A stretch of DNA of 64,000 nucleotides from Lama guanicoe. Lineage: Eukaryota. The notes below the pieces were generated by a model that was not told the DNA's origin, ran no database searches, and was given only the letters and a program-made list of their open reading frames with translations. A program made the position numbers and the translations under genes. The DNA lies in NCBI GenBank assembly GCA_013239625.1, contig MU056898.1, positions 1,455,717-1,519,716 on the forward strand, in the 5' to 3' direction. Shown here in pieces: positions 1 to 64,000 of this stretch; the stretch's first letter is position 1; the number at the start of each line of letters is the position of its first letter.

Positions 1-381
1 GATGGTGATGACGCTGGTGGTAGCCACCTTGGTGGGTGTGACGGGGCCACGGGCCACTGTGCGGGCGAAGGTCTGCAGGGCCTCGTACTTGGAGCGCAGG
101 GCGTCCAGCTCCAGCCTCATGCTGCTGTTCTCACGTGCCAGCTTCTCCACCTCCTGCTGCAGCTCCACGCGCTGCCGCTCCAGCTCCTCCTTCTGTGTCA
201 CGCGCTTGATGCGGCAGCTGGCGGCGTAGCCGCGGTTCTTGAGTGTGCGCCGGCGCTGCTTCAGGCGCACCACCTCTTCCTTGGTGAGGCCCCGCAGGTG
301 CTGGTTCAGCTCCCGCACCGACATGGACACCAGCTCATCGTCGCTGAGCACCGGGGCGTTCTCACCCGCCTCCTTCTTGAC
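1..381 (-). CDS. MAFK: MAFK last coding exon (bZIP domain), 3' end runs off the window
   Basis: The minus strand reads [127 protein letters not shown], i.e. small-Maf EHR + basic region + zipper. Acceptor CAG at 384-382. Confidence 0.97.
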
Positions 382-1141
382 CTGCGGGGCCACAGCGCTG
401 GGTCAGGAGCCTGGCTGCCCCCTGCAGTCCAGGCTGGCCTGCCCTCCACCACCAGGGGACGGGCGGTCGCTGTGGGATCCACCGCCACCACGCATGGTGC
501 AGCACGGCGTTCCCCAAGGGGCCACTGGCTACACCTGGCCATGACCTGGTTGCCCAAGCTGCCCTCTGCAACTCTCCAGAGCCCGGTGCGTGACATGGGG
601 CTGATGGCAACCCATGCCCCCATGCCCCTCAGACCTGTCAGGGTCCAGCCAGGGGCCTTGGAAGGCGCTTAGAGGTGCAGAGCCCACAAATGCACTGAGA
701 GAGCCCCAACTGCAGCCAGCCCCAGCTCTGCTCTGTGACATGGCCAGTCCAAGGACACATGCCAGCCCCAGGAGCTAAGGGCCCAGGGAGGCAGCCTGTG
801 CTGCGGACTGACAGAGCCAGGCCCCGGGAACTGGAGCGCCCTGCCCACGTGCATCCCACCAGGGCTCTGCGGGACCAGAGGCCACACTGCCCACACCTGG
901 GAGCACAGCCTGGCCGGCACGCGTCCCCCCACCCCACCCTCTGGACGTCAGAGCGTCTCCAGAGGCCACAGCCCCTGGCTCTGTCACCACTTCTCCTAGA
1001 GACACCTCCTCCAGCCAGCAGCCCCCTCCCCACTCCTGGTGACAAGCTTCCTTCCTCACACTCTGAGGGCGGCTCTGGGGCAAGGGCCCCTGGGCCAGAA
1101 GGGGTCCCTCCCGGGTGGTCTGCCCGCCCCACCACGCTTAC

Positions 1142-1177
1142 CTTCAACGCCTTGTTCGCTTTGGGATTAGTCGTCAT
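1142..1177 (-). CDS. MAFK: MAFK first coding exon, MTTNPKANKALK (exon probably begins ~1222 including 5'UTR)
   Basis: ATG at 1177-1175, 12 codons, donor GTAAGC at 1141, in phase with the exon at 381. Polypyrimidine tract + TAG acceptor at ~1223-1245. The neighbouring INTS1 gene supports MAFK rather than MAFG. Confidence 0.95.
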
Positions 1178-4100
1178 AACCTGGGCACAAGTCACCTGGA
1201 CAGAACGGCTTGGAAATGGTGACTAGAAATTACAAAGCACAAAAACGAGCCTGGTTAGGTCCTGGCTGGGTACAGGGCAAGCTGCCGTCACAAGTGACCC
1301 AAGGCAGGGACGTTCCCCCGCAGAGCTGCTCCGAGGAGGCTCACCTCCCCATGCCACGTTGTGTAGCCAGCACCCCGAAAGCTAGGGCACCTGGATGGGC
1401 CTGAATCTCTGCCAAGGGGGCCCAGGGGATGCCCGGCCACACCCTGGACTCCAGTATCGGCCGGCGGAGCGGCCTGGTCACCCTGGTCTGGTGCCCAGCA
1501 GCCACACAGCTGTCCTCCGCCCGCCAGGCCAGGCCCCAAGGACCAGCGCCCTGGGCTGCCACTGGGCATGAGCAGCTGTTGCTTCCTGTTCTGACTCTCA
1601 CCCTGAGCTCAGACGTGTGCACCTGTGAGGGACAGGATGCCACGTTCCAGGGCACAGCCCCCTCCCGAGAGTGGCCACACCTAGCCCCCGGTGCCACTGG
1701 CCCCAGGGACAGCACCTGCCCTGGCCAGACCCCATCACTCTGGGCCCACCTGGCTCCCAGACAGCAAAGTGCCCGTTGGGGAGCCCCTGCCTTGCTGAGC
1801 TCACCTCGATGACAGGCGGGGGAGCCAGGCCCCACCCTCCCCAGCAGACCTACCTCGGCCAAGGGCACTGCAGCTGTGACATCACTGCCTCCACCTCGGC
1901 TGCCCCACAGCCATGACCTGAGGCCCAGAGGGTGGGCGGGGGATCCCTGCGCCAGCCAGCCAGCCAGCCCGCCCAGGACACGGGAGGTGGGAGCCGCAGC
2001 CTCTGGAGCTCACAGACCGTCTGGCGGGAGCTGTCCCCGCCACCCGCCAGCCCACTTCTCATTTTCGCGTCTGCATTGTGTCACACATTCTAATCATTCA
2101 CGAAAAAGCCAGCCAAAGCATCCCAAGCATGATTCCCCTCTGATAGTTGCCATGGCGACCTTGGGAAGTAGCCAACCCCTGATGGTCGTCATGGAAACAG
2201 AGAAGCCCACAGCAACAATGGCTTCGGGCAGGCTGGGCAGACAGCAGGCTGTGGGGCAGTGAGCAGGCCCCTGTGCCCGCAGCCAGGGAAGGGACAGAGG
2301 AGAACGGGCCTCAGACTCCCGGGTGCATTGTGTGGCTGGCGTACAGACCGAGGCCTGCTCACCACGTTCCAAATGCCAGACGGGGTGAACTGAGCAGAGA
2401 AACATCCAAGGAAGGGTCTCAGGCCAGAGACGGAGCCCTGGCAAAGCCTCCAACTCAGGGGTGTTGGAGACCTGGGTGGGGGCAGCCTTCACCTGCAGCC
2501 CCAGGACCCTCACCCACAGCCCACCCACCCTTCTCCACCGAAGGCTGCAGATTCCGAGGGTACCAGCACCCAGGCCTGTGGACCCCCAGCCCTCTTGGCA
2601 ACACAGCCGCTCTCCCTCCCGGGCGCTGGTGTGGGAGCACAGGGCGGCAGTGGGGCTGGACAGCCTCCAGGAGACCCAGGCCCCCCCCACCCCTTGCGTG
2701 GTCACACATATGCCTGGAACAAGCGCGCAGCAGCCAGGGGCCACCCTGCAGGGAGGTAAGAGATGCTTCCTCACCATGGCTTGACCCCTAGCATCGGGGG
2801 AGCCCAAACGAGTGCCCTCCAGGCCTGGCCCAACCCCGACGTGGAGGTCAAAGCTGGGCTGGAGAAGCCACCGGGAGGGAGGGCCATGAGAAACTTCTCC
2901 ACGTCGAGCGAGGAGGGGCTGCTATCACTCCCAGCAGCCAGGGCATAGCTGCGCGGTGAGTCACCAGCTGTTTACAGAGCTGGGCTCACATTCCCACAGA
3001 CCAAGGCCCCGCCCACCCAGTGGACCAGCCCCCACCCGATGGGAACCAGAGGGCAAAGGAGGGGCCTCCACTGACTCCAGCAGACCCTCACTGATGGATG
3101 CACTGGCCTGCCAGGGCCCGGGGCACGTTAAGGGCAGGGACGCCTCCCCTGGGGACGAGCCCGCCCTGGCGTGGCGTGGTGGGGCGCCCAGGCGCCAGGC
3201 TGCACACAGGACTGGGCCTCAGCCCTCCACAGGCCCGGGCCCCTGCCCTCAGCGCAGGCCCCAGGAGGATCAGGGGTCCTCATCCACCAGGTCAAAGTCG
3301 CCTGGGCAGACCCTCTGGCCATGTCCCCCACCTGGGCTCCTGGGGCCCAGGACCACGGGCCAGGAGTCTGGGGGAGACGGGAAAGAGCAGCCCAACCAGG
3401 TCCATCTGGGCCTGACCTCAGGGAGCGTCTCCTGAGATCTCAGACCTTCTGTCTCAGTGGACGGTTCCAGCACTGAAGGCGAGAGTGCCGTAACCGCAGA
3501 GCCGGGCTGAGCGGCAGCAGCGTCTCGAGATCAGGCTGGGAATGACCAGGCAGACCCCCTCTGTGTGGGGCTTCTCTTCTCTCCTGAGAAACAGGGAATG
3601 GGAACAAGGGCGCCACTGCTGTCAGCCCCCAGAGGGCCTCGGCTGGGCAGAGAAGGTGGCCCCAGGCGAGACTCCGGCCCGGGTGGGGGCTCCACTCTCA
3701 ACCTCCAGGGCTTGGGACCCTGGCACTCCTTCCACTGAACCAGAGAGCCCGAGGGAAGGTGGGGAGGTCCCAGGCAGAAGCAGACACTGTCCCCAGGCCC
3801 TGCTCATCTACAGACGCCCTGCCGCAGGCGATCAGACCTCAGCAGCCGCCCCCCTCAGGGGCCTGCTCTACTGGAAAGTCGCCCGCGGGCCGGGGCAGAG
3901 AGCCCGGCTGCTGTGAGCTCAGGACGCAGAAGGGGCGGCTCCGCTACTTACTTCCACCTGAAATACCCGGAACGCATGTAGGCTTGACCTCAAGTCACCC
4001 CAAACTTCAGAAAAACGACGATTTGATTTCGGAAAGATGTTCAGTGAAGAGTTTCTAGGTATGAAGGAGAGTCTGCGGAACAACCGATTTTGAAACGACT

Positions 4101-6574
4101 GCCCCGAAGAGTCTGTAAACCACAGGGCATGAGGCAATCCCAGGCCAGCAGCGCTCACGTTGGGAGGACAGCTCTCTAAGGCTCGGCCGAAACCCAGCTG
4201 GGGTCAGAGGCCAGCCTGGCACCGTCAGGGTCAGGCCAGGCTGGGGCACCCCGGGCAGCCAGCTTCCCCTCCCACCTGGGTGCACCCTCCTCGATCCGGC
4301 TCTGCTGCACCAGTGACCGGTAGCCCCACACCCCTTCCCAGCAGCCTCACGCGAGGACACCTGGGCATCCTGTCCCGGCCGTCGACCATCAGAGCCTGGA
4401 AGCACCACGTGCAGGGGGCCTGCGCCCACAGGTTTGTCTGGGTGAAGTGACCCAAGGGGCCCAGTGGCCTGCGAGCCCAGGCGGCAGGGCTGCCTTCTCG
4501 CTCGCCCCGCTCCCTGCCCAGAAGGAGCCGCTGCTCGGAGAGCTGGACACCAGCACCTCCAATCTGGAACGACTGTCTTCCCAACTGGAGACGTTGGTTT
4601 CCAACCCCAAACCAGGAACTTCATTCTGACGTACAGCTGAGCAAGGTGAACACGGAAGATCACTTCCTCTCTAAGAAAAGGACACCGTGGCAGCCCAGAC
4701 AGAGGCAGCTCCCGCAACCGCAGAGTTTGGTGTGAGTTTGGGAGCCAGGGCATCCCCCATCCGCTGCCGCACCCGTAAGGGCCAGGGCAGGTGCCCTCCA
4801 GCAGGCAGGGGAGCCGGGACCGCGGACCCCTCCGCTCACTTTTCACCTTCCCACCCTCACAAGCACCTGGTGCTCAGCGGCCGCTGTGACCCAGCTCGGG
4901 GCCAGCTCACTGCCCTGGCCGGCCCGGCATGCTCTGGCCCTCGCTGGGCTGGGCCAGGGTTCAGGGCCCGTGGGACGTTTTCTCCATCAAGGAACCAGGT
5001 GGCTGACGGAGTAATGATCCAACCCAAACAGTGCCAGGTTTAAGTTACCCAGGAGCAAAGGAGGCTTTCAAGCTTCAGGCTCTTGCCTGCTAGCCTAGCC
5101 CTGAGCCTGAGCGGGAGATGCTGCCTCCGACGCCTGGCGGAACAGGTGTAGGGTGGGGCAGCTGCTGCTCCCCGCCGGCCCCTCTCAGCCCAGTGAAGGT
5201 GGACAGACCGTCCCTCCCATTCCCAGGCCTCGAGAACATCAGATCTGGGGGTGGGGGGAGGACGAAGGGCAGGGGTCCAGCCTGGAGGTGCAGGTTCCCA
5301 CTGTTGCAGCAGAGCAGCAAACCCCAAAGCCAGAGCCACCATGATGCAGCTGCCTCTGCTCTAGGGCCTCTCGCCAGGGACCCAGGGGCCAGGGACCCAA
5401 AGGCAAGCGCCCCTCTGGCTGGCCGCACAGCAGGCGCCTGTCTGACAAACAAGCACACGTCGACAAGCTGAAGACAGGTCCCAGAACCAGGAGTGCTCCC
5501 ACTGCCCTGCCCACCTCCCGACCAGGCGCTGACAGCCCACCCCAGCTCCCCTACACTGGGGGACACCCTGCCAGCTCAGCCCTCACCCAGCCTGCAGGCC
5601 GGCCCTGGCTGGCCGCCCTTCGGCAAGACATGACTGTCTGCCCGGCTGGGAGGACGTCTGGTCACCTTGCACTTGCAGTCTGAGGAAGCTGTGTCATCCT
5701 GGCTACGTCCAGAGGTGACTCAGGCAGCTGCCAAGCTGACAGCAGGCTGAACGCCACCCCACCCCCGCCACACCCTGACCACCCTTGGGTCCTACCACCC
5801 AGCTTCGGGCTGGCCCTCTGCGCCTCTCGCTCCGCCCCTGGGGGTCCTCCTCAGGGTTCTGTGCACTCCGGGGCTCCAACCAGCCCCACCTCCCTGTCCA
5901 GTCAGGAAAACCTGAGTCTGCAGGGGCCCCAGAGATGCGCCCTCCCCACACCTGCCCGCCTCCCGTGCCCCTAGCTTGGCTGACGGCCCTCCCGCCTGGC
6001 CTCTCCCTCCGCGCCCATGAGCCACCTCAGCCTGAGTCCCCTGCAGGTGCCCCAGACCTACAGCACCACCTCGGCCAGGACCCCCGCATCTCTGTTCCTC
6101 AAATGCAGCCCCCTCCGCCAAGCAAGCAGAGGGAGCCCCCCACTCTCCTGGCCACCTGTTGCCAGGCCAGGCCTCTACTCCTAGCTTCCGCAAGTCCCCC
6201 CACCTGGGTCAGGCACCCTCACTCTTCTCCAGCTATCCCCTGCTCTCCTCTCCCCCAACCCCTGCTTCACCGGAAAGCCCCCCATATGCCCGCCCTGTGG
6301 CGGGCCGGGGGCGCCCTCCTGAGCACACAAGGGCAGAGCCCAAGACCTGGCCCTGGCCTTCCTGTCTCCCTCACTCGATGGGGAGCAGGGGCCTTTCTTA
6401 CCTACACCTGCTCCCCCCAACTCCTGACTGCATACGCAGATGTATTAGCACTGTGCCTGCAGGGGTCTCCCAACTCCTCTCGGCCCCCCAGCCTAAGGCC
6501 CCAAGACAGCACAGAAAAGCCGGTGGGGCGCTGGGCCAGCGCCGGATCTGGGACCCCGCCCCACAGGCAGGTGA

Positions 6575-6680
6575 GGAGCTCAGGGCTCAGTTTCCTCCTG
6601 TAAAATGGGGTGTGTGTGCACGTGAGCCCAGACTGTGAGGTTCATTTCTACCTGCTCTAAAATCCTAGGATTTTAAGATG
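6575..6680. mobile_element. MIR SINE fragment
   Basis: MIR core-like 'ggctcagtttcctcctgtaaaatgggg'. Confidence 0.5.
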
Positions 6681-8199
6681 ACACTTTCAATTTCCTGAAA
6701 CGGTAAGAAAGAGGAAACATGACGAGTCCGCGACTTATAAAAAGCAAAAGTAAACACCGGAGCAATGCAGCTCCCATTAGCAGAGCACAGGGGGGCGGGG
6801 AGCAGAGGGGAGGGTGAGTCACTGTTTACTGCTCCGAGGCGCAGCTACCAGAGGACGCTCCCCGCTGGCCGGGGCTCTATTTCCCGTGTGGACTGGACCC
6901 TAAATCCAGAAAGTCCACTCCAGAAACCTTTAGACTCGGGAACAGCCCGGGCACGGGCAGGAACTCCAGGCTGCCCGGGCTGTAAACAAACTCTCCGGCT
7001 GCGGCAGAGCCCGACAGTGAAAGCACGTCGCGCGCGGACAAAGAAGGGCCGGAAAAGGACTGCACTCGGGGCAGCCTCTGCCTGGGCGCTGGAGAAAGGG
7101 CTGGAACGCCGCGAGCCCGGAGCTGACTTCCCCAAGTAGCCTCGATTCAGCTCCCATTTTTAGCAACCACCTTGAAAGGGAGTGACGCTGGACTTGGAAC
7201 CTGTCCCTTCAAGTCCAGCTCTGCCCCAGCACTCCAGGGAAGAGCCTCGCTTTGTGTTTCTGAGTTAATAAATGATTTATTTTGGAGTAACCAGAGGTCC
7301 AGCTTTAAGTTATAAAAGCAGGCACCCTCTACAGAGCTTAACTAAAACATTCCTGCTGCCCCCAGGGAGGGAAGTTCTCAGAACGGTGTCAACTATCCAC
7401 AGTGCAACAGGTGGCAGGTGCGCCCCACCCACTGCACAGCCCACTTTCTGCGGCCCAGACCCTCCCACCTGCTTAGACCAATGCTTTTTAAAAAGCACCA
7501 CCCCCCCGAAAACACGAGACTTGGAGACTGGGCTCCAGAGCCAGAACACAGCTGTCCTTCACCAAGATACCTGTGCAGCAACTGCTATGACAGCCAGATC
7601 TCATCGTTGCCGACCAAGGTGGGGGGGCAGACAGGCCGCCGAGCCAGGCTGAGGGCGCCCACTGATAGGCCACAACTTGCTGCTGTGGGCACCCAAGGGC
7701 TGAGCCCCCCCCCCCGGCCAGGGGCGTGGCAAGAGGGGCTGAGTGCTGATCAAGTGCTGAATGAATTGGTGATGGAAGATCCTGTTTCTGCCTTGGCTAC
7801 AAGGGCTGTGTGGGAGGTAAACAGAGCGTAATCATTAACACCAGACAGAGCAGGGAACTTCCAGCTACCCAACACCGAGCTGCTCCAGGCCCGCAGGCAG
7901 AACGGGGCAAGTGCTGCTCTGCGAAGGCCTCCACCACACGTGCTGAGCGAGAACACTACTACGGAGACGGACACGGACACGGAGGCGGAGGGCAAGGCGA
8001 TCTGCTTTTCTAAGGCAGACCCTGGCCAGAGCCCAACACGTCCCGTGCCCTCCCGGGTTCCCGAGAAGGTGTGTGGAAGCAGGCAGACTGACAAACCGTC
8101 TGTTTCCTCAACTCGGCAGAAGCCCAGCAGAACCCGCAAGTGGGGCTGGAAAGGACGGAGACCCCCACACTCACACACCAGAAAGATGAGACGCGGGCC

Positions 8200-9400
8200 C
8201 TGGGTTCGGGAAGTGACGCGGTCGCCGTCCCCTCCCCACCCCAAGCTTCCACACCGAGGCCTCCCTCCGGGGAACCCTGGCAAGTCAGCTGCTCAGAAAG
8301 TGAGCGGGCCGGCGCGGCCCCTCCTCCTCGCCCCCCGCACCCTCGGAGCGCCTGGGACCCGGGCGCGGGCGGCGCGGGGCCCGGCCTGAGGGCTGCCGGG
8401 GTGGGACCGCGCGGCCCAGCCGGGCAGCGCCCAGGTGAGCGAGGCCGAGTGGGCCTGCGCCACCACGCGCTCCCCTGCACGTGGCCCTCCGCTTCGCCCC
8501 GGCTTCCCCCCGGAGCGCATCTCCGGAGCCTAAAGGCAGGACAGGTGGGGCGGGCCGGGCAGGGGCGCCGGGCCCGCCCGAACGCCCGCGCTCCCCACCC
8601 GACCCGACCCTCGGCCCTCCCGACGCCGGGCGGGGGTCGCGGCTGCGCTCCCCCGCTCCAGAAAGATGGCCCTCAGCCCGCGCGGCGCGCTCGGGGAGGG
8701 ACACCTGACGGCAGGTGCGCGGGCCGGGCCGGGGTCCCGCGGGCCGGCCCAACTTCGCCGCGGGTCCGAGGCGTGACTCAGCGGCGGGCGGCCCCTGCCC
8801 GGGCCCCCGGCCCCCCGGCCCNNNNNNNNNNNNNNNNNNNNNNNNNNNNNNNNNNNNNNNNNNNNNNNNNNNNNNNNNNNNNNNNNNNNNNNNNNNNNNN
8901 NNNNNNNNNNNNNNNNNNNNNNNNNNNNNNNNNNNNNNNNNNNNNNNNNNNNNNNNNNNNNNNNNNNNNNNNNNNNNNNNNNNNNNNNNNNNNNNNNNNN
9001 NNNNNNNNNNNNNNNNNNNNNNNNNNNNNNNNNNNNNNNNNNNNNNNNNNNNNNNNNNNNNNNNNNNNNNNNNNNNNNNNNNNNNNNNCCCTCCCCGAGG
9101 CCCCGCCCCCAGGCCCACCTGTGCCGGGCTAGCAGGCTGCACCCTGGACCTCAAGTGTGATGGGCGCCGCGTGGTGTTGGGCCCCGCGTGCGCTGCTCCC
9201 TGCACGTGGCGGCAGTCGTCCCCATACGTCGAACCGAGCCGGAGCACCCCCACTTCCCCCTCGAGCCGGCCCTCTCCGGGCTCCTGCCTGGACCCCGTAT
9301 TCGTATTCTCAGACTCACCAGAGCCCTCGGAGACCCCGCCGTCCCAGCCAGAGCCCCCGTCTGGGGAGGGCCGCGTGGTTGTATCATGAGAGGCGATGTG
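8200..9400 (-). promoter_or_regulatory. MAFK: CpG island / MAFK promoter; non-coding exon 1 probably inside the N-gap
   Basis: Very high GC and CpG density; GC-box GGCCCCGCCCCC at ~9099-9110; CACGTG E-boxes at 8478 and 9203; ~7.7 kb upstream of exon 2. Confidence 0.8.
8822..9088. other. Assembly gap (267 N)
   Basis: Run of N. Confidence 1.
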
Positions 9401-10544
9401 TCCAGGGGCACATACACTTCCCTGTCTGCTGGGTAGGCTCGCCCCACAAATGAGGAAAGGGCGCCTGGCGTCCCCTCCTGACAGACACCCCTATCTGTCT
9501 CTTGATTTCCCGGGTCTTTTTGGCCAAGAAATGGGTAAAGAGAACCATTTCTCTTCTATTAGAAAGGCAACAATCTAAAACAGTGACAAATGGCTTCAAC
9601 CCACAGCATGAGTGTTGAGGGGCTCCAAGACCCGCCCCCAATCCCAGCCCTGCTGGGGAATGGACCTAAGGCCCAGCGGATGGCTGCCTTTGGGAAACAG
9701 ATCAAGCAGAGGCAGGCCCAGGACGCTGGTCAGGGCTGGCCCAGGAGAGCAGAGCCTCCTCCGGGCACAGATGGAGAACAGAGCTGGAGAGGTGACCTGT
9801 CCAGGCACACGGCCCGGCCCACTCCGCGCTCCCCGGCACTTGGATGGGAGGCCAAGCCCCTTGATGGTGCCTGGATGCCTCTCAGACATGATGCTCTGCC
9901 TCAAGGAGGCTGCACGTCTGAATATACAGCAGGGGAAATTCGTGGAGGGTCTGGGAGAGACGCAGGCCTCCCATGGGCACAGCTGCACCTGCCCAGGGGT
10001 GTTCACAGGTCTCGGGCGCCCTGGGGGGTGTATCCTGGGAACCAAATGAGAGAAGGTACGGAGGAGTTTGCCGGGCTTCTGTTTGTAGCTGGCACCCCAA
10101 CGTGGCTCCCCGTAGCTTCTGGCTCCAATGGACGTGGGCTTCCTCCTGAGCGACCCTGCTCTTCTTGAGAGCCCTCGCCCTGTGGGACAACCAGGGACGG
10201 GGCTGCCTGCTGACGCTGCAGCGGGAACAGCTGCCGGTAAACAATGAGCAGCGGCGGCGGCGGCCCTTCTCTCCAGGATGTTTTCAGAGTGGACTCCTGG
10301 CCGGGGTTTGAAAGGTGCTTCCCCTTTCTCTAAGCCAACGCCCTCTGTCCTCAGATGCAGAGGTCCCGCTGCCAGTCTGCGGCCCTCTCGGCAGGACAGC
10401 ACAGTGGTCAGGACAGCTTCCTTTCTCCTCAGTGTCCTCGTGTCCCCAGCTTGACTGCAGGCTCTTCAGATTAACCTCCAGTAACCTTTAAGAGCGTTGT
10501 CTAAATGCTCTCATTAACTCCATGAAAGCAGGACCTTGCGAGGG

Positions 10545-10600
10545 TTCATGTCATTTCACCTCTCTGAGCCTTAGTTTCCTCAGCTTTAAAATGGGCTTGA
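10545..10600. mobile_element. MIR fragment, interrupted by the SINE at 10602
   Basis: 'tcatttcacctctctgagccttagtttcctcagctttaaaatggg' resembles the MIR core. Confidence 0.6.
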
Positions 10601-10601
10601 A

Positions 10602-10728
10602 GGGGAGAGTACAGCGCAGGGTTAGAGTGCATGACTGGCACGCACAAGGTCCTGGGTTCAAGCCCCAGGACCTCCATTAAAATGACAATAATGAATCTAA
10701 TTACCTCCCCCCAAATAAAAAATAAAAG
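10602..10728 (+). mobile_element. tRNA-derived SINE (camelid Vic-1-like)
   Basis: GGGGAG head, A-box-like region, B-box GGTTCAAGCC, 'taattacctcccccc', A-rich tail; approximate TSD aaatgggcttga / aaatgagcttga. Confidence 0.85.
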
Positions 10729-10771
10729 TTTTTAAATGAGCTTGACAAAATAGGATGAAGATGGGCTTCCA

Positions 10772-10897
10772 TGGGGGGAAGTAATTAGGTTGGTTGGTTT
10801 GTTTGTCATATCTATCTATCTATTTACCTATTTGGACAGAGGCGCTGGGGGTTGAACCGAGGGCTGCGTGCACGCCGCTGGCCGCATCCTCTTCCCT
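10772..10897 (-). mobile_element. tRNA-derived SINE (same family, internally deleted)
   Basis: Reverse complement contains GGTTCAACCCCCAGCGCCTC and 'cctaattacttcccccca'; approximate TSD 'tgggctt' on both sides. Confidence 0.75.
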
Positions 10898-10914
10898 CAA
10901 AGTGGGCTTTTTAA

Positions 10915-11965
10915 TCAGTGATACTGAGACAACATGAGAACCATTTAGAAAAAAGACCACGTTGGGCCCACAGTTTATCTGGACGGCACCCCAGTACTGT
11001 ACACTTCAAATGGATCAAAGATTCAACATTTTTAAAAAGAAACCATGAAATGATGATGAAGATCTGGAAAGGGATGGCCTTGGCTCACAACAACGTGAAT
11101 GTACTTAATGCCCCTGAACTGAAACACTGAAAATGGTTAAAATGGTGAATTTCATGTTATGTATAGATTCCCACAATAAAAAAAATAAGATTAAAAAACA
11201 TTTAAATGTTGAAGAATACTTGCGTAACGTCCTTTAAAACTTTGGAGTGGGAAAAGGTTTTTCTAGGCATGATTAAAAATCCAGACACATAAAAGCAATT
11301 TAAGGCAAAAATCACTGTAAGCAGAGAACACGAAGTACACACTAGGACTATTTTTCTAACATACAGAGGGCTCCTAGAAATGGAAAAGGAAAAGCCAATT
11401 AGAAAGTAGCAGAGAGTGCAGAAAAAGACACTCAATGGCAAACGCAGGAAAACACGTCCATCATAGGAGAAAACACACGTTAAGATGGCGCTGCAACACC
11501 ACTTCACATGCCAAAATCCAAAACCACCACTCAGTCTGATGGCCAGACTTGGGGGACAGGCTATGGAGCGCACGGCTGGTGGGGGTGCAGGAGGAGCACC
11601 TGGAGGCTCCTTCTGTACTTAACTTGGATTTTGCTTGTCCTCAGACCCAGCCGTCCCACTTCTAGAAATGTGTGCCATGGAAGCGCCTGGTCACGTGTGA
11701 AATTGGGGGTGCCAAGCTCATTCTTGTGTCATCAGCTATAACAACAGAAGAAAGGGAACCACCAAGATGTCATAATTAAGGGAACAACTAAATAAACTGT
11801 GGATCGCCTGTTTGACGGAGTACCACACAGCCATGAAAAGGGAGTGTGGAAGTTCCCCGTGTCCTGATCTGGAAGACTTCGGAGTCTGTTGTAAACGAAA
11901 AATCAAGGTACAAGCCTGGGGTATGATGTGCGACCTCAGGGTTAGGGAGTAAGGGAGATAAATAT
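10915..11965 (+). mobile_element. Degenerate L1 (L1M-type ORF2 3' region) with an L1MB-like 3' end at ~11085-11200
   Basis: A-rich; contains 'aatgtacttaatgcccctgaactg...aaaatggttaaaatggtgaatttcatgttatg...caataaaaaaaa', typical of L1MB 3' ends. Confidence 0.7.
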
Positions 11966-11969
11966 GTTA

Positions 11970-12240
11970 CAGAGGCAGCCATGTGCATCTTTAGGTTCCA
12001 TGTCCTCAGATTTAACCAACCTCAGGTTGAAAACAGTTGGGGGAAAAAATTCCGGAAAATTCCAAAAAGCAAAACTTGAGTTTGCAACGTATCAGCAATG
12101 ATTTGCATGGCAATTACAGGTTAGTATGTGTTATAAATAGTCTAGCGATGATTTAAAGTACGTTGTGCAGGTGACATGCAAACACTGCTGTTTTATGTAA
12201 GGGACTCGAGCAGCCTCAGATGTTGGTGTCCGCAGAGGGC
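11970..12240. mobile_element. MER2-like (TcMar-Tigger) DNA transposon fragment
   Basis: 'aaattccaaaaagcaaaacttgagtttgc' and 'ttttatgtaagggactcgagcagcctcagatgttggtgtcc' resemble the MER2 consensus. Confidence 0.65.
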
Positions 12241-14502
12241 AGGCGGCTGTGTTTGTGTTGGTACCAGCAGGAGGAAGGTGGAGAGGATACAGGAAGCTAA
12301 AGAAAGGGGTGCCTTTGGTGGTCAGGGGTGGGTGGGGCGGGACCAGACACGAGATTTCCCCGTCAGACTCTTCATGCCGTTTCACCCGTCAGCCCTTGTA
12401 ATGTATTAGCTGTTCAAGACTATAAAATCAAATTAAAAATGAAATAAAGTGAAGGAGCCTCTGCTGACCTCACAGGACTCTCATGACGGTTCACTGTCTA
12501 AATGGCCACGAAGACCTTCGCACAGCGCCGGGTTCCTGGTTGGCCTTGATAAATGGTCCTTTTTTGAAGGCTTTATGACAGAGGCAGCGCTGGTTCCCCA
12601 GATAAACTGCTCCTCTTTGCCCTGGGAAGAGGCTTGTGACCATCGGGGCTGCCAGCCTAGGGTGAACAGGACCTGCCCTATCGCCCAGCTGGGCAAGGCT
12701 GGTTCTTGGGGAGGAGCCTGGGTCCCCCCTCCCCCTTGGAGGGTCCACCCTGCCCCTCCCTCCTTCCTGCCAGTCGGAGGAAAGGAATGCCAGAGGGCAG
12801 ACTCAGGTGGCTCTGGCCAAGGTCCAGGGAAAGGGAAGGACACTGATGCCCCTGAGAGTAGTCACTCTGCAGGGAAGGGGCAGTGTTCTCCCTGAAGGGG
12901 CCCCCAGCCGTCACTACCCCTATGCATCCTCACAACTGCCCCCAGGGCCCCTGACCCCAGAAGTGGGGGTGGGACCTGGGATGAGCTGGACCATGAGGAC
13001 ATCCTGCTGTGCGCCCCCCACCATGGCAGCCAAGTGGGGCTCTCTGGGAGCTGAAGGGCTGGGACTGGCACCCACGCCCTGTAAAGGGGCAGCCTTTGCA
13101 GGGGGGGTGTTTGCTGACCTGAGAGCAAATGGCTCATGCATCTTAGCACAGCTGGCAGCGTTGAGCACTGCCCTTCCCGCGTCCACGCCGGCCATGGCTG
13201 TCCTTTGAGATGAGGGACGTGGAGGGTCGGGGAGGAGGGACACTTGTCCAAGGTGGTGCGCGCCTGGCTGTGCAGGGCCAGGCCCAAGCCTCGGCCCCTG
13301 AGAGTGTCGCTGGCGCACCTGCTCTCAGGGCCCGGCTGGGCTGGAGCAGTCCCTCAGGAAAGCTTCTCTGGGCCAAGGGCCCTCCTGGGAGTGTGCGTGG
13401 TCCACCCCAGAAGTTGGAGGGAGACAAGCAGACAGAGGCCCCCAGCCACTGCCCCCACCCCTACAGGCTGGTCCTCCACCAGGAAGCAGTGAAGGTAGTG
13501 CAGGGGGCTATGGGGAGTGGCTGGGAGCCTCTGTCCCCAAGGGGTTTCCGGGGTGAAGGAGGCGGTCAGCTCAGCTGGGAGAAAAGCAAGTCTGGAAACT
13601 CTCAGTCTTGAACCAGTCCTTTCCTCCTCCAGCGCAGGGACAGGGCTCCTTGCGTCTCACATATGGCTGGGGGGCGGGGGATGGGGGGCAGAGAGGCCCT
13701 GGAGAGGGAGGAAGCAGGAGTTCAGCTTCCAGATGCTCCCCTGCCATCCATTGGCTTTGCGGCCATCCCTGAGTCTGGCTCCATGTCCCTAAACTGGGCG
13801 TAGGGTTGACTCAGGACCCAGCTGAGGGAGCTCACTGTAACATGCAGTGTCCCCAAGTGAGGGACTCCCGTGACGATGATGACAACGCTTATACATGCAT
13901 GTGTTATTAAGTAACAAGGCCGGTTTCCATTCACAACTTGAAAACAATTCTGTCAAGGTTCCTTCACCCCCAGTCCCCAGCCCGACTGCCTCTCCGTGTT
14001 CACTGGGCAACAGCCGTGCCCTCTGCACAGCGCCCCCTGGGGGAGGTCCCTGCTGATACTTGCAACCCATCAGCTGCCAGCGGACCAGTTGGGGAGGGCA
14101 CATGGGCTGTCCTCGCCGCGCCCAGGCCTGCAGCCACTGCCCCAACCCGGCACTGCACCCGCGGGTTACACAGACACAACAGGAGAGCTGGGCCCCGTGT
14201 TCTGGGGCGGGGGGCACTTGAGACCCAGGTAGTGGCAAACCCGCTTGCTCATGGCCACCGGTGTCTCACTGAACTCTCTCATCCCTGTGTCTGACGGCCT
14301 GTGACCCAAACCTGTGAATGACAAAGGAGAGGGCCAGCGGTGACCACAGCTCTGAGATGTCCTTTGCACCCTGGACACCTTGCCACGTGCCCCTGGGGCA
14401 GGACAGCCACATGCTGCGTACCCCCCTCCACCCCGGGAAACAGGCCTTCATTCTGCAAATAAACCCGCCATTTGTGCCTGCGGGACTTGGAGACCCTGCC
14501 AG

Positions 14503-15010
14503 CAGTGGTTCTCACCCCGGGGACACTCGGCAAGAAGACTGGAGACACTTTTGCGCTCTTGGTTGTCACGGCTTGGGCGGGATTAGGACCGTTGTCAGCA
14601 GTCTGTCTCTTGGTAATTACACTTGACTTTCGGATCCAAACAAAAAGAAGAAAATTTTTTTCCCAAGTTGTGTCTTTCCCTCTGGAATTGTAGTGAACAC
14701 AGTACTGGTACCTGTTTACGCTGCGATGTGGGTTTTGTTACAGAGGCTCTCTCCCTTGTTAAGCTGATGACGCCTCGTGAGTGTGTGTGTGATCTGCGAG
14801 AAACCCCTGCGGTTCAACCCGCTGATGCTGTCTGTCTGTTGAAGAATAAACTTTGAATGGTCCCTCCCCTCAGCCTTGCTAGTGGCATCTGGAGGATGAA
14901 GGCCAAGGATGCCGCTAAATGCCCCCCGGCACCCAGGATGGCCCCGCAGCAAAGAATTATCCCATCAGAAACGCAAATGGTGCTGTGGCTCAGACACGGC
15001 CCGGGGAAGT
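14503..15010 (+). mobile_element. MER20-like (hAT-Charlie) element split by a ~290-bp insert
   Basis: 5' part 'cagtggttctca...ctggagacacttttg...ggttgtcac' (14503-14582); 3' part 'tgctagtggcatctgg...ggccaaggatgccgctaaa...gcaaagaattatccc' (14877-15010). Confidence 0.7.
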
Positions 15011-15504
15011 TCAAGCCGCGGTGTGGCGGCCGTGTCCGCCCCCGCCCCTGCAGCAGCAGGGATATCAGTCACTGCATGTTTTGAGTCTTTCTCTGCCCCA
15101 GATGCCAGGTGAGGTCCTTAGCTGTGCCCATTAGACTCCTCTGAAGGACCCGCAGGTTAGCTCTGTCACCTCCAAGCTAAGGAGGACCCAGCACCAAGAC
15201 AGCACTGAGGTGTCTGCATGCAGTGAAACTGGGTTCAAGTGAAAGGCCTGTGCAGAGGTATTCATTCTGGCCTTATTTGTAATCTCCCCAAACCGAGACA
15301 ACCCACGTGTCCGCCAACTGGCAGGTAGAGCTGGTTCCCGGACGCTGTGATTGGCAGCAGCCAAAGCCTGGTTTCACGACGGTGGTGCGCTGTGTTTCCA
15401 GAGACGGCGGGGACAAGGCCTTCCACCAACAAGCAGAGTGTGTAACCTGGCCAGGCCTTGGTGACAGCCTAGGCCAACGGAGGGCGGAGGAAGAGACATT
15501 CCGT

Positions 15505-16465
15505 GCGGTCAGGGTTAGGCCATGAGACCAACTGTTTGGTTTTTCCAAATGCCAACCAGCCCTCCGGGGCTCCGGCCCCAGCTGGGTGTCCTGCGATTCA
15601 ACCAGTTCTGCCCCTAGCTCCCAGAGCCAGCGCACAGGTGAGGGCTTCGGCCCCCGAGGCCGCCCCCCAGGCTCGCTCCAAGTCCCAGGTCCCCAGGCTA
15701 ACCACACTTCTACTGGCCGACTACTAGTTGGGGAGTTCCCTTGACCCCTACCGCAGGTTCAACAAGCCACCATGACAGAGCAAAGCGCAGAACTCGGGAA
15801 GGCATCGTCCCCCGGAGGACGGTTGCATCGTAGAGGCTGCAGCTCCAGAACCGCCCTTCGGAAGGGAGGCTGAGGGTGAGGTGTCGGCAGAGGAGGGGCG
15901 GGGGCTGCAGAGCATCACGCCGTCTCCCCACATGGACGTGCTCACCAGCCCGGAAGCTCTCAGAACTTATCCCTTGAGACTTTTCATCAGTCACTACGCA
16001 GGCACTTGTGATTCAGTCACTGGCCACTGACGATTGGGCTCAGTCTCCAGGTGCCCCCCCACGGAGCCCTGAGTGGGCGGGTGGGGTGCAGTCTCTCATC
16101 GTGTGGTTGGTTCCTCTGGTGACCCGGCCCCTCAGCCTGGAGCTGTCTGGGCCCCAGCCGCTGCCCTGAGTCACCTGTTAGCATAAACTCAGGTGTGGTT
16201 GAAAGGGGCTTGTTGTTGGGGGAGGGTACTGCTCAGGGGAAGAGCCCACCTTAGCACGCATGGGGTCCTGGGTTCAATCCCAGTACCTCCTTTAAAAAAA
16301 ACAGTTAAAAAACAATGTAAAAAAAAAAAAAAGGCTTCTTGGGAATAACAAGACACCGCTATCCATCAGGAAGCGCCAAGGGCTCTGGGAGCTCTGTGCC
16401 GGGAACCCCGGACGGACTGTCGGCCACGGAGAGCCAAGCACAGAGGACCAAACCCTGCTTTATTT
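15505..16465. mobile_element. MER21-like solo LTR, interrupted by a SINE
   Basis: 'gcataaactcaggtgtggttgaaaggggcttgtt...gaataacaagacac...caggaagcgccaagggctctgggagctctgtgccgggaacc...gaccaaa' resembles the MER21 LTR end. Confidence 0.65.
16218..16332 (+). mobile_element. tRNA-derived SINE (Vic-1-like) nested in the LTR
   Basis: GGGGGAGGGTA head, GGTTCAATCCCAGTACCTCC, poly-A tail. Confidence 0.85.
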
Positions 16466-16484
16466 TTTTATTTAAAAACCTTGC

Positions 16485-16556
16485 AAGTGTTTTAATTGAC
16501 GTGTAGTTGATTGACTATGCTGTGTTAGTTGCTGGTGTCCAGCACAGCGGTGCATG
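16485..16556 (-). mobile_element. Short L1 3'-end fragment
   Basis: 'ttttaattgacgtgtagttgattgactatgctgtgttagttgctggtgtccagcacag' resembles the reverse complement of an L1 3' terminus. Confidence 0.55.
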
Positions 16557-17116
16557 AGTCCCTCTCACCGTGTCGTGTGGAGCAGCAGTGTGGCTCCAGC
16601 CCAGCTGTGTCCCTGCGGCTCCTGACCTGGGCACATGGGGCCATGCCGTGAGGGAGCTCGTGCCACGTCCCAGTGTCCCTGCCGAGGGCCCAGCCCACGC
16701 AGCACTGAGCACAGCGGGCCACGAGGATGCCCCCTTCCCAGCCCCCAACTCCATCTCCACCTGCCCTCCCTGCCCCACCCTCACCCCCAAGAACCGCCCA
16801 GCTGAGCCCAGTCCGCCCGACCAAGCCTCCTTGTGAATAAATTCAGGCTGTGAATGATCAGTGATCTGAGTGCCTGGGGGCTGGGCCCTCCTCTCCCTCC
16901 CCCGGCCTTTCCTCAGCCCGGGAACATCCGTCCCAACCTGGGAAAATCTGCCCCAACCCTGATTTCTGAGCCAAAATTTCGAACCCATGACATACTGTGC
17001 ATTCGTGAGGGTGCTAACTGAAGAAAAGCATTGACTGGAAAAAGTGCGGCTAGGGTGCGGGTTAGAATCTCTAGGACATTTATTTCCACGTATTTACTTT
17101 TAAGAAAAGTGTGTGA

Positions 17117-17222
17117 GGGTGGGTAGAGCCCAGAGGTGGAGCACGTGCTTAGCATGCACAAAGTCCTCGGTTCAATCCCTGGTACCTCCATTAAGGAAGA
17201 AAAGAAAAGGAAGGAAAAAAAG
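17117..17222 (+). mobile_element. tRNA-derived SINE (Vic-1-like)
   Basis: 'gagcacgtgcttagcatgcacaaagtcctcggttcaatccctggtacctcc' + A-rich tail; approximate TSD aaaagtgtgtgagg / aaaagtgcatgaagg. Confidence 0.85.
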
Positions 17223-19704
17223 TGCATGAAGGTGTGTCTCTAATTTTAAACCTAATACGTGGTCTTTGCAGGGAACTTGAACCAGCTGAAACAGGAAACA
17301 AAACCTCGTGGACCCCCCGACAGTGTGGGGGGGATTCTGATGGTGTGTAGGGACAGCGAGACGGAAGAGGTGGCGTCAGGGCTGCCCAGGACAGGCAGGG
17401 AGGCGCAGGGGGCACTGTTTCGGTGTCCTCACCCCTTCCCACCCCACTTAGCCCTAGGAGGGGAGAAAGATGGAGGGTCTTGGTCTGTTGCCCCCAGAGG
17501 AAGCACTGTGCCTGGCGAAGAGACCCTCCCCACCCAGGCCCCAGCACAGTCCCCCTGATGTCGGCTGTGACCCCTGCCCCACCAGCCCTTGACCTCAGCC
17601 CTCCTCCCCCTACCATGCCAACTGGTCCCTGGTGCCCCTGGGGCTGCCACCAGCCTCCTTAACGAGGAAACCCAGCCTCAGCCATTCCTGGGAGACCTTG
17701 GAATCTGCCGAGGTGCTGGGTGGCGGGGAGGTGGAGCTGGGCCTGGGGCTCCCTATGCCTTAGTCCACGGCCCCTTGCCCTGGTTCTCCAACTGTATTCC
17801 CTGGAACCCCAGGATGCCACAGAGGCGGGCCAGGCAGAGGGATCAGGGGCACCCAGCTTCTCTCCGCCCGGCTCTCCAGGGTTGACACGAGCCTCCTGCC
17901 CCCTGGAAGCCTCTCGAAGGCGTGGAAGCCACAGCATGTCACCAGGAGGACTGTGTTTCCGTCTTCCTGCTTTCCACCAGAGGTGGGCTCTGGGCTCCCC
18001 AGCCTGGCCCCGGGGGCCTAGGTGCTCAGGGTAGGGGCTGCTGAGCCCAGCGACGGCGGAGTGTGACCGGCCTTCGACCCGAACTGAACGGAGCGGGGCC
18101 CTGCGGCCGAGATGGGACATCGGCTCCCACCCCATCTGATCTCTGCTGGCACACCAGGGTCCAGGGAGGAAGTGAGCCCCTCCTCCAGGCAGCACGCTGG
18201 GGCCAGGCCTGCGCCAGGGCCTGCCCTCTCTGCCCCACCCCTCAAGCCTTCGGGGTGTGAGAGGGAGAAACTGAGGGCCCGGGGCCTCTAGGGGTCGGAG
18301 GCCTGGAGCCCCTCCCTGCTCAGCAGGCTCCCTGCTCCCACTTGCTCCCTTCCCGTGACAGGGGCTCATTTCCTCGGGAGCGGGCCCGTTCTATTTTCGG
18401 ACAATTGTTGGAAAGTGCTTCCCCACCTCCGGCCAAAGGCAGCCTCCCTGGTGGTTCCGCTCGCTGGCCAGGGTCTCGGATGTCCGCTCTCAGGAGATGG
18501 CTGCAGGCCCTGGGCAAGGAGTCATCGTCACCCAGCCCTGTGCAGGCCTCACCACGGCGGCGTCCCACGGGTGGCTTCCAGCATCAAACGCTCTGTCTGG
18601 GAATGTTTGTTAGCCGAGAGAATTCCCAAGACCTCCGCTTGCATGTCAGTGGGCTCCCAGCTGCCCCTGCCTGGGACGTGGTCATCCGAGTGCCCATGGC
18701 CCCTGACTCAGAGCTGAAGCCTAGTCAGGCACCGGGCTGGTGGGGCTGCCACGCGAATAAGGTGGCTTCTAAATTTAGCAGACAAGGTAGTTGGGAACCC
18801 ACTGGCCCCCAGCCCCCTGTGGTCGCTCCCCAGGGTGCCTCATCTCATGCTCCCCACACTGGGAGTGCTGGGAAGGGCCAGGCCTGGCTGGGCCAGGGAC
18901 CCTGACCCAGCCGAGGAGGCCTAAACCCAGGAGACGTGACGCAGGTTGGAGCCCAGCTCTGGAGCTCAGGCCTGCAGACGGGAGCAGCTGCTTCCTGGCC
19001 CAGAGGCCGTTAAACCACATGCTGCGGCAGCCCGCCCACCTCACTCTTCCCCCCTCGGGGCCTGGGCAGGCCCCTCTCACCTCTGTCCCCCACCTGCTGG
19101 CCACTCAGCCCCTGGCATCCGCAGCTTCCCTCTGCAGAGCCCGGGGGCCCATCGGAGGTGCGGCCCCTACACGCGCTCAGCAGGTCAGGGCCTGGAGGCC
19201 AGGGTTCTTGTGGAGGCCCTGGGTCACAGCAAAGGTGACCTGGGACTGTGGAGCACAGAGGCCTGGGCTTGCCTGCCCAGACACATCCCTCCAGGCTGAA
19301 CGTGATCATTACGCTTCTCCTCCGCGGTCTCCCTAGGCCCCAGGGCCTTACGCACTGCATGTCCGCACATCCCGCCACGCTGACTGAGCGGAGCCTGCGG
19401 CTCTGAGCCAGCAGGAGACACACAGCCTGGGAGCAGCGGGGGCGCATGTCAGGCAGGGGGAGACAGGCCGGATGGGAGGAGCAAACAGGTAAGCGACGGG
19501 ACCTGGGGGTGGGGCGAGGGTTCCTAAGGAGGTTTCCAAGGGCAGGGCAGACCCAGTGGGGACAAGGCCGTGGTTCTGGGGGCAAGGGTGGGGGTTCCTG
19601 GCACAGAAATAGCACAAGCCGAGGCCCTGAGACCAGAGGCAGGTGCTGGGACGGAGTGGGAGGGAGAGCGGCAGGTCACGCATACTGGGGTCTTCGGTAT
19701 GCAG

Positions 19705-20090
19705 CTGCCGTGGGCTAAAGGGAGGTCGCCAAACATGTCCACCCGGACCCTCAGGATGGACTTTGGGAAGTGCGCTCCTTGAGGATGTAATTCAGGTAAG
19801 GATCTCAACTGAGCTCATCCTGGATTAGGGTGGGCCCAAAACCCACTGGGAGAAAAGAGACACACAGAGAGAGGAGGCCCGGGGAGCTGGCGGCAGAGAC
19901 AGAGAACGTGGCCACCAGCCCAGGAGCCCAGAACCGCTAGGAGCTGGAAGAGGCAGGAGGGACCCTCCCTTAGGGCCTCTGTGGGAGTGCGGCCCCTTGA
20001 CACCTGACCTTGGACTTCCAGCCTCCAGGACCGTGGGAGTGGTGTCTGGTTTAGCCACCCGACCTGTGGTGTTTCCGCAGGAAGCTGATG
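19705..20090 (+). mobile_element. MLT1 (ERVL-MaLR) solo LTR
   Basis: 'gatgtaatt...atcctggattagggtgggccc...gagctggaagaggcagg...gacacctgaccttggacttccagcctccag' are MLT1 hallmarks. Confidence 0.75.
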
Positions 20091-21739
20091 CCGGGGGACT
20101 TGGGGAGGTCTGGAGACACCTGCGTCTTTGGGGAGCCTGAGGGATGCATATTCCTGGGCCTGCGCTGGGGCCCATGGACTCAGAGCTCTGCGTGGGCTGC
20201 CTTAGCGGCCCCTCCTCACCCCTCTGCAGCCTCCTCCTCTGTCTTGGACCAGGCGTGGCCAACTGGCTGGGTGGACAGGCAGCACTGTGGGGGACAGTCC
20301 TCCAATGAGGCCCACGCATCTGAGCATCTGAGACCCTGGGCTGCTGTGCCCCGGGACCCGCAAGGGAAAGATATGTCCACCTACCCCTCAACCTCCAGCC
20401 TCCAGGACCCCGACCCCAGCATCTGGGGCTCATCCAGAATGGTCAGGCAGGCCAGCTTTGTTCTGCAAGGGCCTTGCATGGTCCCTGGGGGGCACTCCCC
20501 TTGAGCGCAGCCACACTGGTGCACAGGTGGCCCAGGGGAGGGCACTGGCAGGAGAGTGGACACAGCCTGCCCTGGAAGGGGAACCCCGGAGGGCTTCACG
20601 GAGGAAGGGATGAAGCTGGGAGGCTGGGTTTTGAAGGAAGAAGAGGTTGTCCAGCGAGAAAGAAAATGGAGAACACATTCCAAGGAAGGGCCAATGCTGC
20701 AAATGCCAGGCTGGACTGTGCCTGTCCCGTCCTGGGACAGAAAGGGAGACTAGGACCCAGGTGGCCTCTGTGGGAGGGTCCCATGACAGCCTCCCCGCCC
20801 TGGGTAAACACACTCTTCTTCAGTCCCCAGTGGAAACTTTTTTTCTGGGACACTCACACAATCACAAAAATGAACCACACAGAGAGGGTGCCTTGCGCTG
20901 CCGGCCCTCCCCTGTAACCATGGAGACCACTGGGCGTATTTCTTTCCAGACTTTTTCTACTTTTAGAGAGATGTGGTCACTTCCTACGTCCTGGTGCACG
21001 GACAGCTTCTTTTCCTGAGCCATGATTGTGCAGTTTCACCACAGAAGGGTCCGTTTGGTTGGTCTTTTCACAGCAGCTTCTGAGAAGTGTGTTGTCTGGA
21101 TGCCTCATGGCTGCACTGAGCAGTCCAGGTTGCTGGACACTGGTCCTCCGAAAGGGTCAACCTGGGGCCTGCATTTCTGCAGATTTAGGGTCAAATCCTT
21201 AGAGCAGTGGCTGGGTCAGAGGTTGGCACAGCTCACAGAATGGTGGCTCCTGCTAGAAGTGCCCCGTTCCCCACAATGGGCATGCGTTCACACTGCACGA
21301 GAGTCAGCTGGAGGACCCCAGAGGAAGGCAGGCACTGGGCAGTCTTCGCTGGAATCTGGCCCTGGTTTGATGGCTGCCTTCCCACTGCTTCCTAGAACCC
21401 TGCTGTCTGCGGCAGCTGGCAGCCCAGCTCCCACTGGAAGGTCTGAAAAGAGGGTCTGCCCAGCACTAGCAGGGGAAGCCTTGATGGGGCAGGCTGGGGA
21501 GGCTGCCGGGAGCCTGATGCAGAGGGGGCATTTCTTGATGCCCCCACCCAAACTCACCCCCTGGCTGTCCGCCCACCCCCGTGTCCCTCCACCCATCTGT
21601 CCTCCCCATGCTGGTCTTCCCCTTTTAGGCGGTGGGTTCCACTCTTCACTCACTGACACTCCTCCCCCCTCAACCCTTCTCCATCGTTCACTCTTCTTCT
21701 CCACCCTCCTGCCCAGCCATCTGTAGCAGTTATTTATTC

Positions 21740-23040
21740 TTGTGTAACAAACAACCTCAACATTTGGTGACTCTGAAAAGTAAGATGTAGGGGAAGCGAG
21801 GAAGTGTTTAAAGAATGATGGAGTCCTGTCAAGAGAAGACAGGAACCAGCTTGATGGGGCCCCTACTGATTAAATCTAGGAAATCTGAGCATCACATAAA
21901 TAACCATAGTAAAGGAAGATATTCTGCTGAATAAAGAAAGAAGCCATGAGTCCAAACTGATGGGAAAAAATGAATAAATGCAAAAGACACTACTGCTCTT
22001 CCTGTTGCAGAAGGGGCATCAGAATGCCAGCTGAGAAACATGGAAGAAATGAGAAGAAGANNNNNNNNNNNNNNNNNNNNNNNNNNNNNNNNNNNNNNNN
22101 NNNNNNNNNNNNNNNNNNNNNNNNNNNNNNNNNNNNNNNNNNNNNNNNNNNNNNNNNNNNNNNNNNNNNNNNNNNNNNNNNNNNNNNNNNNNNNNNNNNN
22201 NNNNNNNNNNNNNNNNNNNNNNNNNNNNNNNNNNNNNNNNCTGACCAGGGAGCTGAAAAGCAAATTTGTGGGGGAAGAAACATTTACCCAGTCTCAAAGC
22301 TTATTTTTAATGCACTTCTTTGCTACAAAGGCAAAATGGTAACTTGAGAAAGAAGAAATCCAGCAGGCACCACCTTAACCAAATAATCAAACTAACTTTG
22401 TCCATAACGGGATAAGTTAACATCATGTACCTACTGATAAGATGTAATGAGAAGAATGTAGCATCACCATGGTATTCCTGCCAAAAGTGCATAACCTGGA
22501 CTAACTTGTGAGGCTGTACTGGACAAATCTGAATCGACAGGAATTCTGCAAAATAACAGACCTGGACGATTCCACGCTGTCAAGGTTGTGAACGACCAAG
22601 GAGGACTCAGGGACGGTTCTAGATGGAAGGGCCCCCAGGAGGCAGGGCAACAGAAGGCGTTGCAGGATCCTGGATGTCTCCCGTCATGACAGATGCTACT
22701 GGAACAACTGGCAAAGTCCCAACGGGACCTTAGACTAATGAAGAGCATTATTTTGATGTTAATTTCTTGATTTGATAGTTGAACTGTTGTTATGTAAGAG
22801 AATTCCTTGTTTTTAGAAAACATACACTCAAGTATTTAGGAACCAATTGGAATCTTCTGTAACTTATTCTTAAATGGTTTAGGAAGAAAAATTGGAACAG
22901 AGAGAAACAGGTAAAACAAAGACAGTAAGAAGTCAACCTTTGGGGCGCAGGGTGAAGGGTACATGGGAATTCTTTGTACTGTTCTCGCACATTTTCCACA
23001 AGTTTGAATTTCTGTCCAAAAAAGGTTTTTTAAATCTCCG
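21740..23040 (+). mobile_element. Old L1 (L1MC/L1MD-like 3' region) fragments spanning a gap
   Basis: AT-rich; 'catgtacctactgataagatg', 'ttttgatgttaatttcttgatttgatagttg', 'ggtgaagggtacatgggaattctttgtactgttctcgca...tttccacaagtttgaa'. Confidence 0.65.
22061..22240. other. Assembly gap (180 N)
   Basis: Run of N. Confidence 1.
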
Positions 23041-23419
23041 TGACTTACAGTCACAGCATCATCATTTGCTCCCAAGTCTGCAGTGTGGGCAGGGTTGTCT
23101 GCTCCTCGTGGCACTGGGTGGGATAGCTTCCCAGACGGCGCGCTCCATGGTGGCTGTGGGTGGGTGCTGGGGGGGGGGAGTTGGGCCTCAGCTCTTCTCC
23201 ACCTGGCCTCTCCATGGGGTGGCTGGGTTGCAAGTGCCACCATCCCCAGAGACAGGAAGTAGAAGCTGCCAGTCCTGGAAGCCCAGAAACAGGCACAGCG
23301 TCTTGTGTGCTGTGTTCTGGGGCCAAGTACCCACAGGCACCAGATTCAGGGGGAGCCATTAGAGACCCCGCCTCTCGACATCAGGGGTCTCCAGGATTGT
23401 GAGATCATGTTTCAAAAAT

Positions 23420-23715
23420 ACAGCTACTCTGTATCCACGACCCCCCACACTGCCCCCCAGGATACCAGAGGCTCAAGGCTCTTACATAAAACGGTGTGAT
23501 GTTCGCACGTGATCCCCACGACCCCCCGCGCTTTAATTCATCTCTGGATCACTCATGACACCTAACACGGCGTAAGTGCTCCGAGAAGAGTCGCCGGCAC
23601 GCAGCAGATTCAAGTCTTGCTTTTTGGAACTTTCTGGGAATGTTTTCAAATATTTTTTGGTCTGTGGTTGGTTAAATCTGTGAATGTGGTTCCTATGGAT
23701 ATGGGGTGCTTGACC
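23420..23715. mobile_element. MER2-like DNA transposon, opposite orientation to the 11970 copy
   Basis: 'gcagattcaagtcttgctttttggaactttctggg...ggttggttaaatctgtgaatgtggttcctatggatatgggg'. Confidence 0.65.
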
Positions 23716-23719
23716 ATCC

Positions 23720-24620
23720 AAATGGTGAAGGAAATGTTAATTCGCTGGGCTGTGGGGGTCACTTCACAATGTGTGTGTGTAGCACAAACTCGCCTCCTAC
23801 ACCTTAAACACTAGCATTTATCAGTTACACATCAGTAACAATGGAAAAAGTGTAAAGATTACTTTCTGCCAAAACCCCCTGCACAACACTCCCCCACCCA
23901 CACCTTCATCCATAACAGCTTTACTGAGGCAGAACCCACAAACCGACAGAGGCACGCTGCTGTACGTAAGGTGAACAGCAAGGACCTCCCGCACAGCGCA
24001 GGAGCGCGCTCAGCACCTGCAGGAGCCTGTGAGGCAAGAGACCCTGAACGCGCACAACTGAGCGCTTTGCTGTGCACCTGAAACTAATACTGTCAGTCAA
24101 TTACACCTCAATAAAAATTTAAAAACAAACAACTCAGAGACCACGAAGTTCATCCTCTTAAAGTGGCTTCTCGCATATTCAGTTATGTCCATCACCACTG
24201 AGTTCCAGAACACTCCCATTGCCCCAAGAGACACCCCGCGCCCACGAGCAGGCACCGCCATCTCCCTCCAGCCCCCTCGACCACTAACCTGCCTTCTGTC
24301 TCTGGGCCACCCCCCACCGCTTCCTGACGTCTCACATAAAGGGAACCACACGGGGCGTGGCCTTCGGCAGCTGGCTTCTCTCACTGAGCACCTTGTTTTC
24401 AAGGCCCGTCCAGGCTGCAGTGAGTGTCCGTGCTTCCTTCCGTCCGGCGGCCGGACCTCATCCCGCTGCGTGGGTGACGTGCCCTGACTTACAGAGCCGT
24501 CCATCTACCACTTGATGGACACTTGCTCCCACCCTTGGCTGTCGCGACGACCGACGCACTGGGAGCGTGGGCTGCAGGCATGTGTCCCAGTACCAGCTCC
24601 GTGCTCTTGCCCACAGCCCT
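23720..24620. mobile_element. Nested L1 3'-end fragments (L1MB-like minus-strand copy with plus-strand L1 tails)
   Basis: 'cacctgaaactaatact...caattacacctcaataaaaatttaaaaa'; 'ccactaacctgccttctgtctct...ctggcttctctcactgagca...ttcaaggcccgtcca'. Confidence 0.6.
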
Positions 24621-24974
24621 GGAGGAGACTGCGGGGGGCGGGGGTGGGGGGCCGTGCTAACGCAGGGTCAGCCAGCCGGCCCCACAGTGACGTTTTCTGT
24701 CCCAGTGAAGAGCTCACCTGTCACTCTCGAGTCTTCAGTCACCAAGTACTCTCGGCTCTGTGCCCGCCCGGCCCTGGGGTCCCAGAGTTCCCCAGCGGGC
24801 GGAGGCTGCAGCGGGGAGGGGGACAGGGACCACATTCAGGGACTTGAGTCTCGGTGGCTTGAAGCCTATGAGGCCCCTGCCGTCATGCCTCCGGTGGCCT
24901 CTGCCCTGGGAACCTCATGCCCTGGCCCCTCCCTGCCCACAAGGCAGATGAGCTGCACTCAGGGTTGGGGGGAC

Positions 24975-25310
24975 AGCAAGGTCTCTGCTCCTGCTCGTCC
25001 GACCAAGTGGCCCAGACACAGGGCTTACTCAGCAGACGCTCACTGCTCACGGTTCTGGAGGCTGGGCGTCCCAGATCCAGGTCCTGGCCAGTCTGGCTCC
25101 TGGAGAGCCCTGTTCTGGTCTTGCAGACAGCTGCCCTCCTGTGGGTCTTCACAGGGCAGAGGGAGAGTGAGAGAAGAGAAGAAAGGGGTCGGGGAGAAGA
25201 CACTTCTTCTGAGGGCGCTAATCCCACCGCGCCACGCTCGCCACCCAAGCACCCACAAGGATCTCTCCTAATGCCGCCACCCTAGGGGCTAGGGCTTCCA
25301 CACCTGGCCC
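24975..25310 (-). mobile_element. MLT1A-like (MaLR) LTR
   Basis: 'ctcacggttctggaggctggg...ttgcagacagctgccctcctgtgggtcttcacagggcagag...gggcgctaatccca...ggggctagggcttccaca'. Confidence 0.7.
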
Positions 25311-27589
25311 TTCTGTCCCCGCAGGTGTCCTCCCGCTCTCGGCCTTGTCACCCCTAGGGGCCCAGGGGCAGGTGGCTGGAGCTCTGAGCTGACCAGGGCC
25401 GGAGGGGTCCAGGCGTCCAAGCTCCAAGAAGGCAAAACTGAGAGTCTAGTCCCTCCCTCCGGCCTCTGGGGAGCCCAGCTGAGTCCCTGACCCTCCTTCC
25501 CTGGTCTCAGCAGGCTGTCCCTGACCCCTGGCCCCCACCCACTCCCTCAGGACCTGTAGTCTGGGCTCTGCTGGCCGGGCGGGACCACAGCCCCGGGGCT
25601 GCGACCTGTGCTCTGAGCCCCCGGCCCTGGGCCTCAGTTGCTCCCCCTGCTGAGAGCAGGGGCTGGGCTGACCACCTCTAAGGGCCTCGTGGCCTGTTTC
25701 CTGGGGCCCCGGGGTTCCGAGCAACAAAGTCAACCACAGCAGGGAGGGCAGCTGGGCACTTCACGGGCTTTCTAATTCAATCCCCACACGACCGCCTTCC
25801 TGCCCCTGCGGCGGCAGAATGGCCCCCACCAGCCATGGGGGCGCTCCTGCCTCCGAGTGAGGCCTCTCTCCTGTGGTGCGGGAGCCTCTGCGGGCCCCCC
25901 TCACCAGTGGCCGCTCACAGAGGGACCCCAGGTGGGACCCTGCCCAGCCCACCTCAGCCCCCTTGCTTCCCCCCCGAGCCTTGACTGGCCCTGTCCGGGG
26001 AGCTCAGTGTCAGTCTCTCTGGGGTTGGGGGTCCCGTGGGGGCTGTGCTCCAGCAGATGCCCTGGGAGCCTTTAGACCCTTTGCTTAGACCCCAACACCC
26101 TGACTGCAACTGATGTTACAGCCGAGGGAGGACTGACCATGGCCCGCCCAGCGCCAGGCGGGCAGCCGAGGCCACCAGAGACGCAGGGGCACCGCCTCAG
26201 CCAGAGGAGCTGGGAGTGCTGGGGGGCGGTCAGGGAAGGCTCCTCCTCGGGCCAGGGCTGGGCTGAGAACCGCGAGGCTTCTCAGCACAACCCTGCGCTG
26301 AGAGACCTGACCGACCCCGCAGGGCTTCCAGCTGAGGCCACGTCCGGGGACCCCAGCCCCCTTCTGGGTTCCCAGCTGGAAAGCCCTCAGGGGCCAAGAG
26401 GATCTGCCGATGGTTGGGCCAACACCTGACACAGGCCCCGTCCCTCCTGAGAGCATGTTCCAGAAGGCGGGCAGCTGTGACGCCCTCCTCTCCTCCTACG
26501 ACTAGGGGGTCTCTCTCAGGGACCACAGGCGTCCTCTGAGCGCCAGCCTCAGGCGGACGGCCTGTCCTGGGCTCCGGGCTCCGGGCCCCTGACTGGTGGC
26601 TGCCGGCAGCCGCCAGCGCATCTGCGCTGGCCACACGGCCAGCTTCCCCGGAGCCCTCTCCCTCTCCTGCCTTTAAGACAGTGCTTTCCCCCGCTGCAGT
26701 GGTCACTGGATAAGATCTGCTTCCCAGGTTTAGCTAGTGTCTGACTTCGTTTCTCCGTGACGCCGCCTTTCTGAAGCACTTGGTCTGCGAGGAGAGGGCT
26801 GCGTCCGTCACAAGTGATTGCCTCTTCCTCCGTGAAGGGGCCACCACTCTGCAGGGACCCCTCAGCGGTCCCCTCAGAGGAGGCCACTGGCTGCAAGTGG
26901 CGGGTCTGTGGGCTGGGCCGTTGGCCCTGTTCCTTGTTCCTGGTGAGGAGGTGGGACTACAGCCAGAGGCCCCGGGACTGCAGAGCCTGAGGACGGCGTG
27001 AAGACCCCAGGAAGAGGAGGCCGTGAGGGTCTCAGCGTGGACCCTCGCTCAGAGGGTGATGTCCTCTGCCACCGAGCAGACTTGGTAGATACCACAGTGA
27101 CCCACTGCGCAGGCCAGCAAACTGAGGCCGGACCGACGCCCCCGGTCCTGCCCGGTGAGGGCCCGTGTCCCCCCTGGGGGCTGGGCTGGAGCTGGCCCGT
27201 CCCTCCTGCCCTGCTGCCAGCTCTGTCCACTCGCGGCCGCGGACTCCCTCCTGGTCCCCACCGCAGGGGCCCAGAGCCTGCCTTCGACCCACAGACGGGA
27301 GAAGACACTGAAGGTCTGGCACGGGCGGACTGGGATCCGGGGCCGCCCTTCCTAGCTGCGTGTCCTTGGGCGCGTCCCTGCGGAAGGTCAGCCTCACCGG
27401 AGGAGGCGGTGACAGCGCCCCCTCGCCAGGTAGACAGCGGCGGCCAGGCGCCGCCGGCCTCCCGCCGCGAGAGGGCGGAGGAGGCACCGCGCAGGCGCCG
27501 GGTCCCTCTCGCCTGCCCGCCCCCCGCCCCCGCTGCGCTGTTTTGCTTCCGGTTGTCCCGGAAGTAGGGGTCCGGGGCGGCTTCCTGTT

Positions 27590-27636
27590 CCGGGGCGGCG
27601 GCGGCGGCGGCGGCGCTCCGGTGCGATGCGCCAGGA
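27590..27636 (+). other. INTS1: INTS1 non-coding exon 1 (start approximate)
   Basis: Donor GGA|GTGAGC at 27637, just downstream of the ETS sites. Confidence 0.6.
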
Positions 27637-27849
27637 GTGAGCGGGCCGCGGCTGCGGGCGGGACGGACCTTCCTCGGGTCCGAGGCGGGGTCGCGCTCCG
27701 GGCATCACTGCGCGCGGCGGGCCGGGCCGCTCGCCCCAGGCCCCAGCCCGGACGGTCGAGCTGAATGAATGGGCGGGCGGCTGCCTTGGCGCCGGTCTGC
27801 GCTCCCCTGAGGCGGCGAGGAGCGGCGAGGGGCCGGGGACCGAGGCAGG

Positions 27850-27907
27850 ATGAACCGGGCCAAGCCCGCCGCCGTCCGCAGGCCCAGCGCGGCGGCCAAG
27901 CCTTCAG
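27850..27907 (+). CDS. INTS1: INTS1 exon 2 (coding part)
   Basis: MNRAKPAAVRRPSAAAKPS; ATG in aggATG context; donor GT 27908. Confidence 0.95.
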
Positions 27908-30900
27908 GTGCGCGGCCTCTCCCGGCGGCGCGCGGCGGGCTGCTTCGGGGCTTCTTCCTGACTCCGAGGCTAAGGCGCTTTCCAGGAGTGGGGTCTGGAA
28001 GGGTAGCCCTTGGTCCCAGGCGGCGCTGGGAGCCCAGGGCGCGGGGTTGGGGCAGCTGCGACTGTCTCGTCTGACTGCGTCCGAGGCGGGAGACAGCAGC
28101 CAGGAGTCCTGGTCCAGGGGCGGCGCAAACGCAGCGGCTGAAGGCGGATGGAAGCCAGACTGGCCTCCGCTCCGCGCTTGGCCACTCGCTAGCCGTGTGG
28201 CCTCGGGCTCGTTTCCTAACCTCTCTGTGTCTAGGTGCGCTCATCTGTAAAGTGCCTGGCCTATAGTAAGCTCCCTGTGGCCATCGACCATCGTTGTTGC
28301 TACGGCCATGAGGTCCCAGCTCTGCTGTGGACTTGCTGGGTGGTCTGTTTCTTGCCTCCCCTGACTCTCGTGTAGTCCTCCTCTGAAGTAGCCGGAGGTT
28401 GGGGTCCGTCTCCGACACGCTTTCCACCTGGGCCTCTGTGTGAAGGTGCACGTTTCTCCGCGTCTCTTCTCTGCAGGGCACCCTCCACCTGGTGACTTCA
28501 TAGCTCTGGGCTCAAAGGGTCAGGCCAACGAATCGAAGACGGCATCCACCCTGCTGAAGCCTGCCCCTTCCGGCCTGCCGTCGGAGCGCAAGCGGGATGC
28601 TGCGGCCGCTTTGGCTGGTGCCTCGGCCCTGACCGGCCTCACCAAACGCCCCAAACTCTCCTCCACACCCCCTCTGAGCGCCTTGGGCCGCCTGGCTGAG
28701 GCTGCAGTGGCAGAGAAACGCGCTATCTCCCCCTCGATTAAAGAACCATCTGTGGTCCCCATTGAAGGTAAAATCAGCCCTGGAGAACGCAGCTTACACC
28801 TTGTCTGTCACCAGGGGTTGGGAAGGGCCACCTCCAGGCTCAGCACCGTAGCTGTAACGCAGGCTGTTTGGAGAATTGGGGAGGGGAGTTGTCTGGAGTT
28901 TGTCTTTCGAAGTGCCTCTCACACAAATGCCCCCGCCCACTTGAAGTTCAGAGTCTGACAGTGATGGGGACGTGTGTGTGTGATGCAGGGCGAGGTGGCG
29001 CAGGTCGGTCTGGGGCCCTGACGTGCTGCTGCCACGTGGGGGGAGCAGCGTGGACAGCTGGTGCCTCAGTGGCCTCGTCTGCAGTTCTCAGGGCTCCTGT
29101 CAGTGAAGCAGACAGAGCACGTGCCCGGGCTCCCTGGATTGGAAGGCGCAGTGTGGGTTTCCCTTGTCTTCGCTCTCTGTGGCTCCCCGCTTCGGGGGAG
29201 GAGTGGCGTGAGGTGATGCGCTCCTGGTGGACCGCCGTGCCTGTCCTTTGGGAACAGGCTGACTTCTCGGTTCACCTGCTGGTCTGACATGTTTGCAGAG
29301 CACCTGCTTGGCGACAGGCTGTGCTTGAGCTCAGGGGTGAGTGGCCGCGGAGTCGGACGGGTGCTGCTCTCTGGGCTGTGTGTCTGGTGATTACCCCTCT
29401 CCACCGGGATGGGGAGGCCCGCCCTTCCTCGTCCTTTCTCCTAGTTACAGACAGTGAGTGGTCTGCCTCTCTGCTTTATTTCCTTTTAGCTAGAGAGGTA
29501 ATAAAACACCAAAGACAGATCTAAAGCTCATGCGTAAGCCTGTTGTTTACACAAAAGTGTTTAATTCTGTGTGCATCTAGCGTGGCCCTAGTTTTCTGAA
29601 CCACTTTCCTGTTGATTATTTCTAGTGGCTTCGTAAGACCTGTAGATCAGATTGGGTAGATGTCACACCAGGCCCGGTGTTGAGTGTGTAGGTGCTCGTG
29701 TGACAGCCGTGGGGGAGAGAAGGAGCGTCAGGGAACTGTGACGTGAACTTGAGCCTCAGAGACTGGATGGGACTTCGACAGGCAGTCAGGGGTGTTGGAG
29801 GAGAAACCGCTGAGCAGGGGCCTGCATCCTGGAGGAGGGGCCTGTGCTCAGGGGACCAGCTGGGGCTGGGCTGTGCTCAGGTCCTGAGCCGAGGCTGGTG
29901 GTGAGGCTGGTGGTGAGGGGAGACGCTATGCTGGGTTCGGTGGGTGTGGGGAGCCCTGGGGGCATGTGGAGCAGGCGTAGGGCTGGAGCTGTGCTTTGGG
30001 AGAGGACCCTGCCCTTCGGAGCCGCGGGTGCGGGTCAGGACGGCGAGCGCCTGCAGGGCCGAGGCGGACTCAGGCCGTGGTCTCTCAGCCGCAGACTGGG
30101 CTTCCTGGTCTTCTCGCTGCCTCATGACTCCCCAGAGGGTGGCTTTGAAGGCTAAACGGAACATGGTCGCGAACGGCGTGTTCTGAAGGATAAAGTACTT
30201 CACACACGTCTTTAGCAAAGCAGAGGGAAGGCTGGCTGTGGCTGTTTATAGCGTTTTCTCGGCCTGGACCTGCTGTGGCTCCAGTCCGTCTTTCCTGCCC
30301 GTTTGTCTTTTCCCCGGCACACAGAAAGCAGCCTGGAAGGCCTGCTGAACCCTCTGTGCTCCGTGCAGTTAAGGTAGCATCAGTGACACCACCTGCCTCT
30401 GTCTGGGCGTCTAAAACACAGCCGCAAGGAAGCCCCGGCATCAAAGGAGGCATCAAAATGAGAGTTAGAGAATGAGTGGAACTGAAACTGAATGTAGCAA
30501 ACGCAGCGCAAAGGGCGCGTGTGACGGGGCCCAGAGGGACACTCAGAGGAGCAGGGGGCTTCAGTTCAGGGGGTCCTGTCGAAGAGGGAGGGCAGCAGAC
30601 GAGTGGGGAGAGAGAAGGACTGATGCACGGATGAGGTGCCAGCAGCGCGGGCAGAGGGAGGAACCAGGGGTGGGTCTTTATTGAGACTGTGAAGGGGGAA
30701 TGCATCTGCAAGACAGCCTGGGGGGCTGGGGGGCTGGGGCCCTGGCACAGCCACAGTTAGAGAAGGTACTGTGAAACTTCGGGAAAAGGACCAACATGTG
30801 AACAAGTAAGCGTGTCTCAGGACCAGGTTGCTCTGTGGTGGCCACATGGGATGCAGCGAGAGGCGTCTGTCGGGGCCCAGTTGGCCCTGGGAACCCACAG

Positions 30901-33900
30901 GGCACTGTTCCTGCGCGCAGGCAGCACCTGCCCTGCTCCCGCCTCGGCTGCCACCGGGCCCTCCTTGGAGACCAGCTGAGTGGGGCACAGCTGAGACCCT
31001 TGCTGCCTGGTTTCTGCTGGTTGGCCTGGGGCTTTGGGGGCCCTGCGGGGCAGTCTCTGTTGTGGCCCTGGCTCAGACGGCCCATCTCCTGGCCAGTTGC
31101 ACCCGCAGTGCTGCTGGATGAGATCGAGGCGGCCGAGTTGGAGGGCAACGATGACCGGCTGGAGGGCGTGCTGTGCGGGGCCGTCAAGCAGCTGAAGGTC
31201 ACGCGGGCCAAGCCCGACAGCACCCTGTACCTGAGCCTCATGTACCTGGCCAAGATCAAGCCCAACATCTTTGCCACAGAGGGAGTCATCGAGGTGAGGG
31301 GAGGGGGCAGAGCGGTGGGCCCCCGGGGTGCGTGTGGGCCGCGCCCTGAGCGCAGGGGAGGCTCCCGCGGCCACCACACCGTCTCTCACAGGCTCTGTGC
31401 AGCCTCCTGCGGCGGGATGCCTCCATCAACTTCAAGGCCAAGGGGAACAGCCTTGTATCCGTGCTGGCCTGTAACCTCCTCATGGCCGCCTACGAGGAGG
31501 ATGAGAACTGGCCTGAGATCTTTGTCAAGGTGGGTCTGCCCTCCCCAGAGCCTGGATGACGTCGCTGTCCCTGTGAAGAGGACAGAGGGCCGGGGAGGGG
31601 GAGGCAGACCACTGGACAGCTGGAGGACCAGGAAGCAAACTGAGGGCGCTCTCGGAGGGCTGGGTCTCTGCTGGCCCAGGGCGGGCACCTTGTCTCCCGC
31701 GCTGCTGGGGGCACCGGGGAAGCCCTTGTGTCCTGCTCCTCTGCGCTCAGCTGGGAAGCAGGCTCCCAGCCCTCGAGCCCCGGAGGGCCGGCCGGGGAGC
31801 TGCCCACCAGGGTCAGGAGGTGCAGGCTTCTGTCGTGGACAGGTGTACATCGAAGACTCCTTGGGCGAGCGGATCTGGGTGGACAGCCCGCACTGCAAGA
31901 CCTTTGTGGACAACATCCAGACAGCCTTTAACACCAAGATGCCCCCCAAGAGCATGCTCCTGCAGGGGGAGGTGGGGCGCGGCGGCGGGGACCTCAGTGC
32001 TGGTGAGAGCTGCCAGGCAGCCGAGCTGGAGGAGGACGGGGCTCCTGGGATCCCCAGCCTGGGGGCCAGGGTGGGGCCCTGCCTCTCAGGGATGTGGGTG
32101 CTCATGGGCCAGGCGGGCACGTGTCCGTATGTGTCTACGAGACGCTTGATCTGCAGGGAGCAGCCCCCACCCATCCCTGACGGAGGAGGAGGACAGCCAG
32201 ACGGAGCTCCTGATCGCTGAGGAGAAGCTTAGCCCTGAGCAGGAGGGCCAGCTCATGCCCAGGTAGGTGCCACGCGGCCCCTCAACTAGCTGGGTGGACG
32301 CCCTGCCGGGTGGGGTGGGGCCTCAGGGGTGAGCGGGCGGGCCCCCTGAGGGAGCCTGCCTTCCTGCCTGCCTGCCTGCCTGCCTCCCTCCGGCCTAGGT
32401 ATGACGAGCTGGCAGAGAGCGTGGAGGAGTACGTCCTCGACATGCTGCGGGACCAGCTCAACCGGCGTCAGCCCATCGACAACGTATCTCGGAACCTCCT
32501 GCGGCTCCTCACCTCCACCTGCGGGTACAAGGAGGTGCGGCTGATGACGGTGCAGAAGCTGGAGATGTGGCTGCAGAACCCCAAGGTGAAGATGGGCTCC
32601 CCCGGCTCCCGTGGGCCCGGCCCGGCGGCCTGAGGCTGATGCGCCCTGCCCTGGCTACGTCTGCAGCTGACCAGGCCGGCCCAGGACCTGCTGATGTCCG
32701 TGTGCATGAACTGCACCACGCACGGCGCTGAGGACATGGACGTCATCTCCCACCTGATCAAGATCCGCCTCAAGCCCAAGGTGCTCCTCAACCACTACAT
32801 GCTCTGCGTCAGGTAGGGCTGGGCCGGGCCTGGGCCAGAGGGCCTGGGGGCAGGGGNNNNNNNNNNNNNNNNNNNNNNNNNNNNNNNNNNNNNNNNNNNN
32901 NNNNNNNNNNNNNNNNNNNNNGGGTGGGGCAGGGCTGTGAGGGCAGAGGGGTTGGCGGGCAGGTGGCTGGCCGCTTCAGCCCCCTTGGTTCGCTCGGCTC
33001 GGATCCAGGGAGCTGCTGACCGCACACAAAGACAATTTGGGCACCACCATCAAGTTTGTGATTTTCAACGAGCTCTCCAACGCCCGGAACCCGAACAACA
33101 TGCAGATCCTGCACACGGTGCTGCAGCACAGCTCAGAGCGGGCGCCCAAGGTGGGAGCCAGGCGGGCCACGTGTGGGCTCTGGAAGGGGCCAGGGGCCGT
33201 GCCCGGGGAGCTTTGCAGACACTGGAGGGGGCTGTCCAGGTAGCTCCAGCGTGGGTGCAGCTCAGTGCAGGACATCTCTCTCAAACTAAAGCCAGACTCC
33301 TCCAGGAGGAGTAGGGCTGAGTCCTGAAAACCGGCACCCGTTCCCAGCGGCAGTCTAGCCGTTCTGAGGGCTGGTTTCCGCCAGTGAAACAGGCACCCCC
33401 TTCGGCTCTGGCCTGGCCTTTGGATGCAGGGTCCCCTTTGCAGGGGGAGCCAAGAGCAGTTGTCCGTTGTCGTGAACACCAGCTAGGCTTCCACACAGTT
33501 CAGCTGCACAGGAGGCTAGTCCACGGTGCCAGCCCTCTGGTCGGCGCCATGTCGTCCTGCAGCCCAGCATTTCGGGAGAGGGCACGTCAGCGGTCAGGGT
33601 CGAGCCTGGGACGTGGCCAGGCCAGTGAGTGCATCCCTGCAGCTGGGGTGCCTGGAATTTAGGCACCCCCGCCCCTGCCCACCCCCCGCCTAGTGTCTGT
33701 TCATCTGTGCCCTCGCTAAGTGAGGCGCAGCTCCCAGGAGTTGAGACTCAGCCCCTGCTGTCAAAGAGCCAGGCCTGTGGAGAGAGAGCAAGTCGGCCTG
33801 AGAGCATGGCTGCGCTGCCTCTGCTCACCACCTGGTCACCCGCCTGGTGGCGCTTCAGGAGTGGGCGGGGCCTGTTCCCGGAGGGGCTCCTGCAGGGCTG

Positions 33901-36900
33901 ACCCCCTCACCCCGTGGCAGGCCTTTGCGGACGGAGGCGGGCGGGGCAGTCCAGCAGCTCCCCGNNNNNNNNNNNNNNNNNNNNNNNNNNNNNNNNNNNN
34001 NNNNNNNNNNNNNNNNNNNNNNNNNNNNNNNNNNNNNNNNNNNNNNNNNNNNNNNNNNNNNNNNNNNNNNNNNNNNNNNNNNNNNNNNNNNNNNNNNNNN
34101 NNNNNNNNNNNNNNNNNNNNNNNNNNNNNNNNNNNNNNNNNNNNNNNNNNNNGGAGTTCAAGGTGCCGGGCCCTCCCAGCCCCCTCTGCCCAGCCCTTGG
34201 CAGCCGCACAGGCCTCCTCTCCACTTGGCTGGGCTGTCTCTCAGGCTGTGTGAAGTGTCCTGGCTAAGTGATTGGTGCCCCGCAGGCACAGCAGCCCGTA
34301 GGCTCCATCCTGTGCGAGGGCGGAGCGGGGCAGGCCGGGTGCCCCTGGAGGAGTCAGCGTCCTCTGGGCTGGGTGTGGAGGTGGGGGCCGTTGCCGGCCG
34401 GGCTGGAGGGACTGGGGGACAGCGGTTGGAGTAGGCAGGGCAATGCAGATGGTGCCCAGAGGGACAGGAGGTCAGCCCTGAGTGGGTTTTACGGTGGGTT
34501 TGGGGGCGGTGGGAGGTGCTGTAGGAGGGGAGGACTTGGTGCAGACCGCGGAGCCCTCCTCTGCCATGTGGGCGAGTTTGCGGTCGGCCTTGTGTGGTGG
34601 GCCTCTAGCTGGGAGCTGTTGGCTGAACCACCTCCCTGTGCCCTGACCCGGCTTTCTTGCCAGTGGTTCTTGGTCCTAACACCTCCTGCCTAGTGTTCTC
34701 CCGTCCCAGCTGCTTGTGTTCTGGGGGTCTGATCCGGGTCTCATGGTTCTGGGCACTTCGGGACGTGAACCCCACTGAGCTGGGCCATGCTGCACCTGCA
34801 GGAGCGGTTTGTGATACACATCACGGACGTGCTGGCTGTGTCCATGATGCTGGGCATCACGGCCCAGGTGAAGGAGGCCGGCGTCGCCTGGGACAAGGGA
34901 GAGAAGAAGAGTGAGCATCCAGACAGGCTGGACTCCACTGGGGTTGGGGCTGGGGGCGGTGGTGTCCCCGAGGCCCGGCAGGGGCAGGAGGGCACTCCCA
35001 CAGCACAGCCCTAGAGACGCCGCTGTACCCTGTTCTCCCGCCTGGGCCACCGCCGTCCTCTGCCCAGGTCACTTGTTCACTGGAGTCCTGGCGCCACTGC
35101 GTCGGCCTTTCGGGCTCGTGGCTCTCTGGCCCAGGGGGCGGGGGGAGAAGGGAAGTGGGTTGAAGTCAGCCTGTTCTGGGTCGTTACTGATCCTGATGAG
35201 GGTGTGGCCGAGCAATGGCTGGAGTGGCAGCATCTGAAATCAGGTGTCGGCCTCACACGTGGTCCTCAACTGTGAGGGTGACTGGGGCTCGCTGAGCATC
35301 GTCCCAGCAGAGCTGGCCCGCGCCGCCTCGGCCTGCGCCCCTGACCTGCAGATGGGCAGGTTGCTTGTGCCCCGAGGCTGCCCTCCCTGCTCCTGGCGTC
35401 GAACTAGACCCTCCAGCTGCCGTGTGGGCACGCCATGACCCTCCCGTCCCTCTCAGACCTCGAGGTGCTGCGCTCCTTCCAGAACCAGATCGCTGCAATC
35501 CAGCGGGACGCCGTCTGGTGGCTCCACACCGTCGTCCCCTCCATCAGCAAACTCGCCCCCAAGGACTATGTGCACTGGTGCGGCCCGGCTTTGTTCTGCT
35601 TGGGGACTCTGGGCAGGACAGGCAGCTGCTTCCCTGGGCTGATGGTGACGAGCGACAGGGCTCACCTCACAGGGGACAAGCCACCCTGTTCACTGCCTGA
35701 CACCAGCCCCTCCAGTGCCGGAGGTGCCAGTGGGCGGCAGTGTCCCTCCTGTGCGTCAGAGCCCCAGGCAGGGCCTTCTGGTGGAGGGGAGGCAGAGTCC
35801 TGTCTGGCTGGGAGTGGGGGGCCTCTGTCACCCGCCAGCCTCCAGCCTTGTTGCGAGGGCTGCAGGCTCCCCAGAGGTGCTGCGGGGCTCAAGCTCAGGA
35901 GGCAGCCAGCCTCACACACGCAGCCTCCCAGCCCGTGGGAGACGCACGTCTGTCTGGGAGCTAATGGGCGGGGGAGCCTGGGTACCAGCCCTGACAGCCC
36001 TCCCTGCCCCGCAGCCTCCACAAGGTGCTCTTCACAGAGCAGCCGGAGACGTACTACAAATGGGACAACTGGCCGCCTGAGAGTGACCGCAAGTGCGTCC
36101 CCGCTGCCCGGTGTTGGGGAGGGTTAGCCCGCCCAGGGCCCGCATCTGGTCTTGGTGGTCCCGTTCCTGTCCCACCCCGCAAACCCCAAGCAGGCAAGGG
36201 GTCACTGCAGAGTCACCTCCACTCTCCCAGGGACTCCCCACCTCCACCGCCGGGAGTCCCCAGCGCCCCGCTCCCTCCTCACTTCCAAGCAGCTGTCCTC
36301 CCTCCCTGAGTGCTGTCGTGGCTTTGTCTCCTGAGCCAGGGCTCCCCTGCCCTGTGCCTCTGACAGATGTGGCTCTTGTCTGTCTCCTCTTTGGGCCCTG
36401 CTGCCCACCCAGCTGGGTCATCTCACCCCAACCTGTGTCCCAGTTTGGTGGATGAGGCTGGCCTGTGAGCCCCTGAGGGCCAGGCACCATCTCACGTTCT
36501 TCCTGGGATGGTGGAGCCCAGTCCACACAGGTGCCGGGGATAGGTGACCATGGGGGGGTGGGCGGCCACCTCCTGGCATTGACAGAAGTGGAGCTGAGGC
36601 ATTTCCTCTGTGGGGGAGTGCCTACGGGTGTGGAGAGGGTACCCAAGGGCCCAGCCTGTGCCCGCTCTGCCCCCAGCTTTTTCCTCCGCCTGTGCTCGGA
36701 GGTGCCCATCCTGGAGGACACGCTGATGCGCATCCTGGTCATCGGGCTGTCGCGGGAGCTCCCGCTCGGCCCTGCTGACGCCATGGAGCTGGCTGACCAC
36801 CTGGTGAAGCGGGCTGCAGCCGTGCAGGCGGATGGTGAGGGTCTCGGGCATGGGCCTGCTGCCCACAGGAAACAGCCTCCCACCGCCAGGCCCTTCTGCC

Positions 36901-39900
36901 CACCCCTGCAGCAGCCACACCTGCCTCTGCATAGCCAGGTTTCCGCTGCCCCTCATACCACCCTCCCTGCAGACCTGACATCTCTAGGCGTCGGGCAGTG
37001 CGGGTGACCTGGGTAGCGGCCTCACACAGTTTTGGGGTTCACCGGGGGCTTGTGCTTGATCTTCAGCATGGGGTTGTCTGCTGCCTCAGTGACCTTGCGG
37101 AGAGCAGTCCCCTGTCTAGAGCGGCCGACGGGCCCAGACCTGAGTCCTCGTGTGGCGGCTGGGGCCTACCCTGACCTGAGATCGCTGTCTCCCTGCCTTG
37201 GCCCCAGCGCTTCTGGTCTAGACCACGTGTCCCCATGTCCCCGCCCTTCCCAGTGCCGGCCGGGCCGCTCTGCCCCACAGTCCTGCCTGCTTTCCACCCA
37301 GCCAGCACCACAGGGTGGGAGTAGCCTCTGTGTCCCCTGGCTGGCTCAGCGGCGTCTTAACCTCCTTGCATGTCTTCTGCGTTCCATCTGCTTGTGTTGG
37401 TCTCCTTGCTCTCCGTGTCCCATGTCCCGAGTCCTGGGTGTCGACGTCCACTGAAGGAACCTGCGTGTGGCTCTTGGGTTTCAGATGTGGAAGTGCTGAA
37501 GGTGGAGCGGATCCAGCTGATCGATGCCGTCCTGAACCTGTGCACCTACCACCACCCGGAGAACATCCAGCTGCCCCCGGGGTAAGGAGCCCCCCGGCCC
37601 AGGGCACGGGGCGCCCTCTTCCCGGCCTCTGCCCACTCGGCTGGCGCCCTCCTGGCTCCCCACACCCCGGCTCCTGGAGGCTGTCGCGGACACCTGCGAG
37701 GCCAGACTGCTCGGTGGACGACCCAAGGCCTGGTGCCCCGAATTCTCTCCTTTTCGGTGTCTCCGTCACTCAGCTCCGTTTTTCTGTGTGTGTGAACACG
37801 CGCATGGTGTTTCCTAGACAACAGTGAGCTTATGCTGTTTCCACAACCACCTTATGGATACAGTTCTCACACATTCCACCCGTTCAGAGCTCGTGACTCA
37901 GTGTGTTTGGTTCTTTCACGGGTTATGCAGCCGTCATCAGTCCAAGTTTAGGACATCGTCCCCCTAAAGAGACCCGCCCTGCTGGCCGTTCCTCTCCGCC
38001 TGCCTCCCCGCCCCCACACACAGCCGTGACGCCGCTCGTCAGCTCAGTCCCCGTGGATCTGACCTTTTTGGAAGTTGTGTGCAATTAGAGCTGTGAGGTT
38101 TGACCGGCTTTCTTCACTGAGTGTCGTGTGTTCAGGGTCCACACAGGTTGCAGTTTGTATCTGCTTCAATCCCCCTTGTGGCCGAGTAACGTGCCGCCGT
38201 GTGGACGCCCCGAGTTTTGTCCACCCGCGCAGCTGGTTGACACTCGGGCTACTTCCACTCTGACCGCCGTTAGCGGTGCTGCTGGGAACTCGTGGGTCCG
38301 CTCTGGGCAGACGTGCCTTCTCAGTTCTCGCGGGGACTCCCGGGAGTAGAATTGCCGGCTCGCGTGTTAATCTTCGGAGGAGCTGCTCCGACTCGCCTCC
38401 TCCCCACGCTGATGGCCCGGCGTTTGCACCTCGGCCGGCTTAGTGGGTGTGCCGCGGCAGCCCGTCTTGGCGTTGCCTTCCGTTTCTCTGATGCCGGTGG
38501 CAGTGGGGGTCTGTGCTCATGCTTGTGGGCCGTTCGAACGTGTGCTGTGGAGAAATGCGCTCAGGTCCTTGCCCAGTCCTACGGGGGGTGACTTGAATAC
38601 TTGCTGGGTCGTGAGAGCTCTCTGTACGTTCTGGACGCAGGATCGTTACATCTGTGATCTGCAGGCAGATCCCTCAGCAGGGCCCTCTGAGACACAGAAG
38701 GTTGCTGGGGCTTTTTTGTTTTGCTTGTTTGGGGCTTATTTTTCAGTTTCTGCATTTTTCTTAATTTTGTTCTTTATTGAAGCGCAGTTGATTGGGTCAC
38801 AGAAGGCTTCAATCCTGATACGGTCTGATTTGTTTTTCTTCGGTTTCTTGGGTTTTTGTGTCATGTCTAAGAAACCATTGCTGCATCTAAGGGCACAAAC
38901 CTGCTCCTGTGTTTTCTGCTGAAACTCCTGCAGTGTACGTCCTGACCCTTAGTCTGTTACCCGTTTTGAGTTTGCTGGTCTGTGGTGGGAAGTGTGGCCC
39001 GACTTCATCCCTCCCCGCGGGTGCCTGGCTGCCCGAGCATCGCTGTTGAAGCGACCGCCCCCTGTTAAAGGTCAGCACCCTTGTCGCTCGGCAGCTGACC
39101 TGCAGCACCTTTGACCACCTGTGCTGGACCCTGAGCTGTGCTCACTCACCTGCATACCTGTCCTCATTCCTGCCTCAGAGTCTTCGTTGCTGGACTGTTG
39201 TGCTGGGCTTTTGAACTTGGAAAGTGCGAGTCCTCCACTTTGCTCTTTGTCAAGATCAGTTTGGCTCTTCTGGGTCCTTGTGTCGCTGTGTGAAGTTTAG
39301 GGTCGTCTTGCTGATGTCCACAGGACAGCCAGCTGGGACTGGTTGGGGAGCGCTGCCAAGTTGGTGTCTCTGATCTGTGTCCTCCTTTCTGGCAACCGCT
39401 TAGCCGCTTCCTGTTTCATCATCTGCACAGGCTGTGCCTTGATCGTGATTGCGACCTGCGTGACCTCTGGCTGCCATTACGGTTACGTGTGGGTGGGTGC
39501 TGGGGCGTTTTCTGGCTTTCTGATGTGAAGGACAGTCACGATGACTAACGTTATCGAGCGTTACTACTTTATTACGTTCCCGTTTCGCAGGTGGGAGGCT
39601 GAGGCTAGAAGCTCGGAGCTGGGGTGCGGTCCCTGGGGCAGGCTCTGAGCAGTCCCAGAGGGGAGCTACCGACCTTACGACCTGTGAGGTGGTCACTGGC
39701 CAACCTCTTTGCGCCTTGCCACCCAGCCCAGACCGAGTCCTCTCTTTGACCACGTGTGGCAGGCCGAGCTGTGGACACCTTGTGTTTCAGGTATCAGCCT
39801 CCGAACCTCGCCATCTCCACCCTCTACTGGAAGGCGTGGCCCCTCCTGCTGGTTGTTGCCGCCTTCAACCCGGAGAACATCGGTGAGCCCCCTCTGGCCC

Positions 39901-42900
39901 GCTGTGGTCACCTTGGCTGCTGTTGACCTTTTCTCCTGGGGGGCATCCTGCTCGTCAGGACCTGGAGCAGAGCCTGGCTGGGGCCTGGATGACGAGCTGG
40001 GCAGGGGTGGCTCTCAGGGACCAGCGGGTGACCACGTAGGAGTGCTGTGCCCCAGCTGCCACGTGTTGTGCCCTTGCCCCCTAGGCCTGGCTGCCTGGGA
40101 GGAGTATCCCACGCTGAAGATGCTCATGGAGATGGTGATGACCAAGTAAGCGGCTCGCGGCTGCGGGGCCGCAGGCACAGCGCTGGCAGCGGGGCGCGCG
40201 GGGGCCCGGCTGCCCTGAGGCCTCTCCCTTCTCTGTGCTGCCCGGCCTCCTCCTGTCGTGGCTTTGGTTTCTGAGTCTGTCTGCTGAGCGCTGGTCTCTG
40301 CCTGTGCCAGGGCGGGGCAGCGAGTGTGTGTGTATGTGTGTGTACACCTACCTATGAGAGCAGGGACTGGGTGCACGTGGCCAGAGGCTGGGGACGGAAG
40401 TTCTGCTCCCTTGCATCTCTGCCAGCCGTCCTCTCTCTGACCCAGGAACTGACTTGGGGGCTTAAGGACAGCCCCCAGAGGGTAGCCATCGCAGGAAACT
40501 AGACTGGATTTCAGACTGAGAGTAGTCCAGCCCCGAGTCAGCCTGGGGATGCCCTGTGTGCCTTGGGCTGTGTGGCTGGTTGGAAGGGACCGTGGTGTGG
40601 GCATCCTGGTTGGTTGCTGCTCTAGGTCCAGGATCCTGACCACGTCAGCCTGTCGTCAGCCTGATGTCAGAGGCAGCCTGCATGCTGTCATGTGAAGGGA
40701 GGGGGCAGCTGGGCGTGGGCTCTGAGGTCTGACTGTGACCACATTGCCGATGTCCCCCCGCCCCCAGCCCCGGGTACCCCCTGCCACTTGAGGGCTTGTG
40801 CTGTGCACTGGGTGAGGGACGCTGTCGTGAGTCTTGACCCCCACCCTGAGTGCGTCTGACGGTGTGGAAACGAGCTCTCCTGCTTGGCCCCAGCAATTAC
40901 TCCTACCCGCCGTGCACCCTAACGGACGAGGAGACCCGGACTGAGATGGTCAACCGGGAGCTGCAGATCTCTCAGCGGGAGAAGCAGGAGATCCTGGCCT
41001 TCGAGGGGCACCTGGCGGCTGCTTCCACCAAGCAGACCATCACCGAGAGCAGCAGTCTCCTCCTGTCTCAGCTCACCAGCCTGGACCCCCAGTAGGCATT
41101 GCAGGCCCGCGGGGCTGAGCGGGGATGGGCAGGTGGAGGGTGGGGGCCCAGGCTGGAGGAGCGGCCCCCAGGTGCCTGGCGCCCCAGCCCCCGGCCGCTG
41201 GCCTGTGTTTCCACCAGGGCGGTGAGCCCTGCGGTGAAGCCGGGAGCCTCCTCAGCGGGGCTGGGAGAGGCGGGAGGACGGCCGGCCCCTTGCAGACCCA
41301 CCCTCACCCACCCGCCATCGTCTTTGTGAGGCGTCGCACTCACGGCTTTGACACACTCGTGTCCCTGGGACTTGCAGAGGGCCCCCCCGGAGGCCACCCC
41401 CTCACATCCTGGACCAGGTGAAAGGCCTCAACCAGTCCCTCCGCCTTGGGCATCTGCTGTGTCGCAGCCGGAACCCGGACTTCCTGCTCAACATCATTCA
41501 GAGACAGGCGAGTCCGGGGGGGCGGGTCCCCAGGGGCTGGGCCCCGGGGAGGGCAGGCGGGGACCCTCAGGTGTCAGCGGGCCCTGGCGTTGACTGAAGC
41601 CGCAGCCAGAGCACGGCACACAGGGGGCGAGGGACACACACCACTGGCCTCTCCGTGTGCAGATGATGCCCGCCCCCACGGCCACTATGGGGCACCACGT
41701 GCTGCCCCCACAGGGGGCCGGCGGGCTGAGCACGTGGGACTCCGGGCTGCCTTGGGGTTCCCAGCGGGAGGGCGGGCAGAAGGGTCCGCAGGGACTGCGG
41801 CAGGTTGAACTGGAGAGAGCCGTGTCGCCGCCCCACCCAGGCCTCCTCGCAGTCCATGCCCTGGCTGGCCGACCTGGTGCAGTCCAGCGAGGGCTCCCTG
41901 GATGTGCTGCCCGTGCAGTGCCTGTGCGAGTTCTTGCTGCATGATGCGGCCGACGACCCCGCTTCCGGGGAGGAGGAGGAGGAGGGCGAGAGCAAAGAGC
42001 AGAAGGCCAAGAAGCGGCAGGTGGGTGCCCGCCCCTCCCCTGCCTTCGCCCCCGCCCCACCGGCCCTGGTGGCCCGCCTGAAGGTCCCCCTCGCCCCTGC
42101 AGAGGCAACAGAAGCAGCGGCAGCTCCTGGGCCGCCTGCAGGACCTCCTGCTGGGCCCCAAGGCTGACGAGCAGACCACGTGTGAGGTGCTGGACTACTT
42201 CCTGCGGCGCCTCGGCTCCTCCCAGGTGGCCTCCAGGGTGCTGGCCATGAAGGTGACTCGGCGGCTGGTCCCCTGCCCTCCCCTGCCTGGGCTTCTCTTC
42301 TCTTGTCAAAGCGAGTGCTCGTTCCCACCTGGGTGGTTGTTGTAGCTGACTCGTGCTTAGAGGGGAAACGGTAGTGAAGTTTGCGAGAACCAGAGCCTTT
42401 CCCCGTCGCCTGGGGGTGCTTCCCTGGGTGGTGGCAGCCCGTCCTGAGAGTGGCTGGGAGCCCTCCTGCTGCGTCCCCGCCCCTGGGCTGCAAGGGAGCC
42501 GGGGGGCACAGGGGTGAGGCCCAGCACCCGTCTGCTTGTAGGGCTTGTCCCTGGTGCTCTCGGAGGGCAGCCTGCGCGACGGGGAGGAGAAGGAGCCGCC
42601 CCTGGAGGAGGACGCGGGGGACACGGACGCGCTGCAGGGCTACCAGTGGCTGCTGCGGGACCTGCCCAGGTTGCCCCTGTTCGACAGTGTGAGGACCACC
42701 ACCGCCCTGGCGCTGCAGCAGGTGAGGGCGCCGTGCGGGGGTGGGGCGGGCCGACTGCCTGGGGCGCGCTCACACAGCCCTCTCCCCAGGCCATCCACAT
42801 GGAGACTGACCCGCAGACCATCAGCGCCTATCTGGTCTACCTGTCCCAGCACACGCCCGTGGAGGAACAGGGCCAGCACAGCGACCTGGCCCTGGTGAGG

Positions 42901-45900
42901 GGCGGGGCGAGGGGACTCAGTGGCCAGGCCTGGTCAGGGCAGACGGCTGCATCTTGACTGTGGGCTCTGAGCGCCCGGCTGCCTTTTTGGTGACCTGTCC
43001 AGAGCAGGGGTTAAGGGCAGGAGACGCAGGTGCTGCTCTGGTCACTCTGGGCTCTGGGAGGGCGGGGGACCGACCCAGGAGTCTCTGCGGCAGGGGTCCA
43101 CGGGGTCCCTCTGGGCAGGGCGCTGTGAGCTGGGCGCATGTCTGTTACCTCTCCTGTCCTGCTCTTTCCTGGTCAGAAGGTTCTGACCTTGCTCTCCCGC
43201 CCACTTGTTGGCCGACAGTGACAGGGTTCCTGCGGAATGGACAAGTGGAGGGGACGAGGGGTTGGGCAGAGGACAAAGGTCAATGGGCAGGGGGATCTGT
43301 CTGAGTCTGGGTTCCTCTCCCAGAACTGGACAATGAGAGAAGCCCAGGCCTCGGGGCTTTTGAGGTCTTGCTCTTCTGACTGGTCCAGGGGCTGGCCTGC
43401 CCTGGCCTGCCCTGCCCTGCATCCCTGCCCCGCATCCCGGCTGCAGGGCTCAGATACACAGCATCTGCTGCCTGCAGACAGCCTTTCCCCCTGGGTCTTG
43501 AGAAACCCGGACTCCTGCCGCTCAGGGCTGGTGCCTGTGCTTCCCGTGGCTCACGCCCTCTTCATGCCGCCGTCCCTCCCAGGGAGCCTGGCTGGCTGTG
43601 GCCCTGTGCAGCTGGGGGCCCCGCGGGTGTGGCAGCTGCACCGGCCGGGATGCGGAGAGCATGGGAGCCCTCTGACGCCACGCCCTCCCACCCTGCCGCA
43701 GGACGTGGCTCGGCTGGTCGTGGAGCGCTCCACTGTCATGTCCCACCTCTTCTCCAAGCGCTCCTGCAGCGCCGAGTCGGATGCCGTGCTGGTCGCCCTG
43801 CTGGCCATTTTCTCCCGCTATGTGCGGCGCATGCGCAAGAGCAAGGAGGGCGAGGAGGTCTACAGCTGGGTACGGCGGCGGTCGGGCATCCCGGGCCCTC
43901 GGGGTCCTCGCCTCGGCCTGCTCACCCCTTCTCCTCTTCCAGTCAGAGTCACAGGACCAGGTCTTCCTTCGCTGGACCAGTGGGGAGACAGCCACCATGC
44001 ACATCCTGGTGGTCCACGCCATGGTCATCCTCCTGACGCTGGGGCCACCCCGCGGTGAGCAGCCCGCAGGCAGGGTTGGGGGCGCCAGGTCTCCCGCAGA
44101 GTGGCGGTGGATGCCCTCCCCTGCCTGTCCGAGTGCACCCCAGGGAGCACGTGAGATCCCCACACGGGGCCTCATGTACTGCTGCCCCACAGGTGGACAG
44201 GCCGGTGGTTTGCACACTCCTGCCACCTTGGCCCCCATGCTGTCCCATCGCTGGGAGCACGTGGTCGGCACCAGACGCCTTCCGTGCCTGCTCCTTACTT
44301 TTTTGGCCCAGCTGCTTGGCAGATGGCAGTTCCTGGAGGTGGAGGTGTCCGCGGGGGGCTGCCCAGTTGAGGGAACCCTGGGGCCAGGCCAGTGAGGTCC
44401 AGGTCCTCTCCACGGGCCTTGGGGTGTGGCCCTCGACTCGCTGGCTGTGGGCTGTGGGCTGTGTCCAGAGCCGGGGGATCCTCCGGCAGCCTCCCCTCCT
44501 GTCATCCACCGTCCTGACCGCTGCGGACAGCTCCACCACTCACTCGTATCCGAGAGTGGTGGGGAGGCTGGGACCCTTTGCTGGGACTGGTGCCCTGTGG
44601 GCTGTGCCGGGAAGGTGACCCCTGCCAGGACTCGGCGAGCTGTGGGTGGTGAGGGGGGCTGGCCTGATGCTGCCTGGCCTGTCGGCTTCCCGGGACTTGG
44701 AGCCCGAGCGCTGGAAGGAGCTGGTTCATCCGAGCCCACAGAGCCCAGAGAGCGTGTGGCCCGGGCCACGTGCAGTCCCCTGGGCAGCCTGGCCAGTTTC
44801 TCTGCCGTCGCTTTCTCCACCATGGGGTGGGGCGAGGCAGCAGTTACGAGGGTTAGACAAGTTACTTACTTGCGCGAAGCCTTGGGCGGGTGGGTGCGCC
44901 CGGCCCTCAGCGGAGCCTTCCGTGTCCCTCCACAGCCCAGGACCGCCTTCTAAACTGAAACACGCTGGCCCTCCCAGCCTTGGCTCTCAGCCGTCCGTGT
45001 GGCCGGGCCCCTTGGATGCCGAGGTCTGGGAAGGCCTCACAGAGCCCACTCTGTGTTCTCTCCTGAAGCTGGTGACGGTGAGTTCCGGGCGCTGTTGGAC
45101 ATCTGGTTTCCGGAGAAGAAGCCTCTGCCCACAGCCTTCCTGGTGGACACATCGGAGGAGGCGCTTCTGCTGCCTGACTGGCTGAAGCTGCGCATGATCC
45201 GCTCGGAGGTCCCGCGCCTAGTGGACGCTGGTACGGCCGGGGGTCCAGGCCAGGCCAGGAGCCGGCCGGGGTGTGTGTGTTCTGGCAGGGAGGACAGCTC
45301 GGGGCCTCTTGTGGGTTCCGGGGTGTCTGTTATTCAGCAGGCTCCGCAGAGCTGTCAGCATGCCAGGGAGGGCCCAGGGCCTGCACTGACCCTGCCCGTG
45401 AGCCCCAGCGGTCAGGTGGGAGGGCCCAGTGCCGGAGGAGGGACAAAGAGCAAGCAGTCCTAGAGTTGGGAAGGAAGCAGGGAAGGGCTAGGGCCTCTGA
45501 GCTGGTTTGGTGGGGGTGTCGGTGGCCTGTAGCGAGGAGGGGGCACCAGTAGGGGCTGGAGCAGCACCCCGCGGGGCGGCAGGCCAGGCGGTTTGGGACG
45601 CAGCTTGGCGGGGGAGGAGGGCTAACCTGGGTGCGCAGCGAGGACGCGCTTGGAGGACCCTGGATGCGGAGTGTAGGGAGCCGCCGCTGACCCCGGGGAG
45701 CTGGGGTCCAGCGGGAGGGCACGCAGGGCTGGCTGCGGCCTCGTGACGTGGGAGGGGCCGGCCCCCCAGGGGCCCCTCCCCTTGGGGTTGCTGAGGGGGC
45801 CGTGCCCTCAGCCTTGCAGGACCTGGAGCCCCAGCAGCTGCTGCTGTTCGTGCAGTCCTTCGGCATCCCCGTGTCCAGCATGAGCAAGCTGCTCCAGTAC

Positions 45901-48900
45901 CTGGACCAGGCGGTGGCCCACGACCCCCAGACCCTGGAGCAGAACATCATGGATAAGAGTGAGGGCGGGCCACGCGGGGGCGGGGCCGGGGCCGGGGGAT
46001 GCGCGGGGGCTGGGCTGGGGGCACGCTGGGGCACCTGTCCAGCTGCCCAGGTCTCTGTTCCTTGGAGATTAGAGGGTGTGGGGCCGGTGAGGGAGCCTGG
46101 GGTGTGTCCCCCTACTGCAGGTTTCTCTGGGGAGGAGAGCTCTCCTTCCTGTGGGGCCTATGTTTACCCTGGTTGCTGCTTCACAGACTACATGGCTCAC
46201 CTGGTGGAGGTTCAGCACGAACGAGGGGCGTCCGGAGGCCAGACTTTCCACTCACTGCTCACAGCCGCCCTGCCCGCCCGGCGAGGTAGCAGCCAGCCCC
46301 GCCCCGACTCGCGCACGCTGCTCCGGAAGCGCTTGCCGCCGGCAGTGTCCCAGCGCCTCTTTATCAGCCCACTCCTTGTGGGCCTCGGCAGGCCTGTGTG
46401 AGGCCAGGGTCCCAGGGGTCAGCCCCTCTGCAGGGCCTGTGAGCGGGCTCCTCCCTGGGCGGTGGGCCCCCCGGCGAGACTGGCCTTGGTTGGCGTGGCT
46501 CCTGCTGAAACTGGCTAGGAAGAGGTTCCAGCTGACACCCACTCCATCCCTGCAGACAGTGCAGAGGCACCGAAACCCAAAGGCAGCCCAGAGCAGCCGC
46601 CGGGCCAGGGCAGGACCCGGGCCGTGACTCAGGTGCGGGTGCTCGGCCCCGAGGACGACTTGGCCAGCATACTTCTGCAGGTACGGGACCCCTGCCCTCC
46701 CGCCCGCAGAGAGGGGTCTTACCCTGGAGCCCAGCCGGGGGCCCTCTCTGCACCATCCTCACCCCTCCTCACGGGGACACTGAGTGCAGAGCACTTGTGC
46801 CCTGGTTCACGCTGTCACACTTACGCACTGTGTGCGTGCAGTGTCCTCAGGTGTACACGTGGACAGATGCTCTTCCACAGACAGTGTCCTGGGCCCGGGC
46901 CTGTCCCCACTGTCCCCCACCCGAGGCCAGTACCAGTCACGAATGGAGAAGCCGAAATCTGTAGGGTCAGGGGCACGTCTGCTGCCTCACCCCGGAGCTA
47001 TGTCCCCTGCAGGCCCTTCTGGAGTCCTTGGCCCCCAACCGACTCCCCCTGGGAGAGTCTGGTGGGGACTGGGCAGCCCCTGGCAGGTCGAGGCAGGGTG
47101 AGGAGGCCTCCGCTGGGAAGGCTGAGTGCCCCCACCTTCTGGCCACGCGGTTCTGACTGCCCCCTCTTCCCCAGATCTTCCCGCTGAGCCCAGGCCCGCG
47201 GTGGCCAAGCTCCAGCGCCCGCCCTGCTGCCCTCGCGCTGCAGCAGGCTCTGGGCCAGGAGCTGGCACGAGTCCGCCAGGGGAGCCCAGAGGTGCCAGGT
47301 GTCGCAGTGCGCCTCCTGCAGGCCGTCGCCACTCTGCTCAGCTCCCCGCACGCCGGGGCCCTGGTGATGTCCATGCACCGGCACCACTTCCTCGCCTGCC
47401 CCCTGATGCGCCTGCTCTGCCAGTACCAGGTGGGGCCTCGGCAGCACCCTGTGCCTGGGCGGTGTGCACCGGCAGGGCCTCTGTCCCCAGTCCCCACCCC
47501 CCTGAGGCCTGTGCCTTCTGGGGTCAGGCCTTCCTGGGTCCTGGCCAACGGTGTCCTGACGCTGTCCTAGGACTTCCGTTCTTGCTCCTAAGTGAAAGGA
47601 GGAACTTCTGCTGTGGGTCCGGGGTAGATCCCGTCTCTGTCACAGAAACTTACCGCAAACAAGGCAGGAGGGGTCAGGGTTTCACTGCATGCCCACCGCT
47701 GGGTTCAGTAGCTCTAACACATCGTCCTCGTCTGCTCCTTGGCATGAGTGTGTTCTGTCACTCATGCTTGCGCGTGTGTGCGTGTTTTTTTAGCCTTTTC
47801 TCTGAACCATGTGAGAATAAGCTGCAAACAGGACAGCTCACAGGCAGTGGGGTTTGAAAGGATCTCTGCGAGTTCAGGGGACAGCGGGGGCCCTGCTGAG
47901 TGGCAGGTGGAGCGGCTACCCTCGGCCTGTGGTCTTCCCTGAGCTGTGCTGCCCTCTGTCCCCAGCGCTGTGTGCCCCAGGACACCGGCTTCTCGTCCCT
48001 TTTCCTCAAAGTGCTTATGCAGACCCTGCAGTGGCTGGACAGTCCCGCCGTGGAGCCCGGGCCCCTGCAGGCCCAGCTCAAGCTGTTCGCCACCCAGTAC
48101 TCCGCTCGACGCAGGATCAGTGATGGTGAGGGCCAGGCAGGGGCCCCCGGCTGTCCGCCACTGTGTCCAGGAGACCGCTTGTGCAGAGGGGCTGGGGGCA
48201 GCGGCAGCGTGTGTGTGGCTGAGTGGTTTGGTGGTCGGGGCTTCGGAGGCTCCTGGGGGAGGAAAGTGAACACGTAACCGAGGAGAGTCGCCCACCCCGG
48301 CCCTGGACAGGGCGGATGGGCGGCAGTCTGGTGGCTCACACGGAGGCCCCGCCCCTTCCCCCTCCCCCCCCGCAGTGCGAAGTGGGTTTTTGCACCTGGC
48401 GGAGGCCCTGACTTTCCGCGGGGACCCCGAAGTGGTCAGCTCCACTGTCCGGGCAGTCGTCGCCACCCTCAGGTCTGGGGAAGAGTGTGAGGTGGAGCCC
48501 GAGCTCGTCAGCAAAGGTACTTGGGCCCTTGACATGGTGAAGACCCCCAGCCATGCCACTCGGCACAGAGGTCCCCGCCTTGGGGGCCCCAGAGCCGGGC
48601 CTGTGGGGGTGGGACATCTGTGCTGGAGTCAGGTGGTCTGAGGGTGCCTCCTCCGTCCCCTGTAGTCCTCCAAGGTCTGATTGAGGTGAGGTCGCCTCAC
48701 CTGGAGGAGCTGCTGGCCGCCCTCTTCTCTGCCCCCTCCGCCTTCCCAGCCTCGAGGCCTGTGGCAGTGGTGAGCTCACTGCTGCTGCAGGAGGAGGAGC
48801 CCCCGGGAAAGCAGGACTCTGGCAGCTGCAGGTGAGCTGGGGGGGTGGCGGCCGGACTGAGGGGCAGCCCAGGGGACACCGGGCTGGCCACGCCTTAGCC

Positions 48901-51900
48901 CGCCCCTCCTTCCCTTCAGCCTAGAGGCCCTGCGACTGGGACCCTGCTCAGGGCTCCTTGTTGACTGGCTGGAGATGCTGGACCCTGAGGTGATCAGCAG
49001 CTGCCCTGACCTGCAGCAGAGGCTCCTGTTCTCCCGGGGCAAGGTGGGCTGTGCCCCCACACGATGCTCTGAGCCACGTGTTCCCCCGGCACCCCCATGG
49101 GGAGGGTAGGCTCTCCCTGTTGGTTCTAGCAAAGTCCCCTGCCTGGTTCTCATCAGCCAGATGGGCCCCTTGTTTCCTCTAAGCCGGTCAGCACAACTGG
49201 CCAGATGTGGTCTCTGGGGCAGGCGGTAAGGAGTGGGGTCGGTACTTTGTGGGCCCAGGTCCTCACGGACCAGGAGGCGCCGGTTGGCAGGAGCAAGAGT
49301 GGAGCCCAGCACCGCCTGATGAGGAGTGGGGTCCTCCAGGGGGCTGGAGCCCACGTCAGGGCTCTGCAGGGGTGGCGGGGGTGACCCCTGCTTATCAGTC
49401 CATGGCAGAGACGCTGAGTGGGTGGCCGGGATGAGGCTGTGCACCCTCGCCGCATGCCGGCGGGCCTGTGTGTGTGGGAGTGGTGGTCACGTCCCCGCAC
49501 CCCCCACCCGCCCACGTGCTCCCGCACCCTGTGTCTTGCTAGCGTACTTCCTCATCTCTGAGGAGCTGATTCAGTTCAGCACATGTTTAACCTTGGAGTG
49601 ACCGGCCGTGCCAGGTGGTACTTGGGCAGCCAGTGCTGCCCACCAGGCAGGAGCCCCAGCTCTGCCTCAAGATGGACCCGTCCCCTGCCTTGTGGCAGCT
49701 CAGGTGGGCTGTTGTGTGCTGACCCTGGTCAGCAGAGCTGGTCCGCCCAGCGGGCACCATCCCAGGTTTCCTCCTTCTGCAGGGCAAAGGCCACCCTGGC
49801 CCCCAGGTGCCGTCTTTCCGACCCTACCTCCTGGCCCTCCTCACGCACCAGTCCAGCTGGTCCACCCTGCACCAGTGTATCCACGTCCTGCTGGGCAAGG
49901 CCCGGGATCAGAGGTGAGGCCCTCCCCTAACCCCCAGGTCTGCTCCTTCGGCCTCACGGCCGGCGCCACCCTGCTTGGAGCTCCTCCGGCACCAAGTGCA
50001 GACAGCAGCTGGGGGCCCCGGGGCATCCCACCCAGCGCCCTTCCCTGGCTTCCTCAGGGACCAAGGGCTCTTCAGCCAGACCCACTGCCCTGGAGCACAT
50101 GACCACCGTTGTCTGCGCTGTGCTGCGGGGGGTGGGCAGGGCCGACACGAGGCGCAGAGCGGTCAGCGGGGGCCCACGTCCATTCCCACTGGCAGGGCTG
50201 TCCCGCCCTGTCCCCTCTGCCTTGCTCAGCCCGGGCTCCGGGCTTCCTTGCAGGTTCGACCCTTCGGCCTCCCTGGACTTCCTCTGGGCCTGCATCCACG
50301 TCCCTCGGGTCTGGCAGGGGCGGGATCAACGCACCCCCCAGGCAGGTTTCGGGGCGCACCCTGCCCGCAGGGCGAGTGGGTGGCGGGCATGCGAGCCCGC
50401 CCTGCCCGGCTGACTGGCGGACGCATGGTTGCAGAGGCGGCGGGAGGAGCTGGCGCTGCGGGTGCGGGCCCCGGAGCTCGTTGGCCTGGTGGAGCTGGTC
50501 TTGGCGGAGGCAGAGGCCCGGAGCCAGGACGGGGACGCCGGTGCCTGCGGCCTCCTGCAGGCCCGGCTGCCCCTGCTGCTCAGCTGCTGCCGCGGGGAGG
50601 ACCAGAGCGTCAGGAAGGTGGCAGCGCACCTGACAGGCTGCATCCAGCAGTGGGGCGACAGGTGAGGGCCTGCCCCATGGGCTCAGGAGCCCCGCCCTGT
50701 CCTCTCGCCCATGTGACCACAGGTGCCCCTCGACGTGATCACCATGGGCATGAGGCGGGCCGGTGGCGGGCCTGGAGCCCCTGCCGAGAAGCCCACCGCC
50801 CAGCTCTGGGCACCACCCGCAGCAACCCCACATCTGGTCTGTTCCAGCGTGTTGGGCAGGTGTTGCCAGGACCTGCTGGTGCAGCTCTACCTACAGCGGC
50901 CGGAGCTCCGGGTGCCCGTGCCTGAGGTCCTGCTGCACAGCGAGGGGGCCGCCGGCAGCAGCATATGCAAGGTGAGGTCCACTGGGGCTTAGCGGGCCGC
51001 TCCGGTTCTCTAGAAGTGGAAACCCCAACTGGGAAACGGAGAAGCATTATTTTGGGTTTAAAAACCATAGGAACCTGGCGAGTGGTGGTGGCGTGTCCGA
51101 GGGCAGCGCCTGCCCCACCACCTTCGCCTGTCCGATCCCTTGGAAGGTCTGGTAACAAACTTTACTTCTTAAAGTAATTGGGTGTGGAGCAGAGCAGGGC
51201 AGGTGCCGGCTCACGGCCCCCTCGCCCCACAGCAGGCCGCGAGGTGTGATGACAGCCAGGGTGGCGTGTCTCTGGCGGTCCTGCGCCTCCCGCCCCAGGC
51301 CGCCCCTCTCTGTCTCTGCACGTCAGTGGGCCCCCCAGCAGTGCAGTTCAGGTCCGCGGCGGACCAGCCTGCCCACTGCCCTCCCGCCGTGGCGTGGGGG
51401 CTCTCCCCGGCCCCGCTTCCCGGCCCTGCTTCACAAGATGGAGGGATGCGGACGTCTCTGCAGCTGGTTTTCTCTGTTTTGTGTGTCACGTGTTGTCTTA
51501 AACACTGAACTTACGCTGTATTTGTGAGGTTGGTTTTCTCTGCGTGGAGTGGTTTTGGCTCTGGTACCGAGCGCCTTTGCCTCTGTCTGTGGGGAGAGGC
51601 TGAGTGCACACACTATGTGTTGAGATTGGCTGGGAACTTCAGCTGCGGCCTGTTTGACCCTCAAAAGCGCCAGGAAGCACTGGGGGCAGCTCTCTGGGTC
51701 ACCATGGGGGTCCCAAGGGGTTTGGGGACCCTGGCCCCAGGGGTCCGCCCCTGCACAGCGAGCCCTGTTGTAGCCCCTGCAGCGGTGGGCAGCAGACTCG
51801 GGGGCGGGGGCAGGCAGGGCGCGACGGCAGCCCTCGGTTCTGACCGTCCGTTCCTCCCAGCTGGACGGCCTCATCCACCGCTTTATCACCCTCCTCGCGG

Positions 51901-54900
51901 ACACCGGTGACTCCCGGGCGTCTGAGAACCGAGTGGCGGACGCCAACATGGCCTGTCGGAAGCTGGCCGTGGCCCACCCACTCCTGCTGCTCAGGTACTG
52001 CCTGCGGCCCGGTGGTTTTGCGGGCTCGGGGGACGCCCCCAGCCAAGCTCAGGGGCGGTGCCCCTCCTGCCCTAGCCCCGAGCGGGCCTCCACTCCAGGC
52101 GCTCCTTCGGGAATGCACACTATGGCCAGAAGCTGGTCCTCGCAGGGGCTCGAGGCCCTTGGCAGCTCCCTAAGGAGCCTCGGCGGGAGGGGCCTCCGAG
52201 TGGCCCAGAACCAGGGGGATGCAGAGGCCCCACACGCCCAGTCGGGGTGTCAGCGAGGATGAGAAGCTCGTGGGGCCGGGGTGTTGGCTCTCTGGGTGGG
52301 GGAGGGGAGGCAGGACCCAGCATTCTCGCGTCGCCCCCAGGCATCTGCCCATGATCGCCGCTCTCCTCCACGGCCGCACGCACCTCAACTTCCAGGAGTT
52401 CCGGCAGCAGAACCACCTGAGCTTCTTCCTACACGTACTGGGTGTCCTGGAGCTGCTGCAGCCGCACGTGTTCCAGAGCGAGCACCAGGGGGCGCTGTGG
52501 GACTGCCTGCTCTCCTTCGTCCGCCTGCTCCTGGTGGGTGCTGCCCCCACCCCACTGCCCACCCGCCCACCTGCCCAGCCTGGGCTCTAGGGGAGGGGGA
52601 AGGCCATCCTGTTCTGCTGGCCCCTGCCCTCTGGACACCACGGCTAGGGTGTGGGCCACGCACAGGGGCCGGGACCTCAGGGGGCATGTGGCCTCGTCCC
52701 TCTCCCTGCACCCTTCTCAGCCCACCCCCCACCCTGCCCCCATCATTCTGAACCCACTTCCCATTCATCTCGGCCCCCCCTTCTCCCGTGGCTCTGGCAG
52801 GCCTGGTCTTTCTAACCAGGGCTGGGGATCCGCTCCCCTCCACCCAGGGCTGCTGGGTGAGGGCAGACAGGGGCTGCGGGGCTTCCCAGCACTGCTGGGA
52901 CCCTGCAGAGGAGGGCCCCTGCCTGGCAGCCTCACCCTGGGAAGGTTCCCCGCTGCCCACGTGCCTGGGAGACCCCATGTTTTTCAGGGTTCACAAAGGG
53001 CAAGGCCACCTCTGATCCTCTGGGACCTTAGCATGCTGCCCAGCAGAAGGCAGCATGCCGGGGCATCCAGGGTGCGCTCACCATGAGGTCTCTGCTGTGA
53101 ATGCCCCCTCGCTTGGCTTCTCTCTGCAGAACTACAGGAAGTCCTCCCGCCACCTGGCCCCCTTCATCAACAAGTTCGTGCAGTTCACCCACAAGTACAT
53201 CACCTGTAACGCCCCGGCGGCCATCGCCTTCCTGCAGAAACACTCCGACGTGCTCCAGTGAGTGCGCGTCCAACCCAGGCTTCTCGCGGCGAGGGTCCCG
53301 CCAGGGGCTGCCGGGAGGGGCGTGGCGGTGGGAAGGATGCCACCCGCAGCGTGGGGGCCCCAGGACAGCAGGGATGGGCCAGGCGTGGCACCCGGCTCTG
53401 GACACAGAACCAGGGCTGTTCTGAGCTGGCTCCCCGCCTCCCTCCCTTGGCCCCGGGGACGTCCCCCGAGCCCCTCCCCAGGGACCCCCGCCTGCCTCCC
53501 ACCTGCGGCGTGGTCCTCACAGAGAACCTTGCTCCCCCAGCGACCTGTCCTTTGACAGCAGCGACCTGGTGATGCTCAAGTCGCTTCTGGCAGGGCTGAG
53601 CCCTCCCAGCAGGGACGGCAGGGCCGACCGAGGCCTGGATGAGGAGGGCGAAGGTGAGAGCAGGGCCCGGAGCTCCTCTGGGAAGGGGCAGCAGGCTGGG
53701 CTGTCCTGGGTGTCCCTGGGGCATCGATGGCCCCAAATCCATGGCATATACGAAGCACCGAGTGGCACTGTGGCCAGTGTGACCACACAGCACCCCTCTG
53801 TCCTTGGGAAGCCAGCCACGTTCTCCTGTTCTCTGTCCTTGTCCCCCGTCTCCATCCTGTGGCCTTTACAGCCCAGTGGTGACCTGGCACCCACAGCCAG
53901 GTGGATGAGTGAACGAGCTGAGTGACGGGCCTGGGTCCGTTGCTGGCCCTTCACGGCCATCCTGCCCCAATTTTGCTGAGTCACGTATTGAGCGGAACTC
54001 CTGGCTGCCCGTGGACACGCTAAGCACGGTGCCCTGTGCCAGGCGCCTTCATTGAGCACCTGCTGTGCGCCCGAGCGGCACAGGGAAGGTTGCCAGCCAC
54101 GCTCCCTGGGTGGCAGGTGGGCCCAGGAAGGAGCAGCAGCAGGTGAAGCCCAGGAGGAAAGTGCAGTCTCCCAGGCGCCCCCAGCAGGCTCCTTGTTCAC
54201 TGCGTTCATCGAGCGCCCCTGGTGTCGCAGGCCCTGTGCTCAGCCTGGGACGGGGGCCGCGTCTCCGGGGGTCTCCTGTGATTCTGGGCGCTGCTCAGCA
54301 AGGTGTCCCTCAGTGTTGAGTGTGTCCTGGGCCGCTGCCCCGGGCGCACCTCCTCCCAGGGCCCTCGTGGATGGCATATCTGGGGTGGGCTGTCTCATCT
54401 CCAGCCCGACGGCACCGGCTTCCTGTCTTGCAGACGAGGGCTCTGCTGGCTCCCTGCCCCTGGTCAGCGTCTCCCTCTTCACCCCTCTGACCGCAGCGGA
54501 GATGGCCCCCTACATGAAGAGGCTTTCCCGGGGCCAGACGGTCGAGGGTGAGTTTGGGGGCTTGGCTCCCCCAGGCCAGCTCAGCCCTGTGGTGGGCAGT
54601 AGCCTCCCATTCTGTTCCTGTGGTGTTCGGATCCCACTGCGACCCAGGCTGTCCAGGTGTCTCCTGCTGGGGCAGCCAGGAGAGGGCAGGGCGCAGAGAG
54701 GCTGTTAGAGGAAGAAGCAGGGGCTGGAGGCCGGGGGCACTGTTCTACGGGCCAGTAGTGTTGGGGTACCCCCGGAGTCCCCGTGGACACAGGGGAAGAG
54801 AGGCCCAGCAGTGCCCTGGCCGACAACCCCTGGTCTTCTGCGGGGGAGCTGAGGGCCCGAGTGGCCACCAGTGCCTGGGGCAGGGCCATGTGTCTGCAGC

Positions 54901-56325
54901 GTGGCTCAGGCCGGCCAGGGACAGTGCACCCGGGGGGCCTGGCACAAATGCAGGCACCTGGGCCCCTCAGACCTACCGGAAAAGGGGCTCAGGGGTGCAC
55001 ACCTCTGAAAACTTCCCTCTCTGTCAGCACCCGGGTTTGGGGACCTGGTGGGGCTGGGAAGCCTGGAGATCCCTGGTGTGCTCCGTCCGGAGTGGCCGGG
55101 GCTCCTGGGCCTGAGCAGGCGCTGAGGATGGTGTGGAGGTTCCAGGAGGCCTATGCACCCGGGGAGCCAGGGTCCCTGCCTGGCCCCCACCCCTCCTGCC
55201 CCTGGGCTGCATGGTGGACAGGGCGCCGGGGCCGTGGTCCAGCCCTGACGAGCCCCCCGCTTGGCACAGATCTGTTGGAGGCTCTGAGCGATGTGGACGA
55301 GATGTCCCGACGGAGACCCGAGATCCTGGGCTTCTTCTCGGTGAGGGAGCTGGGGTGTGTGTGAGGCTCACGCCACATGCTGGGAGGACCTGGGGTGCGA
55401 TTCAGAGCCTGGGATGGGAGGGTGAAGCCACGTGGGGCCCCTGTTCCTGCCGTCACCCCGCAGGGCCCTCAGCGACTGGGCTTTGGGGGGCGGGCACCAA
55501 GTGTGTTAAGTCGGCCATGCCCTAGGTGCTCATAGGCAGACCTGGAACTGGGGTGCGCTGCTTCACGGGTGCTGAGGTCCCAAAGCCCAGGGAGTGGCTG
55601 GGCCTTGGGGGTCGGGATTCCCACGGCCCTCTCTGCTGTGGCCACAGGCCGTCAGAGGCTGGCCTGAGGCTGAGGGTTTGAGCGCTGGATGGGAGAGTCA
55701 CCCTGCTGACACCCCCACTCCCCTCGCAGACCAGCCTGCAGCGGCTGATGGGCTCCGCCGAGGAGTCCTGCCGCAGCCTGGCCTTCAGCCTGGCTCTGCG
55801 CTCCATCCAGAACAACCCCAGGTGAGCCCGGCGTCACCCTGTCCGGCGGGACCAGCCTGGGCCTCCGGGGCGGAGTCGGGGTCTTGGCCAGGGCTGGAGT
55901 GCCCACCAAGCACGTGGCTCTTTCAGCATCGCGGCCGACTTCCTGCCCACATTCATGTACTGCCTGGGCAGCCGGGACTTCGAGGTGGCACAGACGGCCC
56001 TCCGGAACCTGCCAGAGTACACCCTCCTCTGCCAAGGTGAGCCCCATCCCTGCCCCGCCCGCCCAGCACCCAGTGCCTCTAGAGCCCTCGGGCCCCAGTG
56101 CTAGGCTCTCAGGAAAGGGCCAGAGGCTGCAGAGCCACGTGATGACCTGCCCATCACGGCCAGATTGTCAGACCTGCATGGCCTGACAGGGTCTTCGTCT
56201 GTCCCGCAGAGCACGCAGCTGTGTTGCTGCACCGGGCCTTCCTGGTGGGCATGTACGGCCAGGTGGACACCAGCGCCCAGATCTCTGAGGCCCTGAGGGT
56301 CCTGCACATGGAGGCCGTGATGTGA
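27850..56325 (+). CDS. INTS1: Integrator complex subunit 1, spliced CDS over 47 coding exons (~6561 nt, ~2186 aa assuming a 177-nt exon 11)
   Basis: N-terminus MNRAKPAAVRRPSAAAKPSGHPPPGDFIALGSKG and C-terminus SEALRVLHMEAVM* match INTS1. Exon phases chain without frameshift; introns are GT-AG except two GC-AG. Confidence 0.97.
28477..28767 (+). CDS. INTS1: INTS1 exon 3
   Basis: GHPPPGDFIALG...SVVPIE; AG/GT flanks. Confidence 0.95.
31097..31293 (+). CDS. INTS1: INTS1 exon 4
   Basis: VAPAVLLDEIEAAELEG...EGVIE. Confidence 0.92.
31392..31529 (+). CDS. INTS1: INTS1 exon 5
   Basis: ALCSLLRRDASINFK...PEIFVK. Confidence 0.95.
31843..32002 (+). CDS. INTS1: INTS1 exon 6
   Basis: VYIEDSLGERIWVDS...DLSA. 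Confidence 0.95.
32157..32262 (+). CDS. INTS1: INTS1 exon 7
   Basis: GSSPHPSLTEEEDSQ...QLMP. Confidence 0.95.
32399..32585 (+). CDS. INTS1: INTS1 exon 8
   Basis: RYDELAESVEEYVLDM...LQNPK. Confidence 0.95.
32667..32812 (+). CDS. INTS1: INTS1 exon 9
   Basis: LTRPAQDLLMSVCMN...YMLCV. Confidence 0.95.
32857..32921. other. Assembly gap (65 N) in G-rich intron 9
   Basis: Run of N. Confidence 1.
33009..33150 (+). CDS. INTS1: INTS1 exon 10
   Basis: RELLTAHKDNLGTTIK...ERAPK. Confidence 0.95.
33965..34152. other. Assembly gap (188 N) hiding most of INTS1 exon 11
   Basis: Run of N followed by G GAG TTC AAG|GT. Confidence 1.
33986..34162 (+). CDS. INTS1: INTS1 exon 11 (only the last 10 nt visible; start inferred)
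   Basis: Visible ...EFK|gtgccg at 34153-34162 joins exon 12 ERFV in phase 0. The start assumes an orthologous length of 177 nt, recalled rather than observed. Confidence 0.7.
34802..34910 (+). CDS. INTS1: INTS1 exon 12
   Basis: ERFVIHITDVLAVSMM...GEKK. Confidence 0.95.
35457..35577 (+). CDS. INTS1: INTS1 exon 13
   Basis: NLEVLRSFQNQIAAIQ...DYVH. Confidence 0.95.
36015..36092 (+). CDS. INTS1: INTS1 exon 14
   Basis: CLHKVLFTEQPETYYKWDNWPPESDR. Confidence 0.95.
36677..36834 (+). CDS. INTS1: INTS1 exon 15
   Basis: NFFLRLCSEVPILED...VQAD. Confidence 0.95.
37485..37581 (+). CDS. INTS1: INTS1 exon 16
   Basis: DVEVLKVERIQLIDAV...QLPP. Confidence 0.95.
37830..39500 (-). mobile_element. Degenerate L1 (L1MB-like), antisense in INTS1 intron 16
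   Basis: T-rich; 'tttgaccggctttcttcactgag', 'gtgtcatgtctaagaaaccattgc', 'gtcctccactttgctctttgtcaagat...ttggctcttctgggtcc' resemble L1 3' ORF2/UTR reverse complement. Confidence 0.7.
39791..39882 (+). CDS. INTS1: INTS1 exon 17
   Basis: GYQPPNLAISTLYWKAW...PENI. Confidence 0.95.
40085..40145 (+). CDS. INTS1: INTS1 exon 18
   Basis: GLAAWEEYPTLKMLMEMVMT. Confidence 0.95.
40894..41091 (+). CDS. INTS1: INTS1 exon 19
   Basis: NNYSYPPCTLTDEET...SLDP. Confidence 0.95.
41378..41507 (+). CDS. INTS1: INTS1 exon 20 (GC donor)
   Basis: QGPPRRPPPHILDQV...IIQRQ|GCGAGT. Confidence 0.92.
41841..42020 (+). CDS. INTS1: INTS1 exon 21
   Basis: ASSQSMPWLADLVQ...KKRQ. Confidence 0.95.
42103..42252 (+). CDS. INTS1: INTS1 exon 22
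   Basis: RQQKQRQLLGRLQD...LAMK. Confidence 0.95.
42542..42721 (+). CDS. INTS1: INTS1 exon 23
   Basis: GLSLVLSEGSLRDG...LALQQ. Confidence 0.95.
42790..42894 (+). CDS. INTS1: INTS1 exon 24
   Basis: AIHMETDPQTISAY...DLAL. Confidence 0.95.
43702..43869 (+). CDS. INTS1: INTS1 exon 25
   Basis: DVARLVVERSTVMS...VYSW. Confidence 0.95.
43943..44054 (+). CDS. INTS1: INTS1 exon 26
   Basis: SESQDQVFLRWTSG...GPPR. Confidence 0.95.
45069..45230 (+). CDS. INTS1: INTS1 exon 27
   Basis: AGDGEFRALLDIWF...LVDA; AAG acceptor. Confidence 0.9.
45812..45958 (+). CDS. INTS1: INTS1 exon 28
   Basis: ALQDLEPQQLLLFV...IMDK. Confidence 0.95.
46187..46285 (+). CDS. INTS1: INTS1 exon 29
   Basis: NYMAHLVEVQHERG...PARR. 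Confidence 0.95.
46556..46680 (+). CDS. INTS1: INTS1 exon 30
   Basis: DSAEAPKPKGSPEQ...ILLQ. Confidence 0.93.
47175..47429 (+). CDS. INTS1: INTS1 exon 31
   Basis: IFPLSPGPRWPSSS...CQYQ. Confidence 0.95.
47966..48125 (+). CDS. INTS1: INTS1 exon 32
   Basis: RCVPQDTGFSSLFL...RISD. Confidence 0.95.
48376..48516 (+). CDS. INTS1: INTS1 exon 33
   Basis: VRSGFLHLAEALTF...LVSK. Confidence 0.93.
48666..48831 (+). CDS. INTS1: INTS1 exon 34
   Basis: VLQGLIEVRSPHLEE...GSC. Confidence 0.93.
48920..49043 (+). CDS. INTS1: INTS1 exon 35
   Basis: SLEALRLGPCSGLLVDW...SRGK. Confidence 0.95.
49783..49913 (+). CDS. INTS1: INTS1 exon 36
   Basis: GKGHPGPQVPSFRPYLL...RDQ. Confidence 0.93.
50254..50341 (+). CDS. 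INTS1: INTS1 exon 37 (GC donor)
   Basis: RFDPSASLDFLWAC...RTPQ|GCAGGT. Confidence 0.9.
50435..50661 (+). CDS. INTS1: INTS1 exon 38
   Basis: RRREELALRVRAPE...QWGD. Confidence 0.95.
50848..50971 (+). CDS. INTS1: INTS1 exon 39
   Basis: SVLGRCCQDLLVQL...SICK. Confidence 0.95.
51861..51994 (+). CDS. INTS1: INTS1 exon 40
   Basis: LDGLIHRFITLLAD...HPLLLL. Confidence 0.95.
52341..52533 (+). CDS. INTS1: INTS1 exon 41
   Basis: RHLPMIAALLHGRT...RLLL. Confidence 0.95.
53130..53257 (+). CDS. INTS1: INTS1 exon 42
   Basis: NYRKSSRHLAPFINK...DVL. Confidence 0.95.
53541..53653 (+). CDS. INTS1: INTS1 exon 43
   Basis: HDLSFDSSDLVMLK...EEGE. Confidence 0.95.
54434..54547 (+). CDS. INTS1: INTS1 exon 44
   Basis: DEGSAGSLPLVSVS...QTVE. 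Confidence 0.95.
55270..55340 (+). CDS. INTS1: INTS1 exon 45
   Basis: DLLEALSDVDEMSRRRPEILGFFS. Confidence 0.95.
55730..55821 (+). CDS. INTS1: INTS1 exon 46
   Basis: TSLQRLMGSAEESC...QNNP. Confidence 0.95.
55927..56036 (+). CDS. INTS1: INTS1 exon 47
   Basis: SIAADFLPTFMYCLG...LCQ. Confidence 0.95.
56210..56325 (+). CDS. INTS1: INTS1 exon 48 (coding part, TGA 56323-56325)
   Basis: EHAAVLLHRAFLVG...EAVM*. Confidence 0.95.
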
Positions 56326-56587
56326 GCCTGCGCCTGGCCAACTGCACGCCCGCCGGGGTGCCCAGCCGAGCCCGGAGGCCTCTGGTCCAGCGGTGGCGTC
56401 TTCCAGGAGGGGAGGAACCGCCCCAGGGTCAGGCGGGGCAGCACTCAGAGCCACGGCCGGTGCCCCCCGCCAGCAGTCTGGGAGGGCCGCCTGCCCAGAG
56501 GCTGTCCTGCCTGCAGGGTGACAGGGCGCAGCCCGGCTGGAAGGAGACTGTCGTGTCCTGGTGAATCACGGCTGGGGCTGGTTTCAG

Positions 56588-56593
56588 ATTAAA
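56588..56593 (+). terminator. INTS1: INTS1 polyadenylation signal ATTAAA
   Basis: The only canonical hexamer near the stop codon; followed by a GU-rich tract 'gtggctgctggtgtagtttg' at 56611-56630. Confidence 0.8.
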
Positions 56594-59249
56594 CGCCCTG
56601 AACTCCCTACGTGGCTGCTGGTGTAGTTTGCCTCCCTGGTCTGCTGGGCCAGCCTGCTCCCAGGCGGGCATAGTGGGGTGTCCATGTGGAGACACGAGGG
56701 TCCCCTTCCTCCCTGCTGCCCATCAGCTCCTCCTTCTGGCCACATCGGGAGGAGAGGTGCCGGGCACCAGGGCGAGAGGGACTTGCTGGGCGTCGCCCGC
56801 GGCTCAGCCTGTCAGGACTCAGGCGGACCAGTCTCCCCTCCCACCCTGGGCGGGCCGCAGGGCCCGAGACCCTCGGCTGCGCTCCAGGAACCTGGTGCAC
56901 CGGAGCCCGCCAGTGTCGTTACCACCCCTCCCGTCGCCGCAGAGCTGCGTGGGGTCCTGGCGTGGGGGCTACGCCAGAGAACTTGGCCTGGGGCCCCGTG
57001 GGACAGGGCCGTCTCCTGTGAGGGCCCCAGGGTGCCCCAGTCGGTGCTGCTTTCTCCAGGCCAGTGTCCCAGCTTTAAGAGTGAAGCCGTCCCCTCCCGC
57101 ACACTGACGCCCCCAGTCTCCCGTTGCTCCCTGTGAGCGCCCAGCACTCAGCAGGTGTCCGTCTCCCCTGTGCCCCTTCAGACAGGGTCCCCTGCCTGCC
57201 CGGGTCCCCCTCAGCAGGATCACCAGGGGGCGCTGTGATTGAAAACAGACCCAGGTCCTTCCAAACCTCAGTCATGAGGCCAGACAGGCCCTCGGGGACA
57301 GGACTGTGCCCCTCAGCCCAGAGCCCCCTGGTCGGCCACAGTCACCTGCCGCCAGGGAGCCGCGAGGCCCTCCCTCCTCCCTGGTCCCTGCTTCCACCAC
57401 TCAGATTCCCTGGTCCCTGAGCCCCTGACCGTCGGCCATCACGCTGCTGCCTGTATGACGACCCACAGTGTCCGAGTCCTGCCCGACCCTGGGTGGAGCC
57501 CCGGGACCCCTTGCCCCATGTGGCTTGTTTCTCGTGGGGCTCCTACTGCCCAGGTCAGGGGGCACGTGGAACTGGCCTGATGGCCACTCCTGGGGGCTGG
57601 AATGCAGCCCTGAGACCTGCCGCCCAGCCTGGGTGCCATGTGCAGGGTGCCCTGCCCGGAAGTGCCACAGCCCCGCCCGCTGGGCCGGGGTGATGGCCAC
57701 GGGGACACCCACGTGACCTGAAGTGCCACTGCCTCTCCCAGGACTGTGGGCAGGGAGTGCAGGCCCCTGGGTGTGGGAGGGTGGGGAGAGGAGTGTCTCC
57801 CCGGCCCTGGGCTCCGTGAGGGGCCCAGCTTTGGTGGGCCCTTGGGCCCCTTCCCGCCCGGTTCCCCCCGTGTCAGGGCCGAGGCCCCGGGGAGCTTTGG
57901 TGGGACACAGCCTGGGCTCTGTCTACCGAGGCCTGGCCTCCCCTCACCACAGGGTGGGTGGGGAAGGGACAAAGGGTAGCTGGCCATATGGGCGAGGGGA
58001 CTCCAACTGCTATCACCTTCAGGCGACGAAGGCAGACGTCCCAGCGGGACTAGGGGTGGGCGGCACCCACAGAACCCGAACTCACCAGGCTGGGCCCTGC
58101 AGTGTTACCTGCCAGGGGCGCCAGCGGGACCCTCGGGTCGGCACGGGGGAGGAGGAGGGGTTTGGGGAGGTGGGCAGGGCAGTGCTCCTCTACGGTCCTG
58201 TCACTGTCAGCGCTGCCCGGCCGTCTCTGTGTTCCACACGAGGAACTGAGGCCTGAGGAGGGGGCTCCGGGCTCTGGGTGACCAGCTGGAATGGGATCCT
58301 GGGGGCGCTGAGCGGGAGTCTGTGCCCCACCTCGTGTGGGGAGATGGGCATGCGCCCAGCCCAAGGCCGCGGGGAGAAGGGCCCGAGGTCCAGCTGATGC
58401 CGGGCGGGGGCGCGGCCTTGCGTGAGTGCGGGGTGAGTGTGAGGGCGTGTGCAGGCCGAGGGAGGACCCCCAGGGTCCCGATGCCTCACCTGGGTCTCAC
58501 CCGGCCTGCTCCTGTATACACGGTGTGAGCCGGGAGCCTGAGTCCCTGCTCTGCACCCCGTGCCCCAACTCCAGACCCCAGTGGCTGCCTGCCTCTCAGG
58601 CCTGAACATGGAGCCTGTGCCCCGACAGGGCGGGACGGGCCCCTGCTATCAAGAGGTAGAGGTCCGCAAGTACCACGCGCACAGCCAGTCAGAACCTCAG
58701 GGTCCCCACGCTTCTGCTCCAGCTCAGTCCCTTGTTGTGTCCCTGCTGAAGCCCAGGCTTGCCACCTCCCCTCCCACCACGAGGCCTTTGCACAGGTCTC
58801 TCCTCCTCTCACTGTCCACTGTGCCGGCTTCCACTCCATCCTCAGCTCTCAGCTCCTGTGGCACCTCCTCCAAGAAGCCTTCCTGCACACGGGGTCAGGT
58901 GCCTTCTTCCCCAGGGTCTGTATGTTCTGTTCGTCGCTCCAGCCAGGATGTGTAGCCTGGGGTGTGCAGAGCAGGTGTGGGGGTAAATGAAGTCCAGTCT
59001 CCTCCTAGAGCCCAACGTCCCAGACCTGGGGCGGGAGCCAGGGCCGGGGAGGACTGCGGCAAAGATGTGAAGCCTGTATGTCCCACCCAAGCTCCCAGCC
59101 CCGGGCTCTCGCCTGGCTCAGAGCAGCCCACAGCCCACCAAGTCCTGGGAGATTGACCACTCACGGGCTGGGTTTGGGGAACGGGGTCCTTGAGTGTCAG
59201 GAAGGTGGTGAGGTACATGGGGTGGGGCGGGGACCACTTGGGCTTCAGT

Positions 59250-59320
59250 CCTTGACACGTGACCCTGGGCAGCTGGACTCCCCTTGGGCCTCAGTTTACC
59301 TCCCATTAGGAGGGGCTGCC
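59250..59320. mobile_element. MIR fragment
   Basis: 'gtgaccctgggcag...ccttgggcctcagtttacctc'. Confidence 0.5.
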
Positions 59321-60789
59321 CTCACCCACCCGACAAGACAAGGGAGGTTATCGGAGCTGAGGCGTCCCACGGGAGTCCTGCCGAGCCCCTCAGTGCCCGG
59401 GGAGGGGCCTGCAGTGCCAGGTCTAGGCAAGATCAAAGGGCACCCAGGCCTCAGGCTTCCTTCACCAGGTGGGGCGGGGTGGGGCCAGGCGAGGTGTTCC
59501 CATGGTGACGAGCTCACCTGGCTCCCTGTGGCCTCAGAACAAACGCCTCCTGGTTTCATTTTCAGTCCTGGGAAGGGGTAGACCTTGACCTTCAAACAGG
59601 CCAGACAGCCAGCGGCTGGCAGGGGACCAGAGAGGCGTGGGCAGCCGGGGCCCCAGGGCCCCTGAGTCCTCCCCACAAAGGCTGCGCAGAGCCGGTGCCC
59701 AGCGCTCAGCCTGGGAGGGCTGCCCAGGGGTCCTGGGCCAGGACCCCCCCCGCCGGTTTCCTCCCTCAGAGCAACTTAAAACCACCTGAGCGGGGCCGGG
59801 GCAGGCAGAGGTGGGGTCATTTCGGGTGTCTGGGCAGGGAAGAGCATGGGTGACACCCCCAGGACCTGCCGCACCATCCCTCCCTGGGGAAGTGGCGTGC
59901 TCGGAAGGCTCTAGGGAGGACAGGTCACAGTTCTCACCCAGGGTCCCCTCCCCGGTCCAGGCCCCTGGCCCAGCGCCAGACCCAGGTGGGGCCCCAGGGG
60001 CCCCGGGCTTAGGTTCCCTGCGGGAGTTGGGAAGGGCTGTTCGGGGCAGGTGAGGTGTCAACTGGGTCTTGAAAGGCTGAGGAGGAGCGTTCCAGGTGGG
60101 ACTCGCAGCTCGGCAGTCTGCAGTCGGGCACAGGCTGGCGTGCGGGTGGTGATCCCGCAGCCTGGTCTCCTGTTGGTGCCCTCCCCGCGTAGAGTTAGGC
60201 CTGCAGCGGCCTGTGGGGCTCGGTGGGGAGGGAACAAGGGGTGGGCCTGGCATGTAGTCGGGCTCAGCAGGCCTTTGCCCAGGGAACAGTCACCGGCCAT
60301 GCACAGGGGAACAGTAGGACTGGGGCTGGACTTCTGGCTGCAGAGCCCAGGGCCCCCCACCCCTCCGAAGGGGGATCAGCTGCTGACCGTGGTGCCCTGC
60401 ACACCTGGACGGCTGCCACCGCCCTCAGCCTCCAGGGGTCCTCCTGAGATGCTGAGTTGCAGTTGGGGCGCTGGGGTGGGCCGGCTGGGTCCCAAAGACC
60501 CCTCGGACACTTTCATCCCTGGTCAGCCTCACAGGAGCACCCAGGCAGAGTTCCAGCCAGGAGAGCCTTTGCGGTGGCAAAGCACGGGGCCCCCAGCCCC
60601 AGGCCAGCCACCCTAGGTCTCCCCGCCCCAGGCTGCCTCGCCCTGAACCTTCATCTGCCTTCCACCCACTGGAGCCCCCCAGCCCTGTTCCCCTGAAGGC
60701 GAGGGATAGCCTTGAATGACCCCTCACCCCGACCTGGGACAGCACGGAGAGATAGCCCAGGACTGTAACACCAGCCCAGCCATCCCTGG

Positions 60790-60925
60790 CTGTGGCCTCG
60801 GGCAAGTCCTCCCCCTCTGAGGGCTGGTTTCCACGTCTACAAAATGGGCATGAAAACAGTGCCTGAGTCTCAGGGTGCGGTGAGCACCGGCCGGCACAGA
60901 GGAAGTGCTCAGGGAAGGGTGTCTG
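60790..60925. mobile_element. MIR fragment
   Basis: 'gtggcctcgggcaagtc...ggtttccacgtctacaaaatggg...ggcacagaggaagtgctca'. Confidence 0.55.
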
Positions 60926-61080
60926 TCACTGTAAGCTGCTTGATGAAGAGAGGTGCTGCGACATGGCCAAGGACACACAGCCATCGGAGGCAGGGCTGGG
61001 CTTCCGTCCACCCTGGCCCTGCTGCCTGCTGCCCCACCAGCCCCTGCAAGGTGTTAACAGGGACGGGAGGGCCAGGCCCC

Positions 61081-61580
61081 ATTACAAGGGGTTCCTATAA
61101 ATGGCATGAGGAGGATTAATAATGTATTTATAACACATCGTCACGGTAGCCGAAAATGATCTATAAATGTGCGGTAAATGTTTTATAATGTTTTTGTAAC
61201 CCGTTATAAATGATAAATGGCAGACTATAGATGCCGGATCAAATATTTATAACGCATTGTGTGCGACGCTGGGCTGCTACAGTTCAGGAAAGCCATTAAT
61301 AATAAAGTGGATGGAAATGTAAAAGTTACCGACGTGCCCAGCAAAGCCATTTGTAATGAAATGCGAAGTTCGGCTGTGGGAGGCAGCCCATGAGCCCTGC
61401 CGAAGCACCGGCCAGGCTCCCCCAGAGCCCGGGCAGGGAGCGGCTCGTGAATTATTTGCAAGGACTTCCGACGAGGATGTATACTATCCATAGCAGGCCG
61501 TATAAATATGCTATTAATATACCCCAGGCAGCATGCATTATTCACTGGGCCTAATTAATTAATGGTAGCCCCTTAAAATG
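61081..61580. promoter_or_regulatory. AT-rich homeodomain-motif cluster, candidate conserved developmental enhancer
   Basis: Seven TATAAA/TTTATA motifs and several TAAT/ATTAAT motifs in a non-repeat-like AT island within GC-rich DNA. Confidence 0.6.
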
Positions 61581-62779
61581 GGGTGTCACAGCTTCCAGCT
61601 CTCTCCTGCCTGGGGCCTTGGCATCCTCAGCTGCCCGAGTGAGCAGTCGGCTGACCTGACCATGGCCTTGGGAGAGGGGGAAGGAGGGGACACCCCTTGC
61701 ACAGCCTGCTGTGACGCCGGCGTGACCCCCAACGTCATTCATCTGTGGTCGGTGAGGGGCTGGCGTCCATCCGGGGGGCTCTGCTCACTCCCCGCCCCCC
61801 CGAGCATCCATCTCCCACGATGGCCAGCACGGGCTGGGCACTTCCACAGGTCAGCCCTGGTGCAACTGGGACCGGGGCACCCATCTTACCATATAGATGA
61901 GGAGGCTCGGAAGTTCGGAGCCTTGGACAGAGTGACAGGGCAAAGCCGAGCTGAGTGAGGATTCCAGCAGGGCTCCCAGGTCTGTTCTGTGCGACACTCG
62001 CTTGGTAAGACCCTCCAGTAGCAGGGGTTCCGTGGGTACGTCACTTTGGGAACCCCTGTGGCAGCTCCCTTGGGAGGCAGGGTGCATGGCAGGGGATGAA
62101 GGCTCTGAGAAGTCCTGTGGGAAGGGCCGCACGGGCGGGTACTGCCCGGTCTTTTCTCTCACCTCCCCCCACCGCCACACACACACCACACACACTTTCC
62201 CTCTGCTGCGAGGGCTCAGGGCACCGCCAGCTCAGCTGTGTTTGAACAGGCGCCCCTGCTTCCATTCCAGCTCAGTCCATCAGCCCCGGTCAGATCTGTT
62301 GCTTGGGGTTAAAACCACCAGTTGAAGGGTTTGCAGACCCCACCCCACCACTCCAAGGTGTGATTCCGGATGCTCGCCACCATGAACCCTGGAGGGGTCC
62401 GGTCACCATCGCATCCTCCTGGAGCTGGCTTTGGAGGTGCATATTAGTGATGCCTCTGGCCGGGTCCTCCGTGGTCTCCACCACTGTCCCTGCTGGCCTC
62501 CCAGGGAAGGGGCCCCCATCGTCACTGAGAGGGTCTGAACACACGCTGGAAGGAGGACCCTCCCTCATGCCAGGACCGGGGCTCCTCAGTCCCAGTTCTG
62601 CCTGGCAGATCGGGTGCTTCCTTCTCTTCTGGGAACCTCATTTTCTTGAGCTGCAGAGTAGGTAGAGTCAGCCCACTTTTAAAGGGTGGCTGTAAGTTTT
62701 CTGTGAGAAAGCGGGTGTGAAGATGACAGAAGAGGCAGAGCAGGGGGGCCTGCTGGGCACTCCCCACCCCGTTCCCCAG

Positions 62780-63720
62780 CTGCACCCAGCTCTCCTGCCC
62801 TGCGCCTTCACTCCTTGGATGCTTGTCTGTGACTTTCTTCCACTTCGGGGCCTTTGCATGTGCTCTCCTCCTGCCTGGAACATTCTCCCCTTTCCTCTGC
62901 GACAAGTCAATTCCCACTTATCCTCTAGGTCTCAGGCCGCAGTGCTCCCTCCCCAGGGAAGCCATCTCTGGCCTTCTGGACCAAGACAGAGGCCCCTCTT
63001 TCACCATAACGGCACTGTGCATCCCCTTGGAGCTCTGTCATGGGGCAATCTGGGGTTCATCTGGGTATGTGTATCAGTCAGGGTAAAAGTGTGCTAACAA
63101 ACAGGTCCCAAAGTTCCAGCAACTGAACCCAGCGCACATTTATTTCTCAGTCACCCAGAGGCCAACACGGACATCCCTGGTCAGCGGTGGCCTTCTGCCT
63201 AACGCTGCAGTGCCCCAGCTCCTCTATCTGGTGCCCGTCATTTGCATCCAGCCAGCAGGTCGGGGAAGATAGTGAGTCTAGAGGAGCACATATCACCTCC
63301 ATTGGCCAGAACTCAGCCACGCAGCCCCACGTACCTGCAAGGGAGGCTGGAAATGTTGGGCCAGGCAGAGAAAATAGTGAGTGCAAAGGTCCTGGGGAAG
63401 GAACATGAGTACGTCCAAGGGGCAGTCATAGGAGGGGAGGTGGGAGAGATAACGACTGGGGAAAGGTTGGATGGCCCATTTTAAGGACAGTACTTTCCTT
63501 GTGAGTGAGGTGGGGAGGGGCTGGAGGAGGGGTTTGAGAAGTGGGGGGAGGTTCTGGCTCCTGCAATCAAAGATTTTGGGTTGAGAATAGACTGTAGGTG
63601 GCAAGGCAGACGCAGAGGCACAGTTAGAAGATTCCTGTAGAAATTTAGGCTCACACCAACTGGTGCCTGTGGAGGTGGTGGCAGTGGTCAGCTTCCTGCT
63701 GGACCGGACGTGGGCAGTGA
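62780..63720. mobile_element. L2 fragments flanking an MLT1-type LTR fragment (~63070-63380)
   Basis: 'gggcctttgcatgtgct...ctgcctggaacattctcccc' is L2-like; 'cacctccattggccagaactcagccac...acctgcaagggaggctggaaatgt' is old MLT1-like. Confidence 0.6.
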
Positions 63721-64000
63721 GAGGACAGCCAGCAAGGAGCCTGCCCAGGTTTGTGGCCCAGCAACTGGCAGGACCATGTGGTCCGGCTGTGGGTGGGGCT
63801 GGCTGAAGGGCTGAGAGGACCAGGAGTGGCTAAGGGCAGGGGACCAGCGGGCAGAGGTTCTGAGGCTGGAAGGAGCAGAGCAGGTGTGGGAGGGTGGGGC
63901 CAAGGAGCAGCAGATGTGCCAAGGGGCCCAGATTTCACTCAGAGTGCTGCAGAGGCCAAGCAGGGGAGGGCTTGTCTGACTAGCTTTTAGAAAAATCCCT

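Follow-up and report, generated by a model that had tools for sequence, protein, structure and literature searches.

An AT-rich island between INTS1 and MICALL2 in the guanaco genome: a likely ancient transposon-like repeat relic, probably retained as a cis-regulatory element

An AT-rich patch of ~510 bp (61073–61583) lies between INTS1 and MICALL2 in the window, the 64,000-nucleotide stretch of Lama guanicoe DNA analysed here (contig MU056898.1). The patch had been described from its letters as not repeat-like, a description that fails on two counts: three more copies of its 5′ half are scattered through the same genome, and its ends are imperfect inverted repeats. We are accordingly fairly confident that the island originated as a repeat. 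Given that origin, we lean modestly towards a retained function. The reading as a whole, in which an ancient transposon-like repeat relic was probably retained as a cis-regulatory element with UNCX and MICALL2 as its candidate targets, has in our judgement about an even chance of being right.

The order of genes is INTS1, island, MICALL2 and then a paired-type homeobox gene, and the synteny proposed in the sequence-only reading, with MICALL2 and then the homeobox gene UNCX on the island's side, holds in this respect. A candidate INTS1 poly(A) signal was located by AATAAA scan at 56588, 4.5 kb ahead of the island. Past the end of the window, extended position 65848 marks the start of a CpG island and of a calponin-homology-type N-terminus, after which comes a bMERB exon; from synteny we take this gene to be MICALL2, and its start is 4.3 kb from the island. 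The homeobox exon is on the minus strand ~164 kb beyond the island, so that the MICALL2 start is ~40 times closer. We assume that this homeobox gene is UNCX, from the linkage of Uncx and Micall2 (PMC6543554). At the other end of the window there is a small-MAF bZIP exon (73–348, minus strand; MAFK by synteny), and TMEM184 lies just ahead of the window start.

The island is abrupt, as had been claimed. GC content is 37.6% between 61077 and 61363 and 41% in the 3′ arm, on either side of a GC-rich middle, against 63–66% in the flanks (Table 1). The words that had been listed are all in place: TATAAA at 61096, 61162, 61205 and 61501, TTTATA at 61127, 61182 and 61246, AATAAA at 61301, GATAAA at 61212, GATCAAA at 61237, five copies of ATTAAT, and TAATTA at 61552 and 61556. 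Two looser TGATNNAT words (61157 and 61211) and three words that match a forkhead-like pattern are also present. Seven of the 12 TATAAA/TTTATA hexamers of the window fall within 61081–61580, compared with 1.15 ± 1.07 in dinucleotide shuffles (seven or more in 0 of 2000), and ATAAA/TTTAT occurs 9 times where 3.4 are expected (p = 0.003). The observed/expected ratio of CpG is 0.89, which exceeds that of all 47 fixed 500-bp bins of the 40–63.5 kb region, but the number of CpGs, 21, is typical of the neighbourhood (median 24). Other explanations of the patch were rejected. Two reading frames overlap it and neither has a Pfam match, the longest stop-free frame being 109 codons (minus strand) and the longest ATG-started frame 88 codons; no tandem array falls at the island among the eight in the window; and, as regards a structured RNA, there is no Rfam family at the island and the fold z-score is −0.04.

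Table 1 Coordinates in the window of the island's parts and of the INTS1 exons
Feature	Position	Strand	Remarks
INTS1 exons	42448..52587	+	7 of 65 ORFs match INTS1 domains PF22929/PF22927
Body common with copies on C6107, C7351 and C55231	61073..61366	+	GC 38%; six of the seven TATAAA/TTTATA; profile E = 3.6e-26
Candidate terminal inverted repeat, left arm	61077..61102	+	26 nt, 77% complementary to 61558–61583; ~52 nt at 69%
Inner inverted pair, left arm	61104..61132	+	29 nt, 72% complementary to 61501–61529
GC-rich middle	61364..61444	.	81 bp, 74% GC; without match to the other copies
3′ AT-rich arm	61445..61583	.	41% GC; TAAT/ATTA cluster; linked to the repeat solely by its inverted resemblance to the 5′ arm
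Inner inverted pair, right arm	61501..61529	-	contains the seventh TATAAA
Candidate terminal inverted repeat, right arm	61558..61583	-	ends where the AT-rich island ends on the right

Searching the guanaco genome with the DNA of the island identified a second locus (L002, on contig C6107) with E = 1.8e-13 and 68% identity over 257 bp. L002 as the query led to two more, L004 on C7351 and L006 on C55231, to which the window copy is 65% identical over 154 bp and 65% identical over 113 bp, respectively; pairwise identities among the copies are 65–73%. The pairwise scores with the window copy, 175, 99 and 67, lie above the maxima of 45, 52 and 48 obtained with shuffles. An nhmmer profile made from only the three other copies has a single match in the window, that of the common body in Table 1, against E = 6.6 for the reversed-window control. 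The four copies are on four contigs, homology stops at the element, and the flanks have only multi-copy repeats in common, with no shared flanks or exons within 30–40 kb of the copies. The island differs in this from the one neighbouring AT-rich island tested as a control in the INTS1–UNCX interval, which is single-copy (1 of 1).

The evidence for copies concerns the 5′ half. The 3′ half has no match elsewhere in the genome, and when it is aligned to what lies 3′ of the shared part in each of the three copies the scores are not significant (155, 468 and 216 of 500 shuffles do as well). No additional locus came from DNA searches in which L004, L006 or the 3′ parts served as the query. Pattern searches returned 26 extra hits (1 + 3 + 16 + 6), none of which was confirmed by seed-masked or flank alignment, and the terminal pattern found only the island's own two ends together with six unconfirmed hits. 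Four borderline candidates (L013, L059, L070 and L079) were dropped. The yield of five DNA searches and four pattern searches is thus four copies, a lower bound, as the genome search scores only the best candidates. The surroundings of the three other copies were surveyed for genes through 75 frames; the matches were a single reverse-transcriptase fragment and three hits below the threshold, and they named no neighbouring gene. A pattern scan of metagenome contigs gave no hits, a result that is uninformative for vertebrates. Among public runs, all the sampled words were found in 14 of 24 rows, with 11 marked as a possible source of this DNA, and six RNA rows contain a fraction of 0.08–0.31; neither conservation nor expression is indicated by these figures.

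The two edges of the island are inverted with respect to one another, and a second inverted pair is nested just inside them (Table 1). How unusual this is depends on the background chosen: the inverted-arm score of the window was reached in 0 of 1000 shuffles, in 14 of 1024 real windows in an anchored test and in 20 of 302 in a wider test, giving an empirical p between 0.014 and 0.07. In L002, too, there is an inverted pair of 29 nt whose axis is almost the same, with 391 nt between the arms compared with 368 for the inner pair of the island; the score of the L002 pair is equalled by 21 of 798 background windows. No inverted partner arm was found in L004 or L006. A target-site duplication is not evident in the flanks, where the termini are uncertain and old duplications decay. 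Taken together, the architecture suggests a non-autonomous DNA transposon. The GC-rich middle is likely to represent either drift to the local composition or a later insert. The sequence-only reading had set a match to a transposon against its own proposal; the repeat copies come close to such a match, though not to a named transposon.

The motif cluster can be followed into the copies. TATAAA/TTTATA occurs 4, 5 and 4 times in the 306, 271 and 216 bp of the other copies and 6 times in the corresponding 301 bp of the window copy, and many of these words in the other copies sit in aligned columns. Because unlinked copies each carry four to five of the same hexamers, the cluster appears to be a property of the repeat, and was most likely brought with it. 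GATCAAA and the AATAAA at 61301 are not common to the other copies. The cluster provides an example of a trap in motif reading: what looks like a significant group of homeodomain-type words can stem from the way an old repeat is built inside.

Several properties of the island correspond to those of known ancient repeats. Low-copy families such as Eulor, UCON, MER125–136 and X_DNA are concentrated where sequence is conserved, and most of them either have no class or are listed as unclassified DNA transposons (PMC5753468, PMC3500645). Their median consensus is ~238 bp (PMC3500645), and 19 of 24 MER136 copies and 79 of 119 MER125 copies are in conserved regions (PMC3500645 supplement). Self-complementarity is a feature of the Eulor families, and an enrichment in p300 signal is described for several families of this sort (PMC9710123). 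Like Eulor, UCON, MER125/126/135/136 and X_DNA, the island is low-copy, a few hundred bp long and non-coding, with self-complementary features and diverged unlinked copies, and it lies near a developmental gene; the likeness is one of description, and the multi-copy nature applies to the 5′ half only. The island also resembles MITEs, the non-autonomous DNA transposons with terminal inverted repeats, in its length of ~510 bp, its AT-richness, the lack of a long ORF and the candidate, imperfect inverted ends with their nested inner pair. It is unlike them in having no visible target-site duplication, terminal arms that are unmatched in the other copies, few copies and no known autonomous partner. 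The relic is best described as a likely ancient low-copy non-autonomous DNA transposon of the Eulor/UCON/MER125–136 type. A copy that seemingly keeps both ends could be of use in assigning a class to one of the ancient repeat families, many of which have none.

Indirect signs of constraint were sought by comparing the window copy with the majority of the other copies. It has 47 changes from A/T to G/C and 11 in the opposite direction, compared with 71:65 for the other copies pooled (p = 0.0002); when CpG columns are left out the figures are 34:11 and 68:58 (p = 0.013). From this excess, we conclude that the window copy has felt the regional GC pressure. It keeps 131 of 187 A/T columns unchanged and is still 38% GC amid flanks of 63–66%. 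Because AT content has been held against surroundings of 65% GC, a regulatory role of the island stays plausible. The motif columns agree with L002 at 28 of 30 positions and the other A/T columns at 103 of 132, a difference that is not significant (p = 0.07). None of the 12 aligned CpGs is common to the copies, and opposite 7 of the 12 one or more of the copies have TG, CA or TA; since these seven may be ancestral CpGs that decayed elsewhere, the idea that all the CpGs were newly gained was dropped.

If the island is a retained repeat relic, the element would have inserted between INTS1 and MICALL2 long ago, and with it would have come a set of TTTAT/TAAT words that was already assembled. The GC-rich surroundings would then have driven the less important positions to G/C while the A/T words were held, and the island would act as a homeodomain-bound (or forkhead-bound) enhancer within the UNCX–MICALL2 regulatory block, the responding gene being UNCX at 164 kb or MICALL2 at 4.3 kb. 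The repeat-delivered cluster proposed here, retained near a developmental gene, has parallels in the exapted MER130, UCON31, AmnSINE1 and LF-SINE; these have ChIP or transgenic support (PMC9710123; PMC5753468), whereas for the island this mode of action is a proposal made from sequence. If it is under selection, it would be another ancient repeat that supplied a ready-made enhancer at a developmental locus, a kind that is already well known, and the human orthologue may be annotated already.

The same relic might instead be neutral, an AT-rich element whose composition is still drifting towards the 65% GC of its surroundings and whose motif cluster is functionless internal repeat structure. 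We regard this as unlikely, though it deserves serious weight. Copies that lie in unrelated AT-rich surroundings carry the motifs too, there is neither a high-affinity CDX/HOX13 heptamer nor a full TCF core in the island, and AT-rich stretches survive elsewhere in the window too, at 10.6–12.2 kb and 21.7–23.1 kb. A younger neutral insertion would be AT-rich as well, and the copy number may be underestimated, only the best candidates having been scored. Against neutrality, we would expect a neutral family with pairwise identities of 65–73% normally to show many copies, where four were found; the CpG ratio is the highest locally; and the 81-bp middle has already reached 74% GC with both arms remaining near 40%.

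A different origin, to which we assign a small probability, is that the island is a conserved non-coding element (CNE) duplicated in the vertebrate whole-genome duplications, or in an old segmental duplication; developmental genes related to one another would then each have a paralogous enhancer next to them, up to four in all. Exactly four copies were found, the contig of L002 carries SOX8, a gene of the same paralogon, and a SOX10-type gene adjoins a MICALL paralogue on C1972. The linkage of Uncx and Micall2 and CNEs at the locus have been described, with conserved peaks between the two genes or at Uncx (PMC6543554). The island shares the locus with these CNEs and is, like 29 others, an AT-rich island in GC-rich surroundings, but it is on the far side of MICALL2. 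The genomic positions of the copies weaken this explanation. L002 is 3.3 Mb from SOX8, past an alpha-type globin cluster (4.24–4.27 Mb) and a drop in GC, which from human synteny is presumably past the end of the SOX8 paralogous segment; an early placement of L002 beside SOX9/FAM20A was rejected, the gene being SOX8-like and the FAM20A-type exons being on C3168. Paralogues of MICALL, TMEM184, small MAF and FAM20 were located on C1972, C3168, C8970 and other contigs and no copy was detected there, and the HOX cluster on the contig of L006 is 22.5 Mb away. Nor do the copies have flanks or exons in common within 30–40 kb, and inverted ends are not expected of a duplicated CNE.

The sequence-only reading itself, a unique and deeply conserved CDX/posterior-HOX enhancer assembled de novo and dedicated to UNCX, we now consider improbable. 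Its excess of TTTAT cores is real, and the number of TATAAA/TTTATA words is the highest of the 30 AT-rich islands, with a homeobox exon 164 kb away. TTTAT is a posterior-HOX core and TGATTTAT a PBX–HOX site (PMC7710020), and Uncx marks somites, the sole use made of it in PMC7259794. The island is multi-copy, however, and its words are common to three unlinked copies. It contains no bipartite TGATTTAT site and none of four high-affinity CDX/HOX9–13 heptamers (TTTATGG, TTTATTG, TTTACGA and TTTATGA). The TCF-like GATCAAA is where it was said to be, but the G with which the TCF core ends is missing from it. Binding by CDX/HOX is thus possible and is not indicated over that by other A/T-binding factors. 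The enhancer had also been placed beyond forward CTCF-like sites; with a strict CTCF-like pattern there is none in the window, and four CTCF-like cores intervene between the island and the homeobox gene, with the MICALL2 start only 4.3 kb off. No published enhancer between INTS1 and MICALL2 was found in the literature searched; it may already be covered by subscription papers, by tracks of genome browsers or by the VISTA figures that supplement PMC6543554.

A more ambitious version of the repeat reading is equally doubtful. Here, an undescribed ancient family of inverted-repeat transposons would have carried a ready-assembled array of posterior-HOX/CDX words, its near-full-length copy would have been co-opted as a long-range somite/spinal enhancer of UNCX, and the sister copies would be matching enhancers elsewhere, forming a small transposon-seeded posterior-HOX network. 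Least probable of all is a local role in transcription, the patch aiding termination of INTS1 read-through or serving an upstream MICALL2 start: apart from the likely INTS1 signal at 56588, the AATAAA at 61301 is the sole A[AT]TAAA word on the plus strand in 50–70 kb, there are several TATA-like words and the MICALL2 CpG island is 4.3 kb away, but the AATAAA is not common to the other copies and the words are on both strands.

A scan of 211 kb in and around the INTS1–UNCX interval gave 30 patches rich in AT and in TAAT/TTTAT words, the island among them. The 29 others lie past MICALL2 (L016–L035, C8664:1552197–1715576) and are densest near the UNCX-type homeobox gene. They include several candidates for conserved elements and some that overlap with multi-copy repeats, and the one tested, as above, is single-copy. 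Just past the window end, translations indicate a short sequence duplicated on either side of a run of N upstream of the MICALL2 CpG island (L016:150–800). Within the window, 17119–17212 gives a weak tRNA match (29.8 bits, E = 0.037) and is also 78% identical to an unlinked locus; it is likely to be the head of a tRNA-derived SINE. On C6107, between 3.57 and 6.87 Mb (L080, L100–L114), the GC-rich segment containing SOX8 and the alpha-type globins is joined to a long AT-richer segment, and this junction in composition is likely to be an evolutionary chromosome junction. Finally, two loci on C5673 (L124 and L125, at 2397177 and 2400527) are 3.3 kb apart in opposite orientation and identical over the 230 bases printed, representing either a recent inverted duplication or an assembly artefact.
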